DNA of 64,000 bases from Octopus vulgaris (lineage: Eukaryota). The DNA is taken from the NCBI GenBank assembly GCA_951406725.2, contig OX597814.1, forward strand, positions 92,504,001-92,568,000, given 5' to 3'. The notes under the pieces were generated by a model. It searched no databases. It saw only the letters and a program-made list of their open reading frames with translations, and was not told the origin of the DNA. Below are positions 1 through 64,000 of the stretch, piece by piece. Both the position numbers and the translations under genes were made by a program. Position 1 is the stretch's first letter, and each line of letters opens with the position of its first letter.

Positions 1-23
1 ATGTATGTATGTATGTATGTATG

Positions 24-59
<36 letters not shown>

Positions 60-1743
60 TGTATTGGAATGCTTGGAATAAGTTTCTCTCTAGCTAAAAC
101 CATGGGTCATATATTCACACAGAATTTAGATATATTTTGATTAAACATATGAATGTGACACCGTATGCATATTTAATAAACAAAACATCTACCCTGGCGT
201 CAACAACCTTATGAAAATAATACGTTGGTATTTATGCATTTTTTTTTTTTTTTTGTATCTGGACGAAATCGGAGGAATATGCGATTATATGCATTGCGTT
301 TTGCTATTTGTAGGCATCTTTTTTTTTATTGATTCTGCTAAATTGAGTAGCAAAGTTAATTTGAAGAATCGCAATTCAGAAGATAAAGAAATGTAATTGA
401 GTAGTTTGAAGTCATCTCTCTTACACACAAATTTATGTCACGTGACCTCATTACAAAGAGTCATTTTATTAGTAATTTATGAATTACTTCTTTATGAACT
501 AAGCTAGGTTATTATTATCTTATATTTATTGTGGCGGTGGGTGGAGGACGGAACTAGTAGGATCGATTTTGGCATATTACTACGGCTAATTTTACTGACA
601 ATAGAGATACGAAATCCAAATTTGACACTGGCGTGATATGAATTAAGAATACAAATGGACGATATAAAATACATTATCAGACCTCTCATCCAGCCTCCGG
701 AAATCCGGAATTTCCAGAAATCTGGGAATTCTATGTGGTATTGTGAAATATACTATACCCTGTATGGAGTAAAGAGACACTATTTTTGAAGTTAGTTAAT
801 TTGCATACGGTGCAAAATTCTGCTTCTAAAGTATATATTTATTTAAACAAAACTCTGCTTCTAAGGTATATTTATTTGTTCCTGTATAGGTTAAGTAAAC
901 ACATGTTCTTTAACTTTCTTTGTTTGTCATCTTATAATCATTATACAGTACGATATAGTTTATGAATTCTAAGTGGATCGATAGATACGAAACAGACACT
1001 GCTTTAGAAGTGTATAAATGTGAAGTTGTTGAATACAATTTAGTTTTTTAATTCTCATAATCTATTTCATAAGTTGGTTTCAAATTTTGGCACACGGCCA
1101 GCAAGTTTGGTTCGGCGGAGGGAATGATCCGATTACATCCACCCCGATGCTGAACTGGTATTTACTTTACCGACCCCGAAATGATGAAATGTAAAGCTGA
1201 CCCCGGCAGCATTTGAAAATTTATTTTATGTATTAAGTACATATTTAGACTACCTTCATAAAACCAGAAAATCCAGATATTCGAGCTACGTCCGGCTCCA
1301 AACTTGCCGGATATTTGGTCCTGTACTGAGCTTCTATACAGTCTGTGTTTGTGTTTCAAAATCACCATTCGTATGTATTCGTGTTTGTGTTTAAAAATCA
1401 TCATTTGCACAACAGTTGTCCTACAGTGTACATAGGAAAATGAGATACATGTAAATACAGAAATAAAACGTACTTATGGTCTCATAATTTGCATAAGTGA
1501 AGTTAAAATAAGCAAAGAGAATTAATTTAGAATGGCCATTCGCATGCGTTTGAACAACAAAGACGAAGAGGGATTTATTAAATACCATACATGGTCCTAA
1601 ATATGCCCAGATGACTTTTCTACCTTCTCTAGAGATAATTTCAATAAATCAAGAATTTATCGTTTATGTTATATTAGATACCATACATGTGTGTGTTGGA
1701 AAGGAGAGAGTGATAGAAAGCGGAGACTATTGCGTGGATAGAC

Positions 1744-1829
<86 letters not shown>

Positions 1830-1830
1830 G

Positions 1831-3662
1831 TTTCTTTATTAGCCACACAGGGCCGAACACAGAGGGGACAAAATACAATATAGAGCTTTTCTTTGTGAAA
1901 AAAACAAAAAAGGAGAGAGAAAAATAAAATTTCGATGAAAAGGGATCGTGCATCACAGTAATGTCATAAATGTAAAAAAATAAACAGATTAGGTTTATTT
2001 GTGGAAAGAAAAGCCTACGGAAAAGACCACAGAAACCTCGGGCAATAATGTCATACAAAAACACATTACAGTAACTCTCTGTTTTTTCTTTCTTTTTCTG
2101 GTTCATAGGATTATGCTCGAGGTGACACCGTCATTCACACGTGCCATCCTTGCTACATTCACCCATCTTTTATTGAAACATTTGCTAGACAAAACCTCAC
2201 TCTACTCTCACCTTCCTTTTCAAGTGATACTTGAAGAAGTTGCTGAGAGATTGATCAGAAGGGAAAGGATTTTCTCTAGGCCTTTCAGACGCGTCCACCA
2301 TACACATTCTTTCGCCATAGCCACAAGTACGATAAAAATAGCTCTTCCTTCCCGTTTGATGGAAAGGAGGCGCGACAATATTGACGATAGACTCGGCTGA
2401 TAAGCCGACTCGTCTCACACGCAATAGCAGTCGTTCGACATAGGCCCACAAGTCGGAAATAGTTGGACACTGTACGAATGCGTACAGAATGGTTTCGTGC
2501 CCTGACCGCATCTCGGGCAGGTCAGCCTGGTGTTTTTTGATCCATGCCTGTAGAGCTTATCCCAAACGGGTAGCGCTTCTCGATAGCACTGCCAGGCCAG
2601 GGATCTCTGGAAATTGTCCATAGGTCCCGGCCCGAAAGTCGTCTTGAACAGGCGGGTCAGCTATTCCTCGTCGATGCCCAGGTTCGCCCCGAGATCGTCG
2701 TTGTGCCTCCCCTCCACTAATCCCCTATAGAATGCTATCGAGCCAGGATGGCATCGTTGCTCGAGAGCAACGCGACACTCGCGGTGCCATTCGCCCTTCC
2801 TCGGCTTCTTTTTTATCCACGAATGCAGTTCGGTCATGAAGACGAGCTGCGGGAAAGTGCGCCTCACAAACGGTGACCACACCTGTTCACCGTGGTCTAC
2901 GTAGAGCCGGGGAAGTCGCAGTCTCAGCGCGTGTCTGCGCATCATCAACCACGGCATGCCCAGCCCTCCTTTTAGCGGGTGTTAGCAGCAAACGGATCGC
3001 CTGACTACCGAAACGCTTCCTTTCCACAAGAAACGGAAGAGGATGCGTTCCAGTTTGGTGATGGTAGGGTAGGGACATGGTACGACGTTCAGGCGGTAGT
3101 AGATGACGGGCGCGATGTACGTGTTCGCCACCTCCGCTCGACCTTTTAGGGACAGCTTCCTCTCGGCCCATTGCCGGGCGAGAGTGGCCATCCTACTCGT
3201 TATTTCGTTCCAGTTCTTCTCCGTTTGGAGATCTGGACGAAACCAGACCCCGAGCAGCTCAACCTGACCGTCGGTCCAGCGTCCCACGACGGAGGCGCTG
3301 CTGGACGGCATGGGCTTGCTTCTCCAGGTGCTGATCCGCAAGCCCACTGATTTTACCCGGTTAATTTTCGCTCTTGTTACCGTTTCGTAGTCTTGCAGTG
3401 TCTCGCCGACTAGCTCGATGTGGTCCTGGCTAGACACTATGACGGTGACGTAGTCCGCGTATGCGGTCACGCTCGTTCCGCATCCCAATTCTCGCGGGAT
3501 ACCCTTCAGCGTCGCCAGCTTCCACAGCAGTGGCTCGAGGGTCAATACGTACAGAAACGACGAGAGGGGGCATCCGTGACGGACCGAACGTGTCGAAAGG
3601 TATCGATAGATGCCTTTGTATAGGGCAGCGATCCAGCCGCGGAAAACGAGACCGAAACCTGG
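1831..3662 (-). mobile_element. 5'-truncated, frameshifted Tx1/L1-clade LINE (RT C-terminus, zf-RVT region, 3' UTR)
   Basis: ORF pieces: YADxV in TAYADYVTV, LSLKGRAEVAN, LFRFLWKG, CPRCG..ETILxAFVQC; 3' end abuts (GATA)n. Confidence 0.88.
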
Positions 3663-3959
3663 CGGAAGAATCTCGGAGGAGATAAAGAAAAGGCTAGAGA
3701 AACGGGAAACAGTGAAAAATATGACAGACCGCTTCGAATATTCGATTCTTTGCTAAGCGATCAGACAACATCTAAGAAATGACTTCAAAGATTATAGACC
3801 AAAGAATTGATGCAGATTGTAGAGGAAAGGAAAAGTTTTAAAAAATGCAGGAAAGGGCTGACACTCTAGAGGTGAGAGGCAATGGAATTTAAGAAGAAAG
3901 ATAGGCTCACGGCGACAAACAATGGGGAGATAGGAGAGGTATGCAAAACCTTCTACACC

Positions 3960-4850
3960 AACCTTTATAAATCATCAGTGAAACTCGATCCTATACCGCC
4001 ACAAATGCTTGAAGAATGTCACCTATTCTAAGAAATGAAATTGAAAATGATCTCAAACTGATGAAAACGGACAAAGCTCTTGGGAAAGATTGCATTACAA
4101 CAGGGATGTTAAGGTGCGGAAGTGAAGAGCTGTAGAAAATCTTCGTTCTACTTTTCAGTCGCTATCTGAAGGAAAGAGTCAAGTATCACTTTGCCCCATA
4201 AGAAAAGTGATAAAAATTTAAAAACAAACAACCCCCTATATCTCTTGTCTCACCTCTGTAAGGTTTTCACGAAGATCATAATCACCAGACTATCAAAACA
4301 CCTCGACGACCGGCAGTCGAAGGACCAAGTAGGATTCTATAAGAGCTCTAGTACTATAGTTTACATATGAACTCTAATACATAGAACGAGCGAACGAATA
4401 CAAGTTTCCTCTCTATATCGCTTTGGCGCAATACATCAAACTGCTCAGAGATGCAAACTTTGGATGCACAACAGATTTAGCTCCGCTATCACCGTCAGAA
4501 ATGGACCCAACTGAGTAGAGTATCAAGCACGTAGATAACATACCTCCAAAGCTCTTTACCGCATGTTCAGAAATGGATGTTCATCAAGGACATCGACTGG
4601 ATAGGTGGCATGAACATCAGTGGCAAGCAACTAACACACCTCGGATTCGTAGTTGACTAGCTGCAGACCAAGCTGACAGAGCTTAGCTGTAAGAACTTAA
4701 ATTGAACAGCATGAAAACTAAATATATGAGGTCGGAAGACATAGCACAAGGCGAAAAGAGGTGTGAAGTGATTAAATCAAGGTGGTAAAGGAGTACGTCT
4801 ACTTAGAGTAAGCAGTGAATAAGTCTATGAGTCTATGACTTGTCGCGAAG
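3960..4850 (+). mobile_element. Degenerate RTE-clade LINE reverse transcriptase fragment
   Basis: Remnants PILRNEIEN..MKTDKALGKD, DQVGF (EQAGF-like), LTHLGFVVD (LxHLRFADD-like), EYVYL; many stops and frameshifts. Confidence 0.72.
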
Positions 4851-4907
4851 GAGCTTTTATGATATTTACTGCATCTCCTGTCATGTATGTATATATGTAT
4901 GTATATA

Positions 4908-4943
<36 letters not shown>

Positions 4944-5127
4944 TGTATGTATGTATGTATGTATGTATATGTATGCATGTATGTATGTACGTATGTACGT
5001 ATGTATGCATGTATATATGTATGTATGTATGCATGTATGTATGCGTCCAGCCAGCCAGCCAGCCACAACCGTCCGTCCAACCGACAACCTGTCTGTCTAT
5101 CTATCAATCTATCTTTCTATCTATCTA

Positions 5128-5175
<48 letters not shown>

Positions 5176-5684
5176 TATCTATTTGTATGCATGTATGTGT
5201 GCATTTATACACTCGTAATTATATATTCAACTGCAGCTATCGCCTTTCCTTTCTGAAGCTTAGACGAAAATTTCAGATATATGAAATTCACTGCACATAC
5301 CACAACCTGTTCCAACCTTCATATATGAATTATTTATATCTGTTAGTGGTAACATTTAGCCACTACACTTTGCTCTCTTTTGTACCAACAATATAAATAA
5401 TTCTTGTACCTGTCTGAAACATTCAGTTTATTTATTTGTAGGTAACTACGACTAGACTCTATAATGCTGACAAAGTAAAATAGACCGAAACTTACACACG
5501 CATGCAAACAAACACACACACATATATGTGCGTGTGCATGTGTGTGTATGAGTGTGGGGGGCGTGTGTGCGTGTGTATATGGTTCCCGGTTCTGTCCCAC
5601 TGCGGGGACCCCCCGGGCAGCCTTGGGCCGACCAATGTCTTATGAGTGAACTTGGTACACAGAAACTGAAAGACGCACACACAC

Positions 5685-5732
<48 letters not shown>

Positions 5733-6167
5733 GGTGTGTGTGTGTGTGTGTGGGTGTGGGTGTGTGTGTGTGTGCCTTTATATCTATATTTGTCCCTCGC
5801 CCACTATTGTTTGACATCCGATGTTGGTGTGTTTCCTTCCCTGTAATTAGTAGTTCGGCAAAACAGGCCGATAGAATAAGTATTAGGCTTTCTTCCACAA
5901 AAAAACCTTTAAGGCTGTGCTTCAGCATGGCCACAATCAAATAACTGAAACACGTAAAAAAATAAAAGAATATGTAAGCAACTATTTGTACTTTGGGTAT
6001 ACGTTTAGTATTATGCCGATTAAAGCACTTTCACCGTTCAGGCTACCTGATGTCAGCCACCATTATGATATAATTGTCACTGGATCTCCGTCAGGTAATC
6101 TGTAATGTTCGTTGAATTTATAATGAATGAAGGAAACGAAAACAGGAGTTAGCAAGAATCTTTATTC

Positions 6168-6275
6168 AACACAAGAATCGTTTCGACACATCCTGCCTCT
6201 GTTCCTTACGGGTTGGGTATTGCACAGCTGGTTGTGTTGCATCCATCAATGTGGGGCTGTGTCTCGTCAGGTGTC
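6168..6275 (-). ncRNA. Type I hammerhead ribozyme motif with long stem II insertion
   Basis: Minus strand GACAC-CTGACGA-GACACA..TGTGTC-GAAA-CGATTC-TT-GTGTT; stems I and II pair, stem III degenerate. Confidence 0.62.
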
Positions 6276-7484
6276 CTCGTTTAAATACGATACTTCGCTA
6301 CATATTCTTTTATTCTTTTACATGTATGAGACTTTTGACTGCGGCTATGCTGGAGCACCGCTTTTAGTTGAACAATTCGAACTCGGGACTTATTCTTTGT
6401 AAATCTAGTACTTTTTCTATCGGTCTCTTTTGCTGGAGAGACGTAAACGCACCAACATCGGTTGTCAAGCGACGGTGGCGGGTGGGGAGGGAACAGATGC
6501 ACAAACATATATCTATCTAACTCTATATATATATATACACGACGGGCTTCTTTCAGTTTCCGCGCACCAAATCCACTCACAAGACTTTGGTCGGCCCGAG
6601 TCTATAGAAGAAGATACTTGTCCAAGGTGCCACGCAGTAGAACTGAACCCAGAACCATGTGGTTGGGAAGCAAGTCACGCCTACTAAGTTTCGTTTGGCA
6701 TGTTGTGGCAGCCCGTAGGATGTCGGCTGTGCTGACAGATGATGTAAACAATTTCGGAGTTATCACCGCTAGAGGGATCTAGCTGTAGTTCACAGTGAAT
6801 ACCTAGCATAAGGTAATGTAATAAAAGATTGAGAATAAAATATGACAAAGGATACGAATTATAACATAAAATTAAGAAAGATAGTTATGCACATGTTGCC
6901 ATGAACACATATATAGACTACCCCCCCCCCCCACTCGATCGCGCCTTTAAGGAGATGTCAGTGAATATGGTCATAAACAACCAAGATAGTCATATAAGAG
7001 GCAGATAAATGAACGGTATCTTATCTCCCTGTTGCGCAGCCAGTCAAGAGTCGGTTACAGATAACTGGGCCGGCGTATTTAGCGGCGGTTTGGCACACGC
7101 ACACCCAGATGTACAAGTATTTATGTATATACATAGGCACATACTCATATATGTAGACTGAATGATCAGACCGCCTTTAAATTGGGAGACTTATTCTTAA
7201 TTTTTAATAATCATCTCGTTTCTTTTTTTTTTTTAACTTTTAGAGTGTCTCAACAATTGCTGCGAGGAATTTCCTCTTCTTTACTAGCTAAGAGGCAAAT
7301 TTCTATAGATTAATTACTTGCAATGTACGGCATTCACTGTTTCAGGCTTTTGACTAATTACTAGAATTCATATACTTCGCATTTTTTAAACATACATACA
7401 TACATACATACATACATACATACATACATACATACATACATACATACATACATACATACATGCCTGCATCCATGCATACATACA

Positions 7485-7518
<34 letters not shown>

Positions 7519-7598
7519 GATACATACATACATACATAGAAATCTTGAAATAAAGCTGAATAATGAAACACACTCACACACATTTATGTATGTGAGTG

Positions 7599-7629
<31 letters not shown>

Positions 7630-7780
7630 CCCCTTCTTACTAGCTCTCCTGTGTGACCACGTTGAATGCTTTTTCACTTCCCTAGCGTTAAACTAATACA
7701 TTTATTTGTTGTCTACACCACATGTCTACGTCTTTTATTTTTCATGTGAATTCTCCCTATACATATATATATATATATAT

Positions 7781-7831
<51 letters not shown>

Positions 7832-7896
7832 CATACATACATACATACATACATACATACATACATACATACATACATACATACCTATGTATATAT

Positions 7897-7928
<32 letters not shown>

Positions 7929-8178
7929 GTATGTATGTATGTATATATGTATGTAGGTGTGCGTGCATATATTTATGCATGTAGATATATATGCGTGTGA
8001 ATATGAGTGTATACATAAATATACATAAGAGCATGTATACATAAATGTTTGCTACTATTTTAAAGACTAATTAGACCATGTGTATAATATATATATATAT
8101 ATAATATATGTATATATGTATGTATATATTTATACATATGTATATGTATAGATGTATAATATATATATATATACATGC

Positions 8179-8243
<65 letters not shown>

Positions 8244-8248
8244 TTGTT

Positions 8249-8287
<39 letters not shown>

Positions 8288-8383
8288 GGGTGAGTAGACA
8301 ACGAAAGAAGGACACTCAACATTTTTATTTTGACTGATATGTATAAACCAAAACAATTTGAACTAATATATCTATCTATCTAT

Positions 8384-8462
<79 letters not shown>

Positions 8463-8760
8463 GATAAGGAAATAGGGGGAAAACAACAATGAGAAGTGTG
8501 TCTTTGGTGCTAAAAAGCCATTGCTTAATTAGTTAATTAATTAAGTTATGGCCTTTTAGAACCAAAGACACACTTCTCGTTTTTCCTCCATTATCGTATC
8601 GTCTATATATACATTAAACTACGGTTTACCTTTTTAATTACCTGCTGTCGTATAACTTATACCAAGAACCATACTTACTGAGGTAATTACTAGGAGTGCT
8701 TTGGACACATCTATCCCTTAGAGGGTTTAAACACCTCTAACTTATACCTTACATAATATA

Positions 8761-8830
<70 letters not shown>

Positions 8831-8842
8831 TAACGAAGATGT

Positions 8843-9332
8843 ACAGGTGTCTGATGTCTTGGAGGTGCTCCACGACCTAGTTAGCCAATTGGCTTCCCGT
8901 TTGACCGATGAACAGAGAAGGGCAGAAAGAGCTGTAGCAAGTTACGTTGCTAGAAGTGCAAGTAAAGCAATTTGTGATATGATAGGGTCGATGATGGGTG
9001 CCTGTGAGGGTGGAGGTGTTGGAAAGGTAGGGGTAAGTGCGACAGCATGGGCGGGAGCAGGGGAACGAGCCAGGCTTGGAGGTGAGGTTAGGGATGAAAC
9101 TATGGACCAGTAGGTCACTCAGGTTGCGGGCTCGTTTGGAGGGAAGAGGTAGGTTGGGGAAGCTTGCGAGGTAGAGGGGTCAGACTGGAGTCGCTGGAAG
9201 GCTCGGAAAATGGCATGTTGGAGGGGAAGGGTGGAGGGGTGACAGGTGAGCGGGAAACGGGAAACGGAAAACGGCGGGGAGGGAGAGCAGAAACACGGTC
9301 CACGGAACGTGCTCTGGCAAGGGCTGTGTGGA
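8843..9332 (-). mobile_element. Penelope-like element fragment (linker, Cys motif, GIY-YIG endonuclease)
   Basis: Minus strand YHITNCFTCTSSNV..SLFIGQTGSQLAN*VVEHLQDIR; same family as 16840-17500; flanked by (TA)n and (TACA)n. Confidence 0.8.
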
Positions 9333-9358
9333 CATACATACATACATATATACATACA

Positions 9359-9392
<34 letters not shown>

Positions 9393-10157
9393 ATTTAAAT
9401 ATATATCAGCATCTAGATATGCAACTATATGCATGAGAATACATACTGAAAGCAAGACATACAAATCAGCACATATACACACATACATACATACATACAT
9501 ACATACATACATACATACATACATACATACATACATACATACATACATACATACATACATGCATACAAAAATAACCTATTGTTGATGTTGAAATTCAAAT
9601 GAAGGAGCCTTGAAACTAGGTTAGAAAGTTAGTGATACATCAGGGAAATTGTATAGATGTTTATTGTCTTGGCATAGAATTGCAATTGAGACAAAGTTAA
9701 AGGTCTACAATATTTGTGCTAAAGTGTTCGTTAGTATATACATGGGAGATCTGGTTTACTTATCATAGACATTTAGAAAGGGTGGGGCGATTTCGACAAC
9801 AGTGTTTTAACCGTACACTAAGTATCCGAGTGCAAATTTAATTGACGTTGAAGTTCGCAAACACAGTCTGTCTGTGTAGAGTCGAGTACTTCTGCAGTCA
9901 CTACGACTCAGTATTTATGTGGTCAGGACAAATGGCTTAAGCGAAAAATCAACCAACTAGATCACTGGAACTCTGTCAAAAACAGAAGATCAAAACGTTG
10001 GATTAACAAATATCATCACCAAGAAGTCAAGCAGTCAGAACGATAGACTTCTGCCAAAACAAAAATTTTGACCAAAACACCCATACAGCCAACGAGACGG
10101 AGAAAAACAAATGACGTCACTAAAGTTACAATCAATCAAAACATTATCCGTTACCGT

Positions 10158-10202
<45 letters not shown>

Positions 10203-10443
10203 ATGAAAGAAGGAAGATGAAGAATTATGGATGTGTAATTAATTGAAAGTTTTTTTTATAAAAACAATATAAAGAAATTATACATTATAAAGCTCAAAAA
10301 GAGAAATGGCAGATGCCAAAGACTTACATATATGCTTCAAACCCTTAACATATTGTGGAAACTTTCTCCTTATATGATACTGATTAACTAGTGAAATTTT
10401 TAGATTATTTAATCCCTAATGAAGACCTAACATCCTTGAACTG

Positions 10444-10521
<78 letters not shown>

Positions 10522-10863
10522 TAAATGAAAAGAATGGAGTCGAACAAAGATTTTAACAAAATTTCTTTACTTTCAACATATGTTTCGAAGACTGCAACTA
10601 TATGCATGAGAATACATACTGAAAGCAAGACATACAGTCTTCGAAACATATGTCGAAAGTAAAGGAATTTTGTTAAAATCTTCGTTCGACTCCATTCTTT
10701 TCATTTATTCATATAAAAAAAAACACACAAATTTCCACACACAAACACGGGGTTCTGCCCTTGGCATATAACTTCAACTGTGTTTTACTGACGTGAATTT
10801 GCTACCCAGGTATCGATTAACCGAATTATCCATACTAGGATAATTCATTCATCTACTTAAATA

Positions 10864-10896
<33 letters not shown>

Positions 10897-11381
10897 GGTG
10901 ACTGCCCCCTCGTTATCGAGTATGGCCATTGCACGAAGCTTAATCAATGTTGCAAGAAGATTTTTTTTAAGTGAGGAAAGGCTGTGCACTGAATCAATCT
11001 CACTCACTAAGCAACAGCAGCCATAATCCGAAAAGAAGAACAAGTCAACATCATCAGTAACCACTGAGCCGCAGGTTTTATGCCGGAGTTATCCTATTTA
11101 CCTGAGTTACCTTCTCCTAGAAGGATGCCTTAACAAAGGCTAGGAGTCCTTCACTCCCAATGGTTTAACTGCGCGATCGGGTATTCCGTCCGATTATTTC
11201 TATGTCCCCGCGCATGATACAGCCTTTGACGGGTTTTGTTTTTCATCCTGCAGGGTGTCCAATAAACATCCTCCTTACCAAGCAAGCTTGGTGGGGTTGC
11301 CGGTTTAGTCGCCGACGACCCGACCATGCAACAGGTTGTACTGGGTTACATGTTACCAGTAGCACTCGAAAGTGACCTGAC

Positions 11382-11383
<2 letters not shown>
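10897..11383 (-). mobile_element. RTE-like 5'UTR-derived non-coding element inserted in (TA)n
   Basis: Contains GGCATCCTTCTAGGAGAAGGTAACTC, which resembles a motif I recall from RTE 5' regions; bounded on both sides by (TA)n. Confidence 0.45.
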
Positions 11384-11436
<53 letters not shown>

Positions 11437-12415
11437 CATACATACATACATACATACATACATACATACATACATACATACATACATACATACATACAGT
11501 CAATTCGAGGATGTTAGGTCCTCATTAGGGATTAAATAATCCAAAAATTTCACTAGTTAATCAGTATCATATAAGGAGAAAGTTTCGACAATATGGTTAA
11601 GATTTTGGGTTAGGGCTAGATTTAGGGGTCACGGTTTGGGTTTACGGTCTGGATTCGGGGTTTAGGGATTGGGATTGGAGCTAGACTGTACACTGAAGTG
11701 ACACTGTTAATCGCTTAGCAACACAACATTTAACAATTACGGACATTTTTAGTTGCTGGCGTATAAATCATCTAGAAACAGGCAATAAAACGAAGCAACC
11801 ACTTTATCGCTGATAAGTAATATCTGCCTTAGAAAGTCAATGAAAATTTATTATTCAGTGACCTCCTGATGATTGAAATACACACTCCTGATGGGTGTGT
11901 ATTTCAATTTTTGTCGTGCGTAAATATCTTTGTCTTTCCTGATAGGTGATTGGATACTTAAATATATGCCAGAAGCTATATAGTGGCCAGGTATATATCA
12001 ATATGTATGTAGGAGTTGCATGTGCGTGTGTTTGTTAACGATTGTGTATGTGTGTGTATTTCAATATTGTCGTGCGTAAATATCTTTGTCTTTACATTTG
12101 TACGTTCTCCCTACAACATTACTTATTTTAAATTTTTTGCACTCCATCTATTTAAAAACACTGTTTACATTTCTCCTGCCATCGAAAAACGTTGTGCGTG
12201 CGATCGTGCATGCGTACGTATGACCGCTAAGAACCACATACAGCCGATAAGCTTTTGTGACTAACCAATGAGATTTCAACCACGCCACTGAGCGGTCATA
12301 CGTTAGAAAAAGCTATTCTAAAGCGGCTCAAGTTTTTTCACTTCAGCTATTTTCTTCTAGAGCTTTATACGCTCAAACGGGATTTGTAAGTTCTACCTAC
12401 AAATTGACTTCCTTG

Positions 12416-13253
12416 TCTATATATATAAAATCCTTTATCTTTCTGTCTGTTCCCTATACATTCTCAAACGGCTCGACCAAATCAAATCAAATTTTACAAG
12501 GTAACAGTATCCCACTCAGTGAGTGTCACCGCGTAATTTTTTTTCATTTTAATTAAGACAATATAACATTGGCGCTGGTTTGGTATTACGTTTCAAAAGT
12601 GAAAGAATAAGATCTATATTGTAATGTCATACAATATTGTTTCACTTTTATTCTTTCACTTTTAATTCTACTGTGATAAATAACTAAATAGTTTATATCT
12701 TAATGTGAACAACATTACGCATCGGCAACTTTCCGTCTTTACAGCCATGACAGCGGAACGGTGTATCAATGTAAGTGTATTGACTGACATAACGAACGGC
12801 TAGAGGTGAAATTCTTGACAAAAAACAATTAAAATACATATTTACCGTTCAATTACCAGTTCATAATTATCGCAGCAGTTGCAAAGTTGCAAGGTATTTA
12901 CAATTACATATTTACCCTTAAATTAATGGAATCTTCCAAGATCAGCAAACGCATGCTGCAGCACGTCAAAATGGAATCTCAAGACAGAAGCGAAATGAGA
13001 CTTTCTTTAGATCAGCAAAGGCATGCACATACTCCTACCCCCTATTTTCCATAACAAGTTAGGGCCTGGAATACTCGAAACGGACGCATGACATGTCGCT
13101 TAGTCGAATTAGCTCATTATTTACTCCACAAATGTTTTGTTGTCAATGCTGCACTTTCCCGCATCACCTATTTCAACATAACTGTAATACATAAATATAT
13201 ATATATACAAACTATGCTGTTTTAATCCCGAGAATCCCAGGTATCTCTGCTAG
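12416..13253 (+). mobile_element. Non-autonomous Helitron-like element
   Basis: 5' TCTATATATATAAAA followed by CTGTCTG; 3' imperfect hairpin CCCGAGAATCCCAGG then CTAG|T. Confidence 0.62.
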
Positions 13254-13434
13254 TATAAATATATACATGCGTACGTGTATGCATTTGGTGTCACACTGTG
13301 ATGTGCCCGGTCACTGCTGTAGTCAATTCTCTTTTCTTCGTAAATCTTTTTTTTTTTTCTGATAGCCTATAATTTCAGTTCTCTAAATGTATATTTGTTG
13401 TTTCAATATTATCAACATTTTATGCACGTGCATA

Positions 13435-14380
13435 CGAGGGAGTGCTGAAAAGTTCCTGGCTTTGGGTAAAAGAAAATACAGGAGTATCAGTTGATTATGA
13501 TTTTATTCAACATATTTCCCTCTCGGAATCACGCACTTATTGCAGCGGTCTTTCAGTTTTTCTAAGTCCTGAAAAAGAACTCAGAAGGTTGGGTTTCCAA
13601 CCAGACCTCTGCAACAGCGATCACATCCGAATCAAAGTGAAATTTCGTTCCCTTGAGATGTTTCTTCAGTTGTGAAAAGAGGTGATAGTTGGAGAGGCCC
13701 AAGTCAGGAAAGTAAGGTGGATGGTCTACTAATTCGAAGCCAAAGTCGCGTATTTTCCGTAGAGTTTCATGTGTTGTGTGTGCTGGTACATTGTCCTACT
13801 AAAGCAGAACAACACAACTCGGCTTCCCACGGCGTTTCTCCTTCAAAGCTTCATGTAGTTCGTCCAGCATGTAGTATTCTGTGTTGATGGTGCGACCCTT
13901 TGGCAGGTATTTTATGAGGAGTACTCCGTCTTTGTCCCAGGACGCTGAAGCCAGAATCTTTCCAGTTAACTTCTGGGGTGCAGTGAATCGTTGTGCCGCC
14001 ACTCTATTGACTGTTTGATCTGAGGATCATAATCATGAAGCCAAGTTTCACCCATGGTGACTAAACGAGCCGCAAAATCAGCTTCTCCAGCTGCAACCAA
14101 GTCCAAAATCGCCTTTGATATATTCACTCTATTGCGCTTCTGAACTGCCTTCAGCCATTTCGGCACCCATTTTGCGGAAACTTTCTCATGTCTAGAATAT
14201 TGTAGATGATGTAGCCAACTCTGTTGCATGAAATCCCCAGAGTCTCAGCTATGTCTTTAGCTGAAATCCGGTGGTCCTCAAGAATCATGACGTACACAGC
14301 GTCGGCTTTGTCCTCCGTGGTTGCGGAAGTTGGCCATCTTGACGGGGGTTCATTTAAGACCTCGAAATGACCAGTCCGAA
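13435..14380 (-). mobile_element. Mariner transposon remnant (right TIR and decayed transposase)
   Basis: WVPKWL, LVTMGETWLHDYDP, WDKDGVLLIKYLPKGRTIN motifs; TA-CGAGGGAGTGCTGAAAAGT terminus at about 13433. Confidence 0.9.
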
Positions 14381-14885
14381 ATGTGTGTGTGCGTGTCTAA
14401 AATTTTGATATGCATGTATTGCTTTATATATATGTTTGAGAAATATCGATTTTAATCGAGTGAGCATTCAGAATATAAAGGTAATCAATTGTCAATGACT
14501 AATATTTAAATAGAACATATAGAAAAGACAATTCTTTCTATATTATTTTATGTTCAGGCAGGTTTGGAAATTTGATTTATAAATAAAACTGTAAAGTCAA
14601 ACAGTTATTGTTTTGTTTTTGTTTTGTTTTTGTTTTTTTCTATACATCAGAAAAATCTTTAAGTTTCCAGTCGCTGCAAGCCATTTATATCTTTATTTTA
14701 TCCTTTGTTTGGAATTGTCGACTGACATAACCCGAGGCAAATACATGACGCTAAATTTAAAAGTTTTACGGAACTGGGCAATTCATATGGAGAGAAAAAT
14801 AGGCTACAGTTTAAAAAGCATTCATGGGATGTGTGTGCGCGCGCCCTTCGGTCTTATCAGTCCTTTAATCGTTCAGAAATAGAAT

Positions 14886-14916
<31 letters not shown>

Positions 14917-15858
14917 AAATTCTTACATACAGTTTAATATTTTCAAGGAGGGTCTACTCGCAAAAAATGTTCTTCACGTAGTTACAATTTATGTCTTCAC
15001 TAAGAAAGAATTTCACCTACCGCTTTTGGTATTTTCTTTTAAAAACTACAGAAAAAAACCACAGACGCATTTTGATTCTATTTCACTTTGTCATCTCAGC
15101 ATAGGCTTCGTAGTATTGCTAAAATAGGTTATATTTGGCTGACTCTTTCTAATAAGACTGCTATACACCCAAAGTTACCCCCCACCATACACGCCAGAAT
15201 AATTAAAGTAATGTTGATCATTGACTAACATTGTCAGTCTTATTTATTTATTTATCTGTCATCTATGTTAATTATTTCTAATTAGCTTTTATTACACTCT
15301 TCATTAAATAGGATAACACTAAACTTTACCATTTTACGCAATCGGATGATGTCCTTTTGAAATATCTCTCTTTGATGTATTTTCAAAACCAGGTTATTTT
15401 TCATGCTTAATCATGAGCGATATTATTATACATTCACTTGGCGATTTATTGTTACTCCTATTTTTTTTTTTTTTTATAGTGAAGTGATGCTGAAAAACTG
15501 TATTACTTAATTTGTCGACCCAGGCAAAGTCGACTTCGGCGGAATTTGAACTCAGAACGTAAAGACAGACGAAATACAGCCGAGCATTTCGCCCGGCCTG
15601 CTAACGTTTCTGCACCTTACGTTTTATATTATTTATTTAATAGCAATTGTAATTCTTCTCGTTGGCGTTTCTCTTCTAAAATTATTTCTTTTCTCCGCAA
15701 ATTTTATATCAATATTTAAACGCTTCTTCCTGCATAGTTGTGTAAACACTTTATGCATAGACACATAGAAACAGCCATCCCAACATACATTCGTACATAC
15801 ATATATACATACATACATAACATACATATACACACACACACGTACGTACGTACATACA

Positions 15859-15892
<34 letters not shown>

Positions 15893-16394
15893 CATACATA
15901 CATACATACATACATACGTAAGTAAAATACGTTCAGAAATAAAGTAAGAAGAGAGAAAGAGAATTTTTTTTTACATACATTTTAATATTTCCAGAGAAAA
16001 AAATTGTTCTTTATGTCGTTATTATTAGTGCTTTCACTAAGAACGAATTTCACAACCTACTTTTGATACTTTCTTTTGAAAACTACGGAAAAAAATTAAT
16101 CGCGAAGTGGATATATTATATTGCACACGATTAGTGTGAGAATTAAGCAGGCTTGGCGAATACATTAGCGTGTGATATTAAGAAACGACATTCCTAAAAT
16201 AGTAGTTTCGTGTTATCTTAGTTAACAAAGGGAGCATCAAAAGCTAAAGCTTAAATCTTATAAGCGATCATCGTGCAATGTCTTAAAATAATTATATATC
16301 ATATAGGGAGAGTTTACGAAAAAACAAAAGACGAAGACAGGTGGTGTACAAAACAAACAGATGTATTAGTATAACGCTCAGGAATAGAAAACCT

Positions 16395-16430
16395 CTTTTA
16401 CGTTTCGAGCCTACGCTCTTCTACAGAAAG
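16395..16430 (-). ncRNA. Minimal type I hammerhead motif, core variant CUGUAGA
   Basis: CTTT-CTGTAGA-A-GAGC-GTAG-GCTC-GAAA-CG-TA-AAAG, inside a ~200-bp repeat at 16305-16510. Confidence 0.6.
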
Positions 16431-16519
16431 GGACACAGAAAAAACAAGGAGAGAAACAAGGAGAGAACAAAATGTGTGTAGTGGCTAACGATCTATCATG
16501 GCGACTACTGCCGGACATA

Positions 16520-16820
16520 TATGCGCCCTTTTCAAGCCTAGCCAGGCTCATGGGCCCAGTTTCCCGGTTTCTGTGGCGTATGTGTTCCCCCCACCTGGAC
16601 GGGACGCCAATCCATTGCAGCGTTACTCAAGAAACAGGAAGAAAGAGTGAGAGAAAGTTGGGGTGAAAGAGTGCAACATGGGTTGCCACCCACACTCCCT
16701 GCCGGAGCCTCGTTGAGCTTTATGTGTTTTCGCTCAAACACACAGCGCTCGGTCTGGGAATCGAAACCGCGATCCTCCGACCGCGAGTCCGCTGCTTTAA
16801 CTACTGGGCCATTGCGCCTC
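16520..16820 (-). mobile_element. tRNA-derived SINE family C (tRNA-Arg-like head); decayed copies at about 46660-46885 and 55560-55772
   Basis: Minus-strand head GGAGGCGCAATGGCCCAGTAGTTAAAGCAGCGGACTCGCGGTCGGAGGATCGCGGTTTCGATTCCC with A/B boxes. Confidence 0.75.
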
Positions 16821-16839
16821 CATATATATATATATATAT

Positions 16840-17500
16840 ACTCACACTGCTACCTTAACTTCTCCCACCTTACAGACACCAAGCTCTCCATCTCCTACTC
16901 CTAATTTCTCCGTTTGTTAAGGTTCTGCAGTGACGACCATGACTTTGAGACTCGGTCTCAACTCATGTCTCAACTTCATCCTTCGTGGATATCCCCTCAC
17001 TACTATCCACACTGCCCTTTCCAGAGCACATTCCGTTGGCCTTGCTTCTGCTCTTTCACCCCACCGTTTCCCGTCTCCCGTTTCTCGCTCATCTACCACT
17101 CCTTCACTCTGCCCCTCCAACATACCATTCTTCGAGCCTTCTGGCGACTCCAGTCCAACCTATCCACCTCGCACATCTTCCCCAACCTACCCATTCCCTC
17201 CTTCAAGCGAGGCCATAACTTACGTAACCCCTCTGGTCCACAGTTTCTTCCCTAACCCCTCCTCCCAGTCTGGTTCGTTTCCCTGCCCCCGCTCACGCTG
17301 CCCTACTTGCTCCCACCTCTCCAACACCACCATCCTCACAGGCACCCCCAACAATCGTCCCTGTCACACCACCGGCTCCTTGTACTTCTAGTAACATTAT
17401 CTACTGCATCTCCTGCTCTTTCTTCCTTTCCTTGTACATCGGTTAAACGGGACGCCACTTGGCTGACCGGTTAGCGGAGCACCTCCGAAACATCCTTTTC
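16840..17500 (+). mobile_element. Penelope-like element fragment (RT C-terminal region and GIY-YIG endonuclease)
   Basis: SHCYLNFS..KLSISYS*FLRLLRFCSDDHDF..FILRGYP; CPRSRCPTC; CTSSNIIYCISC..LYIG*TGRHLADRLAEHLRNI. Confidence 0.88.
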
Positions 17501-17592
17501 TCCTTTTTCGAGATGAGCAACAGTTTGTCGCTGAAAAAAGCATAATATTATTTTGTGAGTGGAATGAGTTTTTATCACTAGCTGCTGATTAT

Positions 17593-17637
17593 CACGCACT
17601 GACGACGGGTAACTATCCAGAAACCCGGGTCTGTGTG
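17593..17637 (+). ncRNA. Type I hammerhead ribozyme downstream of Penelope endonuclease
   Basis: CACGCA-CTGACGA-C-GGGTA-AC-TATCC-A-GAAA-CCCGGG-TC-TGTGTG: 6-bp stem I, 5-bp stem II, palindromic stem III, GUC cleavage triplet (cut after 17631). Confidence 0.82.
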
Positions 17638-17936
17638 TATCACGTAAGGCTAGAGATGGGCGCGATGACGTCCCCTCACAAATACTAATCGGACACAGAC
17701 AGTGTGTCGTTCGCCAGCTGGAGGAGATGTCTTCTTGGGGCTAAAAACAACAGTAACATCGTCCTCTACTGGCCGCCACATTTAGATGGCAAATATATTT
17801 TACGATTCCGTACTGTTTTGTTTACCTCTCGCTCAGAGATTTAATATAGCTTATTTCTCCTTTTCGAAAAAAAAGTCCGACTTACACAGAACAGAAATGA
17901 TAGCAGGAATTAAAGAGGTTGAGTAAGAGTTTTACG

Positions 17937-18032
17937 AGTTTAACATCTGTTTCTGGGAGGCTTTGTGGTCCAAAATAACGATGATTGTAACTTGATTCTA
18001 TCATCGGATAACATCAGCCTCCGTCTTCAAGG
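17937..18032 (-). ncRNA. Degenerate hammerhead motif within fold-back repeat
   Basis: TTGAAGA-C-GGAGGCT..AGCCTCC-CA-GAAA-CAGATG-TT; the sister arm shows the palindromic CAGCTG. Confidence 0.5.
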
Positions 18033-18470
18033 AAGAGTTTTACATTTCAGGCGTTGTCAACACGATGATGGAATCAAGTTACAATCATCATTATTTTGGA
18101 CCAACAGCTGTTGGGCTCGTAAAACGCTTACTCAACCCCTTTAATTCCTAATATCATTGCTATTCTGTGTAAGTCGGACTTTATATATATATATATACGT
18201 ACTTTTTTTGTAGTAAATGTATTTAATATTTTTTTGTATATCGACTTGCCTAATTTGCTTGTCCTTACATTTACTCCTCTACTAGGTCAAGATCAAATCT
18301 CTTGAGCACTGCGATGTGTATTCTATACAGAGCATACCTGTCTCTAACCTATAAACTATATATATAAACACATATGTGTGTGTGCTTGTGTTTGTGTTTG
18401 TGTTAAATAAAATGAGATAACAAAGCCAAGGCTGTGTAGAATTTATAGGACATTTATAAAGAGAAAGGTA

Positions 18471-18517
18471 GTCTTACAGCTGTTTCTGAGATATTAGTGA
18501 TATCCTTCATCGGAGGT
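18471..18517 (-). ncRNA. Degenerate type I hammerhead motif
   Basis: CCGATGA-A-GGATAT-CACTA-ATATCT-CA-GAAA-CAGCTG-TA-AG; U4>C, weak stem I. Confidence 0.55.
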
Positions 18518-18899
18518 GATATGATTGTATGTGTTGGTGTTATTATCGCTCTGGTTGTTACGGTTGTCGTGGAAGAAGGCTTTCTACCGCATTCCACTTA
18601 GTTTTGGTGAGCAGGAAAATTTGGTAACAGGAAAATTTGTTTGTGAAGGAATATGCATGTCCTTAAGATAGACTCCAACGAATTGTTTATCCATTAGGTA
18701 AGCGTTATCTGTAATAAGTGCTTGTATTAGCAACCCTCATGAGACACTTCAGTCGTATTGTTATCGAACCAAGAGTCTAACTATGCTCCTCCTGTAGCAC
18801 TTACATAGCCTTACCTGCCATCTTGGGTCTTCTGGATACCAATACCTCTCATATCATTGCTTTGTTGCTAATATAGGGCACTTATTACAGGACCTCATC

Positions 18900-20990
18900 G
18901 GACAAAAAGTGCTGGAAAGCTTTCTTCCACGGCAACCGTAAGATGTCGGTCTGGAAGTCGAATATTTTGTGATCCTCGATTCTTTTGCGCCAACATTTTA
19001 TATCTTCTACTCGCATTCCACACAATCAAACACACTCCCCAAACATCCTTGGTAACTTTAACCTCTACCAAACTGTATCTTTGTACCTGTCAGATCCCCC
19101 AACTACTGTTTTATCACAAATGATCAACACTTAATCACATACTACCACATATGCTACAGCTCCTTCAAGTTAGCCAACTGGTCGGAGCTCCACCAGTTTT
19201 ATGGCACTTATCACTGGCAACACACATGCTTCACATTTGGCCCTTCAGACACAGTTCGGGTAACTATAACCTTTTTTATGTATGTCCCTTCCCATCCCTC
19301 ACACAACAACAATGCTCCATGTCCCTAGCAAGTGGTTTATTTGTATTGTAGGTGTTCAGGCAAAGAACAAAACCTACAATGCCTAAAAACTTTCACCAAT
19401 TTTGCAAAATTGGGTGAAGTAACACCACAGCACGGTTTGCAAATTATGTCTTTGCGCATCACATGATCCTTAAGCTTTATCGAACTACAACCGATCCTTT
19501 TGGTCCCTTGTCGAAAGGATCACCACCAAGTTTGTGGATTATCTTTTCCTCCTCTCCTAAAGAACGATAGTTCTGTAAACGGCACTCCTCCCATCGAGAA
19601 AGCCTCCACTTTTGCTGCCTGATTTGCATGCAATTCCACACGAGATACCTATGACCAATCCGCTCCAAATCTTACCCTTCTCATTCCAATAAACACCTCT
19701 ACCTCGCTTAAACGCACGCCAAGTGTGGAAATACTTCCAACTACTGCAAACAAACATACCCACTCGGCCCTGACGATCTTGTTTCCTTTACATTTAAACA
19801 ACAGACTCAAGAATTTTCTCCTGTGCTCCTCAAACTCTTAAATCACTAACTTTCTTTGGGAATGTACCCTGACGTTACGTTTGGAGACATGCTTCAGTGT
19901 ATTCTATTTCAAAGAAAGGCAACCCTTCCGCCTCAGCTATCGTCCCATTGCCCTAATTTCTGACATCAACATGACCATTAACAATGATATTCTCCATCAG
20001 CTTCAATTTCTTTCTCTCCCATTTATCTCTCCCTCTCCCTCTTTCTCTCCTGTGTGACCACCAATACGCCTTCCACAGACCCACAGTCATGGGAGACTTA
20101 CTCTTTTATGCCATTCACCAGTATGCACTTGCTTTAGGGAAGTTCGGTGAAAGCAATGTTCTTACTCTGGACACAATAAAGCCTTTTCCCGCGTCTAGTA
20201 TGCAAATCTCCAATCGAAACTTCCCACCTACTGGTTCAACCCAGATAGGAAGCTACCGATCTCCTCTCTTAGCTCGGTAGCTTCCTATCTGGTCACACCA
20301 TTACGATATGTCTCGACGAAATTATTTCTGCTCCAAATTTCAATGAACTCTAGTGTTCCCCAGGGTTCGGTTTTGTTTCCTTTTCTCTTTCCTCCTAAAC
20401 GTTGAAAACTTAGCTGCCACATTCAACAACCCCTGCATTCCTTTCCAACCTTCCCTAACCATGCATCATTTATACACAACGAAGACATTGCATGCCAAAC
20501 ATGCATTGATTCCACAAGCTGAGGCCTTGTGAGCATCCTCCAGAGAATTGTACCAACTTTGTCTCTTAATAGCAAAACAAAAATAAAACTCAAGTACAGC
20601 CCATATCAACAAAATGCCACCACACCACATTCCCTCTGAACATGAGTGCCACTCAGCTAGAGCAAGTCAAAGTCGCTTTAACTAATGAGCTTCTTTATCA
20701 CCGAAGATCTCTCCGGGAAAAAAAAATACATCCTTAACATAGCTACGGGCCACAACCCAAACACAAACCCTTCTCTTCAGGACCAGAAGATATTTCAACT
20801 CCCAAAAGTTTTGGAACTCTATAAGTCGAATGAGACTCACAATGGGGTACTGCACCATCATCTGAAACGATTATACAGTTAAACACACAAACATGTAGGA
20901 TTGCATCCAGAGAAAGGCCACTCCACTGATTGTCATTCCATCGTTCACGGGCACACTCCAGCCGCTGGTCTACGGGTGTGCAGCATCAAT
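18900..20990 (+). mobile_element. Highly decayed CR1/L2-group LINE ORF2
   Basis: Remnants GNFN, SKKG..SYRPIAL, LLCDHQYAFH, an LDISKAF-like block and SSVPQGSVL. Confidence 0.72.
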
Positions 20991-21097
20991 CCCACTAGTT
21001 TTGGAGTACCTACAGAGGTCATAAGTACTGTCTCTTATTCCATTCACAGTAAGTAAAAACTAAACCATCATCATCATCATCATCACCACCACCAAAA

Positions 21098-21136
<39 letters not shown>

Positions 21137-21390
21137 TTATCATTATTATTATCATTATTAGAGCGGTGAGCTGGCAGAATCGTTAGCACGCCGGGAAAAA
21201 TGCTTAGCAGCATTTCCTCTGTCACTACGTTCAAAGTTCAAATTCCGCCGAAGTTAACTTTACCTTTCTTCCTTCCTAGTCGATAAAATAAGTACCAGTT
21301 GAGTTCTGGGGTCGATGTAATCGACTTATCTCCTCCCACAAAATTCAGATTGTGTACCTTTAGTAGAAAGGATTATTATTATTATTGTTG

Positions 21391-21442
<52 letters not shown>

Positions 21443-22165
21443 CATCATCGTTATTTGTCCTGATACCTATAGGATTTTGAGTAGACGATTGATGATGGAG
21501 TTTAAAAACTTGGCAAAATTTCTCTGCTATTTCCAACTGTTTGAATATCTCTAATGCACCAGTGTATATTGGAGTAAACCGTAACGGGCGTTCACACCGT
21601 CAAAAAAAAAAAGACATTTGTCAAGCAGTCTCCATGTCATCCAAATAATAACAATACTTGTTGACTTCACGTACCTTTTATGTGTCGGTTTTCTTATATA
21701 TTTCTGTCGCCTACTTTAACTCTCCTGCATACCTGTATCTCTTTAAATTTAAGTAGGTGTTCAGTAACTGAATACAATGCATGATCTACCAATATGATTT
21801 TAGTCTATGTTTTGTTTTTTATTGCTTTTTTTTTTGGTTTTTTTTTTTGTATGTTTCAGCAGATTCTATTCTTCTTTTTATGACCTCTTGGAAGGCCTTG
21901 TCAACTAGATTTTCCAGAATTGCGCCGAGATTTTTCCCACGATAGCACAACACTATAAACTAGTAAGGTAGGAATGTAGCAGACTTAGTCGACCTCAATA
22001 TAAGTTTTATACTTTGTTTACAAAAGTCAGCATAGATGGAATTTGAACTTACAACTTAAAAGAACTAATCTAAGTACTAGTTTATTCAGTTTGACTTTTC
22101 AAAGAATCTGCCAATTCTATTGCCTATAGAAACAGTGGTGATAATTTTACATTTTGACAAAAAAG

Positions 22166-23806
22166 GGCGGCGAGCTGGCAGAAACGTTTGCGTGTCGGGC
22201 GAAATGCTTAGCGGTATTTCGTCTGCCGCTACGTTCTGAGTTCAAATTCCGCCGAGGTCAACTTTGCCTTTCATCCTTTCGGGGTCGATTAAATAAGTAC
22301 CAGTTACGCACTGGGGTCGATGTAATCGACTTAATCTGTTTGCCTGTCCTTGTTTGTCCTCTCTCTGTTTAGCCCCTTGTGGGTAGTAAAGAAATAGGTA
22401 TTTCGTCTGCTGCTACGTTCTGAGTTCAAATTCCGCCGAGGTCGACTTTGCCTTTCATCCTTTCGGGGTCGATTAAATAAGTACCAGTTACGCACTGGGG
22501 TCGATATAATCGACTTAAACCGTTTGTCTGTCCTTGTTTGTCCTCTCTATGGGTAGTAAAGAAATAGATAATTTTAAATTTTGACAAAAAGCCACAAATA
22601 TGTTGAACTGTAAAGAAAATTCCCTATTCATTCAGCCTCAAAACATAACAGGTATTTATTCTGTCGATTCCAGGGGAATAAAAAGCAGGGTCGATGTGGC
22701 ATGGTTTGAATTCAGAATGCATCGAAACTCAAGACCTTTTTTACATCCACCACCCACCACCCTACTAGTCTAATCATCACTTCGCCTGAGTACTCTCAGT
22801 TCACCGTGGACGTAGTTCGCTGCCGATTCCATGCTGCCAACCATATGACTTCTTTTCTAGCCGCAGCTGTTGCTCATCAACAAACAAATAAATAGCATAA
22901 TACCAGTATGTCTCCGACAAGAACAGCAACCACAAACATTAAATCAGAATCAAAATGTTTTGGTTGACTTTTTTTAAGGGTCTGATAATCTTTAATTCGT
23001 TTATTACCCTGAAACAAATCATCTTGGTATTATCCTCGATAATGCTATCTATTTGAAGTTACATGCCTTCATCATCCTTCCCTTTAATCGAAACTGGACG
23101 TTTAGTTTTCTAAATTTGCTTCAACTTATATTGCTGTTAATTGTATTTCTTATTTCTTTATTGCTCACAAGGGGCTAAACATAAAGGGGGCAAACAAGGA
23201 GAGGCAAAGGGATTAAGTCGATTACATCGACCCCAGTGCGTAACTGGTACTTAATTTATCGACCCCGAAAGGATGAAAGGCAAAGTCGACCTCGATGGAA
23301 TTTGAACTCAGAACGTAACGGCAACGTAATACCTATTTCGTTACTACCCACAAGGGGCTAAACACAGAGAGGACAAACAAGGACAAACAAACGGATTAAG
23401 TCGATTACATCGACCCCAGTGCGAAACTGGTACTCATTTAATCGACCCCGAAAGGATGAAAGGCAAAGTCGACCTCGGCGGAATTTGAACTCAGAACGTA
23501 AGGGTAGACGAAATACGGCTATGCATTTCGCCCGGCGTGCTAATGTTTCTGCCAGCTCGCTGCTTTCAAAATATATATTTCTTTACTACCCACAAGGGGC
23601 TAAACACAGAGGGGACAAACAAGGACAGACAAATGGTTTAAGTCGATTACATCGACCCCAGTGCGTAACTGGTACTTAATTTATTGACCCCGAAAGGATG
23701 AAAGGCAAAGTCGACCTCGGCGGAATTTGAACTCAGAACGTAACGGTAGACGAAATACGGCTATGCATTTCACCCGGCATGCTAACGTTTCTGCCAGCTC
23801 GCCGCC
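22166..23806. mobile_element. Cluster of tRNA-derived SINE family B copies (plus 22166-22567; minus 23150-23806)
   Basis: Head GGCGGCGAGCTGGCAGAAACG..GAGTTCAAATTCC, body GCCTTTCATCCTTTCGGGGTCGAT..AAGTACCAG. More than 25 copies in the window (e.g. 21161-21372, 34966-35636, 45480-45680, 47790-48228, 51355-52548, 59574-61073, 63752-63920). Confidence 0.88.
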
Positions 23807-24598
23807 TTTGTTACTTGTATTTCTGTTGAGATTGTTGCTATTTATATTGTTTTTACTGCTGCGACTGTTGTGGTAACACAAAATACCTCCTGAATAATAA
23901 TTACTCCTGCAATTTGCATAGTATTTTATTTTGTGGTGTATGGTATAAGTTGCATTGTTTATAACAAAAGAACTAACGTTTTTTTTTTTTTTTTGTTACA
24001 TTAGTAATCGGTGTTCCTACTGTGATAACAGTTAACTGTTACATACCAACGAAAGTGAACCCGATTCTTTTAAAGCCGAGACATGTACAGAGTTGTCTCC
24101 CGTACTTGCCGAAATAATGAAAATTCCATCACTCACTGACATAGTATCCAAATCTCTATACCGCATTGATATTTTCATTTGAATTTCTGGTCGACTACAT
24201 TAAATATATCCCACTAAATGTATTAAATATATAATGTGTAATGAATATGTGAATTTAATGTCGCTGTGAAATGAGGCCCTTGGCTTACTGTGTGATCAAG
24301 TCAGTGACGAGCGAACAGATTTATCAAATACTCGCCAACCGTAAGCAACTAAGGGAGTGGAGTTGTAGCGATGGTCTTTCTTGGATTACAATGAATATGA
24401 TAGAGTCAATCGACCATCATACAGAGATATGTGCTTGCGACATTTGTTTGCAAAACTGAAATATTATTTGCACATCAACGGAAATGAAAACAAACTTTCC
24501 TTTATCGACAATGAAATTACTTTTTCTGTATTCATATGTGTGTGTCTAGTAACGAGTTAGCCGTATTTTTCTTCTGCACGAAGTAACACACACACACT

Positions 24599-24643
<45 letters not shown>

Positions 24644-24778
24644 TCACACACATACATACTCACACACACACTCACACACACAATCACACACATACACACA
24701 CACACACACAAACATACACACATTCACACGCTCACACATACACACACACACAAACACACACACACTCACACACACACA

Positions 24779-24863
<85 letters not shown>

Positions 24864-24950
24864 AATCCAAACGGGAAAACAAAAAAACAACAACAATGGA
24901 ACAATTACAGTATTATTATTAATAGGCGCTCAGGAAATGGAAGCAGGAGG

Positions 24951-24985
24951 GTATGACGTTTCGAGCGGAGCTCTTCGTCGGAAAC
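24951..24985 (-). ncRNA. Minimal hammerhead motif (degenerate copy)
   Basis: CCGACGA-A-GAGC-TCC-GCTC-GAAA-CG-TC; same repeat family as 28770-28980. Confidence 0.58.
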
Positions 24986-25154
24986 ATAAAGAAGGAAGAG
25001 AGAGGAAAGAAAGATCCCAGAGCGGGCAACAGGGATAGAGAAAAAAAACGACTGGTGTTTACGAGTTACACATGGTGAAGGCGGAAGTTTACGATAACAA
25101 GAGCAAAGTGGGTTTTTAAAGGCAAAAGAGTGGAGACAAGGTTGGTAACGCAAC

Positions 25155-25845
25155 AGATGTGTGTGTATGTGTGAGTGTGTGCGTGTGCGTGTGTGTATGT
25201 GTGTGTGTGAGGCGAGATAAAAAAAAACAAAAAATATATGTATGTGTTAGTGTGTGCGTCTGTGTGTAGGCGTGTGAGGTAGGGCGAGACAGTGGTCGGC
25301 ATAGCAGACAAAGGTCAGTAGTAAGAAAAAGAAGGAAGGAGGAAGGGAGGGAGGGGAAGGGGTGGGGGCGTATGTAGCGTGCCAGCGTGTGTTGAGTAGT
25401 AGTGTGTGTGTGTGTCCAGTGTCGTGGTAGTATTAATGGCGAGTAGATTGAATGTGTGTAAGAGTAATGTATATATTTAAGCAATGTGTGTATATGTGTG
25501 CGCGTGTGTGTAACAAAAAGGGGGGGGGGGTTAAGGAAAAAAGGACTCCAGCTGAGGGGAAGATGGAAGAGTGGTCCCGCGGAGACGGGCGTGGGAAAAC
25601 CCAACGACAAACGACGGTCCCAGGAACGCGCGGGAGGTCTCGTCGGGTCCAAGACCGAGGTGCATGCGGCGCGTATGCGTGCGCGAACCAGCGCAAGCGC
25701 GTGTGTGCGCGCGCCTGCGAGTATGCGCGTAAGTATGTATGTGTGTGGATGTGTGAGTGTGTCTGTGTGTATGTCTGGGTGGCAGTGTGTCCGATGAATG
25801 TATGTGAGTATGTGTGTATCTATGTGTGTGCATAGATGTATGTCC

Positions 25846-25880
<35 letters not shown>

Positions 25881-27790
25881 AGTGTGTATGTATGTACGTG
25901 TGGGTGTGGGGAAGTGTGTGTATGTGCATGTGTGTGCGCGTACATACAGGTGTGTGAGTGAGTGTGTGTGTGTGTATGTATGTGTGAGTGTGTATGTATG
26001 TGTGTGTAGGATGCATGTATGTGTATGGGTGTATGTATGCGTGTGTGTATGTATGTATGTGTACGTGCGTGTGTGTGTGTATGCGTGTAGGTGTGCGCGT
26101 GTGCATGCATGCATGCATGTGCGTATGTGTGTGTGTGTGCATGTGTGTGGGTATATATGTATGTGCGTATATGTGTGTGTATGTGCGTACATATGTGTGC
26201 GTGTATGCATGTGTGTGTATGTAGGTGTGTAGGCGTGTGTGTATAGGTGTATGTATGTAAGTATGTATGGGTGTGTCCGTGTATGTGTGTGTATGTATGT
26301 GTGTGTATATAGGTGTGTGGGCGTGTGTATATGTGTGTGTATGTAGGTGTGTGGGCGTGTGTATATAGGTGTATGTATGTATGTCTGGGTGTGTCCGTGC
26401 ATGTTTGTGTGTGTGTGTGTATGCATGTGTATGTAGGTGTGTGTGTACGTGTGTAATGTATGTGTGTATGCGTGTGTGTGCGTGTGTGTATGTAGGTGCG
26501 TGTGTATGTGTGTGGGAGTGTAGGTGTGTGTGTGCGTGTGCGTGTTTATGTTGGTGTGTGCGTATGTGAGTGTGAGTGTATGGGTGTTTGTCATGCATGT
26601 GTGTGCGCGTGCAGGTGAGTGTGTGTGTAAGTATGTGTGTGTGTATGTTTGTGTGAGTGTGTATGTGTGTATGTCTGTGTGTATGTATGTGCGTATAGGA
26701 GTATGTAGGTATGTGTGTGTGTATGTGTATGGGTGTATGTATGTGTGTGTGTGTGCATGTGTATAAGTATATGTGTGTGCGTATGTGTGTGTATGTGTAT
26801 GTGTGTGTGTTTATGTATGTGTGTATGTATGTGTGTAGGCGTGTGTGTGTAGATGTATGTATGTATGGGTGTGTGTCTGTGTGTGTTTGTGTGTGTGTGT
26901 AGGTAGATGTGTGTGTCTGAGTGAGGGTATGGCTGTGTAGGTGTGTGTGTGTATGTATGTAGGTGTGTGTGTGTGTGTATGTGTACGTGTGCGTGTGTAT
27001 GTGTGTGTGTGTATGCGTGTGAGTGTGAGTGTATGGGTGTATGTCTGTGTGTGTATGTATGTATGTGTGTGTGTGTGCGGGTATGTGTGTGTGTGTATGT
27101 GTGTGTGTGAGTAGGTGTGCGTGTATGTATGTGGGTAGGGATGCATGCGAGTGTGTGGGTATGTATGCATACATACGCACGCGCACATCCGAAGCAAGCC
27201 CACACACACGAAGCGCGCTCACGCACACAACGCACAAGCAGTACAACGCAAGCCCAAGGGGCCGACCAAGCCCCCAGCGCGCGCCAAGGCGCGCGAGCGC
27301 AAAGGCCCTCGAACGCCCCGCTGCGCGGGAACCGAGGATCCATCAGCCAAAACCGGAAAGCAGAAAAGAAGGGGGGCTGCCTGGATGCAAAAAGGTGTAT
27401 GTGTGTGTGCATTCAGTGTAAGGGTGTGCATGTGTAGGTATGTATGTATGTGTGTGCCTACATGTATGTGTGCATGTGTGTGTGTGTGAAGTATGTACGT
27501 GCGGTGTGTGTGTGTGAGTGTGTGTGTATGTATGTGCGTATGTATGTGTGTATGTATGTGTGTATGTAGGTCTGTGTGTGTGTGTGTGTGTGTAAGTATG
27601 TATGTGTGTGTGTATGTATGTATGTGTGTGTGTATGTGCATGTTGGTTTGTATGTTAGTGTGTGCATGTATGTCTATAAGTGTGTGTGATTAAATGTGTG
27701 AATGTATGTACGTAGATGGGTCTACGTATGTGTGTGTGTGAACAGGCGTGTGGGAGGTAGGTGGGTGGGTGTGTGTGGGTGGTGTATCCG
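25155..27790. repeat. Compound degenerate (TG)/(TATG)n low-complexity tract with GC-rich islands
   Basis: About 2.6 kb of mixed GT/GTAT/GTGC units; source of the long His/Thr-rich spurious ORFs. Confidence 0.9.
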
Positions 27791-28872
27791 AAAAAAAAAA
27801 AAAAAAAAAACGGATCTCAAGAGGAGGGGGCTGTGTTAAGTCCGTGTGGGGTGGTAGTTTGTAGGGTGAAGATGTAGCGTTGCTCCAAGTGGAGCCAGTT
27901 AATCCAAACATGAACAAAGAGAAAACACAACATGTGGGCGTGGAACAAGTATAGTGTTATTGGACGCTCAGGAAAGGAAAGAAAGAAGGATTTAATGTTT
28001 CCCGCGTTAAAAATATATATGAAATGCAAAAATGGGACAAGAACACAAAACATCCAGACAGTTAGGTGAGACAAAGAAAATCAGAAAAGGAAAACAAAAT
28101 ATCCAGACAGACGATACAAAGAAAACAAGGACGGATCATTCGGAGTTTTCTATCCTCAGTCGAGTTCCAGATTATCTTTGCAATTATTTATATATATATA
28201 AAGTAAGCACATAAATGTGAAATTTTACTGTTTATATTTTGTACTGTCGTTACTGTCCTGTTTTTGTTACCATTTTTACCCCTCCGCAAAAAATTCTCGA
28301 ATTTTATTTAATTTGATTTTCGCGGGAAGGATTGTTTCATTAAAGTCATGTATCGCCTTGACCTTCGAAACGTGGAGTAGATGAAACAAAAGCGACTGAA
28401 GAAGGGGAATTTTCCTTGTTTTGTATGTCCTGTACTCTATTTTTTCGTTGTTTAAGAAAAATGTCCATTTCCTTGGTTTTGTGTTTATGTTTTCGTTTCT
28501 CATTGTGTTCGACGTTTTTTTTTGTGTCCTGTACCCATATATGCATGTATATATACATGTAGAGGTAGGTACGTACATATATGTATGTATATATGCATAT
28601 GTTTTATTTATTTATTAATTTATTATATGACGGAACGCACGCATCCATTTCTAAGTAAGATTGTACACATATATATGTTTATCCATCTACACATATATGT
28701 CACTATTTTCAGTCAACGGTTAAGATTCAATGTATTTTTATTTTATATATGTGCATATATATATATATAAAGTTAATCCAAACATGAAAACACAAAGAGA
28801 AAACACAACAACGCGAGGACGTGGAACAAATATAGTATTATTGGACGCTCAGGAAGGAAGGGAAGAAGGAGG

Positions 28873-28907
28873 GTTTAACGTTTCGAGCGGAGCTCTTCGT
28901 CAGAAAC
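28873..28907 (-). ncRNA. Minimal type I hammerhead ribozyme (35 nt)
   Basis: GTTT-CTGACGA-A-GAGC-TCC-GCTC-GAAA-CG-TT-AAAC; intact core and palindromic ACGT stem III, typical of dimeric PLE-associated HHRs. Confidence 0.8.
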
Positions 28908-29744
28908 ACAGGAAAAGGAAAGATCCAGAGAAGGGAAGACGGAGGAAAAAATCGCCAACGGTACACACGCGGTCACATATTGAATGACCAGAAGGGAATG
29001 GGTGAAGAAAAGTTCTTTCAAAGACAGGAGCGTGCAAGAGGAGGCATCTGTGTGCGCGCAGGTCTGCGTATGCGTGTGTGTGTGTATGTGTGTATGTGTG
29101 CAATGATAACACGTGTGTGTGTGTGCGTGTATGTGTGTGTGTATGTATATATAAAATATATATAATATGTATTATATTATATACATATATCTACACACAT
29201 TCTCATACGTGCATGGATGTACACACTCATACACATATATACTCACACAACACACACACACACACGTACACACGCATGCTAAAATACACATACATCTACA
29301 TATACGAACATACATATTAATCTATTAATACATACGATTATATATAACTACGTATATGTACTGTTGTGTCTGGGGAGAATCATTCTCTTTTGGTGCCTTA
29401 TAATTTAACACACTCACCGGTAAAAAGTGTGTTAAATTATAAGGCACCAAAATAGACCGAATCTCCCCAGACACATCAGAATATACTTCAACACAGGAAC
29501 TCACATAAAGAATCTTGCAAACCAAATCAAAAAACGAAATACATATATGTATTTCAGTATGTAAGTCCGCAAATCTAACGGCCTAAAAATAAATACACTA
29601 AAAATCATAGACTTACGTATGTACATAAAACATAGTATGTACACAAAACATAACGCTAATACATGCGTACATACATATATACGAACATACACAGGCAAAA
29701 TATAAATATGTATATATATACTAATATATATACAGGTATCTATA

Positions 29745-29888
<144 letters not shown>

Positions 29889-30345
29889 ACGCAACTTTAA
29901 TGCTACACGTTAGAAAACAATCAGAATAAGAATAAGAATAAGAGGTGGTGGTAGTTGGAAAAAGAAGAAAAAAAGTGGTAGAATGAAGGAAAAAGAAAGA
30001 GAGAGAGAAAATAAAGATAGAAAAAGAGAGAGAAGATACGGGGTTCACTGAAGAAGGGTAGGATGAGTAGAAAATGAAAAAAAAAATAAGGAAAAGATAA
30101 AATGCATAAAAGCCAAGCGAACGCACACATAGAATGTACGTGCATACTCACTTAAGCAAATACTTATATACAATAGTAAGACACATGTAAACACGCATAC
30201 AAATATACAGATAAGCATATACGCATTTGTGTGTGTGTGTATATATATATACACACACGCCATGATAGATCGCTTGCTCCTACATGCATTTTTTTTCTCT
30301 CCTTGTTTCTCTCCTTGTTTCTCTCCTTGTTTTATTTCTGTGTAA

Positions 30346-30381
30346 CTTTCTGTCGAAGAGCGTAGGCTCGAAACGTAAAAG
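30346..30381 (+). ncRNA. Minimal hammerhead motif, core variant CUGUCGA
   Basis: CTTT-CTGTCGA-A-GAGC-GTAG-GCTC-GAAA-CG-TA-AAAG in repeat 30255-30480, which ends at (TA)n. Confidence 0.6.
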
Positions 30382-30478
30382 ACTTGTTGCATTTCTATTC
30401 CTGAGCGCCATACTAATACATTTGTTTGTTTGTACTCCACCTGCCTTCGTCTTTTGTTTATTTTCGTAAACCTTTCCG

Positions 30479-30539
<61 letters not shown>

Positions 30540-30897
30540 CACTTTTTCCACAGCCAGCCCTATATTTAACTCGTCCTGTCGAAAGACGCTTGTCCTGACG
30601 TCCTGGTTTTGTTATCAGTTTTTACGTATTTTTGAAATTTTTTTCGAGTAACATCGTCCGTTTTCCGTCACTGTTTGTATACTTTCGAGGCTTTCTTCCA
30701 AGGAATCTAATGCGATTGGCTTAGATTTCCTTGGTGGCTGCCCAGATCGGAGCAATCTCAAGATTAATCAGCCGAAATTGCGAAGATGATCTGGTTCTTG
30801 ACTGATGACTGAGAGCTTCGAAAGTCCCGTCTGTGTTTTTTTGTCGTCTTCTAAATGTTTCACGTTCTTGTCCCAGTTTGTGTATTTTTTTAACTTT

Positions 30898-30954
<57 letters not shown>

Positions 30955-31273
30955 TTTTATTCTTTTATTTGTTTCAGTCATTTGACTGCAGCCATGCTGG
31001 AGCACCGCCTTAGTCGATCAAATCGACATATATATATAGAGAGAGATATAGATATATATTACTCTTTTATTTACTCTTTTACTTGCTTCAGTCATTTGAC
31101 TGTGGCCATGCAAAAGCACCACCTTTAGTCGAACAAATCGACTGCAGAACTTATTTTTTGTAAGCCTAGTACTTATTCTGTCGGTCTCTTTTACCGAACC
31201 ACTAAGTTACGGAGACGTAAATATACCAGTATCGGTTGTCAAGCGATGTTGGGGGGACAAACACAGACACACA

Positions 31274-31341
<68 letters not shown>

Positions 31342-31471
31342 CATACATATATACATCTATATGCATGTATATATATGTGTATGTATATATATATACATAT
31401 ATATATGTGTATGTATATATATGCCCCAGCATGGCCACAGCTCATGAGCTGAAACTAGAATCAATCAATCA

Positions 31472-31525
<54 letters not shown>

Positions 31526-31862
31526 TACAACGGGCTTCTTTCAGTTTCCGTCTACCAAATCCACTCACAAGGCTTTGGTCGGCCCGAGGCTATAGTAAAA
31601 GTCACTTGCCCAAGGTGTCACGCAGTGGGACTGAACCCGGAACCATGTGATTGGTAAGCAAGCTACTTACCACACTGCCTCTCCTACGCCTATGATAGAT
31701 CGTTAGCTCCTACACGCATTTTTTTCTCTCCTGTTTTTTTTTCTGTGTATCTTTCTGTCGAAGAGCGTAAAAGACTTTTTCTATTCCTGAGCGCTATACT
31801 AATACATTCGTTTGTTTGTACTCCACCTGCCTTCGTCTTTTGTTTATTTTCGTAAACTTCCC

Positions 31863-31953
<91 letters not shown>

Positions 31954-32296
31954 TGTATGTATGTATGTATGTATGTATGTATATGTATATATATGCATGT
32001 ATGTACATACATATATATGCATAAACAAACGTATATACGCCATAGCGTATATGCGCACACGAGTATATTTAAAACCGTTTGTCTGGTATATTAAATATTA
32101 AAATACTGTAACTTCAAATTGTGGATTGAGAAACAAAATCAATATTATAATTAGATTAAAAGTGTAATATAATATAATATAAATTTGGGCCTCGACGAAA
32201 TTCAAATAAGATAATTTAGACTGCCGAAAATCGCCAAAGAATTTTTGCTAAGCTCATTAAAGCTCTGTCACCATCGCATTACAATCAATAATAATA

Positions 32297-32334
<38 letters not shown>

Positions 32335-33358
32335 AAATAAATGCAATGGAAGTTATTAAGTAAACAATGAAAATAATAAAAATAATAATAAAATTATAAT
32401 AAAGAATAAAATAAATCAAATCCATTCTGGTATTCGATGTCTTTAAAAACACATTTTGGTCGACTGTAGATACACGATATCTATTTAGGTGATTGTAAAA
32501 TGGCTGCTAAAATGTACAATAAAAATCAAAATTGTTAGGTATACTGTAGGTTAAATAAGCAGGAGGATATGCGTGGATGGAAAGGGTTACTGAAAAGGTT
32601 ATGGATGTATGGCGAAAGATTTCCAGTAAATGGACATATGATGAACTAAGATCAAAAATAAAAGCATGAAGAACGAATATACAGTGCGTGTTTATTTGGC
32701 AAAAAGAATTCCGAAATATTGCAATATCTGTTTCAACATACGATTTCACATCAATCTTGCAAAACAAATTCATAAACATGTGTGTGTGTGCGCACACACA
32801 CACACACACACCACACACACACACACACACAAACATACCTATATACATACATATATATATGTGTGCGTGTGTGTACATATATATATGTATATATATATGT
32901 ATGTATGTATATAGATGTATTTCTTTACTACCCAGATAGATAACACTACTTATGTCCATCTCCTATGTTCTGCCTTTAGGCCTTCACTTCGTACACGCCA
33001 CTTCAATTCGATTCTCAGTCGAAAGACACCTGTTGTTTCTTGTTGTTTGTATTCGTAATTGTGTACCATGTTCTCCGTCTTTTTTTTTTTTTTGTCTTTT
33101 ATGCCGAACACATTCGCTAGCTTTTTTTTTTTGCCCTTAGCTTAGATTTTTGGTGGAGCAACCGGATCGAACCATCTCAAGTGTAACTGCTTGAAATGGT
33201 CGTGACTTCTGGAATTTGACTGAGGAAAGAAAGCCACGAATGACACGTCTTTTTTTTTTGCCTGTCCTAATTGTTGTTTCTCTTGTCCGCCTTTGTATCG
33301 TCTATCTGTCCGAATGTTTTATTGTCCTCTATTGCGCTTTTGTTCCATTTCTATATGC

Positions 33359-33424
<66 letters not shown>

Positions 33425-33482
33425 CGACGCAGAGTTTATAAAAGAAAATCGTTAAACGACCATATCTAGGACATCAAGTTAC

Positions 33483-33564
33483 GACCCTGAAGAAACTGCA
33501 TCGTTTTATAATAGGGTTGCAATTACAACGTTTATTACTGGTGCAATTGAAGCATGTGTTGGTC
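33483..33564 (+). ncRNA. Type I hammerhead motif with extended stem II (degenerate)
   Basis: GACC-CTGAAGA-A-ACTGCATC..GGTGCAAT-T-GAAG-CATGTG-TT-GGTC, in a ~215-bp insert between (TA)n tracts. Confidence 0.6.
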
Positions 33565-33662
33565 TGAAAGGCGATATATATTTATAGAATGAATGGTAAT
33601 GCTATTGCTATTTTCGAGTAATCTTTATTTTTATATTGTAAATATATATATATATATATATA

Positions 33663-33831
33663 GGCGCAGGAGTGGCTGTGTGGTAAGTAGCTTGCTCACC
33701 AACCACATGGTTCCGGGTTCATTCCCACTGCGTGGCACCTTGGGCAAGTGTCTTCTACTATAGCCTCAGGCCAACCGAAGCCTTGTGAGTGGATTTGGTA
33801 GGCGGAAACTGAAAGAAGCCCGTCGTATATA

Positions 33832-33875
<44 letters not shown>

Positions 33876-34085
33876 TGTGTGTTTGTATGTCTGTGTTTGT
33901 CCCGCCAACATCGCTTGACAACCGATGGTGGTGTTTTTTACGTCCCCGTAACTTAGCTGTTCGGCAAAAGAGACCGATAGAATAAGTACTATGCTCCCAA
34001 AGAATAAGTCCCGGGGTCGATTTGCTCGACGAGAGGCGGTGCTCTAGCATGGCCGCAGTCAAATGACTGAAACAAATAAAAAAGA
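33663..34085 (+). mobile_element. tRNA-derived SINE family A, full-length, with internal microsatellite; other copies at 5575-5968, 6305-6680, 31060-31690, 38758-39148, 43330-44110, 58733-59170
   Basis: A box TGGCTGTGTGG, B box GGTTCATTCCC, CCTTGGGCAAGT block, central (GT)/(TA)n, 3' CAGTCAAATGACTGAAAC. Confidence 0.88.
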
Positions 34086-34341
34086 GTTAAAGAGTATATG
34101 CGTGTGTATATGTGTATTATAAGGTCTATTTATGTATGTACATATAAGGAGTGTGTGTGAGTAGTATATAAATATATATATATGTATATATATATTTTGT
34201 TTTTGGATTTGGTTTGCAAGATTCTTTATGTAAGTTCGTATGTTGAAGCATAAATAAAAGAAGGAAATAAGTGGAAATTTTATCGGTGAGTGTGTTAAAT
34301 TATAAGGCACTAAAAGAGAATGACTTTCCCCAGACACAACA

Positions 34342-34416
<75 letters not shown>

Positions 34417-34418
<2 letters not shown>

Positions 34419-34509
34419 AGGGGTGTATGAAAAGTTTTGAGCCTTGAAGTCTTGTACCATGTTTTGTTTTGTTTTGTTTTTAGGCTCAAGTCTTTTCATA
34501 CACCCCTCG
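34417..34509. mobile_element. 93-bp mariner-type MITE
   Basis: TIRs of about 28 bp, TGAGGGGTGTATGAAAAGTTTTGAGCCT / AGGCTCAAGTCTTTTCATACACCCCTCG, with TA duplication. Confidence 0.82.
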
Positions 34510-34513
34510 TATC

Positions 34514-34547
<34 letters not shown>

Positions 34548-35661
34548 TGTATGTATGTATGTATGTATATTAGGGTCTGTCAGAAAGTTTCTGTAATGCT
34601 ACAATAATGCCAGTTTGTGATAAAGATAAAAGACTGAGAATAATAAAAGAAGTAAAACAATGGCAAAGGTTTATAGCTTTACTTTCGATTTCACTATGTC
34701 GGTTTCACAAAGTTTTTTATCAAGAGAAAAAATGGAAATTACGTTTAGCTCTGATCTCCATGGTTATGTGGCAACGAGGGATTCAGCTTGAAATAGGAAC
34801 ACTAAATTATATGTAAAATGAAGAAATGTTGTGTTATCGGAACTATAGCTATGCAGATGGAACATTAAATAACGATAATGGCTCCAACAAAGCTATTGAA
34901 GTGTAGCATCAGACATTATATATATAAGTCCAATTTGCTAAAATGATATTTTGGAATAATAATAATCCTTTCTACTAAAGGCACAAGGCCTGAGATTTTG
35001 TGGGAGGGGAGTAGTCGATTGACCTCAGTGTGTCACAGGTACTTAATTTATCGTCCCCGAAAGGATGAAAAGTAAAGTCGACCTCGGCAGAATTTGAACT
35101 CAGAATGTAACGACAGGCAAAATAGCGCTATGCATTTCCTCCAGCGTGCTAACGATTCTACCAGCTCACTGCTTTAATACTTAATAATGATAATAATAAC
35201 CCTTTCTACTAAGAGCACAAGGCCTGAAATTTGGGGGTAAGGGACTAGTCAATTACATCGGCCCCAGTACTCAACTGGTACTTATTTTATCGACTCCGAA
35301 AAGCAAAGTCGACCTCGGCGGAATTTGAACTCAGAACGTAAGGACGGAAGAAATGCCGCTAAGCATTTTGCCCGACGTGCTGACGATTCTGTCAGCTCAC
35401 CGTGATGATAATAATAATAATAATCCTTACTACTATAGGCTCAAGGCTTGAAATTTGGGAGGAGAGGACTAGTCGATTACATCGACCCCAGTATTTCACT
35501 GGTACTTAATTTATTGACCCCGAAAGGATGAAAGGCAAAGTCGACCTCGACGGAATTTAAACTCAGAACGTAGAGACACACAGAATGCCGCTAAACATTC
35601 CCTCCAGAGTGTTAACGATTCTGCCAGCTTGCCAGCTTGAATAATAAGAATAATAATAAGG

Positions 35662-35730
35662 ATTTCTTTATTAACCACAAAGGGTTTACTTTAAGAAAAA
35701 TGTTATGGACAGTACAGGACAAAACAAAGA

Positions 35731-35799
<69 letters not shown>

Positions 35800-37830
35800 G
35801 TGCGGATTATGCGTGTATACAAGATTAACACAATGAAACATATTTAACAATATCTAATCCTCAAAAGGGAGGAGACGTTCGAGGGCTGCTCATGGGAAAA
35901 CCCTATAAAAGCCATGGGTACCCTGACTTTTGGGGAAAGTGTCTTTTTCCTTTCCTTTTCTCCAACTACAGGCGTATGCTCAGGACAGGCCCGTTCACTC
36001 TCACTGTTCTCGCCACTTTCATCCACCTTTTAGCAAACTGGATTAAAGACAACACTTCCCTCTCTATCCTTATTTTCCTCTTCAAGTCAAACTTGAGGAA
36101 GATGATCGGGGATTGGCCAAAGAGAAAAGTGTTTGTCTTCAGCCCCTTCAATCTCGTCCACTATACAACCTCTTTCGCCATGAACATCAGGCATATAAAG
36201 TCAGCCTTCCCTACCCGATTAAAAGAAGGCGACGGGGCGATCTTCACGATGGATTCAGTTGACAGCCGGATCCGTCCTACATGCGACAGCAGATGTTTGA
36301 CATAAACCCACAGGTCAGCAAATCTCTGGTACTGGACAACTGCATGCAGAACCGTCTCGTCGCCCTGTGCGCATCTCGGACATGCTCAGCTGACGGCACT
36401 TCTGTGCCTGGAAAGTGTATCTCGAACAGGCAAAGCACCCAGGTAGCACTGCAAAGCCGGAGATTTTTGGAAATTATTCATCGGTCCCGAGCCGAATGTT
36501 CTCCGGAAAAGAGCGGCTAGCTGATGTTCTATTTCTATACTACCCACAGGGGGGCTAAACACAGAGGGGACAAACAAGGACAGACTAACGGCTTAAGTCG
36601 ATTACATCGACCCCAGTGCGTAACTGGTACTTAATTTATCGACCCCGAAAGGATGAAAGGCAAAGTCGACCTCGGCGGAATTTGAACTCAGAACGTAGCG
36701 GCAGACGAAATACCGCAAAGCATTTCGCTCGACGCGCTAACGTTTCTGCCAGCTTACCGCCTTAAGAGCGGCTAGCTGATCTTCTTCGATGTCCAAGGTC
36801 TCCCCAAGAACGTTGTCGCACTTTCCCTCCATTGATCCTCTATAAAACGCTAAAATGGACGTTCCCCTATCGCAGTGTCTAACTGGCTGACGTTTGTGAG
36901 CGCTTGAAGACATTCCACTACCTAAATGCCTTCTCTAGGTCTCTGTTTCACCTAGGACTGCAGCTCCGTTAAAGAAACCAGCTGGAAGCACTGGAGATGT
37001 CGTAGCCTCAGTGCATGTCTGCACACCATCAACCACAGCATGCCCAAGCCACCACGCGTCCCTTCCACAAGAAGCGGAAGAGTATACGCTCCAACGTTTA
37101 GCCGGGAAAATGCACGACGGTCAAACGATAGGAGATGACGGACGCGATGTACGCGTTACCCACCTCTTCCCGACCTTTCAAGGATAACTTCCTCTCGGCT
37201 CATTTCTGGGTGAGAATAGTCACCCTGCTGTTACCTCATCCCAGTTTTTGTCCATCTGAAGATGCAGACCATACCAGACCTCGAGCAATTTAACTGATCC
37301 GTCCGTTCAGCGCCGAACGACGCTTTTGTACTGCACGGACTTGCTTTTCCAGGTGCTGAGCCGCAAGACCACTGATTTTTTTCCTGCTTAATCGTCGCTC
37401 CTGATACCGCCTGAGCGCGGTGCCGGTCATTTCTATGTGCTTATGCACCGACAACATCACGATGGCGTCATCGGCATATGCCAACACGCATCTCCTACAT
37501 CCTAGATCACTCGCGATGCCCAGTACCTATAAGTGTGACGAGAGGGGAAAACCTTACCGGACCGAGCGCATGATATTGAACGGTTCTGAGAGGTGACCGT
37601 TCACTCTGACCACTGAACAGATGTCGTTGTGCATTGCAGCGAACCAGCTCTTGAATACAGGCCCGAAACCGGCAGCCTTGAGGACTGCTGCCAAGCATAA
37701 ATGCTCGACCCTATCGAAGTCTTTCGACTGATCTAAATTGATCAGAGCCTCGCCCGTACCAGATTCTTTGGTCACTTTCTCAATGATGTATCGCATGAAG
37801 TAGAAGTTGTTGCGAATGGATCTTTTCGGA
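35662..37830 (-). mobile_element. Second decayed Tx1/L1-clade LINE, interrupted by a SINE
   Basis: LINLDQSKDFDRVEH, LAYADD, zf-RVT-like C-terminus; similar to 1831-3662. Confidence 0.85.
36531..36763 (-). mobile_element. Young SINE family B insertion with 17-bp target-site duplication
   Basis: AAGAGCGGCTAGCTGAT at 36509-36525 and 36764-36780 flanks a full-length, CpG-intact SINE. Confidence 0.9.
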
Positions 37831-37989
37831 AGGGTTAGCAGTTTTAGGAGACGAATAAGTCGATTACATCGAAGCCAGTACTCAACTGGTACTTCTTTTA
37901 TCGACCCCGAAAGGATAAAAGGCAAAGTCGACCTCGGCGGAATTTGAACTCAGAACGTAAAGAGACGGAAAGAAATGCCATTTTCAGGC

Positions 37990-38296
37990 AAATGACAACC
38001 TCATTTTCTTAATGAATGATAAAGCTCATTTTTATCTCAGTGGCATGGTGAATTAACAGAACTGTCGTTAATGGGCTCTTGAAAATCCGAGAGAACTGCA
38101 CGAAAGACCACTGCACAGCCAAGAAGTCATGGCCTGATGTGCTGTTGGAAAAGCTGCTGTCATCGGTCCTTACTTTTTTTCAAGACAATAATAGAAATGT
38201 TGTCACAATGAACTCTGAGCGTTACATCGAGATGATAAACAACTCCTTTGTGCCTGAATTACAACGAAAACGTATGCCTATTCGACGTACGTGGAA
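37990..38296 (+). mobile_element. Tc1/mariner (rosa/DD41D-like) transposase fragment
   Basis: NDKAHFYLSGMVN*QNCR*WALENPRELHERPLHSQEV..VIGPYFF..VTMNSERYIEMI. Confidence 0.8.
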
Positions 38297-38713
38297 TTGG
38301 AGCTAGTGAGAGTTGCAGGGTGTTGTCTCACAGTTGCTGACAGTAAACTTCATTTCTCCCTCTGACCAAGGTTTTAGCTGGTCAACCAAACTTCGTTCTC
38401 ATTGAGTCGTCACCATGTGACTGAACTCGTTGAGTCGTCACCGACTGATTTTTGCTTGGAGTGTTCTTGCTTTTATAACTATAGATAGACATATCATTGA
38501 GAACAATAGATTTAGTTGGTGGTCTTGTTATCTCTATTCTGTTTTTTTTTTGTGAAGTACAAGTGACATTATTTCGGCCTAGCTAAAAGCAATCTGACGA
38601 ATGTCAAACTGCTGTCACAGAAAAACCATTGTTCCAATGTGGGAAAAGTTCTGTCGCAGTGTTAATTTAAATTTGGCTATGGTGGATCGAATCCCCTTCA
38701 TGCTTGCAAGATC

Positions 38714-38759
<46 letters not shown>

Positions 38760-39240
38760 TCTTTTACTTGTTTCAGTCATTTGACTGCGGCCATGCTGGA
38801 GCACCGCCTTTAGTCGAGCAAATCGACCCCGGGACTTATTCTTTGTAAGCCCAGTACTTATTCTATCAGTCTCTTTTGCCGAACCGCTAAGTAACGAGGA
38901 CGTAAACATACCAGCATCGGTTGTCAAGCAATGCTAGGGGGACAAACACAGACACACACATACATATACATATATATACATATATACGACAGGCTTCTTT
39001 CAGTTTCCGTCTACCAAATCCACTCACAAGGCTTTGGTCGGCCCGAGGCTATAGTAGAAGACACTTGCCCAAGGTGCCACGCAGTGGGACTGAACCCGGA
39101 ACCATGCGGTTGGTAAACAAACTACTTACCACACAGCCACTCCTGCGCTATATATATATGATATGATATGATATATGTATATATATATATTTGTTTCAGC
39201 CATTTGACTGCTGGAGCACTGCCTTGTGTATATGTATATA

Positions 39241-39304
<64 letters not shown>

Positions 39305-40245
39305 AGAGAGAGAGTGAGAGACAGACAGGGAGATAGGCAAACTGGCAGGCAGACTGACAGACTATTACTATTTTACGACTATGTATTTGTTTTGTAAGAT
39401 TCCAGGTGTTGTTCATTTTCGTGAATAAAATCTATAAGGATATATCTATAAATGATAGAAGCATATTTCTTATCAAGCTATAAAATAGTAAATTATTCTA
39501 AATGGTTTTACTATAAAATAAAGGCAAAAATAAAAAGAGAAATAGATTAGAATATTTAAAACGGTAGACAAACCTAACATTATATGAATAATTTATTTAC
39601 ATTGTACAAAAGTTACCTCCCTTGTAGCACAAACCGATAACGCCTCAATTAACAATACTTCGCCTGATAAAAAAAAAGCTATGAGGTAGTCATTCCTGGT
39701 ATATATATATTTTTTACCATAAATATGTCATCACAGTGAGAGTTAACCTAAAGTAAACAACGGCAGAAGACGAAGAACGAACCTTTTCATCTTTACATTC
39801 TTTTATTCGTTTACTTATTTTAGTCATTTCACTGCAGCCGTGCTGGGATACTATCTTCAAGGGTTTTTTTTTTAGTTGAACAATCGATACCAGGACTTAT
39901 TTTCTAAGCCTAGTGCTTATTTTATCTGTTTCTTGTGCCAAACCGCTAGATTACGTGGACGTAAGCACGTCAGCACCGATTGTCAAGAGGTGAAGGATGA
40001 ACAAATAGAAGTGAAGGGACACATACACACACACACATTCTTTTAGTCTTTCACTTGTTTCAGTCATTTGACTGCGGCCATGCGGGAGCACCACCTTCAG
40101 TCGAACAAATCAACCCCAGGACTTATTCTTTGTAAGCCTAGTGCTTATTCTATGGGTCTCTTTTACCAAACCACTATGTTACGGGGATGTAAACACACCA
40201 ACATCGGTTGTCAGGCGATGATGTTGAACAAACACTGACACACGA

Positions 40246-40303
<58 letters not shown>

Positions 40304-40534
40304 TAACAATATAGGATGAAGTCCCTTTCTCTACAGAAAAGGAATCCATCAGGAAGCGTGGGCAGTATATTTTAAAAAACTGTTACGGTTGAAGTATAAA
40401 CATCATATAATTAAGGGCTAAAGAGGGTTATTCTAAAGCCAATACACTGATTTATCCACTTATAATCCGCTTGCTACAGGAGAATTGAAACTGAAAACGG
40501 GCAACTAACCTTTAGAAAATTTAAATTTCGTTAT

Positions 40535-40595
40535 CTCTATATTGAATCAATTTCGGAATTAATCTTATAAAAGATATATTCTTTCTTCAGTAGAG
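40535..40595 (-). ncRNA. Type I hammerhead ribozyme (inverted copy)
   Basis: Reverse complement of 40715-40775. Confidence 0.75.
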
Positions 40596-40714
40596 CTTTC
40601 GATGGGATATAAATAAAATACTCACGTATGATCATGGAAAAAGCACAAGCTAAAAACATAACTACACTTGAGTACATCACTTATATCTAAAAATAAAATG
40701 TATCCCATCGAAAG

Positions 40715-40775
40715 CTCTACTGAAGAAAGAATATATCTTTTATAAGATTAATTCCGAAATTGATTCAATATAGAG
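40715..40775 (+). ncRNA. Type I hammerhead ribozyme, tandem copy 1
   Basis: CTCTA-CTGAAGA-AA-GAAT-AT-ATCTT-TTAT-AAGAT-TA-ATTC-C-GAAA-TTGA-T-TCAA-TA-TAGAG; cut after 40770. Confidence 0.8.
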
Positions 40776-41202
40776 ATAACGAAATTTAAATTTTCTAAAG
40801 GTTAGTTGCCGTTTTCAGTTTCAATTCTCCTGTAGCAAGCGGATTATAAGTGGATAAATCAGTGTATTGCTTTAGAATAACCCTCTTTAGCCCTTAATTA
40901 TATGATGTTTATACTTCAACCGTAACGGTTTTTTAAATATACTGCCCACGCTTCCTGATGGATTCCTTTTCTGTAGAGAAAGGAACTTCATCCTATATTG
41001 TTAGTAGTAAACTCGCTGCTTGCTACGGGAGGACCGGTAACCATTACAATTTGTAGCGGCGAAAGATCAAGACGTTGTTTCTGAGGCTGACCAAAGAATT
41101 TTTATTTTTAGATATAAGTGATATACTCAAGTGTAGTTATGTTTTTAGCTTGTGCTTTTTCCATGGTCATACGTGAGTATTTTATTTATATCCCATCGAA
41201 AG

Positions 41203-41263
41203 CTCTACTGAAGAAAGAATATATCTTTTATAAGATTAATTCCGAAATTGATTCAATATAGAG
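41203..41263 (+). ncRNA. Type I hammerhead ribozyme, tandem copy 2
   Basis: Same motif 488 nt downstream; cut after 41258. Confidence 0.8.
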
Positions 41264-41392
41264 ATAACGAAATTAAAATTTTCTAAAGGTTAGTTGCCCG
41301 TTTTCAGTTTCAATTCTCCTGTAGCAAGCGGATTATAATTGGATAAATCAGTGTATTGGCTTTAGAATAACCCTCTTTAGCCCTTAATTATA

Positions 41393-41438
<46 letters not shown>

Positions 41439-41569
41439 TATATATGTGTGTGTGTGTGTTATATTATATATATGTTATATATATATATATATCTGTAAAT
41501 ATAAATTTGACATGGGTGATTCTTTCTTGTGTTGGGAGTCACGGTCAAACGGCTGGGTGGATACTATGC

Positions 41570-42718
41570 CTACGCAGACTTATTGAAGAATCAAAAGCAT
41601 TTAACCGCGATCTTGCAATGGTATTTGTAGACTTTTCTAAAGCATTCAATTCTGTAGATAGGTACAAGATGTTTGAAATCCTTAAGCTCTTTGGGATACC
41701 AGACAAAATCATTTCTGTCATCAAGGTCCTCTACACAGATTACGTCTTCAACCATCTTAACCCCTGACGGAGAAACATCATCTTTCTCAATCAAAGCCGG
41801 AATACTGCAGGGAGACACACTCGTCCCATTTCTTTTCATCATTGTTGTTGATTATATGCTACGTATGTCAGTTGATACCATCTCTGGCAAGGGCTTTGAA
41901 ATAAAACCAAGAAGAAGTTCCAGACACCCAGCTGAGTACTTGACAGACACTGACTTTGCTGACGACATCGCTCTTATCAGTGATTCTCTCTCCAATGCCC
42001 AGTCTCTTTTACAATCTCTTGAACAAGCCTCAAATTGTGTAGGTCTTTACCTCAATGAGGCCAAGACTGAATACATAAACAAGTGCCTGTCCAAGAGTGA
42101 TTGCATCATCCATACTCTCAACAATGCGCCCTTAAATATGGTTTCTGATTACAAATATCTTGAGTCATACATATCATCATCTGGAAAAGACTTTCTTACT
42201 AGAAAGGGTATGGCCTGGTCAGCCTGTAATGACATGCATAAGATCTGCTCATCAAATCTAAGTAGAGCCTTCAAACTTGAAATCTTCAAAGCCACAGTCG
42301 AAACAATTCTACTATATGGCTCAGAAACCTGGACGTTATCAAAGAAGCTTGAGAGGCGGTTGGATGGAACCTACACTCGCCTCCTTATGAGAGCTCAAAA
42401 TCTCTCGTGGAAGCGCCATCCAACCAAAATGCAAATATATGGGAAACTACCACCTGTGTCATCTCTTGTGAAAAGTAAGAGAGTCCAGTTTGCTGGACAT
42501 TGTTGTAGAGCTGAAAAAGAGGTAATTTCTACTCTTCTCCTCTGGAAGCCATCTACTCGCAATACCAGAGGGCACACACTCTCCTACCCTGATGTAATCT
42601 CCAGGGATACAGGCATCCAGCAACAGGACCTCCATAATGCCATGATGGACCGTGAAATCTGGCGTAGCATGGTAAATTCCATTGTCTCGACCACGGTCGA
42701 ACAGTGATGATGATGATG
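41570..42718 (+). mobile_element. 5'-truncated RTE/RTE-X LINE, RT ORF nearly intact (one frameshift near 41740), (TGA)n tail
   Basis: FVDFSKAFNSV, GILQGDTLVPFLF, TDTDFADDIAL, LLYGSETWTL, RLDGTYTRLL; stop at 42707 followed by TGATGATGA. Confidence 0.92.
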
Positions 42719-43543
42719 GGTGGAATTGTGTGAAAAATAAAACAGATGTGTAGAATGATCCGGTGATGATGCTGGGCTTTGTATTTTTGTCTTGGCACCC
42801 ATGGTTACTAAGATAATCTACAACAATTACACTCTTGTGGTTCTGAATGAGAAAGGAAGGGATGAGATACATGAATAAGGAAGGATGGGGTGATGTCAAA
42901 CTGGATAGTGTGATGCTTAGTGCCTCAATAGGTCTTAATCCATCCCTGCTCCCACTGTATCAGAGTGTGGATTCGATCTTGAAGTCACATGCTTGTGAAA
43001 TGAACTTACAGAAGAATATAATCACAGTCCCGCGGGCTTTCATACAGTGTCAGTTTACTTAATTTCCTTCCAATGTGTCGGAGTGTGGGTTGGATCTTGA
43101 AGCCACATGACTGCAAAATGAACTTCTCAAAACACATGACCATACCTGGATTCCTCTATAAACCAAGACATTTTTCAATTTTGAGATTTTATCATTGCTC
43201 TTACTCATTTGTATTACATTGTTACTACTTTCAGGTTTCTGCATTTTTATTCATCATGCTTCTTCATCATCTTTATGAGTTGTAACTGATCTCACTATAG
43301 TAATAACATATTACATAGCTTCATTTTATTTATTTTCTTGTTTCAGTCATTAGACTACTACGGTCATGTTGGAACACCATCTTGAAGAATTTTAATTGAC
43401 TGAATCGACCCCAGTATCTATTTTTTAAAGCCTGGTACTTATTCTATCAAGCTCTTTTGCTGAACCATTAAGTTATAGGGACATAAACCGGTTGTCAAGC
43501 ATTAGTGGAAGAGCAACACACACACTTGTACATACATATATAT

Positions 43544-43850
43544 ATAAAATTAGAAAAAAAACCACCTTTTATCAATTCATAATAAACTATTAAATTACAC
43601 CATCTAGAAAATTACATATAATAGAAATATTAAAATCAAAATAACAATAAAATACCAATGATTAAGTAAATTGCAAAAAAAATAATTACCTATATAATTA
43701 TGATTTTTTGTTTTTTTTGCAATATACTTAATCATTAGTATTTTATTGTTATTTTGATTTTAATATTTCTATTATATGTAATTTTCTAGATGGTGTAATT
43801 TAATAGTTTATTTTGAATTGATAAAAGGTGGTTTTTTTCTAATTTTTTAT
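43544..43850. repeat. AT-rich fold-back inverted repeat (~140-bp arms) inserted in the (TA)n of a SINE
   Basis: AAAATTAGAAAAAAAACCACCTTTTATCAATTC.. versus ..GAATTGATAAAAGGTGGTTTTTTTCTAATTTT. Confidence 0.88.
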
Positions 43851-44409
43851 AAGTATATTATATTGTGTGAAATTTGATTTAGTATTTCTAAATTGAATTT
43901 TTTTCCCTGTAAGTTTGGATTAATATTCCCTCAAATAATTATTATATATATATATATATTTATTATGACCGGCTTCTTTTAGTTTTCATCTACAAAATCC
44001 ACTCACAAGCCTTTGATTAGAAGACACTGGCACAGAATGCCACATAGTGGGACTGAAACTGGAACAATGTGGTTGGGAAGCAAACTTCTTATGAAACAGC
44101 AATGCCTTGCCTATATCTTTCAACAAATTGTGAAAATATCCAAGAATCTGGGAGGTTTAGAAAAGTACATAAATGCTTCATTGTTAAGCTAATAATGCTT
44201 AAGACATGCACAGCCTTTTTCAAGAAGCTGGCAGCATATGACACGGCTCAGGCATGCCATTCAGAAAGGCCTGTGGACCACATTTTGCCCATGACTGGTT
44301 TAGATTCAAACTTACAAGGTTCCTACAAATTACAGTGATTCCTTGCTACTTCACAGTTCAACTATCGCGGATTCATGGCCTCGGGGATTTTAAATATATA
44401 TATATATAT

Positions 44410-44836
44410 GAGAATCGAAATCAATCAACATCAATGGAAATTGCAGCTGAGATACCAGTGCCGGTGGTACGTAAGAGAACCATCCGAACGTGGCCATTGC
44501 CAGCGCCGCCCTGACTGGCTTCGTGCCGGTGGCACATAAAAAGCACCATCCGTTCGTGGTCGTTGCCAGCCTTGCCTGGCCCCCGTGCTGGTAGCACGTA
44601 AAAAGCACCATCCGATCATGGCCGTTTGCTAGAATCGTCTGGCACCTGTGCCGGTGTCACGTATAAAGCACCCACTACACTCACAGAGTGGTTGGCGTTA
44701 GGAAGGGCATCCAGCCATAGAAACATTGCCAGATCAGATTGGGCCTGGTGCAGCCTTCTGGCTTTTCAGACCCCAGTTGAATCGCCCAACCCATGCTAGC
44801 ATGGAAAGCAGACACTAAACGATGATGATGATGATG
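44410..44836 (+). mobile_element. SINE/RTE-tail-type repeat with internal ~60-bp tandem units and (GAT)n tail; minus-strand relatives at about 54495-54740 and 58295-58480
   Basis: GCCGGTGGCACGTAAAAAGCACC-like unit repeated 4x; 3' GGTTGGCGTTAGGAAGGGCATCCAGCC..GATGATGATG. Confidence 0.7.
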
Positions 44837-44989
44837 AACATCTAAATTTTTTCATTAAATCCATAAAAATAATAAATATTATTTCCTAGTCCAGGAACAA
44901 CAAAACAAGCGCAAAATAGCAAAAAAGCATATACAGGGGTATTTGAACTTTAGACGGGCTGTGATTGGTGCAATGGAGAGAGACAATGA

Positions 44990-45478
44990 ATCCCGAGGTG
45001 CAATGGAGAGAGTCATGAATCCCTAAAAGATGCTCTTTGAACGGAAAAGAAGCAGCAGCAGCAACTTCCTATCACAATGTTTTTGCAGCCTCGCAAAAAA
45101 GAGACAGTTCCTGCTGATACTACTACGGTTGCACCTTCAGGAAAGAAGTATCCCAGGAAAGGGCACTGCTGTCAGCTTCATCATCATCATTTCTACTGTG
45201 CAGCAAATTCATCATCATTCAAATTTTACTTCAACTTCTTTCGTGTTGAGTACAATAACAATCTATTTTTTAAATCTAAAGTGTCATTGCTTAACAGTTG
45301 TCCTTGTTATTAATAGACTACTGTAATGGGTAGGTTTTTAACAGTACAGGGAGGGTTTTAAAAGTCCAAATACACGTTAAATAAATACTGTATGTATGGT
45401 GTCCCTACTTCGCGAAAATTCAGTTATCACGGCCGGTCTTGGAACCAATCTACCGCGATAAACGAGGTATCGCTGTAT
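44990..45478 (+). mobile_element. Tigger/pogo-like 3' fragment
   Basis: Frameshifted C-terminal-like coding remnant (LFERK..QQQQLPITMFLQPRKK) and terminus CCGCGATAAACGAGGTATCGCTG-TA. Confidence 0.55.
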
Positions 45479-48400
45479 AATGGCCAGCAATTCGTGGGGT
45501 GGGGGTGGATAAGTCGATTACATCGACCCTGGTGTTCAGCTGGCACTTATTTTATCGATCCCGAAAGGATGAAAAGGTAATGTCGACCTCGGCGAAATTT
45601 GGACTCAGAATGTAAAATCGGACGAAACGTCACAAAGCATTTTGTCCGGCATTGTCCCAAGTCTGCTCGTTCGCCGCCTTAATTTGAAGCCAATATTAAC
45701 TAAGTACTTTCATGCAGATAGCATTTCTGACTAATTCAGCATTGCTAAGATCTAAGGGAAATAACTCGTGGAAGTTTTACTGCTAATACCACCAAATACG
45801 CATTCAAATTGAAACTGAAGAAAATTTATTTGAAAACTAAGGGCAATTATCAAAGGAATTTTTGAATAAAATCGAATTATTATATTGTAAATGTATACAT
45901 AAAAATTCAAGGATGTTTTTGTTTGTTTTTCATTCATTCATTTGGTTAGCAGATTAATAACGAAGAAGCGCCTCTATTTCTTTATAAAAAGGGAATTTTT
46001 TTATCAGAATCAACATACGACAGCTGTTGAGACTCAATGAATATTGAAGAACAAGACAAAACGGCAAACGTTTTTGATATTAACATTTAATACTTGGAAC
46101 ATTACATATAATCAAAATGGCAAAATAGAAATGCAAGAAAATGTTGGCGTTGAAGTTAAAATATGAAATATGAATTAACCATTTCTCAAATATTTCAGCA
46201 GGATGTATTTTCGTTAGCTTTATTTATTTTTTTTTTTTTTTTTTTTTCAAATAATAAAATATAAAATTTAGTAAGGTGTTCTTTTTATTTTCTGAAAATT
46301 TTTTTTTTTTTGTGGAGGAGGGGGAATATGTTTAAAATTTTTTTAAAAGCAATAAAATTCTAATATATTCACATAACATTCATACCATAGTTTCATATTT
46401 TTTTTGCTTAAAATGCATATGGACTGACATTTTTCATTACTACTAAGTGCCAAACATGAGCTACCTCTTCATGCTGAATATCTGTAGTGCCCCACATAAT
46501 GAAATATAGTAGCAATTGTAAACGATGAAAAAAAGGAAAGGGTGAGGTATTGAATTCCAGTTTTTCTCACTTCATATATCATCATTCCTCTCTGACAAGT
46601 TGTATAGTATTTTTTTAATGGTTCACTCAAAGAAAGAATCAATGGTCTTTCCTGAATCACATAGACTCATAGGGCTAGTTTCCTAGATTCTATGGCATAC
46701 ATGTTCTTCCCACTGGATGGGATGCCAGTCCATTGCAGGATAACTCGCTTTGCCAGCTGAGTGGATGGAATAATGTGAAATGAAGAATTTTGCTCAAGAA
46801 CAGAATGCATCATCCAATCCATGAATTGAAACCACAATCTTACGATCATAACTGCAACACCCTAACCACTATGCTATGTTCCTCCATATAGAAAGAATAG
46901 GGAAGCCTTTTCCCTAGCCAGCCCTCCTGGACTTGTACTGAAAGAGTGAAAGAGAAGAGGAAACCATGCATGTTAAAACGAGAAACCTGGATCTAGTGAA
47001 GATGCAAGTAAATTCGAGGAATACCAAAAAAAAAAAAAAAAAAAAAGAAAGAAAAAGACAACCTACAACAGGAACAATTTTCTTTTAAGTCTGGAAAGTC
47101 TAAAACAAAAAGAATTCTTTTTTTAACAATTATGGAGTTCCTCTGACAATAACCTGAACTGAAAATTTTAGTAAAGGTTATAACCAATGAGTAGATAGAC
47201 ATACTGATAGATATCTAGTTTCTCAGGATTTAAAGATTCAATTGTGATAATATGTACCATTAAGATAATGGTGCTCATAGAATTCCTTATACCCAATTCC
47301 CTTACCAAATGAATTTTAACTAAGAAATAAATTCTTCTCAAATCAAATCGAAGGTTAATCTGGTTCCATAAAAGTTGAAAGAAAATATTCCACCAAAAGA
47401 TGAAGCAATGAGTCTGGCAGTTTTACAATTTGGTGTCAAAAATATTCTGCAACTGCTAAGAGCAGTTGGTAATAGTTTACTACCCCATAGATTTCCAGTT
47501 TCCTACTTTCCGTTACTTTACTGCATGTGTAGAAAGGGAATGTGAATCCCCACCTGACTTTTAGCTATCACAATGATGAATCTTTCAAATACTTATACAC
47601 CTCTCTGTCAGCATGGGCAAATCAAATACTATACCGCAGATGTCATGACCCAGCTAACCAAATTTTGGAGCACAGGAGTATAAGTCAATTTATATTACAG
47701 GCTCTCAAGAGAATGAAAGGCAAAGTGAGCAATCAATCTCAGTTGGATTTAAACTTGGGACCAAATAGAGACAAAGCTTTAATATTGTTTTTAAATTTTG
47801 GCACAAGGCCAACAATTTCAGGGAAGGAGCTAAGTAAATTACATTAACCCCAGTGCTCAGTTGGTATTTATTTCATTGACCCCAAATTAATGAATGACAA
47901 AGTCAATCCTATTGCCATTTGAACTCTTAGCATAAAAACAGACAAAATGCTGATAAACATTTTGTCCCGCAAGCTAATGACTCTGCCAGCTCACTAACTT
48001 ACAATGTTCTAATACTGATTTCAAATGTTGGCACAAGGCCAGCAATTTCAAGGGAGGAGTAAGTTGATTACATCAACCCCATTATTCAACTGGTACTTAT
48101 TTTATTGACCCTGAAAAGAGAAAAGGCAAATTTGACCTTGGTAGAAATTGAACTCAGAACGTAAAGATAGATGAAATGCTACAAAGCATTTTGCTTGGCA
48201 TGTTAACGATTCTGCCAGCTCACTGCCTTCCAATGCTCTAATATAGCAATGCATTTAATGTAATATTCTACAAGTCCATACATTACTGTAACATATTAAT
48301 TGGTGAATAATCAAGAAACAGATATTGTGAATCAGACAAAGGTAAATGTAATGGAAGCCAGTTATGAGCAACAAAATATTTTTTTTAAAAAGTATCCCCA

Positions 48401-51308
48401 ACTCCAAGTTAAAACTGAAGGATAACAGATAAGTAATGCATACAATTATGATGTGGAATATGCTTTCAGGGATAGTAACAATGATTGAAAGCAAGAATGG
48501 AATCAAATAGTTCTTAGCCATTACTTACTCAGATCCACTGAAATCACTTTTAAAACAAAGATAGTATACTTGATAACATGATGGTGATGGTAACAAGAAT
48601 TTAGCGTTTTGGCCACAGACACAGAGTTATTAACAGAACATGAACCATTGACCTTTAAGCCAATAGGTCTGACATGCAACAGACTAAGGGAGAGGAGGGG
48701 GTAGCTAAATTGTCTGTCTAGATTACTGGTTAATGTTGAGGTGTTATTGTTAGGTTGCCATTCCTTCCCTATCTCTCTCCCATTACTCAGTATATTCCCA
48801 ATTGCTATTATCAATTCACTGGAAGCTAATTTACACCTTTTTACTTTCCCTACACAGTAAGTTGTCCCCCAACATCCATCATGGTTCAGTTACAAGATAT
48901 CTATTGTCTACCCTCCCTTCCTACCAGTTTGTATTAATATCTCAACTCCTCTCATACCTATTTGTCACTAAATGCCTCCTTCCTCTCTCTTTCTACCATT
49001 CATGTTGGGTCTCTTACTCTTCCTTTTTTTCATTTTCAATCACTTTACTCCCATCTCTCTCTCTCTCTATCCCACTTCCTCTTCCTCCTAATAAGATTGG
49101 TCCATCTCACCTTTACAGAAAAACCTGACATTTGATCCTAAGCAATTTATTTTCTTAAAATTGAAGGTCAGGTCAAATGGCAGCTTTAAAACATCAACTT
49201 CCACATAACTAATTGTCTTATCTCTGTTTCTCTCATGTACATTGTCTCCCTACGTGGTGAGTGGTGACAAGGAACAGCAGGAAAGACTGTGAAAGACAGG
49301 TTGAAAATAATTAAGATAGGCAGATAGTTCAATAACTAAACATCAGACATAGAGACTTTGAGACTAGGCAGACCTTTACACAAGTGCACAGCTAGGCAGA
49401 CTTTTAGACAAGCACTAGATTGTGTGGATAGATGAATTATTAACTGCAGTTATTAACATGCAGACTTGCTAATTGTCATACTTCACTGCCCAGTGTCAGA
49501 TTATTGAGGAGGAAAGGGAGTGTAACCCTCTAGTCTCAAGGGAAAACAAAAATGCAGTTAATAGCTTTTTCTAAATTAGGTACATCATTTAATCACTGTA
49601 TTACATGCTTGCATGGGTTGGACAAAGGCCAGCAATTTTGAGGGAAGGGTATCAATTACATCAATCCTAACACTTGACCGACACTTTATTTCAATTGCAA
49701 AGAAATGGAAGCCAAAACTGACCTCAGATTCGAGCTCAGACCATAAAGGACTGGACCATATTTGATAAGGCATTTTCCCCACTGACACTAATAATTCTGT
49801 GAATCCTTCACCCTCTTAATATATTACTGTACCTCTTGTTGTTTTGTTTCATTGATGTTTGTGATATTTTCAGTAATTTTCTTTTGTACCTTATGATTTT
49901 TTTAATGAAATGATGATGGTAATTTAGGGGAAAAAAATTCAATAGAAAAGCCACAACTGGACAAAGCACCCATGTGGTTGCTCAACCTGCTAGAAATATC
50001 AGTCAAATTTATCTCAAAAGCAAGTCACAATAGACAAACTAATCCTTGATCTACAAAAAGATAAGACAGTCATTGATAGAATACCTTTGATCATGGATCA
50101 TGGATCTAATTTATTATGGTTAACTTGGGCTTAAACTTTAGTGGCTTAACCTGGAGCAAATAAAGGTGAAATTAACAAACAAGCCTAGGAAGAAGAGGAA
50201 AAACATTCTCTCCATCGGAAGCATTTTGGTAATAAGAGAAAATGGGAATTCTTCATAATGCTCCTTTTTATTTTATTTATATGGATAATATGAAGTAGTG
50301 CCATAAGCTTTCCTGGGACAGCAAGAATGGAGAGGAGAGGAAAGGAGCAGAAACCACAACTTATCAGACAATCCATCAATAGGTTTCAACACAGTTTATT
50401 CTACCCAAGTTAATTTACATGACTTGGATTAAGCTGAGAATGTGATAGAAGATATTTACTCAGGATGCTGTGCAGCTGGACTAAATATAGAATATCAAGT
50501 GACCATGAAGCAAAGATAACCACATAGTCATGCCTGCACCTACAAGAGATATAAAGGAGCTAACTCACCCACACATTCAGTCACATTTAAAAATGAAACA
50601 AGCCAACAGAATTGTTTTGTGACGTTATTGAAAAACATGCTATAACAGTCCCAACTTTGATTTCCATACAACAATAAACATCCAGGCAGTAAGTCAGTTG
50701 GTACTTTCACCATTAAATCAACAACACCTCTTCAATAAAATACAATTCTCTCTTGTTGGAAGATGATTTTTTTGTTCCCCAGTTATAATCATATTATGAC
50801 AACAGTTATTAATAGCAATTATAAAAATAGCAGTTTATGATAATGAAAATAAAATTCTTAAAAATGATATTCCATGAATTCTTTTGAGGAAGGGGGTTGC
50901 TTTTTTTTACTTTTTTATTTTTTTTTTACTTTTTTATTTCTTTTTACTTTTACTTTTTTGTTAAGGCACAAAATTCTGTTGACAATCCAAATACAATGAA
51001 AAAATATGCAAGAAGCTAAAATATGTAATTTATTAATAATAAAAAATATAATAATTAAAATAATACTAACAATACCAAAAATAAATATCTTAAACATTGG
51101 CAAAAGGCCATAACTTTTGAGAGCAGAAACAGCTGATTAAATTGGCCTCAGTACTTATTTTATTGAATTTGGAAGGTTGAAAGGAAGCTTAGGTTTTAAC
51201 TCAGTAAGTAAGGGGCAATAACAAAATTTAACAAAGCATGTTGCTCAATGCTTTAGTAATTCTCACAATCTAATGCCCTCATAACAACAAAAATAATGGC
51301 AGTCACAC

Positions 51309-51344
<36 letters not shown>

Positions 51345-51575
51345 TAATAATAATCCTTTCTACTGCAGGCACAAAGCCTGAAATTTTTGGTGGGGGTGGT
51401 GTTAGTTGATTATATCAACCCCAGTACTCAACTGATACTTATTTCACTGACCTCAAAAGGATGAAAGGCAAAGTCAGCCTCAGCATCATTTGAACTCAGA
51501 ACATAATCAAAATGCTTATTGGCATTTTGTACAGTGTGCTAATGATTCTGCCAGCTCGCCACTCTTTGTAACCTA

Positions 51576-51630
<55 letters not shown>

Positions 51631-52577
51631 TAATAAAATTTTTTCCATCAGTAATAATGATTTCTAACTTAGGTACAAAACCTTAAAATTTTGTGGAGAA
51701 AGAATAACTGGTTCTTATTTTGTCAACTATCTAGAATGTAAAAGATGAAGTCAGAATTGGCAAGATTTGAAGAAGTCAGAATGTTAAGAGATGTAGCTCA
51801 ATACTGGAATGTATTTTGCCTGGTGTTCTGGTATTACCTGTCATCTACCACCCTTTTCATAGCAAGAATAAACATAACAATAATAATACTAATTCTTTCT
51901 AGAATAAGTACAAGACCTAAAATTTTGGGGGCAGAGAGGAATACTAGCCAATTATATCGACCCTCGTACTCAACTGGTACTTATTTTATCAACACCGAAA
52001 GGATGAAAGGCAAAGTCAGCCTCAGCAGAATTTGAACTCAGAACATGAAGATAGACAAAATGCCACAAAATATTTTGATCAGTACACAAGCAATTCTGCT
52101 ACCTTGCTACCATAATAATCCTTTCTACAATAGGCACAAAACCTGAAATTTGCACAGAGAGAATTAGTTGATTACATCAACTCCAGTGCATGACTGGTAC
52201 TTATTTCATCAACTCTGAAAGGATGAAAGGCTAAGTTGACCTCAGCGGAATTTAAACTCAGAATGTAAAGACAGACGAAATGCTGCTAAACATCGTGCCC
52301 AGCATGCTAACAATTCTGCCCTTGCTACCATAATAATAATAATTGTATCTAATATATAAAACAAGGTCTAAAATTTTGAGAGAAGAGATATAGTTGAATA
52401 GATCAAACCTCATTATTTGACTGATACTTATTTTATCTACAAAAGCTAAAGACAACACCTGTAGGATTTTGAACTCAGAAAGTAAAAGAGCAAACAAAAT
52501 ACTGCAAAGTATTTTTTCTGACTCCCACAATTCTACCAATCTGCCATCCTAATGTAATAGTAATAATAACACTACTA

Positions 52578-52617
<40 letters not shown>

Positions 52618-52650
52618 TCAATAATAATAATATCAACAGTATCTTCAGAA

Positions 52651-52814
52651 TTAACATGGATTTAAATTAGGGTCTGGATAATCATGATAAAGAATGTTAA
52701 TGAGAACAGCGATCATGGTGAATATTACATAAATGACAGCAGTAACCAGTCCAAGAGTCCGTTCCCATGGTAATTCATTGATGTTCTTCATAACTGGAAC
52801 TCCTAATAACAGAC
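52651..52814 (-). CDS. Rhomboid protease terminal coding exon (TM6 end and TM7)
   Basis: CAG acceptor; (G)LLLGVPVMKNINELPWERTLGLVTAVIYVIFTMIAVLINILYHDYPDPNLNPC then TAA at 52651-52653; resembles the 6+1 TM C-terminus of secretase-type rhomboids. Confidence 0.92.
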
Positions 52815-53189
52815 CTGTGGAGAAAAAAAAAAAAAGAATGATGTAAATAGTAACATTGTATTTATCAGAATGTCAGTTCCCAACAAAAGGATCAGAATCT
52901 CTGGCCCAGTTGCGATTTGTGGTTGTAACCATTAAGCTTGGAATATTTAAGTTATCAATTTGCAAATAAATACTGCCCCAGGAGGGAGACCATCATTTTG
53001 ATCAAAGTTGAAGAAAATCCTTGTTCACTGGAACATCAACTGCTCTGTCCATTTTCCACAGATTCAAACTGAGAGCAGACTGGATCTTGTCAAATAATTA
53101 AAGTTCCCAGAGCACATCATACACATGAAACTCCACTCTGACATAGTTATCTTTGCAAATTCTGCTGAATATGTGACCATGTGATATAA

Positions 53190-53512
53190 TAATAATAATG
53201 AAATTATTGTATACAGTGCTCAGGTGCACCACAACTTGTCAGAAAGTGCGTATAAAGTATATGCAGTAATGTACAAATGTCTGGAAAGCGAATAATGTAT
53301 GAGTCAGATACATGCTTGTGTGTGTATGGAGGGGAGAAAATCAGGTGTAGTGTTAGCGAATCTCAGAAAGCATGGAAGTTTTGAAGGATGCAGTGCTCCG
53401 ACAACTAACAACTGATGCTGGCAGTTTGTTCCATGCTTCAGCAACTCTCAGTGTGAAAAAATATTTCCTAAAGTCATGGGAGCTGTGTTGTTTTCTGACT
53501 TTGTAAATATGT
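53190..53512 (-). mobile_element. CR1-type LINE 3' end in rhomboid intron
   Basis: RKYFFTLRVAEAWNKLPASVVSCRSTASFK..* then a short 3' UTR and ATT tail. Confidence 0.8.
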
Positions 53513-55319
53513 GTGAACTGATTGTGCTCTAGGAAGAACACATGGAGGTGACTCAAAAGAATTCTTGCCAGATACCAACAGCTGGTATAGCTTTGTTAAG
53601 CTATACACAAAAATAACCAGAAAGAAGAGCGTGTCAGTGTATTGTTTATTTTGCATCATTGAGCTACACAATGTGAGGGCAAATATGATTGGCCATCTGA
53701 AGTCTTAGAAACTTCTACCACCTAACTGGAAGTCTCTTCTCTACAGACCAACTTACTAGCTAGCCTGCAGTGATGATCCTGTCTACAGTTCATCTATTAT
53801 CAGGAACATCACTGATGAAACATCCTAGCGAATCCATTAGATGTATCGTGAAACTATATATTACAAAAATTATTCAAGTTTCAATAATTCTACAACAACC
53901 ACCAGACATTATAATTTCTTGCATGCAGTAATTTTGTTCAAACATCAAGGTTTTAGGCCTGGCCCACTCATCCATCATTGGATATAATATGACTGAAGAA
54001 AAACATCTCAGTTAGGTCTTATGTAATATTGTGAGTTCAAAACCTTTTTTTAACTGAGATTACCATCACCCACATCATTGTTTATCATCGTTTTACAGCA
54101 TCTTTTATGCTGGTATGCACTGGATGGTTTGACAGAAAGCAATGTGATATGTACTGCACATGACTTCCATGGCTAGATATCCTTCCTAATGCAAACTACT
54201 TTACAGGATGTATTGATATTATTTTTGTGTGGGGGTGGGGAGTCACCAGCACTAATGAGGTCACCGTGCTGCTAACAAGTATAAGTGATGTTACAGTAAA
54301 GTGACTGCAAACAGAATCAGGTGGTGACTGCCCATGACATCCACCATATCCATAACAGCAGCCCTCAATAAGATCATTAGAAAGTCATATGATGCAAGAC
54401 TTATTTCCACTCCTTTGTGTCCTGAGTTCTTAGGTGGAAAACTTAATCCACTGCCCAGTTTCAGCAGCGATTAAGATATTGTGCTCACAATCATATCATC
54501 ATCATCAATCATCATATGGTATCCGTTTTCCATGCTGGCTTGAGTTGGACAGTTTAATAGGAGCTGGCCAGCCAGGGAGCTATCCAGACTCCAATTGTCA
54601 GTTGTGACATGGTTTCTATGGCTCGATGCCCTTCCACCCTTCCTAACACCAACCACTTTACAGAGTGTGCTGGGTACTTTTTACATGCCACTGGCACAGG
54701 TGTGTTTACGTAGCACTGGCACAAGTGCATTTTATGTGGCATCACCACCTGTAAAGAACAAGCCTGTATGTATAGAAGACAGTGGTCTTACTTATCTTGG
54801 CACCTCTTCTTAAGTACAGTAAATTGCCACAACCTCCAGTTCTTTGTCATTTCCTCAGTGAGCCCCAGTAGCTGAAGATCCTTTCACACCACTTCATCCC
54901 ACAGCTTCAATTCCAAGATTGGACATAGCATTGTATTCTTAAGGAAAAAAACACTTGATTCCATGCTGTTCCAGTTCACTCAGCTGTAAAGGAGTTCCAC
55001 CAATAGCTGAGAAGTTAGCCCTGTGACAGACTAACGTCCCCCTCAGTGGGGAAGTGTTGTAGTCTCATTTACTTATGTCATGAAAACTGGGTAAAGATCT
55101 GTCCTTGTGAGTCCTAGATTTCTGACAGAAAATCCCATTTCCACATTACCATCTGTTGTTAGCAGGCTGCACTTTGTTGCAAGCATGTGGCCCAGATCTC
55201 TGATTTGAGAATAACTTAATTTCTGCCAAACAGTTTCAGAGGCACTGAAAAAAAATAAAGAGAATCATAGGCATGGCAGTCCTTTAACTGAAAAAGCAGT
55301 AAAAACAAATCCTACTCAC

Positions 55320-55415
55320 CAGCAAGCATTCCACCAATATGAGCAGAAATACCCACTTTAGTTCCTCCAGTAGTGGTATATCTTCTGTAGATGGCACTAC
55401 CAGTATCAGTAAACA
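55320..55415 (-). CDS. Rhomboid protease exon with catalytic histidine (AHIGG)
   Basis: 96-nt exon, CAG acceptor and GTGAGT donor; (V)FTDTGSAIYRRYTTGGTKVGISAHIGGMLA(G). Confidence 0.95.
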
Positions 55416-55461
55416 CTGAAAATAAGAATAGCAGACTTTTGAATACAGTAAACTTTTGTAT

Positions 55462-55524
<63 letters not shown>

Positions 55525-56034
55525 ATAGTGAAAAAAGTAAAATTCCTTCCTGAGTCATTATAGACTCATAGGCCCAGTTTCCAGGTTTCCATGGTGTGTA
55601 TATTCCCCACCTGGATGGGATGCTGGTCTTTCACAAGATAACTCACTTTTGCCAGCTGAGTGGAAATGAAGTGTTTTGCTCAAGAACACAACATATCACC
55701 CAGGCCAGGAATCAAAACCACAACTGTACAATCATGAGTCCAACACTCTAACCACTAAGCCACATGCCTCCACTTTTCTCTCTTATATATACTTAGTTAC
55801 ATCCATTTTCCAATTCCAATATGCACATACAAAAAGTCATCTTCAAAATATATTTTTCCATGATGTTGGCTGTGAAACAATCATGATTTTGTGGGTATCA
55901 ACTGGTGATTTAAAAATATTCATCTCATACCTCCCGACTTTATATTCTATATACCCCTCATGAAATAAGCATCACTGATAGGATTTACTGCATTTCAACT
56001 GCATAGGATTCTACATCACACCCCTATGCATAGG

Positions 56035-56512
56035 TTTACTATGTGGTTTGTAGCCTGGTCCACAAAAGGAGTTTTCTCGTGAGGACCACTGGATTAGATA
56101 AATCCATACATAATGGTTTTATAATATATATATATATATACACGAGCAAACCCCCCCCCCCCCCCGTCAAACATTTAAACCAAATTTTCTCAAAACAACT
56201 TGTCCGACCATCCCATTTTGTGGCATTATTTCAAGCCAGCTGGCGTTTCTTGCACAAACTGCACATGTATTTTTCTCGCGTACACGTAGTATCGATCGCA
56301 ACAGCTGATGTACTTGCAAGTACAAATGCATATTCCCACAGCTTTATCGATCACATTCTTACCTGGAATCGATTTTTGTAATTTTTTCAAGACTTATACA
56401 CGCCCTGATACCGTTGGTATCTACATATCAAATTTGAGCGCAATCAGATGGAGGATGCCAAAGTTCCTAGAAGACACACACACAGACAGACAGAACGGAT
56501 TTTATATAATAG
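56035..56512 (-). mobile_element. Probable non-autonomous Helitron-like element
   Basis: Minus strand starts TCTATTATATAAAATCCGTTCTGTCTGTCTG, similar to the 12416 element; 3' end uncertain. Confidence 0.5.
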
Positions 56513-56746
56513 ATTATTACACACATGGTATTTCGCTTGTCACTATATTTTGAGTTCAAATTCTGCTGAGGTTGACTTTGCCTTTCACCCTTTCAAGGTC
56601 AATAAATTAAGTACCAGTCAAGTACTGGAGTCAATGCAATCAACTCATCCCCTTCCCCAAAACTGCTGCCCTTGTAGCAAAATTTGAAACCATTTATATA
56701 TATATACATATGTACATTTTCTTTAAAAAGTAATTTTGTTCCTTAC

Positions 56747-56840
56747 CCAATGTAAGTATAACTATTAGACGAACTGGTGCACTGAGTAGCATACGTAAGA
56801 AGGAACCATCCCAACACTTGTAATTCATCTCTTTCCAGTT
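56747..56840 (-). CDS. Rhomboid protease exon (TM4-TM5 loop and TM5)
   Basis: 94-nt exon, polypyrimidine-TAG acceptor and GTAAGG donor; NWKEMNYKCWDGSFLRMLLSAPVRLIVILTL; the NWxEM motif follows TM4 in RHBDL proteins. Confidence 0.93.
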
Positions 56841-57562
56841 CTAGAAAAAAAAAACATTAAATTATTAGTGATTTTGTTCAGACCAGAAAAAAAAATTTAT
56901 TTTTAAAAGAAGATTCAACAAAGAATTTCCATTGTTCAATGATGAAGATTCAGTTGTTTAATGAATTAAATATCCTGCTCCTGAATTAACATATAAGCAT
57001 GCATGTAAGAGGCTAAGCCAGTCTAAACAGAATCTAAATTTACAACAAATAATAATAATAATAATAGTAAATAGTATAGGAATTTAAGACCAAACTTCTC
57101 TAGATTCGGCAATCCACTACCTATAATAACAATAATGATGACAATGATACAGAAAAATAACCCTGTTGGACACTGCACACATTTTATGAAGAGCACTATC
57201 ACCTTAAACTTCATGGTTTTATGACATCATTATTGAGCACTCATGTGTACATGTGCTTTCTTTTTTAATTAATCAATACCAAGTGCTTTTGCTATGGTAT
57301 AATCATCCAATGTATTAAGGACATTACATTTACTATCTACCTCAAGTGTCTGGGTAGTGCCCGGTGGATAATGTATAAAACAGATATCAAGGAAAATTTT
57401 TCATAATAATGATGATAATAATAATAATAATAAATACCCTGTATATGTTTTGTCTTGGCATAAAAGATGGGCTACAGCAAATATTCTGCTCAAAACCACA
57501 GATTTGCTTGTCAGTTGTTTGACCGTAACCAGTTGAGCATGTCCCTTGGTGGCTGACAATAT

Positions 57563-57665
57563 GCCACCAAGGGACAACACGCCACCAAGGGACAACATGC
57601 CACCAAGGGACAATATGCCACCAAGGGACGATATGCCAAAAAGGGACAATATGCCACCAAGGGAT
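57563..57665 (+). repeat. 18-bp minisatellite, 6 copies (GCCACCAAGGGACAATAT)
   Basis: Units start at 57563, 57581, 57599, 57617, 57635 and 57653. Confidence 0.92.
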
Positions 57666-58065
57666 ATATCTCTGATCATGAGCAGAAATAGTTGGAGAGT
57701 ATCATAGCCATGCGTTGAGAGGAATTCTTTCGGGTTTGAATAATTCACCTCTGGAAACCTGGGTGTTTTGTTCATCCTTAAACAAACCTTATTCAGAGAC
57801 CTTTTGAGCAGGATGGACAACTTGACTTGAAGAAAGTTGTAACTGGGCTCCACCAGCAAGATCATGTGTTGTTTCTCTTGATAGGAGATCACCATGTCAC
57901 GCACATATGGTTGTGATGCATGTGCCTAATGTACTGTTATCAGATGGAATAGTCTTAATGGGTATATTGGGCTTCGTATATTTGTACCCCTGTGTCACTT
58001 TGATGGCATGTGCTGCTGTCTCACTCAATAATAACAACAACAATAACAATAACAATAACAATAAC

Positions 58066-58100
<35 letters not shown>

Positions 58101-58904
58101 CAGAATCCCCAATAATTTCAAATTTTGTCACAAGGTAATTTTTCATTTAGGCATGCCATTCAGAAAGTTTTGCAGGTCACAATTTGCCCTTGACTAGTTT
58201 AGATTAGAGAGTTCAAATATTTTAATCAACTGGTTTCAAAAGAGTTATTTCCCTTGTATTTAACTCTCTACCACCAGAGTATGCTTTTATCATCTGCATC
58301 ATCGTCATTTAATGTCTGTTTTCAATGCTGGCATGGATTGGAAGGTTCGACAAGAGCTGACATACCAGAGGATTGCACCAAGCTCTACTGTCTGCTTTGG
58401 CATGGTTTCTACAGCTGGATGCCATTCCTAACACTAACCACTTTACAGAGTAGGATGCTTTTTACATGGCACCAGCACCAGAGGAGTCACCAAGTAACTT
58501 ATAAGACCAGACTTGTAGTTATGTCTTTTTTTCAATAAAAGTTAACATTAACCGATTAATGTTGACTTTCATTACATTTTCAAAGAATTAACAGATTAAC
58601 AATTAACATTTTGGTTAACATTTTGGTTAACAGATTAATGACTGACAAAGTTAACTTTTTGATTAATGGTGCCCAACTTTGGTATTATGTATGTGATATG
58701 TAAACATATTATAAATGTAATAATTAAATCATAGGCACGGTCGTGTGGTAAAACGCTTGCTTCTCAACCACATGATTCCAGGTTCCATCACACTAAGTAG
58801 CATCTTGGGTGAGTATCTTCAACTATAACATTGGGTTAACCAAAGCCTTGCAAGTGGATTTGGTGACAGAAACTTAAAGAAGCTCACTTTGTGTGTGTGT
58901 GTGT

Positions 58905-58958
<54 letters not shown>

Positions 58959-59387
58959 GTGTGTGTGTGTGTGTAAGTCTTTATGTCTATATGAGTTCGC
59001 CCTCCCTACTGCTTGACAACTGGTGTTGGTGTGTTTACATCTCTGTAACTTAGCGGTCCAGTAAAAGACACTGATAAAAATAATTACAAAGCTTAAAGAA
59101 ATAATAATTAAAATTTTTCAAGGCAGTACCCCAACATGGCCACAGTCCAAAGACTGAAACAAATAAAAGCTAAAAAGGTTAAAAGATTTTATGCCCTTTT
59201 TTGTGTGTTTTGTTATGTGCATGATCCCCCAGTCTATGGAAAAACTGCTTTACATGAAAACAGTCCATAGTGCAAACTCACCCATACAAGGATCTGAAAA
59301 CAGCAAAATGAAATTAAAGCCTTAATAATTATGATAATTACAATCATGAGATGAATATTGTGCTTCAATAGTCATTTAATTACTCAC

Positions 59388-59488
59388 CACAATGACAGCA
59401 GCAAGATGTGCTCCAATTAAGGCATAACAACCACCACTGGCACCACCAAGAAATGAAAACCTGTCAGTAACTGAATGTGCCATGGAAC
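59388..59488 (-). CDS. Rhomboid protease exon with catalytic serine (GASGG)
   Basis: 101-nt exon, AG acceptor and GTGAGT donor; (G)SMAHSVTDRFSFLGGASGGCYALIGAHLAAVIV; phase matches both neighbours. Confidence 0.95.
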
Positions 59489-61100
59489 CTGTAGAATTAT
59501 ATAGATGTGTAAACAATGAATGAGTGCATTATATGTATTTGCATTCAATAATTTATAAGTAAAATAATAATAATCCTTTGTACTATAGGCACAAGGCCTG
59601 AAATTTTGGGGGAGGGGGCCAGTCGACTAGACTGACTCCACTATTCAACTGATACTTAATTCATTGACCCAAAAAGATGAAAGACAAAGTTGACTTCAGT
59701 GGAATTTGAACTCAAAATATAAAAACAGATGAAATGCCACTAAGCATTTTGCCTGGCATGTTAACAGTTTTGCCAGGTTGCCACCTTATAATAATAGTAA
59801 TAATAATAAAAGTAGTGTTCCAGCATGGCTGCAGTCAAATGACTGAAACAAGTAAAAGAATGATAATATTTACTACAATAGGCACAAAGCCTGAAATTTT
59901 TGAAGAAGGGGCTAATCAGTTATATTGAACCTAGTATTCAACTGATACTTATTTCATCAACCCCAAAAGGATGAAAAGGCAAAGTCAATCTTGGCAGAAT
60001 TTGAACTCAAATGGGTAAAATGCCACTAAACCAGCTCACTGCCTTAATAATAATAATAATAATAATAATAATAGTTTCAAATTTTGTCACAAAGGCAATT
60101 TTGGGGGAGGGGTTAAGTTGATTACATTAACCCCAGTGTTCAGCTGGTACTTATTTCATCGACCCCGAAAGAATGAAAGGCAAAGTTGATCTCAGCGGAA
60201 TGTGACTTCAGAACATAACAGCAGACGAAATACTGCTAAGCTTTTCGCCCAGCATGCTAACAATTCCGCCAGCTCATTGTCTTAATAATAATACTGATTC
60301 TAACTGGGCCCTAACAGCAATGTCATGCACTGTTTATTTTGATATGAAATCACCATGTCACACATATATGGTTGTGATGCATGTGCATGGTGTACCCTTA
60401 TCAGATGGGTAGTCTTACCCTTATCATGATGGGTATACTGAACTTTGTATATTTGTACCCCAGTGTCACTTTGATGGCATGCACTGCTCTCTCACTCAAT
60501 AATAATTCTTTCTAAAATAGGTACAAGGCTGAAATTTTGTGAGGAAAGGACTTGATGATTACATCAACTCCAGGGCTCAACAGGTACTTCATTCATCAAC
60601 CATACCAGCTCACCAACTTAAGAATAATAATAATGGTTTCAAATTGTGGCACAAGGCCGGCAAGTTTGGCGGAAGCAGGTAAGTCAATTATATTGACTCC
60701 AGTACTCAACTGGTACTCATTCTATTGACCCTGAAAGGGTGAAAGGCAAAGATGACCTCGGCAGAATTTGAACTCAGAATGTCAAAAGAAACGAAATGTT
60801 GCTAAGCATTTTACCCGGTAATTAACAATTTTGCCTGCTCACCACTTTAGTAATGATAATACTTTCTACTATAGGCACAAGGTTTGAAATTTGGGGGAAA
60901 GAGGTAAGTCAATTAGATCGACTCCAGTGCATGACTGGTACTTATTTCATCAAACCCGAAAGGATGAAAGGCAAAGTCAATCTCAGTGGAATTTTAACTC
61001 AGAACTTTGCGACAAGCAAAATACTGCTAAGCATTTCATTCAACATGCTAACGATTCCGCCAGCTCACTGCCTTAATAACAATAATAATAATTATAATTA

Positions 61101-61700
61101 TCCCTGATGCAGTACCAGGCAGTGGCTCTCGTGGTTTGCCCTGATGCAGTACTAGGCAGTGGTTCTCGTGGCACTGATCTTAACTGATTGGAAGTGTTAT
61201 CATGTACATTGTTTTGTCTTGGTATAAAAGATGGGCTACAGCAAATATTCTACTCAATACTACAGATTTGCTTGTCAGTTGTTTGACCTTAACCAGTTGA
61301 GCATGTCTCCCAGTGGCTGATGACATGTGCACCTCTGAGCACGAGCAGAAGTAGTGGGGAAGCATCATAGCCATGTGTTGAGAGGGATTCTTTGGGGTTT
61401 GAATAATTCACCTTTGGAAACCTGGGTGTTTTGTTCAACATCCTTAAACAATCCTTATTCAGGGACCTTTTGAGCGGGATGGGCTACTCGACCAGAAGAA
61501 AATTCTAACTGGGCCACACCTGCAAGGTCATGTGCTGTTTATCTTGATATGAGATCACCATGTCATGCACATATGGTTGTGATGCATGAACCTAGTATAC
61601 CCTTATCAGACGGGTAGTCATCATGGGTATACTAGGATTCATATATTTTACTCCAGTGTCACTTTGATAGCATGCACTGCTCTCTCACTCAATAATAATA
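61101..61700 (+). mobile_element. Non-coding LINE-3'UTR-like repeat with (AAT)n tail; 5'-truncated copies at 57436-58030 and 60298-60505
   Basis: Three copies share the 3' end CTCTCACTCAATAATAAT and differ in 5' extent; all sit in (AAT)n tracts. Confidence 0.72.
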
Positions 61701-61876
61701 ATAATAATAATAATAATGGTTTCAAGTGGTAATCCTTAATGAACATAACTTGGAAAATCAAAATCATGTCCCAATTTGACATTCAAGTTTTACATGATTT
61801 TTAAGAAGTATGCTTATAAAACCAATGAATGATAGGCTCATTTAATAGCTTAAGACATGAATTTGATATAGCTCAC

Positions 61877-61989
61877 CTGCAAGAACACCCAGCATGTAAA
61901 CAAGGAACAGGCGCCAAAACTTGTGCACAAACTCAAGAGGTATTCCAAGGATAATTTGGAAAATGCAGTTGAAGATGAGATGAAGGTAA
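61877..61989 (-). CDS. Rhomboid-family intramembrane serine protease, first exon visible in window (TM2-TM3)
   Basis: AG/GT-bounded 113-nt exon translating YLHLIFNCIFQIILGIPLEFVHKFWRLFLVYMLGVLA(G); HLxxN and GxPLExVH motifs of RHBDL-type rhomboids. It starts in phase 2, so upstream exons lie outside the window. Confidence 0.93.
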
Positions 61990-62195
61990 CTATAAATAAA
62001 AAAGAAAATAGGTATATATTAGGAATCATTTGATCATCCAAGTTTTAAACCAACAATGTTCACTCATGTTCACACATTAATATGTTGCTTGATTTAATGC
62101 ATTCCTGCACTCCTAATAAATATAGTCTGCACCTCATGATATTGAGTAAGATGTGTGTAGATACACACACATCTGAGCAACAACTTTTCCAACTA

Positions 62196-62707
62196 CCGTA
62201 AATCTTCGAGTATAGTCCGCCCTTGAGTATAATACGCAGGGGATTTTTAGGGAGCTGTACCTCTGAAAAACCTAAACTTTGTGTATAATACGCACCCCTT
62301 CTCTAACTTGAGTCAAGGAGGTCTATATAACATCCTTGGTTTGTAAAAATTGTATACAGTAATGTACTTATTATTATTGTATATATAACATAATGCAAAC
62401 GTGTAGCATTTTTGTACATTTTGTTTGCAGAAAATAAAGAAATAACAGTAATAATGTTTAATAAATGTTGCTTACTGCAAGTTATGGATGATTCTTTTAT
62501 GACTTCATTGCTTTCAGGCTTAGCGTAAGGTATTTTCGCGTCCGACATCACAAAATGCGTCTGAATAAACATTGCCGGACAGCAAATAGAGACTTGAACA
62601 TTGCTTAGAAAATAATTTTCATTTTTAACCTCGTGTATAATACACACTAGAGATTTTGACCTTTAAATTTGGGGGAAAAAGTGCGGATTATACTCGAGGA
62701 TTTACGG
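62196..62707. mobile_element. 512-bp TcMar (Tc2/pogo-like) MITE
   Basis: TIRs CCGTAAATCTTCGAGTATAGTCCGC / GCGGATTATACTCGAGGATTTACGG with TA duplication. Confidence 0.85.
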
Positions 62708-64000
62708 TATCACTTTTTCCAAATGTCCTAAAGCAGGAGCCATAACCCCAAAATACAGAAATAAGATAAAACTACAACTTTGTTTTCTTTTCCTTCTCCT
62801 AATGTACCATACTTTAATGTGTATGAGGATCCTTTTTTTTTTTTATCAAAAATTAGATTAAAATGTATGGAAGTTTCTTATACATACATCCCTTAGAAAA
62901 CCTTTTTTCTAAATTTTAAGCCACAAAAATTAGGGGGTTCCTTATACACAAAATACAGTAGTTTACTTTGTATTTTCTCACATTGTTTGACATTACACAA
63001 GAAATCTTTTTAAAGTTATACCACACAATAATATATATATATATATAAATAAATATTTAATCCAGAATCTTTATTTCAACAAAACATTATGTTCAATTTC
63101 AAACATTATTTCTACAAAACTCATTATGTTCAATTATGGATTAGATACTTTTTGTTCATTCTTAGATTCATCTCTAATTACTTTATTCTAAGCACCAGGT
63201 GTAGTTTCTTTTTGAACTTGTCATCTCCTAAAGAGAAAGAGGGAGAGTGTGAGTAAGAGAGTATGTTCTCTAGCACTGTTAGACAATCAGTGTTGCTTTA
63301 TGTTCTTGTAACTTAGCACTTTGGCAAAAGAGAATGATAGAAGTAAAAGATAAAAGGTATACACACACACAATGAAACAAAACAAATGCAATACTTTTTA
63401 ATTTGATACAAATAAGGAAAAACACAAAAGAATAAAGACAATTTACTGCAAGCAAAACATATGCATTATAATCATATAGAGTGTTGAATAAGTCTAAGCA
63501 TCTTCAGACACAACAATCAGCAAATATCAAGTGAAATTTTCAATCACAAATGAGCAAGCTGCAGCTGAAATTTGTCGGCATGTATTGCTTATTCTCATGT
63601 TTGTCAACAAAATTTATTGGCATGCTTTTGCTGCCTACTTGCTTCCGCATACCTAAAAATTTCAGGGTTAACTCAAATAATCTGGCTGGCCAAAACTGAT
63701 AGCTGGCTGATTGTTGTAATTAATGTGTTGTTGAAAATTAACTAACAATATATATTTCTTTACTACCCACAAGGGGCTAAACACAGAGGGGATAAACAAG
63801 GACAAACAAATGGATTAAGTCGATTACATCGACCCCAGTGCGTAACTGGTACTTAATTTATCGACCCCGAAAGGATGAAAGGCAAAGTCGACCTCGGCGG
63901 AATTTGAACTAAGAATATAGGCAGAAGCATGCCTATGTAATTGTGAAGTTGGCTTCCCAGCCATGTGGTCCTGGGTTCAGTCCCACTATATAGCACCTTG

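Follow-up and report, generated by a model that had tools for sequence, protein, structure and literature searches.

Non-LTR retrozymes are non-coding, structured units of low GC content that carry type I hammerhead ribozyme (HHR) motifs, two of them consecutively and one unit apart; they coexist with Penelope-like elements (PLEs), of which they have been proposed to be non-autonomous derivatives (PMC7229834; 10.64898/2026.07.22.740005). The element described here, located in a 64,000-nucleotide stretch of Octopus vulgaris DNA (hereafter the window), shares these features. Its 488-nt unit lies inside the 51–972 bp range of the preprint by Li, Clavereau and Pollet (2026) and is longer than the 150–450 bp units of Cervera and de la Peña (2020, PMC7229834). 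Retrozyme arrays are reported to reach 62-mers or more, whereas the family to which the element belongs is dispersed and has at most two HHRs per arm; dimers fall within the published range, but multimeric arrays are not seen here. Unlike retrozymes, the family spreads as 5′-truncated, two-armed insertions of PLE type in (TA)n. The preprint reports retrozyme–PLE co-occurrence and pLTR homology in vertebrates (10.64898/2026.07.22.740005), and neither octopus nor any cephalopod is sampled or named in the available portions of that work or of PMC7229834.

The EN-bearing PLEs resemble the family in another respect, i.e., in the anatomy of the insertions: variable 5′ truncation, a partial tandem and an inverted 5′ copy (PMC3846280; PMC8557442; PMC11167929), a tail on one end only, and (TA)n targeting (Hydra, Naiad). 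Their HHRs likewise combine a short stem I and a palindromic stem III with a long stem II that an unpaired base precedes. They differ in that the family here lacks an ORF, and in that the published PLE tail measures 30–40 bp as compared with 100 nt here; moreover, the PLE papers describe the tail as 'optional' or 'often at one end', whereas the pairing of ends reported below (A+B) is counted and near-strict. Chlamys MRC1 (Craig 2021, PMC8557442) is also non-autonomous and forms pLTRs and head-to-tail copies. In the Chlamys non-autonomous elements the 3′ end resembles that of their autonomous family, and most have no HHR (PMC8557442); the unit here carries an HHR and has no detected autonomous homologue. 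The retrozyme kind (PMC7229834; 10.64898/2026.07.22.740005) and, qualitatively, inverted copies and the one-end tail (PMC3846280, PMC8557442) are known already, and how PLEs build tandem and inverted insertions is described as undefined (PMC8557442, PMC11167929). In the literature searched, no account was found of this family, of tails of 100–150 nt or of a counted or obligatory A+B rule; the supplements of the preprint and of Craig 2021 may list relatives.

Architecture of the window insertion

Positions 40301–41396 of the window constitute a single insertion, in which an inverted and a forward arm with three HHR motifs are bordered by TA tracts on both sides (Table 1). The original prediction had recognized two type I HHRs with cuts 488 nt apart, preceded by an inverted copy of about 400 nt with a third HHR, and this anatomy is borne out: the core CTGAAGA recurs at 40720 and 41208 on the plus strand and at 40590 on the minus strand, and the inverted arm matches the forward arm with 98% identity. 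The near-identity of the copies (97–98% overall, with a single base difference, outside the motif, between the three 90-nt HHR stretches), the (TA)n flanks and the lack of coding capacity were likewise correctly read. No ORF is present in the doubled monomer, its longest stop-free frame being 47 aa; the cut-to-cut monomer has 33.8% GC, no tRNA gene was found near the insertion, and there is no LTR/PBS/PPT organisation. Splice-like motifs can be read by eye inside the unit, i.e., AG/GTTAGT and, twice, a pyrimidine tract with TAG (40797–40840 and 40960–40975). PLE pLTRs have been reported to contain introns.

Table 1 Features of the insertion in window coordinates. Unit positions are numbered u1–u488, u1 being window position 40701
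Feature	Position	Strand	Remarks
Left flank (TA)27	40249..40302	.	Target microsatellite
Inverted arm, 398 nt	40301..40698	-	u400–488, then u1–306; 3′ end is site B (40301), 5′ end inside the u393–415 truncation hot spot
HHR3, type I	40535..40595	-	Sequence as HHR1/2; predicted cut 40540
Forward arm, 696 nt	40701..41396	+	One full unit and 208 nt of the next; 3′ end is site A (41396)
HHR1	40715..40775	+	Predicted cut after 40770
HHR2	41203..41263	+	Identical to HHR1; predicted cut after 41258
Cut-to-cut monomer, 488 nt	40771..41258	+	Between predicted HHR1 and HHR2 cuts
5′ strand of predicted long-range helix	40827..40839	+	Pairs with 41019–41031; encloses sites A and B
Internal site A (u206)	40893..40906	+	First of two fixed family 3′ ends
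'Tail' from site A to site B, 100 nt	40907..41006	+	Conserved hairpin at 40957–40992
Internal site B (u306)	40991..41006	+	Second of two fixed family 3′ ends
T-rich 5′-truncation hot spot (u393–415)	41093..41115	+	Base of long predicted hairpin ending just before HHR2
Right flank (TA)n	41397..41436	.	TA tract starts at ~41389

The hammerhead motif and RNA structure

The window HHRs can be folded around a CUGAAGA/GAAA core into a stem I of 5 bp, which continues beyond an internal loop, a long stem II and a stem III that is palindromic, and they contain the type I elements C3U4G5A6N7G8A9 / G12A13A14, A15.1–U16.1 and H17 with three stems, of which stem I is open; the predicted cleavage triplet is A-U-A, with A17. 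At the base of stem II, A9 is followed by an extra A and then by A·C at 10.1–11.1 in place of the canonical G–C, so that the mismatch noted as a caveat in the original prediction is real and the defect larger than stated there. The HHRs of subfamilies S1 and S2 (S1 being the window type) may alternatively be drawn with G10.1–C11.1 and a bulged C; an unpaired base after A9 and a conserved G10.1–C11.1 are features of PLE hammerheads (Cervera 2014, PMC4209133). Among 35 aligned copies, the 10.1–11.1 pairing is disrupted in 18; it is intact in the older subfamilies.

The assignment of the window motif to type I is based on the core sequence and on covariation. Across the 35 aligned copies, the helices are paired in 93.9% of cells, as compared with 21–43% in slid controls, and double-sided changes number 22 against 8.4 in shuffles; they are carried by only 3 of 20 pairs and come from related copies rather than independent events, which makes the counts supportive only. 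An exact HHR pattern has 209 matches in the genome and none for the reversed control, and the motif is therefore not due to chance. The Rfam hammerhead models, proposed earlier as a check, gave no match at gathering score in the window or at E ≤ 10 over 40300–41400; miRNA matches in the Rfam scan were below gathering score and reflect the inverted repeat.

The 488-nt monomer is predicted to be structured on the sense strand (−123.1 kcal/mol, z −4.05) as compared with the antisense strand (z −1.17), with 64% of bases paired when folded as a circle. The helices around sites A and B hold in 92% of cells (11 copies), with double-sided changes in 4 of 33 pairs, again among related copies and hence supportive only; RNAalifold recovers two of the three named elements in this region and misses the long-range helix, and over the HHR it predicts an alternative stem. 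When the window HHR is folded in isolation, the hammerhead conformation (−8.9) falls short of the stability of the optimal fold (−12.8), and in a read-through transcript of the whole insertion HHR1 would be buried in the inverted repeat.

A dispersed, protein-free family

The window locus is one insertion of a dispersed, protein-free, HHR-bearing family with a unit of ~488 nt. In the 2.8-Gb assembly (227 contigs), the exact 19-nt 3′ half of the HHR has 737 matches, with none for the reversed control, and fuller HHR patterns have 209 and 138 matches; these figures count motifs, not insertions, and are lower bounds. We examined 207 loci, i.e., 131 distinct insertions from 150 fetched loci and two further sets of 30 and 46, which were sampled by similarity or exact pattern, so that young copies are favoured; a few of the later-sampled loci look like segmental duplicates. 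Two HHRs one unit apart are found in the window, where the second unit is partial, and in 19 of 208 arms. The longest arm measures 911 nt, arms reach up to ~1.9 units, and none of the 208 has three HHRs. The spacing of the HHRs given in the original prediction stands, and the family is dispersed rather than a tandem array.

The unit junction recurs in contigs of three independent runs. The unit is covered by contigs of three guessed-RNA runs and one probable DNA run, which are uninformative as to strand, ends or circles; no run containing the unit is listed as RNA. A>G differences over the unit occur in the DNA-sized run as well, and the depth over the HHR sums all subfamilies, so that neither was taken as a sign of expression. 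Contigs labelled with a second organism (X6) contain the unit including the tandem junction, and runs labelled with two further organisms (X19, X20) contain a fifth of its words.

None of the 207 loci is linked to an ORF, and the arrangement of an autonomous PLE, i.e., an ORF with RT and GIY-YIG between pLTRs, was found at none of them. The same holds for 20 loci with 5-kb flanks and for the 100 exact HHR-half matches listed on two contigs (C1 and C2; flanks of 1.5–5 kb). Because no locus runs into an ORF, the family is not the tail of an autonomous element, and the case that would have spoken against the original prediction, namely copies that always flank a PLE ORF, did not arise; its reading of a non-coding, HHR-bearing, PLE-derived, non-autonomous element is supported.

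These data bear directly on the proposal that the copies are 5′-truncated pLTR stumps of an unsampled autonomous PLE, for which inverted truncated copies, tails and dispersed HHRs would be typical (PMC8557442, PMC3846280, PMC4209133). Remains of PLE ORFs do lie within 1 kb of 13 of the 131 insertions; however, six PLE families are involved, and the neighbours inspected stand in both orientations and have no sequence in common with the unit, which fits nested insertion into shared TA targets. Nor do long arms lead towards a coding region: in 53 of 208 arms, site B is followed upstream by the next HHR within 150–230 nt, with no ORF, and long arms continue into another unit copy in every subfamily checked. 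With none of the listed HHR-half matches ORF-linked either, the stump proposal is improbable and already largely refuted. At locus L361, a Hydra-type element adjoins a family copy, and the two are distinct insertions with ~100 nt of TA between them.

Single-armed copies account for 55 of the 131 insertions. Their pure TA tracts are longer at the 3′ ends than at the 5′ ends (median 31 vs 7 nt, p ~1e-6; the measure includes a few element-derived bases), a difference for which the addition of TA or slippage at the priming step, or else a loss at the 5′ junction, could be responsible. Two pairs among the 55 share sequence up to the 5′ junction, and by eye both were read as a common host repeat.

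Two fixed 3′ ends and their pairing

The arms have variable 5′ ends, and their 3′ ends lie at u206–213 (site A) or at u306–309 (site B), 100 nt apart; TA follows directly in 83 of 88 site A arms and in 88 of 95 site B arms. Among 100 head-to-head insertions, 68 combine A with B, one has two A ends, none has two B ends and 31 are unclassified, i.e., 68 of the 69 classifiable pairs are AB. The first sample, part of which was drawn with a bias toward B-containing copies, contributed 55 AB, no AA or BB and 18 unclassified pairs (n = 73), the second 4 AB, one confirmed AA (L300) and 5 unclassified (n = 10), and the third 9 AB, none alike and 8 unclassified (n = 17). In samples not chosen by ends, 33 of 33 classifiable pairs are AB, and inspection by eye of the 18 unclassified pairs of the first sample assigned five to AB and none to a pair of like ends. 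As independent choice would give AB in at most half of the pairs, the two ends are not chosen independently.

The inverted copy, regarded in the original prediction as typical of a PLE insertion, is indeed present, but it is a second arm that ends separately and almost always at the other site. Synthesis of this arm by folding back is excluded by the uncorrelated arm lengths within pairs (rho −0.14, n = 31) and by the mutual overreach of the arms, each of which often extends past the 5′ end of its partner. The central junctions show gaps of −18 to +48. Arms of the same insertion diverge by 1.9%, as compared with 4.3% for the median other copy; in a test of origin from the same molecule, 7 private alleles were common to both arms and 31 were not. 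In summary of their anatomy, the insertions display the features of the PLE type, i.e., two fixed 3′ ends (tail), an inverted 5′-truncated copy and a microsatellite target.

The recurrence of this anatomy also makes it very improbable that tandem and inversion arose after insertion, by local duplication or hairpin repair, or during assembly. Instability and difficulties of assembly are known for inverted repeats in TA-rich DNA (PMC8557442), but the same architecture is present at ~100 loci with different central junctions and complementary outer ends. In addition, local duplication cannot supply site B where the partner lacks it, as in the short insertions L053, L054 and L057, and the unit junction recurs in contigs of the three independent runs.

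5′ ends and the template

The extension of arms across the unit junction, up to the length given above, is in line with the classical non-LTR retrozyme route, the model of the original prediction, in which the HHRs would cut out a 488-nt monomer that circularises and a PLE reverse transcriptase (RT) would roll around it. This route, which we regard as possible but rather doubtful, is compatible with the A/B rule; unlike priming on a linear RNA, it would use a circular template and would require cleavage. A circle would restore a tandem eroded by truncation, as has been proposed (PMC4209133); against the route, no arm has three HHRs. The 5′ ends accumulate at u393–415 (21 vs 4.5 expected), a stretch in which 16 of 79 first-pass arms and 5 of 7 second-pass arms come to an end (post hoc). 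Two arms extend past the second-pass hot spot, which weakens the case for a strict linear master. The peak fits the start of a linear transcript ~1.8 units upstream or a U-tract where the cDNA lets go, and its greater strength on the second pass is at odds with a circular template.

Ends at the predicted cuts, for which the tests are post hoc and small, point in both directions. Five of the 22 arms that reach the upstream HHR cut stop at u69–77, as compared with 0.9 expected (post hoc p 0.003), which hints that some templates were ribozyme-cleaved; three of the five, however, start at u76 with TA microhomology. None of 107 arms starts at the 3′-most cut (2.5 expected), and TA-joined starts at the cut show no excess in a genome-wide pattern search (one locus vs one control locus). 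The structure of the monomer on the sense strand only and the retention of HHR core and stems across subfamilies 33% apart count in favour of the retrozyme route, as does the cleavage, though weak, of an axolotl HHR whose stem II base is mismatched (PMC7229834); on the other side stand the frequent breakage of the 10.1–11.1 pair here and the observation that 8 of 9 predicted Xenopus retrozyme dimers remained uncleaved in vitro (preprint). Among recurrent differences between tandem repeats, which would mark a linear master, only TA-junction artefacts were found. The junction 40770/41258, suggested in the original prediction for divergent RT-PCR, is also present in the genomic tandem, so that a product across it would be no proof of a circle.

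Resident Penelope-like elements

Among the PLEs identified in the genome by protein searches are at least six young families whose ORFs are intact. Families N1–N4 have GxKF/DKG and a CxxC linker (Neptune-like), whereas N5 and N6 have RW, DKT and YRDD, are without the linker and match the Hydra description (PMC8557442); a further Hydra-type family with CxCX5C is held by L361. All resident families end in TA. The tails measure ~30–35 nt in N2–N4 and ~130–150 nt in N5 and N6, the latter being far above the published 30–40 bp, and N1 has a single 3′ end in ~30 copies and no B-type ends. Inverted autonomous insertions, read by eye, comprise 20 AB and one AA (L217), several of the 21 having been picked because they looked inverted. 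N4 (775 aa) has more than 100 scored copies at 99–100% protein identity, many of them head-to-head, and this suggests that N4 was active very recently.

No clear homology was found between the unit and 120 PLE loci from the six families (blastn, N1–N6), where the searches scored top candidates only and further PLE families exist in the genome. A 13-nt match connects site B with the N1 pLTR and was set aside, as N1 has no B-type ends in the ~30 copies. The best weak match (L280, E 8e-5) was rejected, as it lies ~700 nt beyond a PLE end in a separate TA-ended repeat. This small inverted repeat (L280:1250–1700), in which a stretch of 41 nt matches the G subfamily at 78% identity, may represent a more distant non-autonomous family.

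The C3–G8 core, the long stem II and the 100-nt tail of the unit recall the Hydra-type families more than N3, whose hammerhead is of the U3–A8 variant (L177–L184), and N1 has a degenerate HHR-like stretch only. Judged by HHR type and long tail, a mobiliser from the Hydra clade is somewhat more likely than one from Neptune; the resemblance is a lead and does not assign the mobilising family. The Hydra-type PLEs of this genome (L222–L234, L280–L299, L361) have HHRs with a very long stem II, the core in N6 being CCGAAGA.

Subfamilies and age

Divergence was determined over 121 copies from the HHR to site A. The within-group mean is 13.4% in subfamily G (canonical G–C), 13.3% in a further canonical group (n = 9), 4.8% in GG (canonical, n = 3), 7.6% in the C·C group, 6.6% in S3 (extra A, then G–C), where it is inflated by one misgrouped row, 2.5% in S2 (A·C) and 1.6% in S1. 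A midpoint-rooted tree places S1–S3 inside C and C inside GG, with bootstrap support that is not fully settled. By this measure the window subfamily S1 is the youngest, and the earlier description of the element as young applies to this locus but not to the family, which is old, with subfamilies up to 33% apart.

Since S1 and S2, with low divergence, lack the 10.1–11.1 pair and the old groups are canonical, the latest spreaders are mostly without it. The youngest subfamilies kept spreading after the loss of G10.1–C11.1, and the hammerhead is for this reason probably dispensable or weak in them. Mutations in the HHR had no effect on PLE insertion in vitro (PMC11167929). With canonical and non-canonical cores, the subfamilies form a natural series on the role of the hammerhead in spread.

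Proposed mechanism

Judged by sequence, the unit is retrozyme-like in being non-coding, self-paired and low in GC and in having two HHRs spaced by one unit, and it lacks the array habit; we place the family with the non-LTR retrozymes in kind, as a non-autonomous derivative of PLEs. The window locus is a young, non-autonomous insertion that was likely mobilised in trans by a PLE RT/endonuclease, with its arms primed at A and B. In such a reaction, the PLE RT/endonuclease would nick (TA)n on both strands and the protein would bind the structured A–B region of the unit RNA, after which one DNA end would prime cDNA synthesis at A and the other at B on the structured RNA (target-primed reverse transcription). 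Both cDNAs would stop at variable points and their 3′ ends would be joined head to head at the centre, while extension of only one DNA end would give a single-armed copy. The template would be longer than one unit, a linear transcript of ~1.8 units being more likely than a rolling circle. At the window locus, the left end would have been primed at B and copied for 398 nt, and the right end at A and copied for 696 nt.

In vitro, a purified PLE protein, predicted to form a dimer, cuts AT-rich DNA on both strands, each of which it extends, and synthesis begins at two internal positions that delimit the tail (PMC11167929). Against the proposed mechanism, the start sites reported by Frangieh et al. 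are alike on the top and bottom strands in vitro (PMC11167929). Two AA insertions (L300 in the family and the autonomous L217) and the 31 unclassified pairs among 100 count against priming at A and B. A further-reaching proposal, which we advance tentatively and rate slightly below an even prospect, is that PLE integration is asymmetric by design, the two DNA ends of a single (TA)n break being primed at different fixed RNA sites (A and B) on one folded RNA, and that the parasite has been reduced to this folded-RNA platform while its ribozyme decays. If this were true, PLE enzymes would have in the unit a minimal substrate without coding capacity, and tails of 100–150 nt would be the hallmark of the mechanism in its Hydra-type form.

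The A+B rule (68/69 in the family, 20/21 in autonomous elements) is a constraint on every model or structure of the PLE complex, and the published in vitro assay can be used to test it. The family furthermore ties retrozyme-type units directly to PLE-type insertion anatomy, in an invertebrate.

Neighbouring features

An RT fragment at 41658–42707 (+) is a separate LINE-type copy (Pfam RVT_1), unrelated to the family. Another such LINE-type fragment (Pfam RVT_1), also unrelated to the family, lies at 2982–3752 (−). Positions 39795–40221 hold two diverged copies (77–78%) of an interspersed repeat of ~230 nt, which is a putative octopus SINE-like repeat and also flanks many of the fetched loci. 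At 44454–44672, a tandem array comprises ~3.5 copies of a GC-rich unit of 62–63 nt.
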